41,787 nucleotides of DNA, taken from the IMG/VR virus record IMGVR_UViG_3300025759_000197, positions 1 through 41,787 of that record. The stretch is one strand, 5' to 3'. This stretch comes from a virus (lineage: Duplodnaviria; Caudoviricetes). Position 1 is the first letter of the stretch. Every line of letters begins with the position of its first letter. The notes under the pieces are model-generated. The model was not told the origin of the DNA and searched no databases. It saw only the letters and a program-made list of their open reading frames with translations. Shown here one piece after another: positions 1 to 41,787 of this stretch. The position numbers were made by a program, and so were the translations under genes.

Positions 1-695
1 CAGCACAGTCATATAATTTAATATTACCTACGTCAGTAGGAACAAGTGGACAGGTACTTGCTACAGCAGGTTCTAACACAAACCAATTATCTTGGATTGA
101 TGCAACAGAAACTAAACCAACAGTAGCCAATGTTTCACAAACAATAGCTCCTGCAACTGCTACAACAATAAGTATTACAGGAACAAACTTTGTATCAATA
201 CCACAAGTAGATTTTATAAATGGTTCTACTGGTGCTGTAACAAGAGCAAACACAGTATCATTTACAAACGCTACAACTCTTTCAGTAAACTGTACTTTAG
301 CTTCTGGTAATTATTATGTAAGAATAGAAAACCCAGATGGTAACGCAGGAAGAAGCACAAACAATATTATTACTGCGTCTACTGCTCCTACATTTACTAC
401 AAATGCAGGTTCACTAGGAACATTTGCAGGTAACTTTTCAGGAAATCTTGTAACAATCGCAGGTACTTCAGATAGTGCAGTAACATTTTCTGAAGTAGGC
501 TCAAATTTAACAACAGCTAATGTAACTCTTTCGTCAGCAGGAGTTTTAGCAACAACAGATTTTGGTGGTAGCTCAACAAGTGCTACACAATATAATTTTA
601 CAATTAGAATAACAGATGCCGAAGGTCAAACAGCAGACAGAAGTTTTAGCTTAACTTCTAGCTTCGGTGCAACAGGAGGAGCGCAATTTAACTAA
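1..695 (+). CDS. Tail fibre protein, C-terminal part (5'-truncated); IPT/TIG-like plus Ig-like domains
   Basis: Open frame from base 3 (AQSYNLILPTSVGTSGQVLAT...TISITGTNF...YYVRIENPDG...SFGATGGAQFN*). TAA at 693-695 overlaps the next ATG. Thr/Ser/Gly-rich and resembles 3095..3904. Confidence 0.8.
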   Translation, partial: AQSYNLILPTSVGTSGQVLATAGSNTNQLSWIDATETKPTVANVSQTIAPATATTISITGTNFVSIPQVDFINGSTGAVTRANTVSFTNATTLSVNCTLASGNYYVRIENPDGNAGRSTNNIITASTAPTFTTNAGSLGTFAGNFSGNLVTIAGTSDSAVTFSEVGSNLTTANVTLSSAGVLATTDFGGSSTSATQYNFTIRITDAEGQTADRSFSLTSSFGATGGAQFN

Positions 696-2020
696 TGGCT
701 AATACATACGCAATAAGAAGTGTCACATCACCAGAAAACTTTACTAAACTAACAGTATCTTGTTGGTTTAAAGGTAAGCAAGATGGTACACAAAGAGGAA
801 TATGGGGTATTTATGATAGTGCAAGTACCACTAAATTTTTTGGAATATATTATTCATCTAATGGAAGTCTTTATGCTTATTGGAGACAAGGTGGGTCAGG
901 TATAATTTTTACTTTAGGAACAATGCAAAAATTTAATGACCCTAATGCTTGGTATCATTTAGTTTTAACTATGGACACAACTTTAGCAACTGCTTCTGAT
1001 AGAGTTAAAATGTATATTAATGGCGAAAGAATAACTGTTTTTGAAGATTCTTTAGATACAATTACACAAGATTTTGATTGTGCTAATTTAGGTGATACAA
1101 ATGGTAGAATACAATGGGGTGGAAATGTAATATCTGGAACACAATATTATTGGAATGGTTTATTATCTCATTGTCATATGTGCGTAGGTTATGCTTATCA
1201 AGCATCATCTTTTGGAGAAACAGATGCAACAACTGGAGAATGGAAAATAAATACTTCTCCAAGTGTATCTTATGGAACTAATGGTGGATTTTGGTTTAAA
1301 GATGGAAACCAATTAACAGACAGCTCTACTAATTCAAATACTTTAACAGTTGGTGGTGGTACACTTACAAAAACAGAAGATTGTCCAAGCAATGTTTTTG
1401 CTACATGGAATCCTTTAGACCATAAAAGCACTGGTTGGAATATGCAAAATGGCAATACAAGATTACAAGGAACTGGTGGAGATAGTTGGGAAACTAGGAG
1501 AGCAATATCTACTATAGGTGCATCATCTGGTAAATATTATGCTGAACTAAAAATGACAACAGCAGGAAATGACAGTTATCCTTTTGGTGTTGGCTATGAT
1601 GTTTTTGAAAATAGTTATAGTTCATCTATGGGTTCTAATTCTAATTTTTGGGGTTATTATCAACCATCAGGTGGTCAAATATATGGCGGTGGAACTGGCT
1701 CTCCATTAGAAACTTCTTTAGGTGGTGGAACAGGAGATATTATAGGAATTGCATTAGATATTGATAACTCAACTTTGCAATTTTATAAAAATGGTTCAAC
1801 TATGGGAAGTCAAATAACTGGGTTGCCATCTGGAAAAACATGGTTTTTTGCATCAAGTGGTTATGGAAATACGAACACTTTTGATGCTAACTTCGGCAAT
1901 GGCTACTTCGGAACAACAGCAGTATCTAGTGCAGGAACTAACGCAAGTGGAATAGGAATATTTGAATATGATGTACCAACAGGCTTTACAGCTTTATCAA
2001 CAAAAGGATTAAACTTATAA
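695..2020 (+). CDS. Tail fibre/receptor-binding protein with LamG/ConA-like and SPRY-like domains
   Basis: TVSCWFK, DPNAWYHLV, RVKMYING (LamG-like); SSGKYYAE, GDIIGIALDID, FYKNG, ANFG (SPRY-like). Confidence 0.75.
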   Translation: MANTYAIRSVTSPENFTKLTVSCWFKGKQDGTQRGIWGIYDSASTTKFFGIYYSSNGSLYAYWRQGGSGIIFTLGTMQKFNDPNAWYHLVLTMDTTLATASDRVKMYINGERITVFEDSLDTITQDFDCANLGDTNGRIQWGGNVISGTQYYWNGLLSHCHMCVGYAYQASSFGETDATTGEWKINTSPSVSYGTNGGFWFKDGNQLTDSSTNSNTLTVGGGTLTKTEDCPSNVFATWNPLDHKSTGWNMQNGNTRLQGTGGDSWETRRAISTIGASSGKYYAELKMTTAGNDSYPFGVGYDVFENSYSSSMGSNSNFWGYYQPSGGQIYGGGTGSPLETSLGGGTGDIIGIALDIDNSTLQFYKNGSTMGSQITGLPSGKTWFFASSGYGNTNTFDANFGNGYFGTTAVSSAGTNASGIGIFEYDVPTGFTALSTKGLNL

Positions 2021-3087
2021 TGGCTTATACAACAATTAATAAATCTACAGATTATTTTAATACTAAACTTTATACTGGTAATGGTTCAACTCAATCTATT
2101 ACAGGTGTTGGCTTTTCAGATTGGGTTTGGATTAAATCAAGAAGTGATACAAGTAATCATAGAATATATGATGCTGTTAGAGGTGGAACAAAAACACTTT
2201 ATTCAAATTTAACTAATGCACAAGGAACTAATGCAGATGCTATAACTTCTTTTGATAGTGATGGTTTTACTTTAGGTGCTAATGCTCAATCAAATGGAAA
2301 TGGTTTAAGTTTAGCTTCTTGGAACTGGAAAGCAAATGGTACTGGTTCAGCAAATACAGATGGAAGCATAACCTCAACTGTTAGTGCTAATACAACAAGT
2401 GGATTTTCAATCGTAAAATGGACAGCAGGTTCAGGTGTAAGTGGGATTGGACATGGTCTTGGAGTAATTCCAAAATTAATTATTTGTAAAAATTTAAGTG
2501 TATCTTCAGCATGGACTGTTGGAAGTGATTTACTGAATGATTGGGGTGGTTATTTAGGTTTACAAAGTACAAATGCTCTAAATTCTGAAACTAGAATGTA
2601 TAAGCCATCAGGTTATTCATCTCCAACTGCTTCTCTTTTTTATCAAGACCATTCAGCATTTGGTAGTGCAGGTGAAGATATGATAGCTTACTGCTTCGCA
2701 GAAAAAACTGGTTATAGCAAGTTTGGTTCTTATACTGGTAATGGTTCTACTGATGGAACATTTGTTTATACAGGATTTAAACCTGCATTTGTTATGATTA
2801 AATGCTCATCATCTGGTGGCTCTTATACATCTTGGTCAATATTTGATACTACTAGACAAACTTTTAATGTTAATTCTGGAAAAACTTTATATGCAAACCG
2901 AAGTTATGAAGAGGGTAAAAGAGGTCAAGGAGATGCAAGTACAACTATTCCAGGAATAGATATGTTATCAAATGGTTTTAAATGTAGAGTATTAAATGAC
3001 GAAGTTAATAATACAGCAGAATACATCTACATGGCATTTGGTCAATCATTAGTAGGTTCAAACAATGTACCATGTACAGCGAGGTAA
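2020..3087 (+). CDS. Tail fibre-associated protein with YTGNG repeats
   Basis: Repeated LYTGNGS / SYTGNGS, WVWIKSR and TGFKPAFVMIK motifs typical of marine phage fibre modules; TAATG coupling. Confidence 0.7.
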   Translation: MAYTTINKSTDYFNTKLYTGNGSTQSITGVGFSDWVWIKSRSDTSNHRIYDAVRGGTKTLYSNLTNAQGTNADAITSFDSDGFTLGANAQSNGNGLSLASWNWKANGTGSANTDGSITSTVSANTTSGFSIVKWTAGSGVSGIGHGLGVIPKLIICKNLSVSSAWTVGSDLLNDWGGYLGLQSTNALNSETRMYKPSGYSSPTASLFYQDHSAFGSAGEDMIAYCFAEKTGYSKFGSYTGNGSTDGTFVYTGFKPAFVMIKCSSSGGSYTSWSIFDTTRQTFNVNSGKTLYANRSYEEGKRGQGDASTTIPGIDMLSNGFKCRVLNDEVNNTAEYIYMAFGQSLVGSNNVPCTAR

Positions 3088-3094
3088 ATAAAAT

Positions 3095-3904
3095 ATGACA
3101 AAAGCAAGAGATTTAGCAAACTTTAATCCAACAAATATTACAGATACTGGTACTGAAGGTACTAAAGTAGCTTCTGGTACTACAGCACAAAGAGGTTCTA
3201 CTACTGGTCAATTTAGATTTAATTCTACTACTGGATTAGCTGAATATTATACTGGTACTGGTTTTAAAACTATTGATACTCCACCAACAATTTCGTCACT
3301 TGATGTCACAGAAGTAGATAGTCAAGCAGGTGGTAATCAAACAATAGTTATTACTGGTTCTGGTTTTAGTTCTGGTGCTACTGTGACTTTCGTTGGAAAT
3401 AGTGGAACAGATTTTAACGCATCAACTGTAACAGTAAATAGTGAAACTCAAATTACAGCAGTTGCACCTAAAGCTAGTTTTTTAAATGCACAAGAACCTT
3501 ATGGTGTTAAAGTCACAAATGTTTCTGGTTTAGCAGTTATACTTGCTAGTCAAATAAATGTAGATACTTCACCTAGTTGGCAAACTGCAAGTGGTTCTTT
3601 AGGTTCAATATTTTCAAATGATACTGGAAATCATTTTACAGTTTCAGCAACAGACCCAGATGGAGATACAGTTACATATTCAGAAACAGCTTCAGTTTTG
3701 TCTAGTCAAAATTTAACTTTAAATTCATCTACTGGAGTTATTTCTGGCGACCCAACAGATGTTTCTTCGGATACAACATTAAGTTTTACTTTAAGAGCAA
3801 CAGCAAATTCTAAAAATGCAGATAGAGCATTTACAATTTTATTAAAACCACCAACAAACTATTATGGAGATGGTTCAGATGGTGATTTAGATACAACACC
3901 ATAA
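3095..3904 (+). CDS. Virion/tail fibre protein with IPT/TIG and Ig-like domains
   Basis: MTKARDLA N-terminus, GTTAQR..G.FRFN, TIVITGSGF, ATDPDGDTVTY, LNSSTGVISG. Confidence 0.7.
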   Translation: MTKARDLANFNPTNITDTGTEGTKVASGTTAQRGSTTGQFRFNSTTGLAEYYTGTGFKTIDTPPTISSLDVTEVDSQAGGNQTIVITGSGFSSGATVTFVGNSGTDFNASTVTVNSETQITAVAPKASFLNAQEPYGVKVTNVSGLAVILASQINVDTSPSWQTASGSLGSIFSNDTGNHFTVSATDPDGDTVTYSETASVLSSQNLTLNSSTGVISGDPTDVSSDTTLSFTLRATANSKNADRAFTILLKPPTNYYGDGSDGDLDTTP

Positions 3905-3926
3905 TGACAAAGGAGAATAATTAACA

Positions 3927-4952
3927 ATGGCAAATGTAACTTACACAGTACCTAATAAAAATGGTTCGTATGATGGCGATATGGTTGTTAAACAATACAC
4001 ATCAATGACAATAGATAGTGGAGATACTGTTACTGTAGACCAACCATGTAGAGGTTTATTTATTTTAGTTAAAGGTGACTGTATAATTAATGGAACATTA
4101 AGCATGACAGCTAGAGGTGCTTTTGCAAACCCTACATCAAGTGGTGGTTCAGATAATAATTCAGTAGACAGTAATGGATTAAGATTTCCTTTTTTAACTT
4201 CTGGTGGCTCATCATCATTAACTGCAAGTAATACTTTGTTAAATGGTTGTGGAACAGAAGCAAGAAGTGTTATTTCAAATTTTCAAACATTATCTAGTAA
4301 TGGAACAATTATATCTATACCTAGAGTAGGAACTACTAGAGGAAGTGGAGCAAACGCATACAATAGTTCAAGTGCAATCGCTGGTGGTGATGGTGGAACT
4401 ACCTCAAATGGTTGTGGGGGTGGTGGAGCAGGAAAAGCATATTACAAAGCATATTCTCAAGATGGTGGTTTATCAAGTTGTTTTGGTGGTGGGTCAGGAA
4501 GTGGTGCTATACGTTCTTATAGCTCTAATAACTCAAACTCAAGTAATCCAGTTGATTATGGGGGTCAAGGTGGTCAAGGACAATATTTTGGTTCATTTAA
4601 TAATGTTTGTGGTGGTGGAGCAGGAAATCCTGGTGGAAGTTCTCAAGGAACTTCAACTAGTGGAACAAATGGAACAGGTGGTGTAATAATTTTAGTGGTT
4701 GCAGGTAATGTAACAATAGGTGCATCAGGTAAAATTTTAGCAAATGGTTCTCCAGGTGGAGTAGCATCTGGCAATGCTAATGACATGGAAGGTGGAGCTT
4801 CTGGTGGTGGTAGAATTATTATTGCACACAGAGGTACATATTCAAATAGTGGAACTGTTCAAGCTGTAGGTGGAAAATCTGCAACTTCAGGAATGTCAGG
4901 AACAGGTGGAGATGGTGGTGCAGGAACAGTTACAGTAGAACAAGTTAATTAA
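3927..4952 (+). CDS. Glycine-rich tail fibre tip/adhesin-like protein
   Basis: Gly-rich runs (GGGGAG, GTGGVIIL, SGGGRIII); strong SD AAGGAG upstream. Confidence 0.7.
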   Translation: MANVTYTVPNKNGSYDGDMVVKQYTSMTIDSGDTVTVDQPCRGLFILVKGDCIINGTLSMTARGAFANPTSSGGSDNNSVDSNGLRFPFLTSGGSSSLTASNTLLNGCGTEARSVISNFQTLSSNGTIISIPRVGTTRGSGANAYNSSSAIAGGDGGTTSNGCGGGGAGKAYYKAYSQDGGLSSCFGGGSGSGAIRSYSSNNSNSSNPVDYGGQGGQGQYFGSFNNVCGGGAGNPGGSSQGTSTSGTNGTGGVIILVVAGNVTIGASGKILANGSPGGVASGNANDMEGGASGGGRIIIAHRGTYSNSGTVQAVGGKSATSGMSGTGGDGGAGTVTVEQVN

Positions 4953-5015
4953 ATCTTATGAATAATTATCTGCTAATAAATTTAGATTATATAAAAGATA
5001 ATAAGGAAATAACTA

Positions 5016-5255
5016 ATGCCTAGAAAAAAAATTACACCAAAAGACTTTGCAGAAGTTTCAGCAGGTGTAAGACTTTCATCACATGAGAAACTTTGTGCTG
5101 AAAGAATGAAACAAATTCAAGAAAGTATTAAAGAATTAAATAAAGAAGTTAAAAATTTAAGAACTGATGTTTCAAAAGGAAAAGGTATGGTTCAAGTGCT
5201 TGTCTTTTTAGGAACAATAGTTGCAGGAATTATTGGTTTCTTTCAATACAGATAG
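5016..5255 (+). CDS. Small coiled-coil protein with C-terminal transmembrane helix
   Basis: SD AAGGA; HEKLCAER, heptad stretch, hydrophobic C-terminus. Confidence 0.7.
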   Translation: MPRKKITPKDFAEVSAGVRLSSHEKLCAERMKQIQESIKELNKEVKNLRTDVSKGKGMVQVLVFLGTIVAGIIGFFQYR

Positions 5256-5264
5256 AAATTAATA

Positions 5265-5474
5265 ATGTTTAAAATAACCGCCATACTTTGTGTAATGGCA
5301 GTGAATGGTCAAAATCTATGTCTTTCAGGAGACATACCTTTAACTAAACCAGTTGAAAGTAAAGAAATGTGCATGAATACAATAACAAGTATTGCCATTT
5401 CTGTAGATGCAGAATTTAAGAACAGAGGCATTCTTTTAGAAATGTCCTGTAAACAAATAGGAGAACAAATATGA
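5265..5474 (+). CDS. Hypothetical protein, possible signal peptide, Cys-containing
   Basis: ORF track; hydrophobic N-terminus; tight packing with neighbours. Confidence 0.6.
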   Translation: MFKITAILCVMAVNGQNLCLSGDIPLTKPVESKEMCMNTITSIAISVDAEFKNRGILLEMSCKQIGEQI

Positions 5475-5593
5475 TAATATATGGATATTCATTAAAGACT
5501 TGGAAAGATAAAGCAAAGATATATTGGCTAAATACAGATAAAAAACTTTTTGTAGCCTTTGTAGCATGGTCAGTGCTTTTATGGGTAATGTAA
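5471..5593 (+). CDS. Small membrane protein (40 aa), not in ORF track
   Basis: Hand translation MIIYGYSLKTWKDKAKIYWLNTDKKLFVAFVAWSVLLWVM*; SD AGGAG; ATGA overlap with upstream gene. Confidence 0.65.
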   Translation: MIIYGYSLKTWKDKAKIYWLNTDKKLFVAFVAWSVLLWVM

Positions 5594-5594
5594 C

Positions 5595-5948
5595 ATGTGG
5601 TTTGCTTTACTAAAAAATCCCCTTACAAAGATAATAGCAGAAAAAACATTTGGTGCTATTCAGCATAAATTACAAAAAGATAAAATTGTAAGAGAAAAAG
5701 AATTAGATGCGGCTTCACAAATCTCAATAGAACAAATTAAACAACAAGAGCATTCGTGGAAAGATGAATGGTTATGTTTATTTTTCACAATTTTAATGGG
5801 ACTTCATTTTGTTCCATACTTCCAAGACACAATGGAACGTGGTTGGTCAATATTACAAAATGCTGACCCTATGTTTTGGTACATTATTCTAACAATAGTT
5901 GGTGCATCATTTGGTGTAACTACAATGAATAAGTTGAAAAAGAAATGA
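5595..5948 (+). CDS. Putative holin
   Basis: SWKDEW followed by two hydrophobic helices and a basic C-terminal tail (KLKKK); lies in the lysis-gene region. Confidence 0.55.
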   Translation: MWFALLKNPLTKIIAEKTFGAIQHKLQKDKIVREKELDAASQISIEQIKQQEHSWKDEWLCLFFTILMGLHFVPYFQDTMERGWSILQNADPMFWYIILTIVGASFGVTTMNKLKKK

Positions 5949-6067
5949 TAGATAGAATTGCGTTTTTTATTTTTGGTTTACTAGATAAATTTTCAGAACA
6001 TTTAGACAATATGTTCTTTCCAAAAAAATGTAAATGTAAAGACAAAGAAAAGTGTAAGTGTAAATGA
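5945..6067 (+). CDS. Small protein (40 aa) with KCKCK repeats, not in ORF track
   Basis: MIDRIAFFIFGLLDKFSEHLDNMFFPKKCKCKDKEKCKCK*; ATGA overlaps at both ends. Confidence 0.6.
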   Translation: MIDRIAFFIFGLLDKFSEHLDNMFFPKKCKCKDKEKCKCK

Positions 6068-6429
6068 AAGTATCAGAAAATACATCTGTAAGTATGCCAA
6101 TTAAAAATATGGTTGGTATAATTGTAGCTGTAGCTATGGGTATATTTGCATATACAGAAGTAACAGCAAGACTTACATCATTGGAAACTTCAAGAGAGTT
6201 ATTTCAAGCAGATTTACTTAAAAAAAGTGAACAAAAACCTACTGACCAAGAACAATTTATGTTGTTGGAAGAACTTTATAAAACTGTAGAGAAAATAGAA
6301 TTAAGAATTGAAGACATGATGCACAACAAAGTCAATATAGAATTTGTACAAAAACAATTATCAAAAGCTCTAACTGATATTGAAGAATTAAAAGATAAAG
6401 TCAGAGCAAATGGCAATGGAACACACTGA
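6064..6429 (+). CDS. Membrane-anchored coiled-coil protein (i-spanin-like topology, unproven)
   Basis: N-terminal TM (MVGIIVAVAMGIFAY) then long heptad region. Confidence 0.55.
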   Translation: MKVSENTSVSMPIKNMVGIIVAVAMGIFAYTEVTARLTSLETSRELFQADLLKKSEQKPTDQEQFMLLEELYKTVEKIELRIEDMMHNKVNIEFVQKQLSKALTDIEELKDKVRANGNGTH

Positions 6430-6557
6430 TGCCAAGACCTGTTCGCAAATGGATTGTAAAACTGCGAATGTGGTATGCGGATATTAGAGGTCATCATGGC
6501 AAAAGGTGGGATTATGAGCCATCAAAACATTACATGGGGAGAAATAAACACAAATGA
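6429..6557 (+). CDS. Small basic protein (42 aa), not in ORF track
   Basis: MPRPVRKWIVKLRMWYADIRGHHGKRWDYEPSKHYMGRNKHK*; TGATG and ATGA coupling fill the gap exactly. Confidence 0.65.
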   Translation: MPRPVRKWIVKLRMWYADIRGHHGKRWDYEPSKHYMGRNKHK

Positions 6558-6769
6558 TAGAAACTGTGGTTGCTTTATTAATGATAATTAATGGAGAAAT
6601 CAAAGAACATAGAATACAGCCATCTATGAGTGAGTGCCTTAAAGGTAAAAGGATAGCACAAAGAGGTGAAACAGGTGGAAATATAGAACATCAATGTATT
6701 CGTAGTGAAGCAGAATTAGAGCAAAATATTGATGGTAGTTGGTCTATCAGAAAATTAATTTTAAAATAA
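6554..6769 (+). CDS. Hypothetical protein
   Basis: ORF track; SD GGGAG; MSECLKGKR motif. Confidence 0.65.
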   Translation: MIETVVALLMIINGEIKEHRIQPSMSECLKGKRIAQRGETGGNIEHQCIRSEAELEQNIDGSWSIRKLILK

Positions 6770-6772
6770 GAA

Positions 6773-6901
6773 ATGGCAAAAGCACCGAAGTGGGGTGAAA
6801 ATAATTATGTTAAAGACAAACCCAGAAAACGAAAAGGAAGACACACAAAGTCTCCAAATAAACGAAACGACAAGAAAAAATACAGAGGACAAGGTCGTTA
6901 A
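6773..6901 (+). CDS. Small Lys/Arg-rich protein ending in YRGQGR (42 aa), not in ORF track
   Basis: MAKAPKWGENNYVKDKPRKRKGRHTKSPNKRNDKKKYRGQGR*; I recognise the C-terminal YRGQG motif from small basic marine-phage proteins. Confidence 0.7.
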   Translation: MAKAPKWGENNYVKDKPRKRKGRHTKSPNKRNDKKKYRGQGR

Positions 6902-7106
6902 ACCAGAATTAGGTACAATTATAAAAGAGTTACCACAATTATTAGTAACTCATGCTTATAAAAAGCTAAAATCAGGAGATGAACTGACAGCTTCAGAAAT
7001 GAAAGTCTGTTTAGAAGTTTGTAAAACTTACAGCTCCGAACCTTTAGAGAAAAAAGAAGAAAACATTTTAGATACAGTACCATTTGATGATGGACAAAAG
7101 AATTAA
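6807..7106 (+). CDS. Terminase small subunit (T7 gp18-like)
   Basis: Immediately upstream of TerL; KLKSGDELTASEMKV and terminal VPF. ATG 6807 chosen for GGGGTG SD; GTG 6795 is an alternative start. Confidence 0.7.
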   Translation: MLKTNPENEKEDTQSLQINETTRKNTEDKVVKPELGTIIKELPQLLVTHAYKKLKSGDELTASEMKVCLEVCKTYSSEPLEKKEENILDTVPFDDGQKN

Positions 7107-8721
7107 TAACTTTAAAAATTTCCTGTATTTGTGTTGGAAGCATTTATCATTGCCAGACCCAACACCAGTACAATACGATATTGCTGACTATTTACAGTCT
7201 ACAGATAAGAGACTTGTAATAGAAGCGTTTAGAGGAGTAGGTAAATCTTGGATTACTTCAGCTTTTGTCTGTCATCAGTTGTTACTCAATCCTCAAAAAA
7301 ATATTTTGGTGGTCTCTGCGTCTAAAACTAGAGCAGATGACTTTTCTACGTTTACACAAAGACTAATAAGTGAAATGCCTTTGTTACAACACTTGATACC
7401 TAGAGATAATCAAAGACATTCAAAAGTATCATTTGATGTAGCACCTGCAAAAGCCTCACATGCACCATCAGTTAAATCTATGGGTATTACAGGGCAGTTA
7501 ACAGGGTCTAGGGCTGATATTATCATTGCAGATGACGTAGAGAGTGCCAATAACTCACAAACGCAGTTAATGCGTGATAGACTATCAGAAACAGTCAAAG
7601 AATTTGATGCCATTATTAAACCTAATACTGGACGTATTATATTTCTAGGAACACCTCAAAATGAGATGTCTCTATACAATACATTAGAAGAAAGAGGGTT
7701 TAAGACAAAAATATGGACTGCATTAGTACCTAACAAAACTCAAAGAATAAGTTATGGACATAAACTTGCAGATATAATTCAAGGGGACGAAGGTAAACCC
7801 ACAGACCCTAAAAGATTTGACGAAATAGACCTTATGGAAAGATTATCTTCGTATGGTCGTTCAGGTTTTAACTTACAGTTTATGTTAGACACAAGTTTGT
7901 CTGACCAAAACAGATACCCACTTAAATTAAATGATTTAATTGTAGCTTCAGGTTCTTCTACATGGAAAGAAGCTCCTGCCAAGATACAATGGGCTTCAGG
8001 CACACAGCAAATGAAAGATATAGACCCAGATATTCCTAATGTAGGACTTAAAGGGGATTATTGGGTAGCACCATTAATGATGTCTGAAGAATATACTAAA
8101 TTTGAAGGCACAGTTATGTCTATTGACCCATCAGGGCGTGGAGAAGACAAAACAGCGTATGCGGTGCTTAAAATGCTACATGGAGTGCTTTATTTGACCT
8201 CTGTAGGTTCACTAGAGGGTGGATATAGCGAAGAAACTATGGCTAGATTATCTCATATTGCTAGAAAGCATGATGTAAACTATGTGGTCATAGAGAGTAA
8301 CTTTGGTGATGGTATGGCAACCCAGTTGTTAAAACCTATCATGGCAAAGATACACCCATGTGAAATAGAAGAAGTAAGACACAATATACAAAAAGAGAAA
8401 AGAATTATAGACACACTAGAGCCACTTATGAATAGTCATAGGTTAGTTGTAGATGATGTCTTAATACACGAAGACTTTAAGAACGAACCTGACCATCAGT
8501 TGTTTAGACAAATGACAAGACTGACTAGAGACAAGGGTAGTTTAAGGCATGATGATGCCATAGACGCACTTGCAATGGCGGCTAAATACTGGGTGGACAG
8601 ATTAGATAGAGACCAAACCTTATCTTACAATCAACACAAAGAGGAACTCTTGGATAGGGAATTAGAAAAATTTATGGAACATTCAATAGGAAGGACACAG
8701 GTTAAAGACAGATGGATATAG
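7084..8721 (+). CDS. terL: Terminase large subunit (T7 gp19-like)
   Basis: AFRGVGKS Walker A, IIADDVE Walker B, FLGTPQ, SIDPSGRGEDKT and HDDAIDALA nuclease motifs. Confidence 0.97.
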   Translation: MMMDKRINNFKNFLYLCWKHLSLPDPTPVQYDIADYLQSTDKRLVIEAFRGVGKSWITSAFVCHQLLLNPQKNILVVSASKTRADDFSTFTQRLISEMPLLQHLIPRDNQRHSKVSFDVAPAKASHAPSVKSMGITGQLTGSRADIIIADDVESANNSQTQLMRDRLSETVKEFDAIIKPNTGRIIFLGTPQNEMSLYNTLEERGFKTKIWTALVPNKTQRISYGHKLADIIQGDEGKPTDPKRFDEIDLMERLSSYGRSGFNLQFMLDTSLSDQNRYPLKLNDLIVASGSSTWKEAPAKIQWASGTQQMKDIDPDIPNVGLKGDYWVAPLMMSEEYTKFEGTVMSIDPSGRGEDKTAYAVLKMLHGVLYLTSVGSLEGGYSEETMARLSHIARKHDVNYVVIESNFGDGMATQLLKPIMAKIHPCEIEEVRHNIQKEKRIIDTLEPLMNSHRLVVDDVLIHEDFKNEPDHQLFRQMTRLTRDKGSLRHDDAIDALAMAAKYWVDRLDRDQTLSYNQHKEELLDRELEKFMEHSIGRTQVKDRWI

Positions 8722-9134
8722 AACATACTAAAGAAGCAATTAAGAAAGAAGAAGGTTTCCGAATGGAGACTTATCATTGTACAGAAGGTCATCTCACAGG
8801 TGGCTATGGACACAAGATGCTAGAAGGCGAAGTACCACCTACAGATAAAGCAGGGTGGGATAAGTTATTTGAAAGAGACTTTGCTAAAGCTGTATCTGGT
8901 GCAGATGAAGTATTAAAAGAATGTCCTGCTGATATAAGTGAAACTGCAAGAAATCTTGTGGTGGAGATGGTGTATCAAATGGGTCAATTCGGTGTATCTA
9001 AATTTAAGGGTATGCTTAAAGCATTATCAGAAAAAGATTACAAACAAGCGTCAGTAGAAATGTTAGACAGCAGGTGGGCTAAACAGACACCTAATAGAGC
9101 TAACAGAATGGCTGAACGAATGGCGAATATTTAG
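8712..9134 (+). CDS. Endolysin, T4-lysozyme-like muramidase
   Basis: EEG..Y.C..G.LT.GYGH with E-x8-C-x5-T catalytic spacing, MVYQMG, EMLDSRWAKQTPNRA. Confidence 0.92.
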   Translation: MDIEHTKEAIKKEEGFRMETYHCTEGHLTGGYGHKMLEGEVPPTDKAGWDKLFERDFAKAVSGADEVLKECPADISETARNLVVEMVYQMGQFGVSKFKGMLKALSEKDYKQASVEMLDSRWAKQTPNRANRMAERMANI

Positions 9135-9463
9135 TAGAAAAATCTGTGGGGGTATACGTTATAATGAAAACCACAGTTTCCCCCACACGCCTGACGCGAG
9201 GGCGTAGAAAATGATTATTTTTCAAGTATATCGCGGCTGTCGTGCCTGTATATACGCAAAGGAGTTCATATCCTTGCACACATGGGCGTTAACTTTTTTT
9301 ATTTTTGCGTGTGTGAGAGATAGTCTGTTTTTTTGCTTTCTCTTTATCTATACGCACAGACACACGCAAAGCACCACAACAAACACCACCACAAGCCACA
9401 CAGAGCCACGCACAGAGCAATCAAGGGAGCAACGCAGGGGTTGGGTCATGTTGTTTTAAATAC

Positions 9464-9481
9464 TAAAGTTGCACTATTAGA
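9464..9481 (+). promoter_or_regulatory. Putative phage-RNAP promoter (phiOR-like position)
   Basis: TAAAGTTGCACTATTAGA, identical 18-mer at 16324; two-base variants at 26638 and 40883. Confidence 0.8.
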
Positions 9482-9584
9482 TGAGAGCAAAAGAAAAGAA
9501 TATACTCTGTGTATCTCTTTGAGTATCTCTTCAAGTACATCATCAAGTAATACATCAAGAGACAATCAACATTAATATATTAAT

Positions 9585-9740
9585 ATGAATAGAACTAACT
9601 GGTTAAAGACAGACGCAGGAAAACTCTACAAAGCCAGAACAAATAAGAATTACAGACAAAAGAAAAAAGAAGACAAAAAGAAATCTTTGAAAGTTAATAA
9701 ATCTTTTTCTTTTCACTTTCCCAAAGAACACAATCCATAA
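9585..9740 (+). CDS. Small basic protein (51 aa) in the T7 gene 19.5 position, not in ORF track
   Basis: MNRTNWLKTDAGKLYKARTNKNYRQKKKEDKKKSLKVNKSFSFHFPKEHNP*; follows the promoter; no clear SD. Confidence 0.5.
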   Translation: MNRTNWLKTDAGKLYKARTNKNYRQKKKEDKKKSLKVNKSFSFHFPKEHNP

Positions 9741-10063
9741 GTGATTTAATTAATATTCCTACATAATCCCATTTAATCCTTTAATCTCCCATAATTGCCT
9801 ATTTATAGGGTTTATTAACTATTTTACAGGTGCGACACTGTGTCAGGTTCTATTATCCACAAATACATATATTCAAGGGGAATGTTTATTTTTTTAAAAT
9901 TTTTTGATAATCTACAGGCTCTATTAGCCATTTCAAAAAACAGTGCCAAAGTCGGCTGAAAACCTGCGGATAGGTTTTCTCTGGGCTAGTTGTCTCTAGG
10001 GACTTTGGAAAATCCACTCGGAGTTGGGAACGACCTTTAACGAGGGTTAGCCACTCCAAAAGT

Positions 10064-10125
10064 TTGTGGTTGTCTGTATCTATTAGATACACTGAAGAGG
10101 CTTCGCAAAGCCGAAACAATCAACA
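10064..10125 (+). ncRNA. Hammerhead ribozyme, type III
   Basis: GUC site 10072-74; stem I TGTATC 10075-80/GATACA 10086-91; CUGAAGA 10092-98; stem II GGCTT/AAGCC 10099-10112; GAAA 10113-16; stem III TGGTTGT 10067-73/ACAATCA 10116-22. Confidence 0.9.
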
Positions 10126-10147
10126 ATCAACAATAGGAGTGAACCAC

Positions 10148-10318
10148 ATGAGAATTTCACATGCAGTTCAAAAGATACAAGGTGCTATCTCTCTGGCAAA
10201 GTTCAAAGACGAACAAGCCAAGAAGGAACACTTTGACACCTACTCCAAAGCGAAGACAAAGGAACAAAAAATAAAATTGTTCCGAGAAGCTATCGCAGAA
10301 GGTTGGGTTAGTGCCTAG
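10148..10318 (+). CDS. Early protein (56 aa), hypothetical
   Basis: SD AGGAG 10135-39 supports ATG 10148 rather than the track start at 10064, which would run through the ribozyme. Confidence 0.75.
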   Translation: MRISHAVQKIQGAISLAKFKDEQAKKEHFDTYSKAKTKEQKIKLFREAIAEGWVSA

Positions 10319-10469
10319 ACAATTAAATTTGTTTAGTGCTGAAGAGTTGGCGGACTGTTATTTACATTCAGTTGTAATTAAGAGAGTTCGCCAAGCTCTA
10401 CACAAAGAGAAACAGAAAAAACAGAAACTTGGTCAGGTGATAAAGTTTCCTATTAAATTTGTTTCTTAA
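10311..10469 (+). CDS. Early protein (52 aa) with QLNLF motif, not in ORF track
   Basis: GTG start; MPRQLNLFSAEELADCYLHSVVIKRVRQALHKEKQKKQKLGQVIKFPIKFVS*; TAATG coupling to the next gene. Confidence 0.65.
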   Translation: MPRQLNLFSAEELADCYLHSVVIKRVRQALHKEKQKKQKLGQVIKFPIKFVS

Positions 10470-10648
10470 TGTTTTACAGTCCAAAGTATTGGGCGGAGTT
10501 AAAAGCCAAACGCAAAGCAGAAGAAAAGAAACTTGAAATTGTTTCTAGTGCAGAGCAGGACGCAGAAGCCAAACAAGAACAGGCAGAGGCGGACAAGTTG
10601 GCAAAAGACAAATTCCACCAATGGAAAGTGAAATATTCTAAAATCTAA
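10469..10648 (+). CDS. Early coiled-coil protein (59 aa), not in ORF track
   Basis: MFYSPKYWAELKAKRKAEEKK...FHQWKVKYSKI*. Confidence 0.7.
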   Translation: MFYSPKYWAELKAKRKAEEKKLEIVSSAEQDAEAKQEQAEADKLAKDKFHQWKVKYSKI

Positions 10649-10710
10649 AACAATGGGCGGTGCAATATCCGCCCTTGTTCAATCAACAATCAACAACAAT
10701 GGAGACCACA

Positions 10711-10995
10711 ATGAACGTAAGACAAATGACAAGCCCAAGAAGCCACAACGCTGTGGCAAATCAATTCATTATTAACGACAACAATGGAAATCAATATTTT
10801 CAAAGTTATCGTTCTTTAATAGTAAAAAAATGTGCTGATGGCAGAATATTCCTAGACGAGAACACTTGGGACTATTCAAGAACGACAGGAAAATACAGAA
10901 ATGAATTTCTTGGCGAGAATACAGCAGAGACACGAAAAAAGATAAAAAGCGGAGAATACATTTTGACCGACTTAAACAGCAAGGCGGTGGCGTAA
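10711..10995 (+). CDS. Conserved phage early protein, function unknown
   Basis: SD GGAG 10701-04; ANQFII, FQSY.S.I, WDYSRTT.KY motifs recurrent in phage early regions. Confidence 0.8.
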   Translation: MNVRQMTSPRSHNAVANQFIINDNNGNQYFQSYRSLIVKKCADGRIFLDENTWDYSRTTGKYRNEFLGENTAETRKKIKSGEYILTDLNSKAVA

Positions 10996-11159
10996 TGTTT
11001 AGAGCAATTTTAATTGCAATAGCTTTTGCACTTTGTTTTGCTTTGATGTTTCTAGGTGTTATTATTTCAATTCATTTTAGCACTTGGCTAGGTCTAGCAT
11101 TAACAGCAGTGGCAACTTTAAAATTCTGGTCATACTTACCAGAGTTAAACCAAATATAA
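10995..11159 (+). CDS. Early two-TM membrane protein (54 aa), not in ORF track
   Basis: MFRAILIAIAFALCFALMFLGVIISIHFSTWLGLALTAVATLKFWSYLPELNQI*; TAATG coupling. Confidence 0.7.
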   Translation: MFRAILIAIAFALCFALMFLGVIISIHFSTWLGLALTAVATLKFWSYLPELNQI

Positions 11160-11350
11160 AACTTGAAGCGGTGGCAGGTCTACCGCTTTGAGATTTATAT
11201 TGCGTAAATAACTTGCGAGGATAAGCAAGGATAAAGCAATAAAAATCAAATGTTGTCTAGTTTTGCGTTAACTCTTCGGTGGTTCTTTAATCACAGTCAA
11301 CGCTTCACTAGACGACATTTTTAAATCAACAATCAACAAAGGAGAAAAAC

Positions 11351-11581
11351 ATGTACACAAGTATAGAAAATGTAAAACTAACTGAAGTTGAAACAGAAAA
11401 AGGCAAATGGAAAGGCAAAAAGTTTGTCAATTATAAAAACCCTATTGAGAAAAACAAAAAAGTTGTTTTTGAAGATGAATACTCAAACTTAATGGATATT
11501 GCTTCAGAAGTAAAACACGCTTCAGAGAGAAGCCCTCACAAAGTAATTAGGGTTAGCTTTGATGTAAGTGCGGAGTGGTAA
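11351..11581 (+). CDS. Early protein, hypothetical
   Basis: ORF track; SD AAAGGAG. Confidence 0.8.
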   Translation: MYTSIENVKLTEVETEKGKWKGKKFVNYKNPIEKNKKVVFEDEYSNLMDIASEVKHASERSPHKVIRVSFDVSAEW

Positions 11582-11585
11582 TTGA

Positions 11586-11756
11586 GTGAGTTATAAAAAA
11601 TACAAAATAAGAGATGGCGTTCACATACCAAGCGATAAATTTCGCAAAAATTGGGACGCCATCTTTGGCAAGAAACCAAAAAAACCTAAAAAAAACACAA
11701 TTACAAAAAGCAAAACTGACGAGGTTTTAATAACCGAAACGCCTTCTAAAAACTAG
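11586..11756 (+). CDS. Small basic early protein (56 aa), not in ORF track
   Basis: GTG start with GGAG SD; MSYKKYKIRDGVHIPSDKFRKNWDAIFGKKPKK...ETPSKN*. Confidence 0.65.
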   Translation: MSYKKYKIRDGVHIPSDKFRKNWDAIFGKKPKKPKKNTITKSKTDEVLITETPSKN

Positions 11757-11777
11757 GCGGCGTATTTTGCACGTGAA
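11700..11777 (+). ncRNA. Hammerhead ribozyme, type I
   Basis: Stem I GCAAAA 11710-15/TTTTGC 11765-70; CUGACGA 11716-22; stem II GGTT/AACC 11723-35; GAAA 11736-39; stem III ACGCC 11739-43/GGCGT 11759-63; GUA site, cut after A11764. Confidence 0.88.
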
Positions 11778-11794
11778 TATCGCATAAAATCTTC

Positions 11795-11824
11795 TTGCAC
11801 ATATTATGTGCGACAGGATAGCAT
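11795..11824 (+). promoter_or_regulatory. Putative sigma70 promoter with overlapping palindromic operator
   Basis: TTGCAC-N18-TAGCAT; perfect palindrome GCACATA-T-TATGTGC over the -35 and spacer. Confidence 0.55.
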
Positions 11825-11865
11825 ACGTTATAAAAATAACACATAAGCAAAAAGAAAGGAGAAAC

Positions 11866-11940
11866 GTGAGAAAACATATAGTATATACGTTTAACAATGC
11901 GTGGTGTAATCAATTATTATTAATGCCAAATATAACTTAA
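11866..11940 (+). CDS. Possible 24-aa peptide
   Basis: Strong SD GAAAGGAG plus GTG; MRKHIVYTFNNAWCNQLLLMPNIT*. Confidence 0.4.
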   Translation: MRKHIVYTFNNAWCNQLLLMPNIT

Positions 11941-11953
11941 AAAAGGAGTAAAA

Positions 11954-12082
11954 ATGACAATAAATTTTATTCTTTTTAAAGTCTATATTGAAAAATATAG
12001 TAATTGGAGTAATCTAAAAGTGAGTAAGGATAAATACGAAACAATGGTTGATATTGGCTATTGGAAATTTTATTTATCTTAA
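11954..12082 (+). CDS. Small protein (42 aa), not in ORF track
   Basis: SD AAGGAG; MTINFILFKVYIEKYSNWSNLKVSKDKYETMVDIGYWKFYLS*. Confidence 0.65.
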   Translation: MTINFILFKVYIEKYSNWSNLKVSKDKYETMVDIGYWKFYLS

Positions 12083-12150
12083 CATTAAACAAAGTGTGGT
12101 TGCTTCACTTTGTAAAAACAAGAGACAACAAACAGAAAGAAGAAAGACTA

Positions 12151-12486
12151 ATGACAAGTAGCGGATTAAATCTATTAAAAATAATAGAAGAAATGCGAAA
12201 GTTTGATACACAAATTGAGGCACAGGCTATTGCTGTGTTTTTGTTTGTTGCGGTTCATGGTGGAAAAGAAGGCGTTGCCATGCAAACTATAAGTGACGAC
12301 CTAGACATGGCTCAATCTTCAGTGTCAAGAAACTGTTATAAATTAGCAGATGTAAATAGACACAAAAAGACTGGGATAGGTTTAGTACAGACTTTTGAAG
12401 ACCCAATGGAAAGACGAAGGAAGTTAGTTAGTCTTACATCAAAAGGCAAGAGAGTTTACAATACTCTTTTGGAATGGGTTAAATAA
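12151..12486 (+). CDS. MarR-like winged-HTH regulator (candidate repressor or recombination directionality factor)
   Basis: ISDDLDMAQSSVSRNCYKL helix-turn-helix and DPMERRRKLVSLTSKG wing; adjacent to integrase; ATG 12151 preferred over TTG 12061. Confidence 0.85.
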   Translation: MTSSGLNLLKIIEEMRKFDTQIEAQAIAVFLFVAVHGGKEGVAMQTISDDLDMAQSSVSRNCYKLADVNRHKKTGIGLVQTFEDPMERRRKLVSLTSKGKRVYNTLLEWVK

Positions 12487-12505
12487 CAATGAAAGGCGGT
12501 ACAGT

Positions 12506-13387
12506 ATGCAGAGTACAAATCCAAAACTGCTTACAGAAATACACCGCAAACTTACTCTTAAAGGGTGGGAAAAGTTACAACAAAAACGAGCCGAAAAAAT
12601 AATTACAATGTTAGGTCGTGGAATGTTAGTAACTGAAGTAACTGATAATCATGTAGAACATGTTGTTGATACTCTTGAAAACAGAGGTTATCAAGGTTCT
12701 ACAATTAATCGGTATCTGTCCTCACTCTCAAAGATGTTAAGATATGCCAATCAGAGACAATCTATTTATCATCTTGATAGAATGCCTCACATTGATTGGA
12801 ATAGAGAGGACAATGGTAGAGAACGATACCTTGAACTAGAAGAAGAAAAAGAAATTATTAGATTGTTAACCGAATGGAATATGGTTGACTATTTAGAATT
12901 TTTTTTAGTTCTAATAGACACAGGTATGAGACTTGGCGAAGCGTTATCTATTAAGAAGTTAATGGTTCATAACAACAATGGAAACTATGTTGTTAATTTA
13001 CCTGCTAGTGTTACCAAAAATGGTGAACCTAGAGGTGTACCACTAACAGAACGAGCAAAGTCTATTGTTGTCAAACTGTTGGACAAAGCGGAAAGAAACG
13101 ACTTGGTATTTAAACACTTAAAATATTGGACGTGTGAGAATACTTGGAGACGTTTAAGAAAAGCAATGAACCTTGAAGAAGACAAAGAGTTTGTCATTCA
13201 TTGTTTACGACATACTTGTGCTACTAGGTTGGCTCAATCAGGGAAGGTAGAACTTCACATGATTGGTCAAATGCTAGGTCATAAGTCATGGAAGATGATA
13301 AAAAGATACGCCCATTTAATTCCAAATAATTTAATGGGTGCAGTAAATGTTCTTAATGGGATTAATAAAAATATGCAATCCAGTTAA
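12506..13387 (+). CDS. int: Tyrosine recombinase/integrase
   Basis: DTGMRLGE (R), TKNG (K), HCLRHT (HxxR), LGH and RYAH (Y) catalytic set intact. Confidence 0.96.
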   Translation: MQSTNPKLLTEIHRKLTLKGWEKLQQKRAEKIITMLGRGMLVTEVTDNHVEHVVDTLENRGYQGSTINRYLSSLSKMLRYANQRQSIYHLDRMPHIDWNREDNGRERYLELEEEKEIIRLLTEWNMVDYLEFFLVLIDTGMRLGEALSIKKLMVHNNNGNYVVNLPASVTKNGEPRGVPLTERAKSIVVKLLDKAERNDLVFKHLKYWTCENTWRRLRKAMNLEEDKEFVIHCLRHTCATRLAQSGKVELHMIGQMLGHKSWKMIKRYAHLIPNNLMGAVNVLNGINKNMQSS

Positions 13388-13473
13388 GGATTAGTTCTAG
13401 TATGAGGATAGTTGATTAATTATGTTTATTAATACAAGTAAAAGAGACTGTTCCACTGTCGCATGGGTACAAT

Positions 13474-13514
13474 AGGATTTGCAATCCTCTGCGTAACCAT
13501 TCCGCCACGTTGCC
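13474..13514 (-). other. attP core: 5' half of tRNA-Cys(GCA)
   Basis: Minus strand GGCAACGTGGCGGAATGGTTACGCAGAGGATTGCAAATCCT gives acceptor 5' strand, D arm and anticodon arm with GCA; no T arm follows; directly downstream of int. Confidence 0.88.
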
Positions 13515-13639
13515 ATCTCGTTTATTTTATAAGTAAACACTCAACTATTCTCTACTACATCTTTAAAAAATAATCAAAGGACTAAACTTAATTTGTAAGC
13601 CATTCCTTTGGTGCATCAATCAACAAATAGGAGAATAAA

Positions 13640-16099
13640 TTGAAAATACTAGAAATAATGCCGACATACAAAGACCAACACCTAAATGAAACTATGTCTA
13701 AAGATTTAGGTAAAAATAGAACAAACAAAAGGCGTATATCCCATATTGAAAGAGGTGAAGAAAGTGTAACTTCCTATGGTAAAGTCATAGTAGCCAATAC
13801 TATACGACCTTTAGCTATCGCAATAGCAGAATGGGTAGAACAAAGTATTCAAAATGTTCATTCCAAAACTCCCATTGCTCTTAAATATATCTCCCAAGTA
13901 GACCCAAAGATACTGGCGTTGATAACTGCAAAGCATGTAATCAATACTATTACCCATACTAAAAATCTAACTGCTACTGCCATAACACTAGGCGGAAGAG
14001 TTGAGACAGAGATAAGTTTAAAAAACTTTAAGGCTCTTAATCCTGAACTATACGAAACTGTAAGAAGAGATTTAGATAAAAGGTCTTGGAACTACAATTA
14101 TAAAAGAAGAAAGTTAAGAGAAAGTGCTAAACGAGACAGTGTTATGAAGTGGGAAGAATGGTCTACTACTGAAAGACTACATGTTGGAATGGAATTGATA
14201 GGTCTGCTTATTGAAAGTACAGGACTTGTTGAAATCTCCCAAGAACAACATAAGCATAAAACTGTTAAAGTTATTAAACAAACTGAAAAGACTAAACAGT
14301 GGATTAACAATAGAAATGACTTTAACGAACTATTAAACCCTGAATACTTAATGATGGTTATGCCACCAAAAATGGTTGAAGATGGGAAAATTTCTGGTCA
14401 TGGATATTGGACTGATGAACTCCCAGATTTAGATTTAGTTAAACAAAAAGGTAAGAAATTTAACCAAGAGATAGAAGGTTTTTCTATGCCTGAAGTAACT
14501 AAAGCTATTAACTTAATGCAGGGTACAGCTTATAAAATTAATAGATTTGTCCTTAATGTAATGCAAAATGCTTGGGACAAAGGAATGTCTATTGGTGGTA
14601 TGCCACCCATAGAAAACCTGCCATTACCTAATAAGCCTCATAATATAAGTGAAGACACTGAAGAGGGCAAAGCCGCACTCAAAAAGTTTAAGAAAGATAG
14701 TGTCATTGTTCACACAGAGAATAACAGAATGGTATCAAAGAGGTTATTGTACGCTAAAATTATTTGGTTAGCCCAAAAGTTTGTACAATATCTAACACTT
14801 TATTTCCCACTACAATTAGATTTTAGAGGTAGGGCTTATTGTGTTCCTGCTTTTTTAAACTATCAGTCTATTGGTGGTGCTAAAGCATTGCTTAATTTTT
14901 CAGAGGGCAAAGCTATTACTAAAGAAAATAGAGGTGTCTTTTGGTTAGCTGTTCATGGCTCTAACATGTGGGGTAATGATAAAGTCTCATTAGAAGATAG
15001 AGAAAAATGGGCTTACGATAACCTAGAATGGATAAAAGCCTGTGGTACTGACCCAATAAGTAATAGACAATGGGAAGACGCAGATAGTCCTTTTCAGTTT
15101 CTTGCTTTTTGTGATGAATGGAAAAGATACCATGACACAGGAGATGGCTTTGTTTCTCATATACCTGTAAACGTAGATGGCTCTTGTAATGGGCTTCAAA
15201 TTTATTCTCTTTTATTAAGAGATAAAGTTGCAGGTAAATTAGTTAACTGTATTCCTAGTGAAACACCGCAAGACATATACCAATTAGTTGCTGATGAAGT
15301 TATTAAAACTTTAAAAGTTAAAGCTGAAGAAGGTGATGACTTGGCGAAGAAATGGTTAGCTTATGGTGTTAAGCGTTCTACTTGTAAAAGACCTATTATG
15401 ACAATTTGTTATGGGTCTACTAGATATTCTTGTACTGACTTTGTAGTAGAAGATTTAACTAAACGAAAAGATAAAGGTGAAATGCACCCTTTTGATGACA
15501 TGTTTAAACCTGCTACTTATTTGTCTAAAATTATTTGGTCAAGTATAGGTGAAAACTTAAAGTCAGCTAGACAAGGAATGGATTTTTTACAAGGCATAGC
15601 GAAAGTTATTGCTAAAACAGGTCAGCCAATACATTGGACTACACCTGTTGGATTTCCAGTATTTCAATTCTATCCTGAAATGAAAAGTAAAAGAATAAAA
15701 TCAAATCTTATGGGAGAAGTTATTATGCCTCAAATAAAAGAAGAAACTGAAGGTACTGACAAACTACGAACTCGTAATGCGGCGGCGGCTAATTATGTTC
15801 ACAGCCTAGATAGTGCTTGTATGATTAGAACTGTTAATATTGCAAAAGAAAAAGGTATTAATAATTTTTGTAATGTGCATGACAGCTTTGCTACCCATGC
15901 TTGTGATATTGATAAACTTAATGAAAGCATAAGAGAAGCATTTGTAGAAATCTTTAGTGAAGATTTATTTGGCAAATTAAAAAAAGATGCTTCGCTTTTA
16001 GTGGAAGACAAGGAAGCTGTTAAAAGGTTTCCTGAAGTTCCTGAAAATGGCGACTTGGAATTGGCTTTACTACATCAATCCAAGTTTTTCTTTGCCTAA
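13640..16099 (+). CDS. Single-subunit DNA-directed RNA polymerase (T7 gp1-like)
   Basis: DFRGRAY, VDGSCNGLQ (motif A), RSTCKRPIMTICYG (motif B), VHDSF (motif C); TTG start with SD AGGAG. Confidence 0.98.
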   Translation: MKILEIMPTYKDQHLNETMSKDLGKNRTNKRRISHIERGEESVTSYGKVIVANTIRPLAIAIAEWVEQSIQNVHSKTPIALKYISQVDPKILALITAKHVINTITHTKNLTATAITLGGRVETEISLKNFKALNPELYETVRRDLDKRSWNYNYKRRKLRESAKRDSVMKWEEWSTTERLHVGMELIGLLIESTGLVEISQEQHKHKTVKVIKQTEKTKQWINNRNDFNELLNPEYLMMVMPPKMVEDGKISGHGYWTDELPDLDLVKQKGKKFNQEIEGFSMPEVTKAINLMQGTAYKINRFVLNVMQNAWDKGMSIGGMPPIENLPLPNKPHNISEDTEEGKAALKKFKKDSVIVHTENNRMVSKRLLYAKIIWLAQKFVQYLTLYFPLQLDFRGRAYCVPAFLNYQSIGGAKALLNFSEGKAITKENRGVFWLAVHGSNMWGNDKVSLEDREKWAYDNLEWIKACGTDPISNRQWEDADSPFQFLAFCDEWKRYHDTGDGFVSHIPVNVDGSCNGLQIYSLLLRDKVAGKLVNCIPSETPQDIYQLVADEVIKTLKVKAEEGDDLAKKWLAYGVKRSTCKRPIMTICYGSTRYSCTDFVVEDLTKRKDKGEMHPFDDMFKPATYLSKIIWSSIGENLKSARQGMDFLQGIAKVIAKTGQPIHWTTPVGFPVFQFYPEMKSKRIKSNLMGEVIMPQIKEETEGTDKLRTRNAAAANYVHSLDSACMIRTVNIAKEKGINNFCNVHDSFATHACDIDKLNESIREAFVEIFSEDLFGKLKKDASLLVEDKEAVKRFPEVPENGDLELALLHQSKFFFA

Positions 16100-16123
16100 A
16101 CCTATGCACATGTGGATAGGATT

Positions 16124-16390
16124 ATGAAGGAATATGTAATAATGACTTTGCTACTTCTACCTTTTGAAGACACCTTTAAGGTAGATAGCAAGTTGTGGCT
16201 TCTTGATGTCAAAGTTCCTCATTGTGAGGTTGAATTGCCAACAACTTACCATGATGGAATTAACAAACATGAAATCACAATAGCCAAAAAGAAAATGCAA
16301 TTAGTGGGAAATATCTGTCCCAGTAAAGTTGCACTATTAGACAATCAACATGGAGAAAACACAGAGATAAACAAGGAGAAATATGAGTAA
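16124..16390 (+). CDS. Hypothetical protein
   Basis: ORF track (start 16112 or 16124); its 3' part contains the phage promoter. Confidence 0.5.
   Translation: MKEYVIMTLLLLPFEDTFKVDSKLWLLDVKVPHCEVELPTTYHDGINKHEITIAKKKMQLVGNICPSKVALLDNQHGENTEINKEKYE
16324..16341 (+). promoter_or_regulatory. Putative phage-RNAP promoter for replication genes
   Basis: TAAAGTTGCACTATTAGA about 40 nt upstream of the SSB gene. Confidence 0.82.
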
Positions 16391-16997
16391 ACAAACGTAC
16401 AATAAACTGGTTACACCTGTAGGTGTATCACAGTTTGCTTGGTTGAATAAACCAGATACTAAATTTGATGAGAATGGACATTATAAGGTTAACTTAATTG
16501 TTAGTGCTAATGATGCTAAACCTCTTATCAAGAGTATCAATGATGAAATAGCCAAAGCTGTTGAAATGGCTAAAGAAAAATCTAAAGGCAAAAACATAAA
16601 AACAGCAAACACACCTTTTGAAGAAGAATACGCAGATGGTAAACCTACTGGAAACGTAATCTTCAAATTCAAAGCTAAAGCAAAGATTATAATGAAGAAT
16701 GGAGATGTCATTGACAACAAAGTTCCAATCTTTGATAGCAAAGGTACACCAATGACCAATCAAGTATGGTCAGGAAGTGAAATGAAAGCGTCTGCGGACA
16801 TGATACCATACTATACAGCTATGGCAGGAGCAGGTGTTTCATTAAGACTAAAAGCAGTGCAAGTAACTAAATTAGTTGAAGGGTCAGGTGCAAGTTCGTC
16901 CTCGCATGGCTTTTCAGAAGTTAAAGATGGTTATGTAGCACCAGAAGATAAGACATTTGAAAATGAAGTGGAACAATCGCAAAACGCTGACTTCTAA
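16383..16997 (+). CDS. ssDNA-binding protein (T7 gp2.5-like)
   Basis: TP.G...FAWLNKPDTKF, GVSLRLKAVQV, acidic tail ending in Phe. Confidence 0.93.
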   Translation: MSKQTYNKLVTPVGVSQFAWLNKPDTKFDENGHYKVNLIVSANDAKPLIKSINDEIAKAVEMAKEKSKGKNIKTANTPFEEEYADGKPTGNVIFKFKAKAKIIMKNGDVIDNKVPIFDSKGTPMTNQVWSGSEMKASADMIPYYTAMAGAGVSLRLKAVQVTKLVEGSGASSSSHGFSEVKDGYVAPEDKTFENEVEQSQNADF

Positions 16998-17379
16998 TCA
17001 AGTAGGTCTTAAATATGGGTTTAGGTCTGGTCTTGAAATATCTATCTCGGAAGAGTTAGATGCCAATAAGGTAAAGTATAAGTACGAGAAGGTTAAATTG
17101 ACGTATGTCAAACCACAGAAAGCTCACACTTATACGCCAGACTTTTACCTAGAAGCTCACGATTTTTATATAGAAACAAAAGGATTATTTACTTCTGCGG
17201 ACAGACAGAAGATGAGACTTATTAAAGAACAACACCCAGAAAAAGACATTAGAATAATATTCAGTAATTCAAGAAGTAGAATTTCTAAAAAATCTAAAAC
17301 TACTTACGCAATGTGGTGTGAAAAATACAAATTTAAGTATGCAGATAAACACATACCATTGGAGTGGTTAAATGAATAA
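16957..17379 (+). CDS. Endonuclease I / Holliday junction resolvase (T7 gp3-like)
   Basis: FRSGLE, YTPDF, IETKG, IPLEWL. Confidence 0.95.
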   Translation: MKMKWNNRKTLTSNQVGLKYGFRSGLEISISEELDANKVKYKYEKVKLTYVKPQKAHTYTPDFYLEAHDFYIETKGLFTSADRQKMRLIKEQHPEKDIRIIFSNSRSRISKKSKTTYAMWCEKYKFKYADKHIPLEWLNE

Positions 17380-17806
17380 TAATTACAGAGCTAGAACAGA
17401 TTACATTGTTATTCATTCTACAAAAACAAAATCTAACGAAAATTTAAGTGCAAAGGATATAACTTTAAAACATAGAAAAGAAGGTTTCTTTCACAATGCC
17501 TTTCACTTTATAATTAAAAGAGATGGTACAGTAGAGGAAGGCAGAGACATAGAAATGTCTGGTGCTATCTTACCTATTAATCAGCCTTTAATTACTAATC
17601 AAAATTCCATAGCGATAGCACTTGTTGGTGGCTTATCGCAAGATGGTGAAAAACTTGACACTAACTTCACATTCAAACAATACAATGCGTTGAGAGAACT
17701 TGTAAAAAAGTTGAAAAGGAAGTACAATGTTGAGGTGGTGGGTTGCAGAAATGCAATTAACTCCAAATCGTGTATGTCTTTTGACGTACAAGCGATTGTT
17801 GATTGA
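17372..17806 (+). CDS. T7 gp3.5 lysozyme/amidase homologue with altered active site
   Basis: IVIHS, HFIIKRDGTVEEGR, NSIAIALVGG, NFT..Q, KSCMSFDV; syntenic with T7 gene 3.5. Confidence 0.88.
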   Translation: MNNNYRARTDYIVIHSTKTKSNENLSAKDITLKHRKEGFFHNAFHFIIKRDGTVEEGRDIEMSGAILPINQPLITNQNSIAIALVGGLSQDGEKLDTNFTFKQYNALRELVKKLKRKYNVEVVGCRNAINSKSCMSFDVQAIVD

Positions 17807-17941
17807 GACGCTTCTAGTTAGAAATAGCTAGAGGCGTTTCGTATTTATGGGGTGGCTTACAATGAAACTGACCCCACAGGGCTAGTAGAGGGAGACTGAA
17901 ACTAGCCTCAAAATTTCCCAAATATTTTACTCAAAAAATTT

Positions 17942-19540
17942 ATGCACAAAACAGAAGAAGACTTTTTATATCACAGCCCATGCGATAATTGCAAAAGCAG
18001 TGATGCAAATGCAGTCTATACTAATCATTCGTATTGCTTTTCTTGCAATACATACACTAAAGGACAATCAACAAATATGGAATTAGAAACTATCACAAAA
18101 AAAGAAAGTGGATTTATTAAAGGAGATGTACTTCCTCTTAACAAAAGACAAATACATTTAGATACAGTACAAAAATATAACTATCAAATGGGGTCATGGT
18201 TTGGAAGACCATGTCATATTGCTAATTATTATAATGATAGCAAAGAGTTGGTAGCACAAAAATTAAGATACCCTTCAAAAGATTTTCAATGGATTGGCGA
18301 AGCAAAACAATCAGGATTATTTGGACAAGAAATTTGTAAAGGCAAAGGTAAATATATTACAGTTTGCGAAGGCGAAATAGATGCCTTAACCATGTCGCAG
18401 ATTAACGACAACAGATGGGACGTAGTCTCAATTAAATCTGGTGCGGCAGGTGCAAAAAAAGATATTCAAAAATCATTAGATTTCTTGGAAGGTTATGAGA
18501 ACGTAATCTTCATGTATGACCAAGACATACAAGGGCAACAAGCGGCAATAGAATGTGCTAAACTTCTAACTCCGAATAAAGCCAAGATTGCGTCTCTCCC
18601 TTTAAAAGACCCTAACGAAATGTTGTTAGCAGGTAGAGCAGAAGAACTTAAACAAGCTATGTGGAATGCAAAACCATATAGACCAGATGGAATTGTACTT
18701 GGTACAGAAATCTTTGATGACATAATGAAAGAAGATACTTACATCACTGCACAATATCCATTTAAAACAGTTAACATTAAAACACATGGACTACGAAAAG
18801 GTGAACTTACAACTATAACCGCAGGTACAGGTGTAGGTAAATCATCTTTCTGTCGTCATGTTGCATTAGATTTATTAAAACAAGGTTTTGGTGTTGGCTA
18901 TATCGCATTAGAAGAAAGTATTAAACGTAGTGCATTAGGTATTATGGGTGTTCACCTAAAGAAACCTTTGCATTTAACTAGAGAAGGAATAAGTGAACAA
19001 CAATTACAGGAAACTTTTAAATCTACTATTGGTAATGGGAATTTTTATTTATACAATCACTTTGGTAGTACAATCGCTGACAACTTATTAAGTAAAATAA
19101 GATACCTAGCAAAATCATGTGAAGTAGACTTTGTAGTATTAGACCATTTACACATGGCTTTATCTGCATTGGGTGATGAACATACAAGTGATGAAAGAAA
19201 ACTTATTGATTACTTTGTAAGTAAATTAAGAACATTGGTAGAAGAAACAGGTATTGGTTTAATATTAGTTTCACATCTTCGTAGGTCAGAAGGAGACAAA
19301 GGTTTTGAAGATGGAAAAGATGTTACTATGAATAGTTTGAGAGGCTCGGCTTCCATTGGACAATTATCAGACTTAATTCTTTCCCTTTCAAGAGACATTA
19401 AATCAGAAAAGAAATTAGCAAAAGTTACAATACTTAAAAACAGATTTTCAGGAGAGACAGGCAACGCAGGGACACTATTATATGATTTATCAACTGGTTG
19501 TCTTTCAGAAACATCTCCTGATGTTTTAGATGACTATTAA
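17942..19540 (+). CDS. Primase/helicase (T7 gp4-like)
   Basis: Zn finger CDNC..CFSC, TOPRIM CEGEIDA, AGTGVGKS, LDHL, LRGSASIGQLSD, KNRFSGETG. Confidence 0.97.
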   Translation: MHKTEEDFLYHSPCDNCKSSDANAVYTNHSYCFSCNTYTKGQSTNMELETITKKESGFIKGDVLPLNKRQIHLDTVQKYNYQMGSWFGRPCHIANYYNDSKELVAQKLRYPSKDFQWIGEAKQSGLFGQEICKGKGKYITVCEGEIDALTMSQINDNRWDVVSIKSGAAGAKKDIQKSLDFLEGYENVIFMYDQDIQGQQAAIECAKLLTPNKAKIASLPLKDPNEMLLAGRAEELKQAMWNAKPYRPDGIVLGTEIFDDIMKEDTYITAQYPFKTVNIKTHGLRKGELTTITAGTGVGKSSFCRHVALDLLKQGFGVGYIALEESIKRSALGIMGVHLKKPLHLTREGISEQQLQETFKSTIGNGNFYLYNHFGSTIADNLLSKIRYLAKSCEVDFVVLDHLHMALSALGDEHTSDERKLIDYFVSKLRTLVEETGIGLILVSHLRRSEGDKGFEDGKDVTMNSLRGSASIGQLSDLILSLSRDIKSEKKLAKVTILKNRFSGETGNAGTLLYDLSTGCLSETSPDVLDDY

Positions 19541-19754
19541 AAAAGCACCAAGAATGACTAGAGACAAAGCTATGTCTTGGTCATTTATTATTTTAGATGC
19601 TATCGCAAAAGCTAAAAAATATAAAACAGTTATTACACTAGATGTTGGAAAAGAAACTTCAGCAATCATGGTGGAGAATACTTTAACCAATATGGCAATA
19701 CAAGGAGAGGAAGCGGCTATGTTTATTCAAGTTAAGCTACACACGTTACACTAA
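19530..19754 (+). CDS. Hypothetical protein
   Basis: ORF track; fills the gap on the coding strand. Confidence 0.6.
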   Translation: MTIKKAPRMTRDKAMSWSFIILDAIAKAKKYKTVITLDVGKETSAIMVENTLTNMAIQGEEAAMFIQVKLHTLH

Positions 19755-19756
19755 TT

Positions 19757-20038
19757 ATGAAACTACCAGAAATAACTAAACAAGTATTGAATGCACCTTT
19801 TGTAAAAGTACATTGGAAAGACATTAACTCAAATTCAAGTTGGGTTAATCTTAAAGACGCAAAGAATAGTAAAGTTACTATTTGTATTACAACAGGTTGG
19901 CTAATTAAAGCAGACAAAGATGTTCACATAATTGTTGGAGATGTAAATTTTGAAGACAATGGGACATTAGGTGATGTTGGAAACATAACAACAATGCCTT
20001 CAGTAAACGTATTAAAAGTTAAAAGGATTAAAGTTTGA
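19757..20038 (+). CDS. Conserved hypothetical phage protein
   Basis: V.WKD...W, C.TTGWL motif. Confidence 0.7.
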   Translation: MKLPEITKQVLNAPFVKVHWKDINSNSSWVNLKDAKNSKVTICITTGWLIKADKDVHIIVGDVNFEDNGTLGDVGNITTMPSVNVLKVKRIKV

Positions 20039-21732
20039 GATATATATTTGACATTGAGACAGATGGATTTTTACACACCTGCACAAAAGTACATTGCATT
20101 GTACTTAAAGATATAGACAGTGGTGAAATACTTACATTAGATAATGAGAGTGCTATTAAAAAACTAGAAGAAGCTGATTTAATAGTAGGACACAATATTA
20201 TTAAGTTTGATATTCCAGTATTACAGAAATTATATAACTTTAATTTTAGACAAAAAATTTTTGACACTTTAGTAGGAACAAGATTACTTTATTCAGACAT
20301 TAAAGATAAAGACTTTTCAATTAAAGACTTTCCTAAAGATTGTATAGGTAAACACTCATTAAAAGCATGGGGTAATAGAATAGGTGAATACAAAGAACAG
20401 TTAGAAACTGACTGGCAAACATTCACACCTGAAATGCTAGAGTATTGTAAGCAAGACACAGAGGTAACTTATAAATTATATAAAGTAATAGAAGAAAAAG
20501 GTTACTCACAAGAAGCTATGGATTTAGAACATGAAGTAGCACAATTAATATTTAAACAAGAACAGTATGGATTTAGTTTTAATAGAATTAAAGCTGAAGA
20601 GTTATATATTAAATTAAAAGCAAGAAGTGTAGAGCTAGAAGAAGATTTACAAAAAGTATTTAAACCTATTGTAAAAGAAAGATGGTCTACAAAGACAGGT
20701 AAAAGATTAAAAGATTTAGTTATAGTATTTAATCCTAGTTCACGTCATCACATAGCAGAAAGATTAAAAGAAAAGTATGGGTGGGACGCACAAGAATTTA
20801 CTAGTGATGGTAAAGCAAAGCTAGATGATAGTATATTATCTAAACTTAAATACCCTGAAGCTAAAATATTAGCTGAACATTTTTTATTAAATAAAAGAAT
20901 TGCACAAATAGCTACTGGTTCACAGGCTTGGTTAAAACATGAACGCAATGGTAAGATACATGGCACATGTAATACTAACTCTTGTGTAACACAAAGAGCT
21001 AGTCATTCTTTTCCAAATTTAGGACAGGTAGTTAGTACGTCTGCACCTTATGGTAAAGAGTGTAGAGAATTATTTACAGTACCAGAAGGTAAACGATTAG
21101 TTGGTATTGATGTAAGTTCATTAGAAGTAATGATGCTCTGTCATTTTATGTCAAAGTTTGACAATGGTGAGTACACCAAAGTTGCACTTGAAGGAGACAT
21201 ACACACAGAGACACAGAAATTAGCAGGGCTTGATAGTAGAGACCTTGCGAAGCGTTTTTACTATTGCTTTTTATATGGTGGAAGTGTGAAAAAAATTTCA
21301 GAAGTAATAGGGAAACCTTTTAAAGAAGCAGGAAAGATTAAGAAAAGATTTTTAAATAACTTACCTGCATTGCACAAACTTATTGAAGGTGTGCAGTCTG
21401 CGGCTGAACGTGGATATATAAAAGGTTTAGACAAAAGAGATATTAAAGTTAGAAACAGCTACGCCGCACTCAATACACTTTTGCAATCCGCAGGAGCAAT
21501 TTTATGTAAGAGATGGCTAGTAGAATTTAATAAAGAAATCAAAAAATTTAACAATGCACAACAAGTTGTATGGGTACATGATGAAATACAAGTTGAGTGT
21601 GATGCAAAAGACGCTGATGCTATTGGTAAGATAGCAGTAGATTGTATTAGACGAGCAGGTGAACACTACAAATTAAGAGTTCCTCTAACAGGAGAATACA
21701 AAGTCTCAACTGATTGGAGTGGAACACATTAA
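20035..21732 (+). CDS. Family A DNA polymerase (T7 gp5-like)
   Basis: FDIETDG, GHNIIKFD, YCKQD exonuclease motifs; RDLAKRFYYCFLYG motif B; WVHDE motif C. Confidence 0.97.
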   Translation: MRYIFDIETDGFLHTCTKVHCIVLKDIDSGEILTLDNESAIKKLEEADLIVGHNIIKFDIPVLQKLYNFNFRQKIFDTLVGTRLLYSDIKDKDFSIKDFPKDCIGKHSLKAWGNRIGEYKEQLETDWQTFTPEMLEYCKQDTEVTYKLYKVIEEKGYSQEAMDLEHEVAQLIFKQEQYGFSFNRIKAEELYIKLKARSVELEEDLQKVFKPIVKERWSTKTGKRLKDLVIVFNPSSRHHIAERLKEKYGWDAQEFTSDGKAKLDDSILSKLKYPEAKILAEHFLLNKRIAQIATGSQAWLKHERNGKIHGTCNTNSCVTQRASHSFPNLGQVVSTSAPYGKECRELFTVPEGKRLVGIDVSSLEVMMLCHFMSKFDNGEYTKVALEGDIHTETQKLAGLDSRDLAKRFYYCFLYGGSVKKISEVIGKPFKEAGKIKKRFLNNLPALHKLIEGVQSAAERGYIKGLDKRDIKVRNSYAALNTLLQSAGAILCKRWLVEFNKEIKKFNNAQQVVWVHDEIQVECDAKDADAIGKIAVDCIRRAGEHYKLRVPLTGEYKVSTDWSGTH

Positions 21733-22136
21733 TGTATAATAAAAAATTTGACCTTGACCTAAAGTATGGTCAGGAAAGAGAAAAGCGTTTAGCTTCTATA
21801 CTTGATAAAGATAAATCTAAAATAGAAGTTAAGACAGAAAGAGACTGGTGGTTTAAAACTGGAAACATTGCCATTGAGATGGAATGTAATGGTAAACCTT
21901 CAGGTGTTATGGCTACAAAGTCTGACTACTGGGTACATATCCTAGCAGAAGGAGAGAAAGATTATTGTAGATTAATCTTTGACACAAAGACAATCAAAAG
22001 ATTGGCAAAGAAATATATCAGCACATTAAAAGCAGGTGGTGATGGCTTTAGAAGTAAGTTTGTTCTTATACCTTTAGCAGAAATGTTTATGCCAAAAAAT
22101 TTAACCAAATCTATGCAACAAAGGATAGTAAAATAA
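21732..22136 (+). CDS. PD-(D/E)xK-like hypothetical nuclease-fold protein
   Basis: G..E, IEVK, TGNIAIE, PSG..ATKSDYW; TAATG-coupled start at 21732. Confidence 0.6.
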   Translation: MYNKKFDLDLKYGQEREKRLASILDKDKSKIEVKTERDWWFKTGNIAIEMECNGKPSGVMATKSDYWVHILAEGEKDYCRLIFDTKTIKRLAKKYISTLKAGGDGFRSKFVLIPLAEMFMPKNLTKSMQQRIVK

Positions 22137-22892
22137 ATGTATAAGAAAAAGAAAGTTCTCGTTATTGATGGAGACATACTTGCTTATCAAATTGCAACTA
22201 ATAATGAGATAGAAACAAACTGGGGTGATGGTTTATGGACATTACATTCAGATGAGAAGGCTTGTAAAAGTCAACTTGATTTAGTCATAGAGGATTTAGG
22301 TGCTAACTTATCAGCAGATGATTATGTTGTAGCGTTAACAGATAAGAATAATTTTCGTAAAGATATTCTTCCTACTTATAAATCAAACAGAAAAGAAAAG
22401 CGTAAACCTTTAGTATTAAAAGCTATGCGTGAACACATTATGGAAAAACATAATGGTGTCATGTGGAAAAATTTAGAAGCAGATGATGTCATGGGTATTA
22501 TGGCAACTGAACCTGCGACTACTGAAGAGAGAGTTCTTGTTAGTATTGATAAAGACATGCGTACAATTCCTTGTACTTTATCTAATGATGGTAGTTCTAC
22601 TGAAGAGATACCAGAGAAGATAGCTAACTATAATTTTATGCTTCAAGTTTTAACAGGAGATAAGGTTGATGGTTATGATGGAATAGAGGGTGTCGGAATT
22701 AAGACTGCTGAAAAATTAATTAGTAAATATACTAACGTAAGACTTCCTGATTTATGGAAGATAGTTAAAGGTATCTATAAAGAAAAAGGTTACACAGAGA
22801 AAGAAGCTCTACAACAAGCTAGGGTCGCACACATTTTAAGACATGGTGAGTACAATAAGAAAACAGGGAAGGTTAAGTTATGGAAGATTTAA
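22137..22892 (+). CDS. 5'-3' exonuclease (T7 gp6-like)
   Basis: IDGDI, YKSNR, LEADDVMG, DKD, GD..DGY.GI.GVG. Confidence 0.95.
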   Translation: MYKKKKVLVIDGDILAYQIATNNEIETNWGDGLWTLHSDEKACKSQLDLVIEDLGANLSADDYVVALTDKNNFRKDILPTYKSNRKEKRKPLVLKAMREHIMEKHNGVMWKNLEADDVMGIMATEPATTEERVLVSIDKDMRTIPCTLSNDGSSTEEIPEKIANYNFMLQVLTGDKVDGYDGIEGVGIKTAEKLISKYTNVRLPDLWKIVKGIYKEKGYTEKEALQQARVAHILRHGEYNKKTGKVKLWKI

Positions 22893-23080
22893 TAAAAGAA
22901 CCACCTCACTATGCTAACAATAAAATAGAACCTATTGATTATATTATATCTAATAAATTAGATTTTTGTGAAGGCAATGTCGTTAAGTACATAACACGTT
23001 GGCGTAAAAAAGGTGGGATAGAAGACCTTAAAAAATGCAAACAATATGTGCAATTCATATTAGATAAGTATGAGGCTTAA
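22880..23080 (+). CDS. DUF3310 protein (related to the T7 gp1.7 nucleotide kinase domain)
   Basis: PPHY, IEPID, FCEGNVVKY..R...KGGIEDLKK. Confidence 0.85.
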   Translation: MEDLIKEPPHYANNKIEPIDYIISNKLDFCEGNVVKYITRWRKKGGIEDLKKCKQYVQFILDKYEA

Positions 23081-23448
23081 TGCTTGAACATAAACATATT
23101 TTAATTAGGGCAACTGTTAAGCGTCCACCTATGCAGATAGATACAATCAAACAATGGATAAGAAATTTAGTTGAGAAATTAAACATGAAACCATTAGGTG
23201 AAACTGTAGCTGTCTATGTAGATAAGAAAGGCAACAGAGGATTAACTTGTTTACAAGCTATTGAAACATCACACATAGCTCTACATTCGTGGGACGAAGA
23301 CAGTCCACCTGTTATTCAATTAGATGTCTACACTTGTAGTCATTTGAATAAACAAGTTGTGTTTGATGCACTAGAAAAATTTGAACCAATAAACATTAAT
23401 TACTTAACATTAGATAGAGAAAGGTACTTGGAAATAAAACACTTATGA
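23080..23448 (+). CDS. speD: Pyruvoyl-dependent decarboxylase proenzyme, SpeD/AdoMetDC family
   Basis: GLT....IETSHIALHSW, QLDVYTC. Confidence 0.8.
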   Translation: MLEHKHILIRATVKRPPMQIDTIKQWIRNLVEKLNMKPLGETVAVYVDKKGNRGLTCLQAIETSHIALHSWDEDSPPVIQLDVYTCSHLNKQVVFDALEKFEPININYLTLDRERYLEIKHL

Positions 23449-25196
23449 TAGATTATGATAGAGATGAGTTGCTTACAGATTTTGGTAAGACTACTTTAAA
23501 AGATAGGTATTTATTACCAGACGAAACTTCACCGCAAGATGGATTTATGAGAGCCGCTAAAGCGTTCTCTGATAATGATGAGATGGCGGAACGTATTTAT
23601 AACTACGCTTCTAAATTATGGTTTATGTTTTCTACACCTATTTTATCTAATGGCGGAACAAACAGAGGTATGCCTATCTCTTGTTTCTTAAATTATGTTG
23701 GTGATAGTAGAGAAGGATTAACAGGACACTACACAGAGAATGCTTGGTTAGCATCTATTGGTGGTGGTATCGGTGGCTATTGGGGACATGTAAGAAGTGA
23801 TGGTGTTAGTACGTCAGGTGGTTCACAATCATCTGGTTCTATTCCATTTTTACACGTTGTTGACAGTGAGATAATGGCATTCTCACAAGGTAAAACAAGA
23901 CGTGGAAGTTATGCGGCTTACATGGATATATCACACCCAGAGATTATAGAATTTTTAGAAATGCGTAAGCCTAGTGGTGGAGACATACATAGAAAATGTC
24001 TTAACTTACATCACGCTATAAATATTTCAGATGAGTTTATGCACTTGATTGAAAAGTGTATTGCTGAACCTACTTATGATGACAGTTGGGATTTAATAGA
24101 CCCACATACTAATAAAGTTGTAAGAACTGTATCAGCAAGAGAGTTGTGGCAAAAGATTTTAGAAATTAGAGTTGCTACTGGTGAGCCTTACATTTCATTT
24201 ATAGATACTATCTATGAAGGAATGCCTGAAACACAAAAGAAATTAGGATTAAATGTACATCATTCTAATTTATGTACAGAGATAACATTACCTACTGATG
24301 AACATAGAACAGCAGTGTGTTGTTTGTCTTCTGTAAATTTAGAAAAGTTTGATGAATGGAAAAATAATAATTTATTTATATCTGATTTAGTTAGATTTTT
24401 AGATAACGCTTTAACTTACTTTATTGATAATGCACCTGATAGTGTATTCAGAGCAAAGTTTAGTGCGGCTAATGAAAGAAGTATTGGGCTAGGAGCTATG
24501 GGTTTCCACGCTTATTTACAATCTAAAGGTATTCCTTTTGAAGGTGCGTTAGCTAAATCAATGAACTTAAAAATATTTAAACACATTAAAGAACAAGCAG
24601 TAGCAGAGAGTAAAAGACTTGGTATTAAAAGAGGTGAAGCTCCTGACATGGAAGGTACAGGCATGAGGAATGCACACTTGTTAGCAATAGCACCTAATGC
24701 TTCTTCATCTATTATATGTGGTACTACTTCTCCATCAATAGAACCTTTTAGAGCAAATGCTTATGTACAAAAAACAATGTCTGGTTCTTTCTTGGTAAAG
24801 AATAAATATTTAGAAAAATTATTAGATAAAAAAGGTATCAATACAGATAAGACTTGGACTTCTATACTTGCAAACAGAGGTTCAGTATTACATTTAAAAG
24901 AATTATCTGATTATGAAAAAGATACTTTTAAAACAGCTATAGAAATTAACCAACAGTGGGTAATAGAACATGCGTCTGACAGACAAAAGTTTATTTGTCA
25001 GGCACAATCAGTAAATGTTTTTGTACCTGCTGATGTTAATGTTAAAGAGCTACATGACATACACATGTTAGCTTGGAAACGAAAACTTAAAACTTTGTAC
25101 TATTGTAGAAGTGAAGCAATTAAACGTGCAGAGTTATTATCAAAGAAAATAGAAAGAACAATCATACCAGAGGCAGATTGTTTAGCTTGTGAGTAA
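23445..25196 (+). CDS. nrdA: Class I ribonucleotide reductase alpha subunit (no ATP cone)
   Basis: TPILSN, ISCF, SNLCTEI, IAPNASSS, KTLYY, C-terminal CLAC. Confidence 0.96.
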   Translation: MIDYDRDELLTDFGKTTLKDRYLLPDETSPQDGFMRAAKAFSDNDEMAERIYNYASKLWFMFSTPILSNGGTNRGMPISCFLNYVGDSREGLTGHYTENAWLASIGGGIGGYWGHVRSDGVSTSGGSQSSGSIPFLHVVDSEIMAFSQGKTRRGSYAAYMDISHPEIIEFLEMRKPSGGDIHRKCLNLHHAINISDEFMHLIEKCIAEPTYDDSWDLIDPHTNKVVRTVSARELWQKILEIRVATGEPYISFIDTIYEGMPETQKKLGLNVHHSNLCTEITLPTDEHRTAVCCLSSVNLEKFDEWKNNNLFISDLVRFLDNALTYFIDNAPDSVFRAKFSAANERSIGLGAMGFHAYLQSKGIPFEGALAKSMNLKIFKHIKEQAVAESKRLGIKRGEAPDMEGTGMRNAHLLAIAPNASSSIICGTTSPSIEPFRANAYVQKTMSGSFLVKNKYLEKLLDKKGINTDKTWTSILANRGSVLHLKELSDYEKDTFKTAIEINQQWVIEHASDRQKFICQAQSVNVFVPADVNVKELHDIHMLAWKRKLKTLYYCRSEAIKRAELLSKKIERTIIPEADCLACE

Positions 25197-25309
25197 TGGG
25201 AAAGTATTTAATAATTTTAATACTGCTGACAGGTTGTTCACAGATTAATGATAAATTTAATCCTGCAACTACTGTAATAAAACACATAATAAAAGGAACA
25301 AATGATTAA
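25196..25309 (+). CDS. Small lipoprotein (37 aa), not in ORF track
   Basis: MGKYLIILILLTGCSQINDKFNPATTVIKHIIKGTND*; lipobox LTG-C; TAATG coupling to nrdA. Confidence 0.7.
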   Translation: MGKYLIILILLTGCSQINDKFNPATTVIKHIIKGTND

Positions 25310-25535
25310 ATATATATTAGAAATTATATATCATTATTCAACAGCTTTAACATCATGGTCGTGGACTAAATTATATGGAGATAGAAATAAAAAAATGAAA
25401 ACAATACCAGATACTATAGATAGTATAAAAAAGAAAATAAGAAAACTTCAAGTATTATCATTGTACTACAGAGAAGGAATAGTAGGAGCATGGGTAGGAC
25501 TTTTATTAGGAATAATAATAGGAATGCTAATATGA
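25302..25535 (+). CDS. Small membrane protein
   Basis: SD AAAGGA; C-terminal TM GIVGAWVGLLLGIIIGMLI. Confidence 0.6.
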   Translation: MIKYILEIIYHYSTALTSWSWTKLYGDRNKKMKTIPDTIDSIKKKIRKLQVLSLYYREGIVGAWVGLLLGIIIGMLI

Positions 25536-25693
25536 CCTACAGTTCATTATTTGATGACATAGATAAACCAAAAAGAAAAAGAAGAAAAAAAAGAACACCA
25601 AAACAATCTGTATTATGGACTGTGTATCATACAGTCTTGGCAGTTGAATTATTAATCATAATTATAATAGAAGGAATTGAGTTATTAAGATGA
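25532..25693 (+). CDS. Small membrane protein with basic patch
   Basis: ATGA-coupled start at 25532; KPKRKRRKK then hydrophobic helix. Confidence 0.6.
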   Translation: MTYSSLFDDIDKPKRKRRKKRTPKQSVLWTVYHTVLAVELLIIIIIEGIELLR

Positions 25694-26640
25694 GCTTATT
25701 TAAAACTAGAGCATACTACAAACCATTTGATTACGAATGGGCTTTTGAAGCATACGATATGCAACAAAAAATGCACTGGCTACCATCTGAAGTTCCTTTG
25801 CATGAAGATGTAAGAGATTGGAATGAAAGATTGTCTGAACCTGAAAAGAATTTAATAGGTCAGATATTAAAATTTTTTACACAAGGAGATGTAGATATAG
25901 CACAAGCCTATTTAGATAAATACATTCCAATGTTTAAACCACCTGAAGTTAGAATGATGTTATCTGCAATAGCTTCTAGTGAAGCAAACCACGCACATAG
26001 TTATTCATTATTAAATGATACGATTGGTTTACCAGATAAAGAGTATCAAGCATTCCATGAATATAAACAAATGGCTGATAAGCATGAGTATCTTTTTAAA
26101 TCTAAAGGAAAAGGTATAGAAGGATTAGCTAGAGAGATAGCTTGTTTTTCTGCATTTGGTGAAGGATTACAACTGTTTGCATCTTTTGCTATGCTTCTTA
26201 ATTTCCAAAGATATGGAAGAATGAAGGGAATGTGTCAGATAGTTACTTGGAGTATTAGAGATGAGACACACCACGTTGAAAGCATGATTAAATTGTTTCA
26301 TCAATTAATAAAAGAAAACCCAAATATTTGGACAGAAAAATTTAAAGCAAGTATCTATCAAACAGCTAGAGATATGGTTGACCTTGAAGATAAATTTATT
26401 GATTTAGCTTTTGATATGGGTGGTATTAGAGGTTTGAAACCAGAAGAAGTTAAACAATATATTAGATATATAGCTGATAGAAGACTTCTACAGTTGTCTT
26501 TAAAACCAAATTATAAAGTAAAAGATAATCCACTTGGTTGGTTAGAATGGGTATTAAATGGTGTAGAACACGCTAATTTCTTTGAGAATAGAGCAACTGA
26601 ATATAACAAAGGTACTGTAACAGGTAATCTTTGGGAGTAA
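25690..26640 (+). CDS. nrdB: Class I ribonucleotide reductase beta subunit
   Basis: HWLP.EV, FFTQGD, EANHAHSY, EGLQLF, RDETHH, NFFE.R.TEY. Confidence 0.96.
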   Translation: MSLFKTRAYYKPFDYEWAFEAYDMQQKMHWLPSEVPLHEDVRDWNERLSEPEKNLIGQILKFFTQGDVDIAQAYLDKYIPMFKPPEVRMMLSAIASSEANHAHSYSLLNDTIGLPDKEYQAFHEYKQMADKHEYLFKSKGKGIEGLAREIACFSAFGEGLQLFASFAMLLNFQRYGRMKGMCQIVTWSIRDETHHVESMIKLFHQLIKENPNIWTEKFKASIYQTARDMVDLEDKFIDLAFDMGGIRGLKPEEVKQYIRYIADRRLLQLSLKPNYKVKDNPLGWLEWVLNGVEHANFFENRATEYNKGTVTGNLWE

Positions 26641-26655
26641 AGTTTCACTTTTAGA
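26638..26655 (+). promoter_or_regulatory. Putative late phage-RNAP promoter for the virion operon
   Basis: TAAAGTTTCACTTTTAGA at the boundary between metabolic and structural modules. Confidence 0.8.
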
Positions 26656-26840
26656 TGAAAAACATTGACGAAGATTTGGTTTTACCTACAAAAGTAGACG
26701 ACCTAATTAAATTGTTAAACAAAGTTTACCCAGAAAAATCACCTGAATTGAAAGATGATACTAAAACTATTTATTTTAAAGCAGGTCAAAGGGACGTGGT
26801 TAAATTTATCAATACTTTAAAAGAGAGGACAGAGAAATAA
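26655..26840 (+). CDS. Conserved small hypothetical protein
   Basis: L...YP..P, AGQRDVV motif; usual pre-portal position. Confidence 0.7.
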   Translation: MKNIDEDLVLPTKVDDLIKLLNKVYPEKSPELKDDTKTIYFKAGQRDVVKFINTLKERTEK

Positions 26841-26841
26841 T

Positions 26842-27060
26842 ATGTGTTCAAGACCAAAAATGCCACCACCACCAAAAGCTCCACCTATGCCTGTGAATAC
26901 TTCACAGACTGTTGGAGAAGAAACTGCACCAGAGTTAGTTACAGCTAACGAGCAGGATTTAAACATCAAAAAGAAAAAAGTTAAAAAGTCAGGTACAACT
27001 GCTTTAAACACTACTTCTGGTTTAAATATTGGTACAAGTGGTTCTAATTATACAGCATAA
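26842..27060 (+). CDS. Small virion protein (T7 gp6.7/gp7.3-like position)
   Basis: MC..PK.PPPP N-terminus, GLNI near the C-terminus; precedes portal. Confidence 0.65.
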   Translation: MCSRPKMPPPPKAPPMPVNTSQTVGEETAPELVTANEQDLNIKKKKVKKSGTTALNTTSGLNIGTSGSNYTA

Positions 27061-27064
27061 ATAG

Positions 27065-28624
27065 ATGGAATATACAGGTGAATTAACTAAACAACAGACA
27101 GCTAAAGAACGATACAATAAGTTAATTACTAACAGAGAACACTTTTTAGATAGAGCAGAAGAATGTAGTGAGTTAACTATTCCTTCTCTAATTAAGCCTG
27201 ATGGTTTTACATCATCAAGCGATTTATACAATCCCTTCCAATCAGTTGGTGCAAGAGGCGTCAACAATTTAGCAAGTAAACTTCTTTTACTTTTGCTTCC
27301 CCCAAATTCCCCATTTTTTAGATTATCAATAGCAGGAGAAGCTAAAAAAGAACTAGAAGAAAATAAAGAAATGAAGACTGACATAGAGAAATCTTTGTCT
27401 GTTATTGAAAAAGAAGTATCAAGTAAAATAGAACAACTTGCATTAAGAGTTTCAGTATTTGAAGCATTAAAACATTTAATAGTTGGTGGAAACGTATTAA
27501 CTTATTTACCTAAAAAAGGTTCAATGAGAGTATACCCACTATCTCAATATGTAGTTAAAAGAGATGGTTCAGGAAACGTATTAGAAATAATTATTAAAGA
27601 AGAAGTTAGTGTTTTATCTTTAGGAAAAGAAATAGCGGCACAAGTTATTTCAGACCCAGAATATAAACAAGATGAAGATTGTGAAATATATACACACATC
27701 TACAAATTAGATGACAATGATTTCTATGTTTGCCAAGAAGTAAAAGGTATTAAAATTCCATCAAGTATTGGTAAATTTAAAAAAGAAAGAATGCCTTATC
27801 AAGCATTAAGAATGGTAAGAGTTGATAATGAAGATTATGGTAGAGGGTACGTTGAAGAATTTTTAGGTGATTTAAAATCATTAGAAGGTTTATCACAAGC
27901 ACTTGTAGAAAGTGCGGCGGCTTCATCTAAAATAGTATTTATGGTTAGACCTAACAGTGTAACTAGAAAGAAAGATTTAGCACAAACTAGAAATGGTGAT
28001 ATTATTACAGGAACGCAAGATGATGTTTCAGTATTACAAGCACAGAAACAATATGATTTACAAGTAGTAGAAAAATCTATTGCTAAATTAGAAGAGAGAA
28101 TGTCTTACGCATTCTTATTACACACAGCAATACAAAGAGATGCTGAAAGAGTAACAGCACAAGAAATTAGATACATGGCTGAACAACTGGAAACAGCTAT
28201 GGGTGGTATATATTCATTATTATCACAAGAGTTCCAACTTCCATTAGTAGCAATACTTATGAAAAGAATGGAACAAGCAAATGAAATTCCAGTATTACCT
28301 AAAGGAACAGTACAGCCAACTATTATTACTGGTATTGAAGCATTAGGTAGAGGAAATGATTTACAAAAATTAAGAGAATTTGTTGCTGAAATTGCACAAC
28401 TCGCACAAATAAATCCGCAAGTTGTTTCAGCATTAAATCCTGATGATTTAATTAAACGTATCGCTATTGGTCTAGGCATTGATACTGATGGTTTATTAAA
28501 ATCACCAGAAGAATTACAAGCTGAACAAGAAGCACAAGCTGAACAAGCAGAGCAACAGCAAGTAATGCAAATGGCAGAGAAGGCGGTTGCACCAGTTGCA
28601 AATAATTTATCTAAACCGCAATAA
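27065..28624 (+). CDS. Portal / head-tail connector (T7 gp8-like)
   Basis: QSVGARGVNNLASKL, YGRGYVEE, ERVTAQEIR, GIEALGRG. Confidence 0.97.
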   Translation: MEYTGELTKQQTAKERYNKLITNREHFLDRAEECSELTIPSLIKPDGFTSSSDLYNPFQSVGARGVNNLASKLLLLLLPPNSPFFRLSIAGEAKKELEENKEMKTDIEKSLSVIEKEVSSKIEQLALRVSVFEALKHLIVGGNVLTYLPKKGSMRVYPLSQYVVKRDGSGNVLEIIIKEEVSVLSLGKEIAAQVISDPEYKQDEDCEIYTHIYKLDDNDFYVCQEVKGIKIPSSIGKFKKERMPYQALRMVRVDNEDYGRGYVEEFLGDLKSLEGLSQALVESAAASSKIVFMVRPNSVTRKKDLAQTRNGDIITGTQDDVSVLQAQKQYDLQVVEKSIAKLEERMSYAFLLHTAIQRDAERVTAQEIRYMAEQLETAMGGIYSLLSQEFQLPLVAILMKRMEQANEIPVLPKGTVQPTIITGIEALGRGNDLQKLREFVAEIAQLAQINPQVVSALNPDDLIKRIAIGLGIDTDGLLKSPEELQAEQEAQAEQAEQQQVMQMAEKAVAPVANNLSKPQ

Positions 28625-28637
28625 TTAAGGAAACACA

Positions 28638-29399
28638 ATGGTAGAACAAGTAACAATAAATAAAGAAGAAGAAACTACTAGCGAAAAGCCAGTAGAGGAG
28701 CAGTCTACACAAAGTAAACCTGAAGGCTTACCTGAAAAATTCAACAGTGTTGAAGATTTAGCAAAGTCATATTCAGAGTTAGAAAAGAAACTTGGTGAAC
28801 AAACTCCAAAAGAAGAAGTAGACCCAACAAGTAAGGCTACTTTAAAAGAAGATGCACCTAAAGAACAAAAAGGTGAATTAGATATTGCTGAAAAAGCAGT
28901 AGCTAGTGCAGGTTTAAATATGGAAACCTTGTCAAATGAGTATGCTGAAAAAGGTGAGTTAGATACAAAATCTTATGAAGCATTAGAAAAAGCAGGAATA
29001 CCTAAAGATTATGTTGACCAATTTATTGAAGGTCAAAAAGCAATAGGTGAAAAGCAAACTAATACAGTTAAAGAATTAGTTGGTGGTAATGATGCTTATT
29101 CTGAAATGGCAAACTGGGCGGCTGATAATTTAACAGACGCAGAGAAAAACGCTTATAACACAGCAGTTAATTCTAAAGATTTAGAAACTGCAAAGTTAGC
29201 AGTAGTAGGATTAAAAGCAAAATTTGAAAAAGCTAATGGTTCAGAACCTACTTTATTAGATGGCAAAATAGCATCTTCAGGAGAAGCAGGTTATAAATCT
29301 TGGGCTGAAGTTACTAGAGCAATGTCTGATGATAGATACCAAAAAGACCCTGCTTATCAAGCGGCAGTAAAAGATAAACTTTCTAAATCGGAGTTATAA
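28638..29399 (+). CDS. Capsid scaffolding protein (T7 gp9-like)
   Basis: Acidic; LAKSYSELEKKLG, VGG..Y..M.WA, AMSDDRY.KDPAY. Confidence 0.92.
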   Translation: MVEQVTINKEEETTSEKPVEEQSTQSKPEGLPEKFNSVEDLAKSYSELEKKLGEQTPKEEVDPTSKATLKEDAPKEQKGELDIAEKAVASAGLNMETLSNEYAEKGELDTKSYEALEKAGIPKDYVDQFIEGQKAIGEKQTNTVKELVGGNDAYSEMANWAADNLTDAEKNAYNTAVNSKDLETAKLAVVGLKAKFEKANGSEPTLLDGKIASSGEAGYKSWAEVTRAMSDDRYQKDPAYQAAVKDKLSKSEL

Positions 29400-29401
29400 T
29401 A

Positions 29402-29620
29402 ATGTTTTTATTAGCGTTAAGGAAGCAGTATGAAGCAGATGTTGCTGAAGCTACAGCAGTCATTGATACGTTTTTACAAAAAGCGGTTGGTGTTGCAGAC
29501 CATGATAATTTTATGAAAAGTTTAAGAACAAACTTTGATAAATTAGTACATGCTAAACATGCTATTTCTGAAATTGATGAAATAACTAAAAACTCAAAGG
29601 AAACAAATGGCAAAAAATAG
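29402..29620 (+). CDS. Hypothetical protein
   Basis: ORF track; SD GGAG; VGVADH motif. Confidence 0.7.
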   Translation: MFLLALRKQYEADVAEATAVIDTFLQKAVGVADHDNFMKSLRTNFDKLVHAKHAISEIDEITKNSKETNGKK

Positions 29621-29735
29621 TCTTTATGGAAACATAAATAAAAGAAAACGAGCAGGTACTTCTCGTCCAAAATCAAAAAGTACAATAAGTGCAAAATCTT
29701 ATTCTAATATGAAAAAAGGTTTTAAGAAAAAATAG
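29607..29735 (+). CDS. Small basic protein (42 aa), not in ORF track
   Basis: SD AAAGGA; MAKNSLYGNINKRKRAGTSRPKSKSTISAKSYSNMKKGFKKK*. Confidence 0.7.
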   Translation: MAKNSLYGNINKRKRAGTSRPKSKSTISAKSYSNMKKGFKKK

Positions 29736-29869
29736 TTGTGCAACGCTTATGCGTGGCAACTGCCAATACAATTTAGCCAAATAACTTGACCTACTGCGGT
29801 AGACAATCTTGACTAAATAACTGAATTGAAGAGGCTTTTATAAACTAACATCAAAAAGGAGACAATCAC

Positions 29870-30853
29870 ATGTCAAACGCAAGTCCAGTTAAATTCGGAA
29901 ATGCTAATAGTGGTTCTACTCGTGATGATGCTCTGTTTCTAAAAGTATTCGCAGGTGAAGTAATTACTTCATTTGATAGAGCTTCAAAAACAGCAGGTGC
30001 AGATATGGTAAGAAGTATCTCATCTGGTAAGTCAGCAACTTTTCCTGTTATGGGAAGAATTGGTGCAGAGTATCACGCAGTTGGAGCTGAAATATTAGGT
30101 TCTGCAGTTAACTCAAACGAAAAGGTTATTACAATTAATGACCTTTTAATATCTTCTGTATTTATTTCAAATATTGAAGAAGCAAAGTCTCATTGGGACG
30201 TAAGAAGTGCATACTCTACTGAAATGGGTAGAGCATTATCTTTCCAAAAAGATAAGCATATCTTACAAACAATCGGACAAGCATCTCTAGCTAGTGCAAA
30301 CGTAACTGGTGGAGACGCTACAACTAACGTAGTAAACACAGGCATTGCTTCTGCTACAGACGCAACTGCGGCTAACGCAATGATAGATGCTATCTTTGCG
30401 GCGGCTAAAGAGCTTGACGCAAACTACGTTCCTTCAGAAGGCAGAAAATGCTTTATGAGACTAGAAGAATACTACAAATTAGCAAACGCTACTAATGCAG
30501 TCAATGTTGACTTCACAGGTAATGCTAATGGCGGTATCGCTTCTGGTAAAGTTATGAAAATTGCAGGAATTGAATTAGTACCAGTTCCTCATTTTGTAGC
30601 TTCTAATGTATCGTCAGGTGTAGACGCAGGTTCAGCAACTAACGCAGGTTCAACTCCACAAGCAGTTAACCTATCAAACTTTGTTGCTCTTGTATCTCAC
30701 CCTTCAGCAGTAGGAACTGTTAAGCTAATGGATTTAGCTGTTGAAAAAGAGTACGACATAAGAAGACAAGGTACGTTAATGGTTGCTAAATACAGCATGG
30801 GTCATGGTGTATTAAGACCAGAAGCGGCAGTCGGAATTAAAGAAGCGGCATAG
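29870..30853 (+). CDS. Major capsid protein (T7 gp10-like)
   Basis: ALFLKVFAGEV, ISSGKSATFPVMGR, AVGTVKL, KYSMGHGVLRPEAA; SD AAGGAG. Confidence 0.97.
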   Translation: MSNASPVKFGNANSGSTRDDALFLKVFAGEVITSFDRASKTAGADMVRSISSGKSATFPVMGRIGAEYHAVGAEILGSAVNSNEKVITINDLLISSVFISNIEEAKSHWDVRSAYSTEMGRALSFQKDKHILQTIGQASLASANVTGGDATTNVVNTGIASATDATAANAMIDAIFAAAKELDANYVPSEGRKCFMRLEEYYKLANATNAVNVDFTGNANGGIASGKVMKIAGIELVPVPHFVASNVSSGVDAGSATNAGSTPQAVNLSNFVALVSHPSAVGTVKLMDLAVEKEYDIRRQGTLMVAKYSMGHGVLRPEAAVGIKEAA

Positions 30854-30866
30854 TCCCTCTTTACTT

Positions 30867-30905
30867 ACATTGGGCGGAGATTAACACTGACAATCCGCCC
30901 AGTGT
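30867..30905 (+). terminator. Strong hairpin after the capsid gene (Tphi-like position; terminator or processing site)
   Basis: ACATTGGGCGGA/TCCGCCCAGTGT 12-bp stem; lacks an adjacent U-tract. Confidence 0.5.
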
Positions 30906-30933
30906 TCAAACAAAATTTTAATACAAAGGACAG

Positions 30934-31542
30934 ATGACAACACAAATTACACCCACAAGTGAATTACAAGCTGTGAATATAATGCTCTCTACAATAGGAG
31001 AAGCACCAGTAAACAGTATCACTGGAACTACTACAGTTGATGTAGGTACAGCAAAAAATATTTTAAATGAAACATCTATGTCCATTCAATCACAAGGGTG
31101 GAATTTTAACTCACACATTAATTACTCATCTTTAACTTTAGATAGTGATAACAAAGTTCCCCTACCTTCAAACTGCGTTAAAGTTGACGCAAATTCCCAA
31201 CACAGATATTTAAACTACACATTAAGAGATGGTTTTCTATATGATATGGATAACCATACAGATGTATTTACTTCTGCACCTGCTTCAGTTGATATGGTTT
31301 TAGTACAACAATTTGAACATTTACCAGAATACGCTAGACAATATATTACAATGAAAGCGGCTAGAAGATTTGCGGCAAGATTTGTTGGTGATAAAGAAAT
31401 TACACAATTAATTGGTCAAGATGAACAAGAAGCATTAATGGCATTCCATCAAGCAGACAGCCAAGAGAGTGATGTAAATATACTTGATGGAGACAGTAAT
31501 ACATTTTCTATAATACATAGACCTACTAGAAGGAACTACTAG
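30934..31542 (+). CDS. Tail tubular protein A (T7 gp11-like)
   Basis: ELQAVNIMLSTIGEAPV, QSQGWNFN, LPEYARQYI. Confidence 0.93.
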   Translation: MTTQITPTSELQAVNIMLSTIGEAPVNSITGTTTVDVGTAKNILNETSMSIQSQGWNFNSHINYSSLTLDSDNKVPLPSNCVKVDANSQHRYLNYTLRDGFLYDMDNHTDVFTSAPASVDMVLVQQFEHLPEYARQYITMKAARRFAARFVGDKEITQLIGQDEQEALMAFHQADSQESDVNILDGDSNTFSIIHRPTRRNY

Positions 31543-31544
31543 CT

Positions 31545-34055
31545 ATGGGCGGTGTTGTTTCACAATCTATTCCTAACTTCTTAAATGGTATGTCTCAACA
31601 GACACCTACTCAAAGAGGATTAAATCAAGGAGAAGACCAAGTTAATTTACAAAATGGTTTAGTAGATGGTTTATCTAAAAGACCACCTTTAGATTATGTA
31701 GCAACAGTAGATGCTTCAAATATATATTCTAATAAAACTAAATTTTGGAATATACAAAGAGATGATGCTAACCAATACATTGTAGCATTATACAATGGTG
31801 GTATTAAAGTATTTGATTTAGATGGTAATTCAAAAACTGTTACTATACAAAGTGGTTCAGGTTATTTAACTTCTACTAATCCTAAACAACATTTTAAATT
31901 AGTAAATATTGCTGACTATACTTTTATAGCAAATACACAAACTACTGTAACTGCTGACAGCACAACGTCTGCGGCTAAAGTAGAAGAATTTTTAATTGTT
32001 TGTAAATTAACAAACTATGGTAGGGAATATAAAGTAGCATTAAATCACCCTAACATGTCCTATGAACATGAAGTAGTGTTTCAATTACCTTCAGGTAATG
32101 ATGCTTCTACTGATAGTAAATTTAGAGATACAAACAAAATTACAGATATATTATTAAATGGGACATCTAGTTCACACTGGGATAGTGCGGCTGATGGTAT
32201 TGGATTTAAAACTATTAGAACAGATACAGGTGCAACTTTATCTAGTTCACAAGGATTAGCAAATTATTCAGGAATAACATCTCATTTTACATTTGAAGCA
32301 TTTGATAGTGTTATTTATGGAAAACCTACAGGTACAGTTTCATCACCAAACACACTAGCTGATTATACAATAAGTTCATCAGATGGTTCTGGTAATACAG
32401 CTATGTACGCTATCAGAGATGAAATACAAGATTTTAGTAAATTACCTTTTTATGGAAAGAAAGATGTAATTATAAAAGTAACTGGTGAAGAAGGAGATAC
32501 ATTATCAGATTACTATGTTAAATTTACAGGTAAGTCTGGTGTATGGAATGAAACTATAGCACCTGCTACTTCTGTAGGATTAACTAATTCTACAATGCCA
32601 CACGCATTGATTAACAATAATAATGGTACATTTACTTTTAAAGAATTAGATTGGACAGATAGAGTATGTGGAGACATTGAAACAAATGCTAATCCAACTT
32701 TTGTTGGTAAAAAGATTAATAACCTTACATTTTATAAAAATAGATTAGGTATTTTATCAGGAGAAAATTTAGTATTAACAGAAAATGCTTCTTTCTTTAA
32801 TTACTTTGCAACTACATCTACACAAGTTTTAGATACTGACCCTATTGATATAGCGGCTTCAGGTACACAAGTTAATACACTTAAAAACTCTGTAGGATTT
32901 AATGAAAGTTTATTATTATTTTCTGATACAGCACAATATAAATTAGATAGTTCAGGTGAAAGTATATCACCTACAACAGCTATACTTAATGAAGTATCTT
33001 CATTTGAACATGATGATAAAGTAACACCAGTTTCAGCAGGTAAGTTCGCTTACTTTGCACAAGCTAGAACAAACAATACAGCAATAAGAGAATACTTTGC
33101 TGATGATGACACACTAACAAATGATGGTTTAGATATAAGTGTATCAGTACAAAATTTAATTCCATCTAATACTTATCAAATTATAAGTAATACTACAGAA
33201 GACACATTGGTATTTCTTTCTTCTGATGACGCAGACACACAGACTGCACCATATACAGGCACAGCTTCAGCTACAAATGCTAGTACAATGATTATCTATA
33301 AGTATTTCTTTGATGGTGGAGAGAAAGTACAAAACGCTTGGTCTAAATGGACATTTACAGGTGTTAAAATTATTGGTGTTATGTCTTTAGAAAGTTATCT
33401 TTATGTATTAGCTTCTGAAGGTACTACTACAAAATTATTTAAACTAGATTTAAGAAACTTAAAAGATACTACTATAGGTCATGGTGTTTATCTTGACCTT
33501 AAAACTTCAGTTTCAGGAACGTATGATGCCGCAACAGGTCTAACTACGTTTACTTCACCTTATGGTGCAAAGACTGGATTGTTAGCTGTAGATAGAACAA
33601 ATGGAAATAACTACACAGCTACAAACACAAGTGGTTCCACTTACACAATCAAAGGTAATCACACTTCATTATACATTGGTGTGCCTTATGAAAGTAAATA
33701 CAGATTATCTACACCTTATATTAGAGAAAATACTGGTAGAGGTTTAGTAGCTATTACTACAGGTAGATACCAAATTAGAAATATATTATTTAATTTTGAA
33801 AACAGTGGGTTCTTTCAAGTGGAAGTAACTCCAACAAATAGAGATAAATCAACTTCAATAATGAATGGATATGTCATTGGTACATCTTCATCTATTGTTG
33901 GACAACCTGCTATAGCTTCAGGAACATTAAGAGTTCCAGTACAAGCACAAAATACAGAGTTTGTATTAGATGTTAAATCATCTTCTCATTTACCTATGTA
34001 TATCGCAGGTGCAGAAGTTGAAGGTTATTATCATAACAGAGCAAATAGGATTTAA
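31545..34055 (+). CDS. Tail tubular protein B (T7 gp12-like)
   Basis: SQSIPN...GMSQQ, GLSKRPP, TMPHAL, FYKNRLG, DPID, QNAWSKW. Confidence 0.95.
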   Translation: MGGVVSQSIPNFLNGMSQQTPTQRGLNQGEDQVNLQNGLVDGLSKRPPLDYVATVDASNIYSNKTKFWNIQRDDANQYIVALYNGGIKVFDLDGNSKTVTIQSGSGYLTSTNPKQHFKLVNIADYTFIANTQTTVTADSTTSAAKVEEFLIVCKLTNYGREYKVALNHPNMSYEHEVVFQLPSGNDASTDSKFRDTNKITDILLNGTSSSHWDSAADGIGFKTIRTDTGATLSSSQGLANYSGITSHFTFEAFDSVIYGKPTGTVSSPNTLADYTISSSDGSGNTAMYAIRDEIQDFSKLPFYGKKDVIIKVTGEEGDTLSDYYVKFTGKSGVWNETIAPATSVGLTNSTMPHALINNNNGTFTFKELDWTDRVCGDIETNANPTFVGKKINNLTFYKNRLGILSGENLVLTENASFFNYFATTSTQVLDTDPIDIAASGTQVNTLKNSVGFNESLLLFSDTAQYKLDSSGESISPTTAILNEVSSFEHDDKVTPVSAGKFAYFAQARTNNTAIREYFADDDTLTNDGLDISVSVQNLIPSNTYQIISNTTEDTLVFLSSDDADTQTAPYTGTASATNASTMIIYKYFFDGGEKVQNAWSKWTFTGVKIIGVMSLESYLYVLASEGTTTKLFKLDLRNLKDTTIGHGVYLDLKTSVSGTYDAATGLTTFTSPYGAKTGLLAVDRTNGNNYTATNTSGSTYTIKGNHTSLYIGVPYESKYRLSTPYIRENTGRGLVAITTGRYQIRNILFNFENSGFFQVEVTPTNRDKSTSIMNGYVIGTSSSIVGQPAIASGTLRVPVQAQNTEFVLDVKSSSHLPMYIAGAEVEGYYHNRANRI

Positions 34056-34534
34056 TGGTTAAAGAAAATTATGTACGTCCTGCTATATTAGCGGACTGTT
34101 TAGAATTAGCACCTAGAGTAAGAGTAGGTGATAGAAAAGAAATTATGGCTTCAGATGGTGTAACGCCATTGGAAGCATTAGTCTTACCTTTTACAGAAGA
34201 GAAAGCTAAAATTTATACAATAGTAGGAACTGAAAGCGAAGGTGTAATTGGTATGTTTGGTTCTTCTCCAACTAAATTAAAAGAGTATGGAGTAGTTTGG
34301 CTACTATCTAGTGAAAAACTTTTTAAACATGTAAAGCAATTTATTAAAGAGTGTCCTTATTGGGTAGCTCAAATGAGTAAAGATTATAAGTATGTTTACA
34401 ATTTCGTAGATGAAAGAAATTGGAAAGCATTAAAATGGTTACAATTTTTAGGATTTGAACCAACAGAAAAAATAGGGAAATTCGGTGTCGGTAAGATGCC
34501 ATTTTTATTAATGATGAAAGAGGTAAATAAATAA
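34055..34534 (+). CDS. Internal virion protein A (T7 gp13-like, GNAT-like fold)
   Basis: R..DRKEI, VWLL, YNFVDERN..ALKWLQFLGF. Confidence 0.85.
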   Translation: MVKENYVRPAILADCLELAPRVRVGDRKEIMASDGVTPLEALVLPFTEEKAKIYTIVGTESEGVIGMFGSSPTKLKEYGVVWLLSSEKLFKHVKQFIKECPYWVAQMSKDYKYVYNFVDERNWKALKWLQFLGFEPTEKIGKFGVGKMPFLLMMKEVNK

Positions 34535-35037
34535 TGTGTGATGTCCAAGCGGCTATTCAAGTAGCAGGATTAGTTCAAGGATATAGAGAAAAGAAAGCAC
34601 AGAATAAAGCTATTAGAAGAGACCAAGAGACTTCACGAAGAGGATTTGATAGAGGTTATTTACATGATATGAATAAGATTGACCAAGAGAAGGTCAATGC
34701 AGATAAAGAAAAGACTAAAGCAGAAATTAAATCTAAAGCAGAAAAGAATTTAGAAATATCACAAAAAACAAATTTAGGATTTGGCAATAGTACAAAAATA
34801 GTTCAATCAATCGGATATTTATTTGATGAAGATTGGGTTTCTATTACAAGTGATTACGACAAAGATGTTCAACAATTTCAAAATCAACAAACAGAAGCAT
34901 ACGCTAATCTTCACAAAAGCTATAACAGCTTAACTCCCCCAATAGACCCTTCAAGAACTGGATTAATGCTTGAAGTTGCAGGAGCTTCTTATAGTGGATA
35001 TCAAAGAAATGAAGCAAATAAAAAGGCTAAAACATAA
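34534..35037 (+). CDS. Internal virion protein B (gp14 position)
   Basis: MC-start, size and synteny. Confidence 0.7.
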   Translation: MCDVQAAIQVAGLVQGYREKKAQNKAIRRDQETSRRGFDRGYLHDMNKIDQEKVNADKEKTKAEIKSKAEKNLEISQKTNLGFGNSTKIVQSIGYLFDEDWVSITSDYDKDVQQFQNQQTEAYANLHKSYNSLTPPIDPSRTGLMLEVAGASYSGYQRNEANKKAKT

Positions 35038-37031
35038 TGGCAAAATATAAATCACAAGCAACTACCAAATACTATGGACTAGGTGGTACAGGTAGAGTTT
35101 ACACAAATACACAATCAGATGGATTAGCTAAATCTTTAATGAATGCAGGTTATAAAATAGGTGAAGCAGAGACATTAAGAATAGATAGAAAAAAAGATAA
35201 AGCTATTGCTAAAATTGATGAGCTATATGCTTCAGGTAAATCTTTTGAAGACATACAATCAGAGATACTAGCAAACAAACACCCAGATTTAACTGGTAAA
35301 TACATAGAACAAACTACAAATTATCATGCAGGTAAAGTTAAAGCGGCTGAAGTTATTAAAGAAATAGAAGCTAATAAAAATAAATATGATTATACTGATA
35401 CTACACAATCATTAGAAACTTTCTATAAAGAATATATGCCTGAATTTGAAAGCATGGATAAAGCTACAATTTTAGGATTTTCTAAAACATTTAATGTCTA
35501 TAAATCAACAGAAGCAGTAAAAGATGCAGAGAATAGAAGTGCGTGGGCTTCTGAAGTTAAAATATCAGAAGGTGTAACTCTTATTGAAACATTGCCTACA
35601 AGCATGATTGAAGGTGAATTAGGTAATACAATTAAAGATATGCAAACTGATGTTCCTAATACAGATGGTTCATCTAAACCTAATCAATTATATACTAATA
35701 AAGAAACATTATCTGTCTTATTAAGAAGTGTTAACAAAATTATTGCTGAAGCAAAAACAGAAGACGATTTAATAAGAGCAGAAGCTATCTTAAATGCTGA
35801 TTTAGGATTTGGTAAAGATGGTACTAAATTAGGCTCACTAGGTTCAAGAAATCACAAAGAGATACTTAAAGCTAAAGAGGATTTATTAAAGAAAAAAAGA
35901 GCATTAATAATTAATGACAGACAAGAAAAAGCATTTCAAGATGAAGAAAAAATTAAAGAATTAAATGCTTCTATATATGAACAGGTAGAAGTAGAGGGAA
36001 CTGCTGATGGTGAAGTAGTTATGAGAGATAAAAACCATGATGAGTTAATGGCAATAAGAGATGAAATAGAAAAGTTTGGTGTACCTGCGTATGTTACTAA
36101 TTTTGATAGAGCTATAGATGCTAACGCATATATTGACACTGACCCTGCGGTATACAACCAGTTAGTAGCTGACATATTTGATGGTAAGTATGCTACACAA
36201 GATGAAGTAACTGATGCTTTAGTAGCATTAAATATTGACCCTAAATTATTATCTCCAACTTTAACATTATTTGCTAAAGCTAATAAAAAAGGTAAACAAC
36301 TTCATGTAAGTAATGCCATTTACAGTGAAAGCATGAAATATATTGAAAATGCAGTTAGAGGTAACTTTACTAATCAACAAGGTTTCTTAAAAGAAAATGG
36401 TAATGATGCAATTAGAAATGCACATAACTACATGGTTAAAGAATTAAATCAATATGAAGCTGACTTTTTAGAAAAAGAAGGTAGAGAACCTACTGATAAA
36501 GAACGTGCAGACTTTATGGAAATGATGGGCGACATAGTTATTAAATACTACAGTACAGATTATGGTGCTGACCCTACTATGAAATCTATGACAGACTATG
36601 AAACTGAAATTAAAGAAGCAGAACAAGCAAAAGAAATTAAAGATAAAGAATATCTTGAAGCAGGTGTTACTGAATTACAAACAAGTATCGGAGACTTACT
36701 TGTTGATAAGAAATTAGATTTACAGAAAATTAAAGAAGGAGTAGAAAATGATTTTAACCCTTCTTTCATGGGTATACCATTTACAGGCGGAGATAGTAGT
36801 TGGTTTAAATTTGATAGCACTGATAAAAAGAATTTTATTAAAAAGAATTTACCAACAGCTATTTCTAAAATATTTACTGATAACAATATAACTTTAACAC
36901 CACAAATGTTTGAAGTTATGACTGAAGAAGATTTTATATCATTAAAAGAAAACATTGCTTCCGCAATAGGTGCAACTACTGAACAAGTAGACCAAGCAAT
37001 TCAATTAGCAATGAAAGCACAAGGTAATTAA
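35037..37031 (+). CDS. Internal virion protein C (gp15 position)
   Basis: 664 aa, charged and likely helical; synteny. Confidence 0.7.
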   Translation: MAKYKSQATTKYYGLGGTGRVYTNTQSDGLAKSLMNAGYKIGEAETLRIDRKKDKAIAKIDELYASGKSFEDIQSEILANKHPDLTGKYIEQTTNYHAGKVKAAEVIKEIEANKNKYDYTDTTQSLETFYKEYMPEFESMDKATILGFSKTFNVYKSTEAVKDAENRSAWASEVKISEGVTLIETLPTSMIEGELGNTIKDMQTDVPNTDGSSKPNQLYTNKETLSVLLRSVNKIIAEAKTEDDLIRAEAILNADLGFGKDGTKLGSLGSRNHKEILKAKEDLLKKKRALIINDRQEKAFQDEEKIKELNASIYEQVEVEGTADGEVVMRDKNHDELMAIRDEIEKFGVPAYVTNFDRAIDANAYIDTDPAVYNQLVADIFDGKYATQDEVTDALVALNIDPKLLSPTLTLFAKANKKGKQLHVSNAIYSESMKYIENAVRGNFTNQQGFLKENGNDAIRNAHNYMVKELNQYEADFLEKEGREPTDKERADFMEMMGDIVIKYYSTDYGADPTMKSMTDYETEIKEAEQAKEIKDKEYLEAGVTELQTSIGDLLVDKKLDLQKIKEGVENDFNPSFMGIPFTGGDSSWFKFDSTDKKNFIKKNLPTAISKIFTDNNITLTPQMFEVMTEEDFISLKENIASAIGATTEQVDQAIQLAMKAQGN

Positions 37032-40000
37032 TGGCTACATTTTCAACTTCATTAGATAAAGAAATAACAACAAGTACCTTTCCTACTGAAGATTTAAAAA
37101 AACCAGATAATGCGGCGTTAGCATTAGATGAAATACAATCAGAAAAATTTTATAACACATTAAAATCTTATTATTCTTATAGAGAAGACGATAAATACTT
37201 ATTTAACAATATGAGCCATGCAGACTTATTAGATTATTTCTATAATGATAGGTCTTGGAGAAATCACAATACTGTCTCTATGGGTATGGATATGGCTAAT
37301 GTTTTTGGTGAAGACAACCCTGATAGAATAGCAGAGTTTTCTTATATCCAACAAACTTATGAAGCATTACCTTCTTGGTGGGACGACCCAAATAGAAGTT
37401 TTGGCTCATGGTTAATAGATAATGGTGGTGCTATGTTAGCTGACCCAGTTAACCTAATTGGTGTAGGAGTTGGTGGTCAAGCCGCAAAACAAGGTTACAA
37501 AGCCGCTTTAAGAGTAGCTCTTAAAGATAAAATGGCTAAAGAAATTTCTGAAATTACAATTAAAGAAGCGGCTAAAGAAGCTGAAAAGTTAGCTTTAGGT
37601 GCGGCTATTAAAAAAGGTGCATTAAATGAAGGTGTTGTTAATGCAGTTATTTCTGGTGGTCAAGATGTTATGCTACAAAACACTGCTATCAAAGCAGGTA
37701 TACAAGATGAGTTTAGTTTAAAACAATCTGGTATTAGTACAGCCGCAGGGTTTGGCTTTGGTACTATCTTTGGTGCAGGATTTTCAGCAGGTGCTTTCAA
37801 ACTTAAAAATAGAAGTCTCGCAAACAATTCAATTAAAAATCTTAAAGATATTCACGATTTTGGTAGAAGTACAACAAAGGGTTCAAAGCTATTTGATGAA
37901 CTTACAATTAATACTAAATCTAAAGCGGCAGATAAAAATGCTCCTAAAATTAAAAAAGAACCAAAGTCTACAAAAGAATATATTAACGATTTAAGAAAAT
38001 CCAAAATAAAACCAGACGATAAACCACCTAAACAAATTATTAACATAACTAAAATGAAAAAGCCTAGTACAGGTAAAGAAACAAGTTATGAAAATTTTAT
38101 TAAATTTAGAATTTCTGAAATAACAGAAAATGTAAAAGTTGATTTAGAAAATGCAAGAGTAACTAAAGAACAGATGATTGAAGAAGCTGTTGCGTTAGGA
38201 GCAGATAGAAAAAAGTTTCAAAAAATGGCTGACGATATGGCTAACTCTGAAGATTTTGTTAATGGATATGCTACAGTTGTTGCACAAAAAAATGAAATTA
38301 AAAGTTTATTTGATGAAATAGGAGCATTAGCTACTCAAACAAACAGAGCAGATTTATCTCTTAAAGAACAACAAGATTTAGTTAAAAGAATTGAATATTT
38401 AGATGACATAATGAACGCAGATGTTATTAGAAAACAAAAAGGTTCAGGTAATGTAGCTAGGATATTTGTTGCACATCAATTAGATGCTGATGGTACAAAA
38501 GCCGCAAAATTAATATCTAATCCTGAAGACCCTGCATTGGCAAAACAAAAAATTGGAACATTTGAAGACAAACTTAAATTTTGGCAAAACGTAGGTAAGT
38601 TAGGAGATAGAGACCAAATTATAGCGGCTCATCAAAAAATAAAAGACATGGACAGATGGGATTTATTGTCTGAATATGTAAACAACAACTTGCTATCTTC
38701 ACCAGATACACACATTTTAAATATTATATCAGGTTTAACACAAACATTTTGGAAACCTACAGTTCTTTTATTAAGAGGTGCAAACATGCTTCCAACAGAT
38801 GCAGTAAGAGCTAGGCGTATAATGAGAGAAGCGTTAGAAACTTTTGTATATCAATTTGCTTTTACAGGTTTTGCTTTAAAAAGAGCAGGTAAAAGTATTT
38901 GGGAAGGTAGAGCAGTTCTTGATAGTGCTTACATGAAACATGATAGTAATATTAGACAAGGACAACTTCAAAGATGGATAAGTGGTATGGGTAAACTTGC
39001 TACTGAACCTTTAGGAACATTTGGAAAAGTTGTGCAAAGAACTGTTGTAGAACCAACAGCAAGAATAGTAACTTTACCTATGAGAGTGTTATCAGCAGGA
39101 GATGAATTTCTTAAATCAATGTTTTTTCAAGCTAGAATGGCATCACTTATTAACTCTAAAATTATAGATGAAAGCCCAGATTTTAATTTATTAAAAGGTG
39201 ATGGATTTAAACAAAGATACAAAGAAAGAGCAAAAGAATTACAAGCAGAATTTATAAACAATGATACAGGAAGAGCTATAGAAATAGGTAATACTGTTCA
39301 AGATAGAATAAACTCACCACTACATTTTAGTAGAGAAGCATCATACACTAATCCTGCATCAGAAGTTAACCCATTAACAAATAAAGAATATGGTGGAGTA
39401 ACAGGCAGAGTATTACAAATTACAGGGAAGAATAAATGGTTAAGAGCTTTTGGTCTTCATTTTATTAATACACCTTCAAACTTATTAAGATGGAATTTTC
39501 AACATTTACCTATTATGGGTAGATACCAATTTCAAATGAGAAACATGTTAGCGGAAGCTGATTTACCACCTTTATCAAAAGATGCAGGTGTCTTTGAAAA
39601 GATAACTCGTAAATTTAACAGTAGTAGAGTTACAGCACCAATTAGAGGTATAGCAGGTAAATTAAGTGGTGGTAGAATTGGTGGTACAAGATATTTAAAC
39701 CCAGAAGCGGCGGCTGAAGCTAATGCTAGAATACAAATGGGTTGGTTACTGTGGACAAGTGCATTCAATATGGTAGCGGCAGGTAAAATTACAGGCGGTG
39801 GTTCAAGAGATTGGAGAGAAAATAGAGAAAGAACTAGAAACACTGGTTGGCAACCTTACGCATGGAGAACAGATGATGGAAGATATATTTCTTTAAATAG
39901 ATTAGACCCATTGTTTACTCCTATGTTTATAGCGGCTGATATAATGGAAGGTCTTAACACTTTCTTAAAAGACACAGATGATTTACCACCAAGTGTTGAA

Positions 40001-40885
40001 AAACAATATACAGAAGCGGCAATGGCAGGAGTAGCATTGTTTACTAGAAACATTACTTCAAAGTTTTATACAAAAAATATAATTGAAATGTTTAACTTTA
40101 TGACATCAGATGATTATATGAAATCTAAAAGTCCTGAAAGAGCCGCAGGTGCATTCTTTGCACAACTAGCATTTAAAGCAGTTCCTATGTCTGGTGGATT
40201 AAGATATTCAAACAGAGTTAATGATGAATGGGAAAGAGATGTATGGACATTTATGGATAGAATTAGAACTCTAAATCCTTTAGGTGTTAATGATAGAATT
40301 ATGCCACAACGTAATATGTTTGGTCAAAAAATTAATAGAAAAACAGGTTGGTTGTTTGGATTAGGTGGAGAGACTGGCTTATGGTCTACACCTTTTGCTA
40401 TGACTAAATGGCAAAACAATGAAACAGCTAAATTTCTTTCTAAAATTACAAAATGGAAATATCAACCACCTGCTAAAACAGACAGAGGTACAGGCTTTAA
40501 TTTAAAAAATATGAAAAATGCTGACAATCAGACAGCTTATGACCGAATGTTAGAATTAAAGATGGAAGTTGTATTTAATGAAAGAGGTGGGATTGTTAAC
40601 CCTAAAACTTACAAAGGTAAGAGATATAATTTACAACAAATAGTAGAGAAATTAATAGCTAATAAACAAAGCAGATTATACATAAATCCAACAGGCGAAG
40701 TTGCAGGTAAAGATTATCAAGCAGATGTTATTATAGATTTAATACATGATGCTGAAAAAGCGGCATATTTTGAGATGCTTAAAGAGTTTCCTGAAATAGA
40801 AGAAAGAATAAAAATACAAGATGCATACACTAAACAGAAGTTTAAAGAGAGCAAAGAAAACTGGATAAACACCCTAACCCAGTAA
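37031..40885 (+). CDS. Internal virion protein D (gp16 position)
   Basis: 1284 aa; NNLLSSP.T, DEFLKS, FINTP.N, ITGGG, GWQPY, RLDP; synteny. Confidence 0.8.
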   Translation: MATFSTSLDKEITTSTFPTEDLKKPDNAALALDEIQSEKFYNTLKSYYSYREDDKYLFNNMSHADLLDYFYNDRSWRNHNTVSMGMDMANVFGEDNPDRIAEFSYIQQTYEALPSWWDDPNRSFGSWLIDNGGAMLADPVNLIGVGVGGQAAKQGYKAALRVALKDKMAKEISEITIKEAAKEAEKLALGAAIKKGALNEGVVNAVISGGQDVMLQNTAIKAGIQDEFSLKQSGISTAAGFGFGTIFGAGFSAGAFKLKNRSLANNSIKNLKDIHDFGRSTTKGSKLFDELTINTKSKAADKNAPKIKKEPKSTKEYINDLRKSKIKPDDKPPKQIINITKMKKPSTGKETSYENFIKFRISEITENVKVDLENARVTKEQMIEEAVALGADRKKFQKMADDMANSEDFVNGYATVVAQKNEIKSLFDEIGALATQTNRADLSLKEQQDLVKRIEYLDDIMNADVIRKQKGSGNVARIFVAHQLDADGTKAAKLISNPEDPALAKQKIGTFEDKLKFWQNVGKLGDRDQIIAAHQKIKDMDRWDLLSEYVNNNLLSSPDTHILNIISGLTQTFWKPTVLLLRGANMLPTDAVRARRIMREALETFVYQFAFTGFALKRAGKSIWEGRAVLDSAYMKHDSNIRQGQLQRWISGMGKLATEPLGTFGKVVQRTVVEPTARIVTLPMRVLSAGDEFLKSMFFQARMASLINSKIIDESPDFNLLKGDGFKQRYKERAKELQAEFINNDTGRAIEIGNTVQDRINSPLHFSREASYTNPASEVNPLTNKEYGGVTGRVLQITGKNKWLRAFGLHFINTPSNLLRWNFQHLPIMGRYQFQMRNMLAEADLPPLSKDAGVFEKITRKFNSSRVTAPIRGIAGKLSGGRIGGTRYLNPEAAAEANARIQMGWLLWTSAFNMVAAGKITGGGSRDWRENRERTRNTGWQPYAWRTDDGRYISLNRLDPLFTPMFIAADIMEGLNTFLKDTDDLPPSVEKQYTEAAMAGVALFTRNITSKFYTKNIIEMFNFMTSDDYMKSKSPERAAGAFFAQLAFKAVPMSGGLRYSNRVNDEWERDVWTFMDRIRTLNPLGVNDRIMPQRNMFGQKINRKTGWLFGLGGETGLWSTPFAMTKWQNNETAKFLSKITKWKYQPPAKTDRGTGFNLKNMKNADNQTAYDRMLELKMEVVFNERGGIVNPKTYKGKRYNLQQIVEKLIANKQSRLYINPTGEVAGKDYQADVIIDLIHDAEKAAYFEMLKEFPEIEERIKIQDAYTKQKFKESKENWINTLTQ

Positions 40886-40899
40886 AGTTTCACTTTTAG
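40883..40899 (+). promoter_or_regulatory. Putative late phage-RNAP promoter (phi17-like)
   Basis: TAAAGTTTCACTTTTAG directly upstream of the tail fibre gene. Confidence 0.8.
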
Positions 40900-40933
40900 T
40901 AAAACAAATTCAAAAAATAAGGAAAAATCATAA

Positions 40934-41787
40934 ATGGCTAATAGTTTTGTACGTTATACAGGTAATAACAGTACAACATCTTATGCTATTCCTTTTAGCT
41001 ATAGAGCTACAGAAGACCTAACAGTTACCCTAGCAGGGGTAGCTACAACAGCATTTACGCTAAATGCGGCAGGGACTACTCTTACATTTAATTCTGCACC
41101 TGCACAAGATGTGGCTATTGAGATAAGAAGAAAAACGTCTCAAACAACAAGATTAACAGATTATGCTGATGGTTCAGTATTAACAGAAAACGATTTAGAT
41201 ACAGATAGTACCCAAGCGTTCTTTATGGGTCAGGAAGCTATTGATGATGCTAATGATGTTATTAAACCTTCCAATACAAACTTTCAATGGGACGCAAACA
41301 ATAAAAGACTTATAAATGTTGCTAACCCAACAGATAACCAAGATGTTGCTACCAAGCATTATCTTGAAAATACATGGTTATCTAGTGCAGACAAGACTAC
41401 TCTTAACAATGTTAATAGTAATATATCAGCAATTAATACTGTTAATAGTAACATATCAGCTATTACTACAGCTAACTCAAATTCTACAAACATAAATACT
41501 GTAGCAACTAACATTAGTTCAGTTAACACAGTAGCAACTGATATTGCAAAAGTTATTGCAGTAGCAAATGATTTAGCAGAAGCAGTTTCAGAGGTTGAGA
41601 CTGTAGCAAATGACTTAAATGAAAGTACATCAGAAATTGATACAGTTGCAAATGCTATAACAAATGTTGATTTAGTTGGAAACAATATTACTAACGTAAA
41701 TACAGTAGCAGGAATATCAGCTAACATAACTACAGTAGCAGGTATATCTAGCAATGTGACTACAGCTGCAGGAATGTCTTCTGCAAT
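40934..41787 (+). CDS. Tail fibre protein, N-terminal part (T7 gp17-like anchor), 3'-truncated
   Basis: MANSFVRYTGNNSTTSYAIPFSY...IEIRRKT...DYADGSVLTENDLD...QEA, then roughly 10-residue NI..V..VA repeats; open to the window end. Confidence 0.92.
   Translation, partial: MANSFVRYTGNNSTTSYAIPFSYRATEDLTVTLAGVATTAFTLNAAGTTLTFNSAPAQDVAIEIRRKTSQTTRLTDYADGSVLTENDLDTDSTQAFFMGQEAIDDANDVIKPSNTNFQWDANNKRLINVANPTDNQDVATKHYLENTWLSSADKTTLNNVNSNISAINTVNSNISAITTANSNSTNINTVATNISSVNTVATDIAKVIAVANDLAEAVSEVETVANDLNESTSEIDTVANAITNVDLVGNNITNVNTVAGISANITTVAGISSNVTTAAGMSSA

Follow-up and report, generated by a model that had tools for sequence, protein, structure and literature searches.

The early message of the phage studied here is probably cut by ribozymes of its own. 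In the reading that we prefer, and to which we give a probability of roughly 70%, hammerhead ribozymes are the self-acting equivalents of the RNase III sites of T7 and split the early message into pieces of one to three genes. The window (the whole stretch of DNA that was analysed, 41,787 nt) belongs to an HTVC019P-type pelagiphage, a T7-like (Autographiviridae) and temperate virus of SAR11, and a descriptor scan of both of its strands returned exactly two canonical hammerheads, one of type III and one of type I. Since hammerheads are conserved in related phages and swap places there with long hairpins, they are likely to be self-cutting processing sites. The original prediction, made for a temperate T7-like phage, an assignment now supported, had proposed that the early transcript processes itself in place of the T7-type cutting by RNase III, and this stands as the best reading.

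Both motifs lie on the same strand and bracket seven small ORFs (Table 1). The predicted type III cut falls 73 nt 5' of the ATG at 10148 and the predicted type I cut 8 nt 3' of the TAG that ends at 11756, and the bracketed fragment measures 1690 nt, all as originally predicted. A detail that had been missed is that the type I motif lies mostly inside the last codons of ORF7, whose start codon is GTG; this overlap is not conserved in relatives. None of the seven early ORFs matches a Pfam family, and only ORF3 and ORF4 match PHROGs, both of unknown function, so that the description of the block as a 'host-takeover' cassette finds no known-function family among its seven ORFs to lean on. The AAUCAAC-repeat leader and its GGAG site recur before ORF4 (about 10681-10710) and before ORF6 (about 11324-11350), and the order of the early genes differs among relatives, with their edges marked by repeated leader and hairpin motifs. 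The structured leader upstream of the first hammerhead has no match in Rfam, and its outer stem shows changes on both sides in six of eight pairs (20 sequences). Downstream of the block, the promoter candidate resembles a sequence present in many relatives and lies under the threshold of a consensus promoter scan, which performed at chance (15 found, 14.8 expected). The attachment site had no match in the five small genomes first considered as hosts.

Table 1. Features of the early region and its surroundings (positions in the window)
Feature	Position	Strand	Details and basis
Structured 5' leader	9944..10062	+	Three-way junction 9946-10008 and a second hairpin; folds, nhmmer homologues
Type III hammerhead	10067-10122	+	Predicted cut after C10074; descriptor, alignment, fold
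AAUCAAC-repeat leader and GGAG ribosome-binding site	10117..10147	+	Sequence
Early ORFs 1-3	10148..10648	+	10148-10318, 10311-10469, 10469-10648
Short hairpin H3 (11 bp)	10649..10679	+	Fold
Early ORFs 4-5	10711..11159	+	ORF4 10711-10995, DUF8033-like; ORF5 10995-11159, hydrophobic
Long hairpin H2 (about 21 bp, A.A mismatch)	11153..11201	+	Fold, z -7.1; candidate RNase III site
Long hairpin H4 (28 bp counted, irregular)	11248..11320	+	Fold, z -5.4; candidate RNase III site
Early ORFs 6-7	11351..11756	+	ORF6 11351-11581; ORF7 11586-11756
Conserved hairpin within ORF7	11610-11666	+	
Type I hammerhead	11710-11770	+	Predicted cut after A11764; descriptor, alignment, fold
Possible host promoter	11795..11824	+	TTGCAC-18 nt-TAGCAT; putatively for a small ORF, marR and integrase
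MarR-like regulator	12151-12486	+	
Tyrosine integrase	12506-13387	+	
tRNA-matching attachment site	13464-13514	-	3' of integrase
T7-type RNA polymerase	13658-16099		

The type III motif combines a GUC triplet (10072-10074) and stems I, II and III of 7, 5 and 7 bp with the core CUGAAGA...GAAA and the loops AUU and CGCA. In the type I motif, the triplet is GUA (11762-11764), the stems measure 6, 4 and 5 bp, the core reads CUGACGA...GAAA, loop II is UUAAU and a run of A lies 5' of stem I; its stem III reaches about 9 bp across one mismatch, and its stem I is formed in only about 30% of the predicted ensemble. Both contain the core C3-U4-G5-A6-N7-G8-A9 / G12-A13-A14-A15, invariant in the alignments, and an NUH cleavage triplet with the A15.1-U16.1 pair, and in both the three stems round the core are backed by covariation, where selection by the descriptor inflates the percentage paired. 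Among 200 dinucleotide shuffles, four gave one loose match, and none gave a match at the stringency of the two motifs of the window. Descriptor, shuffles and covariation thus confirm the two same-strand motifs at their predicted places: they belong to the hammerhead structural class, and self-cleavage is predicted for them.

The search with Rfam hammerhead models proposed as a check gave nothing above the gathering threshold, either in the window or in relatives. Neither motif was reported at that threshold in the whole window, nor at E<=10 in the interval 9000-13800; the models tried were Hammerhead_1, _3, _II, HH9, HH10 and RAGATH-1. Twenty loci gave no Rfam hammerhead match, and the sole match to RAGATH-1, at locus L004, scored 32 bits against a threshold of 56. 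Both motifs are outside every Rfam family at the gathering threshold and, because Rfam is blind to them, the search relied instead on the descriptor and on two covariance models built for the purpose.

The other proposed check, that of conservation and covariation in relatives, turned out in favour of both sites, which are conserved and whose stems covary. In the type I alignment (33 sequences), 97.7% of the cells are paired and 7 of 20 pairs change on both sides, and in that of type III (27 sequences) the values are 95.9% and 12 of 17, with the reservation that the sets were picked by a descriptor or pattern requiring pairing or arm sequence, so that the percentages hold partly by construction, and that the counts come from related phages that are not independent. 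Two loci (L053 and L055) carry a compensatory U3-A8 core pair. The placement is equally marked: over 166 loci, a redundant set, 222 hammerhead matches lie in 487 kb upstream of the integrase, none in 817 kb downstream of it and none on the minus strand. The triplet is GUC or GUA in 102 of the 104 distinct matches, and five of the 104 have a U.U variant at the base of stem II that may be slower.

At least one hammerhead is present in 37 of 40 related early regions, and three have none. The first is of type III in 26 of the 37 clusters and the last of type I or II in 34 of them; in most relatives, the last one lies 240-530 nt before marR. The III-I pair seen in the window occurs in 8 of the 40 regions and three to five hammerheads in 15, so the twin layout is not special among relatives. 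This does not bear out a dedicated twin-ribozyme cassette, as originally proposed, since a region may hold from none to five hammerheads and all eight phages with the III-I pair have long hairpins inside it. Losses are also seen: the 3' hammerhead is gone from HTVC021P, L008 and L009, all close relatives, and in HTVC105P, HTVC121P, L007 and L010 a short stem followed by a U run replaces the last one. No canonical hammerhead was found upstream of the integrase in HTVC309P, HTVC120P, S42-C7, LUZ100, BB8 or BOESR1, and the mapped terminators of LUZ100 are therefore not hammerheads, while S28-C10 has a single hammerhead of the U.U variant.

H2 belongs to the family of long hairpins that replaces hammerheads in relatives, and covariation is seen in each half of its duplex (32 sequences chosen by pattern, 96.3% paired, 10 of 20 pairs two-sided). 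H4 lies directly 5' of the ORF6 leader, and the two arms of its duplex look like stem III of the type I hammerhead that comes last; H3 is similar to stem III of the type I/II hammerheads found internally in relatives but has no catalytic core. H1, H2 and H4 share a duplex that is irregular and at least about 22 bp long, an intergenic position and a ribosome-binding site behind them, and H2 has an invariant run of A-U, A-U and G-C pairs that may correspond to the proximal box of E. coli. Full contacts of RNase III require about 22 bp, the size of H2 (PMC1540722), and the T7 site R1.1, a 60-nt irregular hairpin, is a substrate of an alphaproteobacterial RNase III (PMC6121014). The enzyme itself (TIGR02191 above cut-off) was found in 13 of 15 genomes of a likely host genus, and the host has both RNase E and RNase J. 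A comparison of lengths is a weak test, with a hairpin of at least 20 bp in 44 of 85 leader slots that have no hammerhead and in 38 of 300 random windows. Five hairpin loci gave no Rfam match to other ribozyme classes at E<=1. Judged by shape and position only, the long hairpins are likely RNase III sites, with the status of candidates.

Hammerheads and long hairpins were never found together in the same slot. In the first slot (40 clusters), 26 have a type III hammerhead only, 10 a long hairpin only, none both and four neither, and in the slot before the ORF1 homologues (33 clusters) the counts are 14 with a hammerhead only, 16 with a hairpin only and none with both, two having neither and one being cut off. 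On the marR tree the state of the first slot switches six times, at least three of them forced; members of sister pairs differ in it, and so do two phages whose marR is identical. This mutual exclusion is observed directly, as are the anatomy of the motifs, their covariation and their intergenic sites ahead of the repeated leader and ribosome-binding site.

A hammerhead leaves a 5'-OH and a cyclic phosphate, while RNase III leaves a 5'-phosphate and a 3'-OH. In the scheme that we propose, host RNA polymerase would make one early transcript, from which the type III site would remove the structured leader, freeing it as a separate piece and leaving a 5'-OH product whose start is folded into the 7-bp stem I hairpin. 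Inside the block, host RNase III would act on H2 and H4. Cleavage at the type I site would form the 3' end of the block, with a stem III hairpin as cap and a 2',3'-cyclic phosphate, and would uncouple marR and integrase from it. The succession of types agrees with this scheme, since with type III first the hairpin stays downstream and with type I or II last it stays upstream. The stability and the translation of each swappable early-gene module could then be controlled independently, which is the likely benefit. A point against this reading is that RNase III is available in the host anyway, and the scheme gives no reason for preferring a ribozyme.

As in the window, the RNase III signals of T7 early mRNA (R1.1 and kin) are intergenic and lie just ahead of ribosome-binding sites; unlike in T7, some of the sites here are ribozymes and the RNA polymerase gene lies outside the processed block. 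A closer precedent is found among prophages. The arrangement had originally been thought undescribed, but Perreault and coworkers reported in 2011 clustered phage hammerheads before marR-integrase in prophages, and proposed that they divide the long transcripts of the phage into mRNAs the size of an operon or a gene (PMC3088659). For the Agrobacterium prophage cluster, cleavage was shown in vitro and in E. coli. In the triple cluster of A. tumefaciens C58, the hammerheads, all on one strand, lie on either side of single genes or short blocks, and the element has the order tail, small genes, MarR, integrase (text of Fig. S2, PMC3088659). The window shares traits of these clusters, having at least two same-strand hammerheads that flank genes in a temperate context near MarR-integrase. 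A 24-nt motif from the primers of that study led to three alphaproteobacterial prophages with the order terminase, hammerheads, MarR, integrase, in two of which a T7-type RNA polymerase is encoded about 30 kb upstream on that contig, and the 2011 Agrobacterium element is therefore probably a temperate T7-like prophage too, to judge by these three other prophages and not by C58 itself. The phages studied here differ in being free-living, cultured pelagiphages with types III, I and II in a fixed order, in lacking ArdA (none in four genomes) and in the long hairpins that replace hammerheads at the same slots, which are not described in the part of the 2011 paper available to us. Dataset S1 of that paper holds hundreds of environmental type I sequences, which may already include some of the marine motifs described here.

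Other explanations of the same observations were considered. The hammerheads might cut while the hairpins that replace them act as partial terminators or stabilizing stems, the shared job being an expression gradient along the early block. The last 9 nt of H2 hold four to eight U and the H2 of the window is listed as terminator-like, the short stems with U runs mentioned above would fit, and the structured leader upstream, which is conserved, might work as an antiterminator; nevertheless, the pairing of H2 is kept where the U run is broken and its lower stem covaries, and H1, H1b and the H4 of the window have no U run after the stem and stand at places, the first slot or immediately 5' of a leader, from which termination would silence the genes behind, so we regard this explanation as unlikely. 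Still less probable is that the motifs are mainly boundary repeats that aid recombination of early modules and cut little in the cell. The shifting gene order, the repeated motifs at module boundaries, the resemblance of H3 and H4 to core-less remnants of stem III and the absence of one or both motifs from several relatives would agree with it, but the catalytic core is invariant amid variable stems, for which recombination has no need, the triplet is nearly always GUC or GUA, and a compensatory core pair exists. Cleavage could also be a switch in lysis-lysogeny, regulated by ions, a phage protein or translation of ORF7, that cuts read-through into marR and integrase. Such a role, suggested by the distance of the last hammerhead from marR, the overlap with ORF7 and the possibly slower U.U variants, appears very improbable, given that the overlap is not conserved, that a ligand-binding domain is absent and that marR-integrase may have its own promoter downstream, as in LUZ100 (PMC10134795).

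The original prediction had gone further and suggested that the excised RNA may become circular. The corresponding claim, that the III-I pair excises one 1690-nt RNA which is circularized by a ligase or by reverse hammerhead chemistry, is in our opinion just as improbable as the switch. Retrozymes and Avsunviroidae-type RNAs do resemble the window in having two same-strand hammerheads, a unit-length RNA between them and the same end chemistry, which suits ligation of the RtcB type (PMC6765202), and in the eight III-I clusters no other hammerhead lies between the two. Retrozyme-type RNAs repeat one ribozyme, which gives matching monomer ends, and use a host ligase (PMC6765202), whereas the ribozymes of the window differ in type, their stems are unrelated, and the insert is protein-coding and variable. 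For the 1690-nt fragment, three hybrid stems between the two ends are conceivable, with no more than 1, 2 and 2 bp, and a ribozyme cannot re-form; in the other seven III-I clusters these stems have at most 3 bp, although in relatives a 6-7 bp stem could re-form in 6 of 49 neighbouring pairs. The brackets of all eight III-I phages contain internal H2 hairpins, and that of the window two long hairpins. Among partly incomplete genomes, RtcB was found in none of 15 from a likely host genus and in 1 of 251 from the likely host family, and no RNA ligase was found among 44 phage proteins scanned. Eight RNA runs, available as contigs with patchy cover and thus a weak test, contained no joint of 11764 to 10075 and no pile-up of ends. 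RNA contigs with the same sequence as the window extend over 10136-10521 (X1) and 10092-10618 (X2), and the contigs stop at differing positions, one of them at an adapter; no piece among those listed crosses 10074 or 11764, which is no evidence either way. A search of metagenome contigs (mostly DNA, and therefore weak) for the circle junction gave one match, rejected as unrelated GC-rich DNA with flanks unlike the window. A search by Perreault and coworkers for RNA that had been spliced or circularized in prophage clusters was also negative (data not shown; PMC3088659). A circular product is unlikely.

The role of bacterial and phage hammerheads is still open (PMC6765202, section 13). Since cultured phages differ in having a hammerhead or a hairpin at a given slot, the function can be tested: natural matched pairs exist on the same hosts, namely HTVC121P, with a hammerhead in the first slot, against HTVC105P, with a long hairpin, and also HTVC019P or HTVC021P against HTVC022P. 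In a bolder version of the preferred reading, which we consider possible but doubtful, a single genus of cultured phages would go from a ribozyme to the substrate of a protein enzyme and back again at unchanged places in the mRNA, and the phage would pick 5'-OH or 5'-phosphate ends and so set the lifetime of each module against RNase E/J; the first cut would free an undescribed structured RNA of ~130 nt with a job of its own (antitermination or counter-defence), and in a few relatives neighbouring hammerheads of the same type with matching stems could close single-gene circles; L017, L055, L165 and L022 have pairs with matching stems. A circular mRNA would be of greater consequence, yet the evidence speaks against it. 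Motifs missed by Rfam are under-counted in genome annotation. If the cuts by ribozyme and at hairpins are equivalent, these phages of the most abundant marine bacteria would be a clear-cut living example of catalysis by RNA and catalysis by protein replacing one another.

The window, a 41.8-kb virus record, carries T7-type terminase, RNA polymerase, primase, DNA polymerase, capsid and tail genes, and it also codes for a MarR-like regulator and a tyrosine integrase. Its closest annotated records are the Pelagibacter phages HTVC021P and HTVC048P (86% over 85% of positions 9700-13400), which are classified as Autographiviridae, Pelagivirus. The early block of small genes sits between the lysozyme gene and marR; no family of known function was found for any early ORF of the window, so the "host-takeover" role originally given to this cassette gains no support. 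A partial tRNA between the integrase and RNA polymerase genes is likely the phage attachment site. Genes for S-adenosylmethionine decarboxylase and both ribonucleotide reductase subunits are also present.

A descriptor covering canonical hammerheads of all three types gave two matches in total on both strands of the window, while 200 dinucleotide shuffles yielded one loose match in four cases and a strict match in none. The original prediction of two same-strand hammerheads, type III and type I, was thus borne out, and its measurements were correct: 73 nt from the first predicted cut to the first early ATG, 8 nt from the last early stop codon to the second predicted cut, and 1690 nt (10075-11764) with seven ORFs in between. 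The Rfam models, suggested at that time as a check, detected neither motif in the window. Ensemble folding predicts largely formed stems for the type III motif (pair probabilities of 0.73-1.0 in stems I and II and 0.33-0.64 in stem III), whereas in the type I motif stem I forms to only about 30%. The two motifs are real hammerheads. A long hairpin within ORF7 recurs with altered sequence in relatives, whether or not they have the 3' hammerhead.

Coordinates of hammerheads, hairpins and other features in the window, relative loci (L) and a bacterial genome (G)
Feature	Source	Position	Strand	Method
Structured leader	window	9944-10062	+	
Structured leader	L004	391-493		
Structured leader	L022	1888-1986		
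Structured leader	L068	2152-2248		
Type III hammerhead, predicted cut after C10074	window	10067-10122	+	descriptor
H3 hairpin	window	10649-10679	+	fold
H2 hairpin	window	11153-11201	+	fold
H4 hairpin	window	11248-11320	+	fold
Long hairpin within ORF7	window	11610-11666	+	
Type I hammerhead, predicted cut after A11764	window	11710-11770	+	descriptor
Partial tRNA (GCA anticodon)	window	13464-13514	-	
Decarboxylase and reductase genes	window	23080-26640	+	
Type III, U3-A8 core pair	L053	2153-2211		custom model
Type III, U3-A8 core pair	L055	2642-2700		custom model
Type III, stem II insert	HTVC121P (L003)	660-779		custom model
U.U stem II-base variant	L046	901-961		
U.U stem II-base variant	L063	4689-4749		
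U.U stem II-base variants	L065	2421-2483, 4436-4496		
U.U stem II-base variant	L131	1874-1944		
Prophage hammerheads (III-II-II-II)	L169	7992-11081		
Prophage hammerhead	L167	10334-10387		
Prophage hammerhead	L168	9968-10026		
RtcB-like gene	L189	G326:C1:135791-137023		

Across 166 loci fetched via marR, integrase and GenBank records, many of them redundant, the descriptor found 222 matches. All lie on the plus strand within the 487 kb that precede the integrase; the 817 kb downstream of it have none. The distinct hammerheads number 104 (59 type I, 27 type III and 18 type II). Among the 33 distinct type I motifs in last position, 97.7% of stem alignment cells are paired and 7 of 20 pairs have changed on both sides; the corresponding values for the 27 type III motifs are 95.9% and 12 of 17. 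These sets were picked by a pairing-dependent descriptor, and their informative part is that the stems vary around a constant core. Because the stems change and the core does not, it is very likely, judging from the alignments, that the motifs are under selection as catalysts. A custom model added two type III motifs with a compensatory U3-A8 core pair instead of C3-G8, and one in HTVC121P with an insert of about 64 nt in stem II. Variants mismatched (U.U) at the stem II base, among them both type I and type III hammerheads, occur in L046, L063, L065 (two) and L131.

Layouts were compared in 73 loci, each having an integrase of at least 45% identity and a long early region; they form 40 clusters at 97% identity, and the 5' end may be missing from L010, L026 and L124. 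The order III-I occurs in 8 clusters, three to five hammerheads in 15, type I only in 8, type III only in 3, I-I, II-II and III-II in one each, and none in 3; the twin bracket is therefore one case of a variable layout. Of the 37 clusters having any hammerhead, 26 begin with type III and 34 end with type I or II. Such an order suits linear products: after a type III cut the downstream RNA would start with stem I as a 5' hairpin, after a type I cut the upstream RNA would end with stem III as a 3' hairpin and, from its topology, a type II cut would leave both. Six loci without the last hammerhead (L001, L002, L003, L007, L009 and L010) have a stem with a purine-rich loop of 14-16 nt some 300-480 nt before marR, that hammerhead being replaced in four of these loci by a short stem and a U run.

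The early genes are organized as modules, each headed by an AAUCAAC-rich leader and GGAG. Where the first type III hammerhead is missing, an irregular hairpin of 60-140 nt (H1 or H1b) occupies the same place: this first slot holds only a type III hammerhead in 26 of the 40 clusters, only a hairpin in 10, neither in 4 and both in none. The slot before the ORF1 homologues, present in 33 of the 40, holds only a hammerhead in 14 and only a hairpin in 16 (H2 in 14, H1b in 2), with neither in 2, both in none and one cut off. On a marR tree of 32 clusters, the 8 truncated or distant ones being omitted, the first-slot state changes six times, at least three changes being forced by strong branches; it differs between HTVC121P and HTVC105P, between L008 and L009, and between L011 and L012, whose marR genes are identical. 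The duplex of the 32 distinct H2 hairpins measures about 21 bp; its A.A mismatch is imposed by the search pattern, and 10 of 20 pairs, spread over both halves, have changed on both sides. H2 is also present in HTVC309P and HTVC120P, neither of which has a canonical hammerhead upstream of the integrase. Ahead of the first slot, hammerhead and hairpin phages alike (the window, L004, L022, L068 and others) have a conserved structured leader: a three-way junction, whose outer stem covaries strongly, and then a hairpin. This leader has no Rfam match and may serve as an antiterminator or be released as a small RNA by the first cut.

By their size and position and the T7 precedent, the long hairpins are candidate RNase III sites; in the available texts, about 22 bp are needed for full RNase III contacts (PMC1540722), and R1.1 is the T7 example of such a processing site (PMC6121014). 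H2 might alternatively act as a terminator. At least one copy of H2 lies inside the bracket in all 8 III-I clusters and, since H3, H2 and H4 lie within it in the window, the 1690-nt piece is probably cut further, which speaks against the self-contained excised cassette first envisaged. H3 and H4 resemble stem III of relatives' hammerheads, minus the core, and perhaps derive from ribozymes that decayed and were put to new use as hairpins; arms of the H4 type are repeated several times per genome. The favoured mechanism makes the hammerheads self-acting mRNA processing sites, equivalent to RNase III sites, a reading to which we assign a probability of about 0.7. The ribozymes do not compensate for a missing RNase III, since the enzyme was found in 13 of 15 partly incomplete genomes of the likely host genus. 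The likely host family was taken to be that of two bacterial genomes, G118 and G276 (1.2 Mb, 29% GC), which match the attachment site at 98% over 42 nt. RNase E/G was present in all five genomes tested, as was an RNase J-like gene, above cut-off in two.

A circular early mRNA, also contemplated in the original prediction, appears highly improbable. Self-ligation requires the two ends to rebuild a hammerhead, but those of the window could form hybrid stems of 1, 2 and 2 bp, too little to do so, and those of the other seven III-I clusters of at most 3 bp. The usual ligase for such ends, RtcB, was mostly not found: it was detected in none of the 15 partly incomplete genomes of the likely host genus and in 1 of 251 of the family (also partly incomplete; the sole RtcB-like gene is in genome G326), versus 22 of 121 across the class. 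Neither an 11764-to-10075 joint nor end pile-ups were seen in the contigs of eight runs; window-identical RNA contigs from two studies cover ORFs 1-3, which shows presence in RNA libraries only. Six of 49 neighbouring hammerhead pairs, such as the I-I pairs of L017, L055 and L165, have ends matching over 6-7 bp, so single-gene circles are possible in those phages, although these matches may reflect duplication alone.

The arrangement had been thought undescribed, yet the layout and the processing hypothesis date from 2011. According to the available text of Perreault et al. [quoted passage not shown] A motif from the primers given there matches three prophages with terminase, hammerheads, MarR and integrase. 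Since these share the terminase (52-58% to that of the window) and the MarR-integrase pair and, in two of the three, a T7-type RNA polymerase about 30 kb upstream on the same contig, the 2011 description of the arrangement probably already concerned this phage group, without naming it. T7-like prophages of Devosia, a Rhizobiales isolate and Mesorhizobium (loci L169, L167 and L168) have hammerheads between terminase and marR. In LUZ100, marR-integrase has its own host promoter, according to the accessible part of PMC10134795. The literature covered, with few subscription papers, yielded nothing on hammerheads in pelagiphages or Autographiviridae, nor on hammerhead/hairpin exchange. The function of bacterial ribozymes was considered largely elusive in a 2019 review (PMC6765202, available portion), and the repeated exchange of hammerheads and hairpins among cultured phages makes the question of hammerhead function directly testable.

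Follow-up and report, generated by a model that had tools for sequence, protein, structure and literature searches.

The early region at the left end of this phage genome carries a type III hammerhead ribozyme motif that probably acts as a constitutive processing cassette, yielding an early mRNA with a 5'-OH end capped by a hairpin, and in related phages this job probably falls to a long hairpin, located at the same place and cut by RNase III. In the course of events that we infer, the host polymerase would transcribe the leader and the hammerhead would fold and, in vivo, cut the early transcript after C10074; the downstream mRNA would then start with a 5'-OH and with stem I as a hairpin cap, followed by an open A/C-rich leader and the Shine-Dalgarno (SD) sequence, with the repeat of the leader serving as a ribosome landing strip. 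In related phages, the host RNase III would cut the long hairpin at the same position, and the product would be protected from 5'-end-dependent RNase E/J, with a gain in expression.

The stretch of DNA analyzed here (41,787 nucleotides, the window) comprises a whole T7-like phage genome, in which PHROGs assignments identify terminase, regulator, integrase, RNA polymerase, SSB, primase, DNA polymerase, portal and capsid genes in T7 order. Its RNA polymerase is 95.1% identical to that of Pelagibacter phage HTVC021P, and all 11 records that match window positions 9700-10700 are Pelagibacter phages. Judging from its sequence, the virus is an HTVC019P-type pelagiphage (Pelagivirus), a placement that fits the gene order, with regulator, integrase and RNA polymerase, and the tRNA-Cys attP core, and its host is likely to be found among the ocean SAR11 bacteria. 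The partial tRNA-Cys gene listed in Table 1 is likely to be the attP core, and the attP described for HTVC021P in the available text of bioRxiv 10.1101/410191 fits this fragment; a search for prophages in genomes carrying the integrase returned none. The available part of PMC12753301 describes early expression of the regulator, integrase and polymerase genes in HTVC022P, a relative.

Upstream of the hammerhead lies an ORF of 51 amino acids (9585-9740), matched on position and length, unaligned, to HTVC021P gp01, of which it is likely to be the counterpart, and no sigma-70 consensus promoter was found on the + strand from 9000 to 10075. The ORF that follows the hammerhead (10148-10318) matches no PHROG or Pfam family, and none of eight small ORFs downstream gave a Pfam match; an in-frame TTG at 10064 would read through the ribozyme, and cassette lengths vary among the relatives. 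In the same region, near-palindromes at 9830-9846 and 11793-11810, the latter overlapping a possible -35 element, share the motif GTGCGACA upstream of both left-end transcription units and are candidate operators for the MarR-like regulator. The left-end non-coding region also contains TTATCCACA at 9854-9862, imperfect in HTVC021P, which fits the DnaA-box consensus.

Table 1. Features of the early region, in window coordinates
Feature	Position	Strand	Remarks
Conserved structured leader RNA	10006-10057	+	Small hairpin and stem with internal loop; would go with the released 5' fragment
Type III hammerhead motif	10067-10122	+	7, 7 and 5 bp in stems III, I and II; core canonical; predicted cut C10074/U10075
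Stem III, 5' strand	10067-10073	+	Sequence
G-U-C triplet	ends at C10074	+	Sequence
Stem I	10075-10081/10085-10091	+	Sequence
CUGAAGA core	10092-10098	+	Sequence
Stem II	10099-10103/10108-10112	+	Closing pair G10099-C10112
GAAA core	10113-10116	+	Sequence
Stem III, 3' strand	10116-10122	+	Same as first repeat unit
Tandem ACAAUCA repeat	10116-10134	+	Units 10116-10122 and 10123-10129, partial unit 10130-10134
AGGAG SD, 8-nt spacer, ATG	10135-10150	+	SD 10135-10139; ATG 10148
Predicted hairpin over spacer and start codon	10140-10165	+	Forms before and after cleavage
56-aa ORF	10148-10318	+	Conserved in relatives (HTVC021P gp02), there behind hammerhead or long hairpin
Second cassette	10655-10713	+	GC-rich hairpin 10655-10674, repeat 10680-10696, SD, ATG 10711
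21-pair hairpin	11153-11201	+	Arms like T7 hairpins before genes 0.5 and 1.3; candidate site for RNase III; scored as terminator-like too
Hairpin form of cassette	11248-11353	+	28-pair hairpin 11248-11320, repeat 11323-11339, SD, ATG 11351
Second hammerhead, type I	11710-11770	+	Predicted cut after A11764; upstream of transcription-regulator/integrase block
Partial tRNA-Cys	13464-13514	-	Between integrase and RNA polymerase; matches tRNA of Pelagibacteraceae genomes
Repeat and SD before RNA polymerase gene	13617-13642	+	Without hammerhead

Hammerhead ribozymes share a consensus of CUGANGA, GAAA and NUH segments at a three-way junction, with a purine-pyrimidine pair closing stem II, and this consensus was used as the search descriptor. 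The window element has the core, the three-way junction and the stem II closing pair of a type III hammerhead, and it is the single match of the type III descriptor in the window. Dinucleotide shuffles of the window gave no match in 200 when stems of at least 6/5/6 bp were demanded and two in 200 at 4/3/4, and the minimum-energy fold predicted for 10064-10140 is the hammerhead itself. Sequence, fold and shuffles thus bear out the preliminary description, which had reported a type III hammerhead with all core nucleotides; the 5'-OH end that it placed at 10075 is the position predicted for a cut between C10074 and U10075, and the 3' strand of stem III is, as it had stated, the first ACAATCA unit in front of AGGAG. 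The hammerhead covariance models of Rfam give no match here, either at the gathering threshold or at E-values up to 10, nor in five related loci, and Rfam holds no other credible match at the locus. Taken with the covariation and the loop signature given below, the sequence and fold make the element likely to be active in self-cleavage, which would yield 2',3'-cyclic phosphate and 5'-OH ends. Contigs assembled from two RNA runs match positions 10092-10618 and 10136-10521 without error, and are given no weight, their starts being different and contigs being unable to show RNA ends; among the contigs listed for these two runs no piece spans 10074/10075, and three further RNA runs have no contig on 9600-11000. 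A contig that does cross the cut site, from a run of unrecorded kind, carries C10074A, with which the triplet is still valid.

Homologues were gathered in two ways: viral contigs scanned by pattern yielded 119 loci, 22 of them with a credible type III motif, and a scan anchored on the polymerase gene yielded 72 loci. Together these gave 29 distinct type III motifs once duplicates and three chance matches (L098, L188 and L192, with long unstructured arms or lying within genes) had been removed. The alignment holds 26 of the 29, three true matches with long arms being left out. In it, 91.8% of cells pair, against 78.3% after shuffling, and the covariation score reaches 0.358, whereas slid controls stay at or below 0.081. 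Compensatory changes occur in four of six pairs of stem I and two of four pairs of stem II; the overall number of pairs with such changes (8 of 17) was reached in 53 of 500 shuffles, and covariation in stem III is uninformative, its 3' strand being fixed by the search pattern and its inner pairs invariant. A 5' U in loop 1 and a 3' A in loop 2, which are a sequence signature only, are present in all 26 short-armed homologues, and the tertiary contact between loops 1 and 2 to which they correspond is described for natural hammerheads in the available part of PMC2632901. A long insert, of 75 nt in stem II or 64 nt in stem I, distinguishes the hammerheads of L003 (661-777) and of slot 1 in L116 and L124, which keep the core.

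The repeat to which the 3' strand of stem III belongs is widespread in these early regions, where it stands ahead of most early genes. In the window it also precedes SD sequences at 10680, 11323 and 13617, and 25 dereplicated early regions contain 123 repeat cassettes (a regular-expression count that may include a few false ones), 10 of which lie behind a type III hammerhead; at least two units are present in 75 cassettes, six of them behind such a hammerhead. Homologous hammerheads are followed by zero to two full units, and in HTVC021P, the closest cultured relative, a single full unit is present and the model gives a slip of 0.00. Beyond its first unit, the repeat is predicted to be a single-stranded A/C-rich leader. 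It seems likely, then, that the repeat serves as a general leader for translation and that its first copy was co-opted to form stem III, and hence also likely that slippage of stem III is a by-product which would at most lower the cut fraction.

These observations bear directly on the proposal of the preliminary description that cleavage may switch on translation of the first early gene. In the form considered here, stem III would mask a ribosome standby site in either register, translation would start upon cleavage and release of the 5' fragment, and the slipped register would tune the rate. Pairing can indeed slip, as had been suggested: in the folding model the ensemble at 37 C has 0.31-0.36 in a register shifted by +7 and 0.48-0.52 in the proper one, and at 20 C these shares are 0.20-0.24 and 0.62-0.67. 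Two full repeat units are present in 19 of the 29 distinct homologues (a count biased by the search pattern), the modelled gain in the window's own subgroup lies above the family median (1.3 kcal/mol in the window, 3.3 in HTVC021P and 5.0 in L116), and fungal and plant RNA viruses are described as using self-cleavage to drive translation initiation in the available part of PMC13725137. Nevertheless, the claim that stem III sequesters the motif before the first ribosome-binding site stands only for the first repeat unit, which is paired; the stem extends no further (to about 10126 with a bulge) and the SD lies outside it, 12 nt downstream. Whether this site and gene are the first is likewise uncertain, given the ORF at 9585-9740. 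In the model, the cost of opening the region from SD to AUG in the window falls upon cleavage from 9.2-9.4 to 8.0 kcal/mol, a value that stays high because the cleavage-independent hairpin at 10140-10165 covers the AUG, and both registers are equally costly to open before the cut (9.0-9.4 kcal/mol). The window's gain of 1.29 kcal/mol was equalled by three of 20 shuffles. Where homologues have an SD (27 of them), the change has a median of 0.33 kcal/mol and exceeds 1 in seven, the native 5' strand beats 90% of its own shuffles in four only, and the median modelled slip is 0.00-0.01; the distance from GAAA to the SD ranges from 8 to 23 nt, and repeats are equally common behind hairpins. In the folding models, therefore, the homologues do not consistently hide the ribosome-binding site before cleavage and free it afterwards, the idea that cleavage switches translation on loses its footing, and we regard a cleavage-gated switch as unlikely. 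As a point against the processing role, release of the 5' fragment may be slow, because the product duplex of stem III is modelled at -8.0 kcal/mol (37 C) and -12.2 kcal/mol (20 C). A pairing of the 5' strand with 10142-10148 against the start codon, seen in a short fold, was discarded when its probability fell to 0.00 with the downstream sequence included. A modest rise in expression after cleavage is plausible and would come through mRNA stability or insulation (the likely route) more than through release of the ribosome-binding site.

The processing role that we favor draws on the exchange of the hammerhead for a long hairpin in the same slot. Two cultured phages, HTVC121P, with a hammerhead carrying a long stem II insert, and HTVC105P, with a long hairpin (z -4.0), have host strain, upstream flank and downstream gene in common. 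Scans anchored on the upstream leader and hence independent of the ribozyme, which used three leader types and returned 27 loci, some of them near-duplicates, found a hammerhead in 10, a hairpin cassette in 14 and a short hairpin only in three; among distinct cassettes over all loci, 10 of 26 are hammerheads. Both the 56-aa gene of the window and a second gene family were found behind either type of cassette. Between 20 and 28 pairs are predicted for the alternative hairpins (18-21 in the hairpins of T7), enough for the helix of roughly two turns expected of an RNase III substrate; compared by eye, without a statistic, their arms resemble those of the hairpins that T7 has ahead of genes 0.3, 0.5, 1.1 and 1.3. 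These T7 hairpins, which the T7 record leaves unannotated, are taken to be among the RNase III processing signals of T7 early mRNA (R0.3, R0.5, R1, R1.1 and R1.3). The R1.1 signal and the sequence rules for the proximal and distal boxes of RNase III sites are treated in the available part of PMC1540722. Four Pelagibacterales genomes all encode RNase III and RNase E/G above the cut-off, and all have an RNase J-like gene, which scores above the cut-off in two. In some relatives (L004 511-580, L156 668-735 and L002 476-620), the long hairpin of slot 1 appears as a two-state structure, each half of which can refold as its own terminal hairpin, the 3' half making use of the first repeat unit. In others (L215, L216 and L219), slot 1 is reduced to GUA and, behind it, a hairpin like stem I; the catalytic core is lacking, and this may be the remnant of a hammerhead.

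The modelled 3' products open with a hairpin at, or at most 4 nt from, their 5' end in seven of seven type I hammerheads and three of three hairpin halves (the cut points of the hairpins being assumed), and in the model they continue into open repeat. Cleavage by RNase III leaves a 5'-phosphate and not a 5'-OH, and for this reason hammerhead and hairpin cassettes are not equivalent. RNase E and RNase J are established agents of 5'-end-dependent decay, and it is because of this behavior, and by analogy with the engineered insulator RiboJ, that the processed mRNA may be expected to be protected. RiboJ is described as raising mRNA about twofold and protein 2-10-fold in the available part of PMC6206723.

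Directly upstream of the hammerhead, the leader RNA at 10006-10057 raises another interpretation, namely that the hammerhead frees it as a separate small RNA or clears it away after it has done its work (in antitermination, for instance), effects on the mRNA being secondary or even destabilising. The leader is conserved and covaries, with compensatory changes in six of 14 pairs (seven sequences), and has no match in Rfam; at least three interchangeable leader types occupy this place in the relatives, and one of these scores weakly with the model of the window leader; a related fold scores in further relatives. A candidate cutting element follows the leader in 24 of the 27 loci, and glmS cleavage is noted to reduce expression in the available part of PMC6765202. 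Against leader release, the same cassettes occur between internal genes with no leader motif upstream, and the 3' products are predicted to be hairpin-capped; we thus consider it improbable as the main function. The leader was also compared with the topology of the HDV ribozyme, and an HDV-like ribozyme was rejected on these grounds, since its covarying outer stem begins after the putative L3 loop.

A second hammerhead, of type I, which the preliminary description had not mentioned, lies further downstream in the window, the 5' half of the motif overlapping the end of an ORF (11586-11756). Such a type I site is found about 1.9 kb before the polymerase gene in 20 of 25 early regions anchored on that gene, but the relatives nearest to the window by polymerase, five in number (HTVC021P, HTVC105P, HTVC121P, L132 and L133), lack it. 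Hammerheads of any type number none in three of these 25 regions, one in 11, two in seven, three in three and four in one. They are clustered and flank genes or gene blocks near integrase and marR, with two in the window and up to four in relatives, and more distant SAR11 and Roseobacter phages carry three hammerheads (types I, II and III) in three of eight left ends (HTVC031P, HTVC109P and Eistla); a scan of the fetched stretches of HTVC309P, HTVC120P, HTVC119P, HTVC011P and CRP-171 found none. The three early regions without any hammerhead, together with the three of 27 slot-1 loci that have neither full cassette, count against a processing role. The stem III arm of the type I hammerhead (CUAGACGG-type) is also seen in a family of free-standing hairpins in the neighboring slot (L005 2315-2360 and 2948-3008; window 11248-11320), and this sequence likeness suggests that the two arose from one ancestor or that cassettes have recombined.

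The patchy distribution of the hammerheads and the freedom with which they combine with different genes, along with the three loci that retain just a stem-I-like hairpin behind GUA, might point to near-neutral passengers that recombination at the common repeats moves about among early-gene cassettes, cleavage having little effect on fitness. Yet the core and the loop contacts are kept while the stems covary, three permutations of the hammerhead occur in equivalent intergenic slots, and every match lies on the coding strand, all of which makes this explanation very improbable in our view. More ambitious, and to be held only tentatively, is an extension of the processing role to plug-in cassettes of the early operon, in which three kinds of cutter (type III hammerheads, type I/II hammerheads and two-state RNase III hairpins) would all deliver one product, a hairpin-capped 5' end followed by open CAAUCA repeat and SD. 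Hammerheads would then escape host RNase III, their 5'-OH ends would resist RNase E/J, and the 7-nt slip would act, in this lineage, as a temperature-sensitive dial on the cut fraction; taken as a whole, this extension is rather doubtful.

The hammerhead class and its clustered arrangement are already known. A triple hammerhead cluster in an Agrobacterium tumefaciens prophage, beside marR and integrase, is active in cleavage both in vitro and inside E. coli, and processing of long phage transcripts has been proposed for it according to the available text of Perreault et al. 2011 (PMC3088659). Both systems have several hammerheads bordering small genes that lie upstream of marR and integrase; in contrast, the present elements belong to SAR11 phages with cultured relatives and swap with long hairpins in the same slot, and the term RNase III does not occur in the main text of PMC3088659 as available. 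An early polycistronic transcript of the haloviruses HF1/HF2 carries, according to the same source, a hammerhead variant 13 nt upstream of its first ORF, and a mapped 5' end lies at most 3 nt from the cut; this variant shares with ours the position close before an early ORF, but belongs to an archaeal virus and has a variant core, and the text available there describes neither a repeat leader nor an exchange with hairpins. The RNase III signals of T7 early mRNA likewise stand between the left-end leader and the first genes and have similar arms; T7, however, depends on the host enzyme and obtains 5'-phosphate ends, whereas the hammerhead is predicted to cleave itself and leave 5'-OH, and a hammerhead scan of the first 7.7 kb of T7 found none. 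RiboJ (PMC6206723, as far as available) also places a hammerhead between promoter leader and ribosome-binding site, so that upstream sequence is removed and a standard, hairpin-capped 5' end results, but it is an engineered construct, derived from a plant satellite RNA to which a hairpin was added, whereas the present element is natural and precedes an A/C repeat leader.

A literature search found no paper on pelagiphage hammerheads or on their exchange with RNase III sites, among sources accessible in part; Dataset S1 of PMC3088659, which covers ocean-survey scaffolds, may list these motifs, and motif searches of the Perreault supplements gave no match in files of which the alignment is gapped and was covered in part. 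The word ribozyme is absent from the available text of PMC12753301, bioRxiv 10.1101/410191 and the LUZ100 paper. As recently as 2019, a review regarded the role of bacterial and phage hammerheads as still largely undefined (PMC6765202, available part). An RNA-seq series of infection exists for HTVC022P (PMC12753301, available part), and this phage carries a type I hammerhead as well as hairpin cassettes. HTVC121P, with a hammerhead, and HTVC105P, with a hairpin, are cultured on one host strain and amount to a natural swap experiment, so that whether phage hammerheads do the job of RNase III becomes directly testable in a major group of ocean phages.

Follow-up and report, generated by a model that had tools for sequence, protein, structure and literature searches.

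Clusters of hammerhead ribozymes in phage genomes have been known since 2011. Perreault et al. (2011; PMC3088659), in the portion of that paper available to us, describe such clusters flanking genes in prophages of Agrobacterium tumefaciens and Azorhizobium caulinodans, and in the Agrobacterium prophage three hammerheads that lie upstream of a marR-tRNA-integrase segment cleave both in vitro and in E. coli. According to the same available text, the authors proposed that a long phage RNA is processed by these elements into mRNAs the length of a gene or an operon (PMC3088659). A review from 2019, in its accessible part, still lists the purpose of bacterial and phage hammerheads as something to be defined (PMC6765202). 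Searching the literature on hammerheads in phage early genes or in the Autographiviridae, we found Perreault et al. (2011) alone, and no earlier report of a pelagiphage hammerhead was found in a search that was short on subscription papers. The readable parts of the supplement to Perreault et al. (2011; PMC3088659) contain neither the motif words nor the name 'Pelagibacter'.

The locus described here lies in the window, by which we mean the whole 41.8 kb stretch of DNA that was analysed, from a T7-like phage of the HTVC019P-type pelagiphages. With positions 11000-13500 as query, blastn matched 23 records, 21 of which are Pelagibacter phages, and the top matches were HTVC121P and HTVC021P at ~88% identity. 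Like the clusters of Perreault and colleagues, the window has at least two hammerheads that flank a short block of genes on the coding strand and lie near the marR and integrase genes of a temperate phage; ArdA, a member of the Agrobacterium cluster in the available text of that paper, likewise appears in the annotation of the early block in the phage Jormungand. Unlike those clusters, the host here is SAR11, and the overlap with a coding sequence and the order of type III first and type I last are features of the window that we did not see in the available text of Perreault et al. (2011). The pair in the window adds SAR11 phages to the known phage ribozyme clusters, without being a system of a new kind.

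Other comparisons help to place the element. It resembles the type I hammerheads of Rfam in its full core, cleavage triplet and open stem I, but the pelagiphage family has a periphery of its own that is scored by no Rfam model. The early transcript of phage T7 is processed by RNase III, and the predicted cuts in the window are similar in falling at early-gene junctions of a T7-like phage, in RNA made by the host polymerase. While RNase III leaves a 5'-P and a 3'-OH, however, the cut in the window would be RNA-catalysed and would leave a 5'-OH and a cyclic phosphate. As for the glmS ribozyme, in the accessible account of it (PMC6765202), this would be bacterial self-cleavage upstream of genes that yields a downstream fragment with a 5'-OH in a host with RNase J; unlike glmS, which needs a metabolite as its cofactor, the element in the window shows no sign of a ligand.

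The early region and its two hammerheads

The features of the region are collected in Table 1. If transcription runs without a stop, the predicted product between both cuts would be an RNA of 1,690 nt (10075-11764). Beyond the type I cut, the marR start follows after 387 nt and the integrase start after 742 nt. The 40-nt core of the predicted attP matches at least 120 genome stretches exactly, and among the 80 matches listed all are SAR11; attP also lies between integrase and RNA polymerase in the available text of a preprint on this phage group (bioRxiv 10.1101/410191). No prophage with the window's integrase was found among the GTDB genomes.

Table 1. Coordinates of the hammerheads and neighbouring features in the window
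Feature	Position	Strand	Remarks
Second hammerhead, type III	10067..10122	+	stems 7/5/7 bp; predicted cut 10074/10075, GUC
Small early genes, function unassigned	10148..11756	+	between both hammerheads
Strong terminator-like hairpin	11162..11192	+	inside early block; terminator-type listing
Last early ORF, 56 aa, YKIRDGVHIP family	11586..11756	+	no Pfam or PHROG hit
Type I hammerhead motif	11710..11770	+	predicted cut 11764/11765, GUA
Type I, stem I	11710-11715/11765-11770		6 bp, open
Type I, core CUGACGA	11716-11722		
Type I, core GAAA	11736-11739		
Type I, stem II	11723-11726/11732-11735		4 bp; loop of 5 nt
Type I, stem III	11739-11748/11754-11763		9/10 bp; single U-C mismatch
Type I, cleavage triplet GUA	11762-11764		
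Putative host promoter TTGCAC-18-TAGCAT	11795..11824	+	recognized by eye; presumed function
Dyad GCACAT-N3-ATGTGC	11797-11811		in spacer of putative promoter
MarR-like transcriptional regulator	12151..12486	+	
Tyrosine integrase	12506..13387	+	
tRNA-Cys 5' part, predicted attP	13464..13515	-	between integrase and RNA polymerase
T7-type RNA polymerase	13640..16099	+	

An earlier note on this DNA had proposed a type I hammerhead at the boundary between lytic and lysogenic genes, and the identification as type I was upheld. The core agrees throughout with the hammerhead consensus as given in the available text of Perreault et al. (C3 U4 G5 A6 N7 G8 A9, G12 A13 A14, A15.1-U16.1, H17; PMC3088659). 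Stem I is open, stems II and III are closed by loops, and all three helices are paired beside the core, as befits type I. The minimum-energy fold is exactly the three-way junction, with z-scores of -2.0 to -2.9 across four contexts, and the pairing probabilities in context are moderate (0.21-0.49 for stem I and 0.43-0.61 for stem II). A strict descriptor matched twice in the window and in none of 200 dinucleotide shuffles, while a looser one matched seven of 200 shuffles. Covariation among relatives, described below, points the same way. The motif escapes Rfam detection, with no hit at gathering score in the window and no hammerhead at E<=10 in 9000-13700, which limits its assignment to an Rfam family and not to the ribozyme class.

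The same note had extended stem I through an internal loop (TTAC/GTGA), and this part fell away: the ensemble probability of the extension is 0.00, all four of its pairs are kept in only four of 34 relatives, and the complementarity of the flanks is no better than in shuffled sequence (3.85 vs 4.17). Complementarity between loop II and the 3' tail scored 3.94 vs 3.51 in shuffles, with no covariation, and a pseudoknot between the two is only suggestive in this modelling. The periphery of the family is otherwise uniform in its lengths and flanks, with a stem I of exactly 6 bp in 86 of 94 members, an A directly 5' of stem I in 92 and directly 3' of it in 84, and a U at the start of loop II in all 77 five-nucleotide loops. 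Such constant lengths and flanking As suggest a non-canonical tertiary contact.

The type III element, which the earlier note did not contain, ends 14 nt 5' of the GGAG (10136) of the first early gene (ATG 10148), and shares little sequence with the type I copy outside the core. Inside the block, the terminator-like hairpin could terminate or divide the early RNA ahead of the type I site. The stretch 11162-11260, after a 54-aa early gene, combines this hairpin with a second long stem (z -5.2) and is the place where some relatives hold a middle type I hammerhead; its structure is a candidate terminator or RNase III site. In addition, CAATCAACAA repeats stand 5' of the ribosome sites of several genes, that of the RNA polymerase included (10117-10133, 10680-10696, 11330, 13617, 18065), and may form an unstructured leader that is translation-enhancer-like.

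Downstream of the type I cut, the promoter that had been placed there at a distance of ~30 nt was recovered in part: the sequence is plausible, but it was not listed by a consensus scan. The dyad in its spacer is kept in 38 of 51 loci, has a covarying form in L047 and L065 (CAATT-N3-AATTG), and is a candidate MarR operator. Apart from its copy here (11808-11815), the word GTGCGACA is found only upstream of the early block (9830-9837). A CtrA site was considered and rejected; a TTAA-N7-TTAA-like word lies 3' of the cut in many relatives and has two mismatches in the window, and in the accessible text of the CtrA paper (PMC9437464) nothing was found on these phages. Public metatranscriptomes contain near-identical early-gene pieces in two RNA runs, whose contigs start at 10092 and, next to an adapter, at 10136; no contig covers 9850-10071 or bridges 11764/11765. 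As the depth is 2-19 and assembled contigs cannot show ends, these data are no evidence either way.

Conservation and arrangement in related phages

For comparison, 67 IMG/VR loci were fetched by their integrase, not by the RNA; four with an integrase cut at its start were dropped, and two GenBank phages and the window were added. The 57 loci kept have at least 830 nt upstream and include near-duplicates (L004 matches the window). An intact core stands at the same place in 51 of these 57 integrase-selected loci, and a decayed copy in the remaining six. Across 33 distinct sequences (34 aligned), 97.7% of cells pair, against 33-46% in slid controls. Double-sided changes are seen at seven of the 20 pairs; four of the seven belong to stem I, and these four derive from a single clade. 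RNAalifold returned the same fold from the relatives, and in the 34 aligned relatives the core bases are invariant except at N7. By these comparisons the element is selected as RNA, and that in the window is a real and probably active type I hammerhead, with activity judged from conservation.

A U-U mismatch at the base of stem II (10.1/11.1) occurs in five of the 51 intact relatives (L013, L041, L042, L047 and L065), and is absent from the window. It is also found at G010:C1:33566-33594, and persists across three stop contexts and at a second site of one genome; from its sequence, this variant is possibly a slowed natural form.

Seven decayed copies were seen, those of the six loci and one in HTVC105P; in four of the seven the hairpin of stem III has survived, with a short U run behind it. 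In the 4.5-6 kb read from 12 cultured pelagiphages, eight show one hammerhead or more and four show none. The element is dispensable, as these four isolates and the six decayed loci attest. The 3' arm of stem III is also met alone in early regions, where it often takes the form of a repeat or of a hairpin followed by a U run (L002:2337, L284:1779, L285:2562, L286:1664, L288:1174-1437, L289:1896), and such lone arms are possible ribozyme remnants, terminators or recombination joints.

Full early blocks were available in 31 loci, of which 28 carry one to four hammerheads, with no hits on the opposite strand. Type III comes first and type I last in 17 of the 31, while 11 have a single hammerhead only, so that the pair is not obligatory. 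In a wider set of contexts, whose loci were partly picked by hammerhead-like patterns, the stop codon upstream of type I elements lies at -53 to +38 from the core in 75 of 84 cases and always 5' of the cut (in the other nine, the scan for stops reached 30 nt past the element). Type III elements in this set have no ORF within 80 nt upstream in 25 of 37 cases, and an SD-ATG 58-82 nt 3' of the cut in 32 of 35. The type I motif recurs at many ordinary early-gene junctions. HTVC031P, a phage without an integrase according to the available text of the preprint (bioRxiv 10.1101/410191), has hammerheads of types III, II and I, and hammerheads are thus not tied to lysogeny.

The downstream side of the cut varies among relatives. 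In one locus the whole marR region is absent and the hammerhead adjoins the ribosome site of the integrase, with the cut 19 nt before its start (L038:1312-1402), and in L041 and L042 a ribosome site follows the ribozyme with no promoter region; these sites indicate that the downstream piece can be a message. Two uncultured phage contigs are far richer in cores, one with 13 in 6.3 kb (G002:C1:8350-14630; L092, L280, L281), which also has an SU10-type portal and capsid and a Sak protein, and the other with 10 in 4.1 kb (G001:C1:22730-26820; L128). In both, nearly each core comes right after a stop codon, and the cut falls ~20 nt before an AGGAGG ribosome site.

Stop codons and the coding overlap

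The overlap of the hammerhead with a protein C-terminus, also pointed out in the earlier note, is confirmed. The last ~15 codons of the 56-aa ORF, which ends in ...KSKTDEVLITETPSKN*, traverse the core, the TAG (11754-11756) lies inside stem III, and the predicted GUA cut falls 8 nt 3' of it. HTVC121P, HTVC201P and Jormungand have annotated homologues of this ORF. An upstream ORF could be classified in 46 of the intact loci. Thirteen of these place its stop inside stem III as in the window (+38 from the core, hereafter read-through), or 11 if two ORFs that miss a ribosome site are set aside. Another 14 use the UGA of the core itself as the stop, and in the remaining 19 the stop precedes the core by 11-27 nt.

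Read-through is limited to one gene family, with the motif YKIRDGVHIP, in which conservation covers the first ~25 residues but not the lysine-rich tail. The tail is encoded by whatever comes next, which may be an intact or decayed ribozyme or the beginning of the following gene. On a 40-row integrase tree, the read-through state requires eight changes for eight rows. All six decayed copies are read-through, and five of them belong to the window's own integrase clade. Where read-through goes with an intact core, as in isolates including HTVC201P and Jormungand, the 10 different peptides have linkers of four lengths, every one of which keeps the frame; in-frame linkers at four lengths are compatible with selection for read-through.

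The earlier note had named constraint at synonymous sites as a check, and such constraint was observed: across ten read-through loci, the core bases U4 and A14, which fall on third codon positions, do not change, and only N7 varies silently. Changes in the stems of read-through loci alter amino acids in compensating pairs, and together with the fixed third-position core bases this means that the RNA constraint dominates. The coding overlap, by contrast, is on these alignments not a conserved feature. When a ribosome footprint is placed at the stop or over the core in a fold model, stems I and III, or I and II, are lost, so that cleavage would be held back until the site is clear. That ribosomes passively affect when cleavage occurs is physically certain in the model, which does not amount to evidence of regulation. 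With the upstream RNA masked, the model gave no consistent difference between the read-through, core-stop and UTR classes over 24 loci. Most likely, the protein overlap is a passenger, in which a gene whose basic, low-complexity tail may take any sequence borrows the codons and one of the stop codons of the ribozyme.

Proposed processing of the early message

The reading that we favour, and hold to be reasonably probable from the sequence comparisons, is a constitutive cut just after the last early stop, paired with the type III element at the start of the block, by which the early mRNA would be trimmed and protected. The type I element would cleave the early polycistronic RNA constitutively just 3' of the last stop codon. 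The type III cut would give the early message a 5'-OH with a hairpin at its first base; after the type I cut, the message would end in the hairpin of stem III with a 2',3'-cyclic phosphate, 8 nt past an intact stop. The order of type III first and type I last would thus protect the message at both trimmed ends, and the marR-integrase RNA would be uncoupled from it, with ribosomes only postponing cleavage until the site clears. Motifs, covariation, order and the position of every upstream stop found 5' of the cut all support such a pairing. In T7 the same task on the early RNA falls to RNase III.

Five SAR11 genomes with a match to attP each encode RNase III, RNase E and RNase J (5/5 for all three). 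The presence of RNase III in all five rules out the idea that the ribozymes replace a missing RNase III. The glmS fragment is degraded by RNase J1. In the accessible account of glmS, cleavage leads to decay and a 5'-OH fragment can still be destroyed (PMC6765202), so a 5'-OH end need not protect. A 5'-monophosphate, on the other hand, stimulates both RNase E and RNase J according to the available text of PMC3997798, and the ribozyme cuts would leave a 5'-OH in its place.

The type I cut would yield, unlike the type III cut, a single-stranded 5' end, and this is the starting point of a different reading in which the site is a post-transcriptional terminator: the cut would expose an unstructured 5'-OH, host RNase J would clear the read-through RNA, and marR and integrase would be expressed only from their own promoter. 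RNase J in 5/5 hosts fits this, as do the dyad and putative promoter downstream in 38 of 51 loci, the own promoter of marR-int in the T7-like temperate phage LUZ100 (PMC10134795), the drop in downstream expression after glmS cleavage in the accessible account (PMC6765202), and the four of seven decayed copies in which a short U run follows the surviving hairpin of stem III. It sits poorly, however, with the ribosome sites placed directly on the downstream piece in L038, L041 and L042, and with the type I cuts of G001 and G002 just ahead of a strong ribosome site at nearly all junctions, a layout in which the 3' product is normally meant for translation. We consider such a terminator rather unlikely, and note that it is compatible with the trimming of the early message at this single site. 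The earlier note had instead seen a switch, in which ribosomes block the folding of the core, so that cleavage reports translation and gates RNA to the integrase and RNA polymerase. We give this little credence. The coding overlap is real, a footprint at the stop or core does remove stems in the fold model, the 10 read-through peptides stay in frame at all four linker lengths, and the UGA stop would place a terminating ribosome on the core in 14 further loci. Yet the stop is 5' of the core in 19 of 46 loci and read-through accounts for just 13, its state flips freely over the integrase tree, the interchangeable tail has no conserved sequence, the 6/6 decayed copies are read-through, and the same motif is present in integrase-less phages. 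Moreover, a separate putative promoter stands 3' of the cut, and with attP between integrase and RNA polymerase a prophage would part the polymerase from this RNA. A translation-sensing gate between lysis and lysogeny was accordingly not borne out. That the read-through and UGA-stop lineages (27/46) hold a natural translation-gated hammerhead, cutting only when translation of the last gene slackens, also seems improbable to us; if true, run-on of early RNA into marR-integrase would be set by translation, and host translation capacity would be tied to lysis or lysogeny in a common ocean phage group.

Two further readings concern the modules themselves and the fate of the cut RNA. Unrelated genes adjoin the same ribozyme in near-identical phages, the state of the junction does not track the integrase tree, and some phages have 10-13 near-identical copies, as might be expected if the repeats served as recombination joints for early-gene swaps or spread selfishly, with cleavage tolerated. 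But the catalytic bases are invariant while the stems covary, the window's type III and type I elements are alike in little but the core, and the strict polarity of strand and order points to an RNA function, which leaves this reading very unlikely. A 5'-OH and a cyclic phosphate are the ends joined by RtcB-type ligases, and the III-then-I order would put both ligatable ends on one fragment, so that a circular early mRNA could be imagined. This we regard as extremely unlikely: RtcB was found in 0/5 SAR11 genomes, two of which are complete chromosomes, the two ends cannot, by their sequence, pair into one hammerhead, and circular or spliced products were sought in the clusters of Perreault et al. 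and, in the available text, none were found (PMC3088659).

For the preferred reading, constitutive trimming of the early message, the cultured phages offer natural matched variants of the junction: HTVC201P and Jormungand with read-through, HTVC019P with a core stop, HTVC022P and HTVC304P of the UTR class, HTVC121P and HTVC105P with decayed copies, and the integrase-less HTVC031P. An RNA-seq time course of HTVC022P infection has been published, in whose text the word 'ribozyme' does not appear (PMC12753301), and with these matched variants it makes the question of processing directly testable.

Hammerheads are also present in the cultured podovirus elemoC of Flavobacterium (MT497066; L283), at 1189-1243 and 2998-3055. 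Its type III element immediately precedes an operon's first gene and its type I element lies between genes; the latter has 28 bases identical to the element in the window, and 59 records match.
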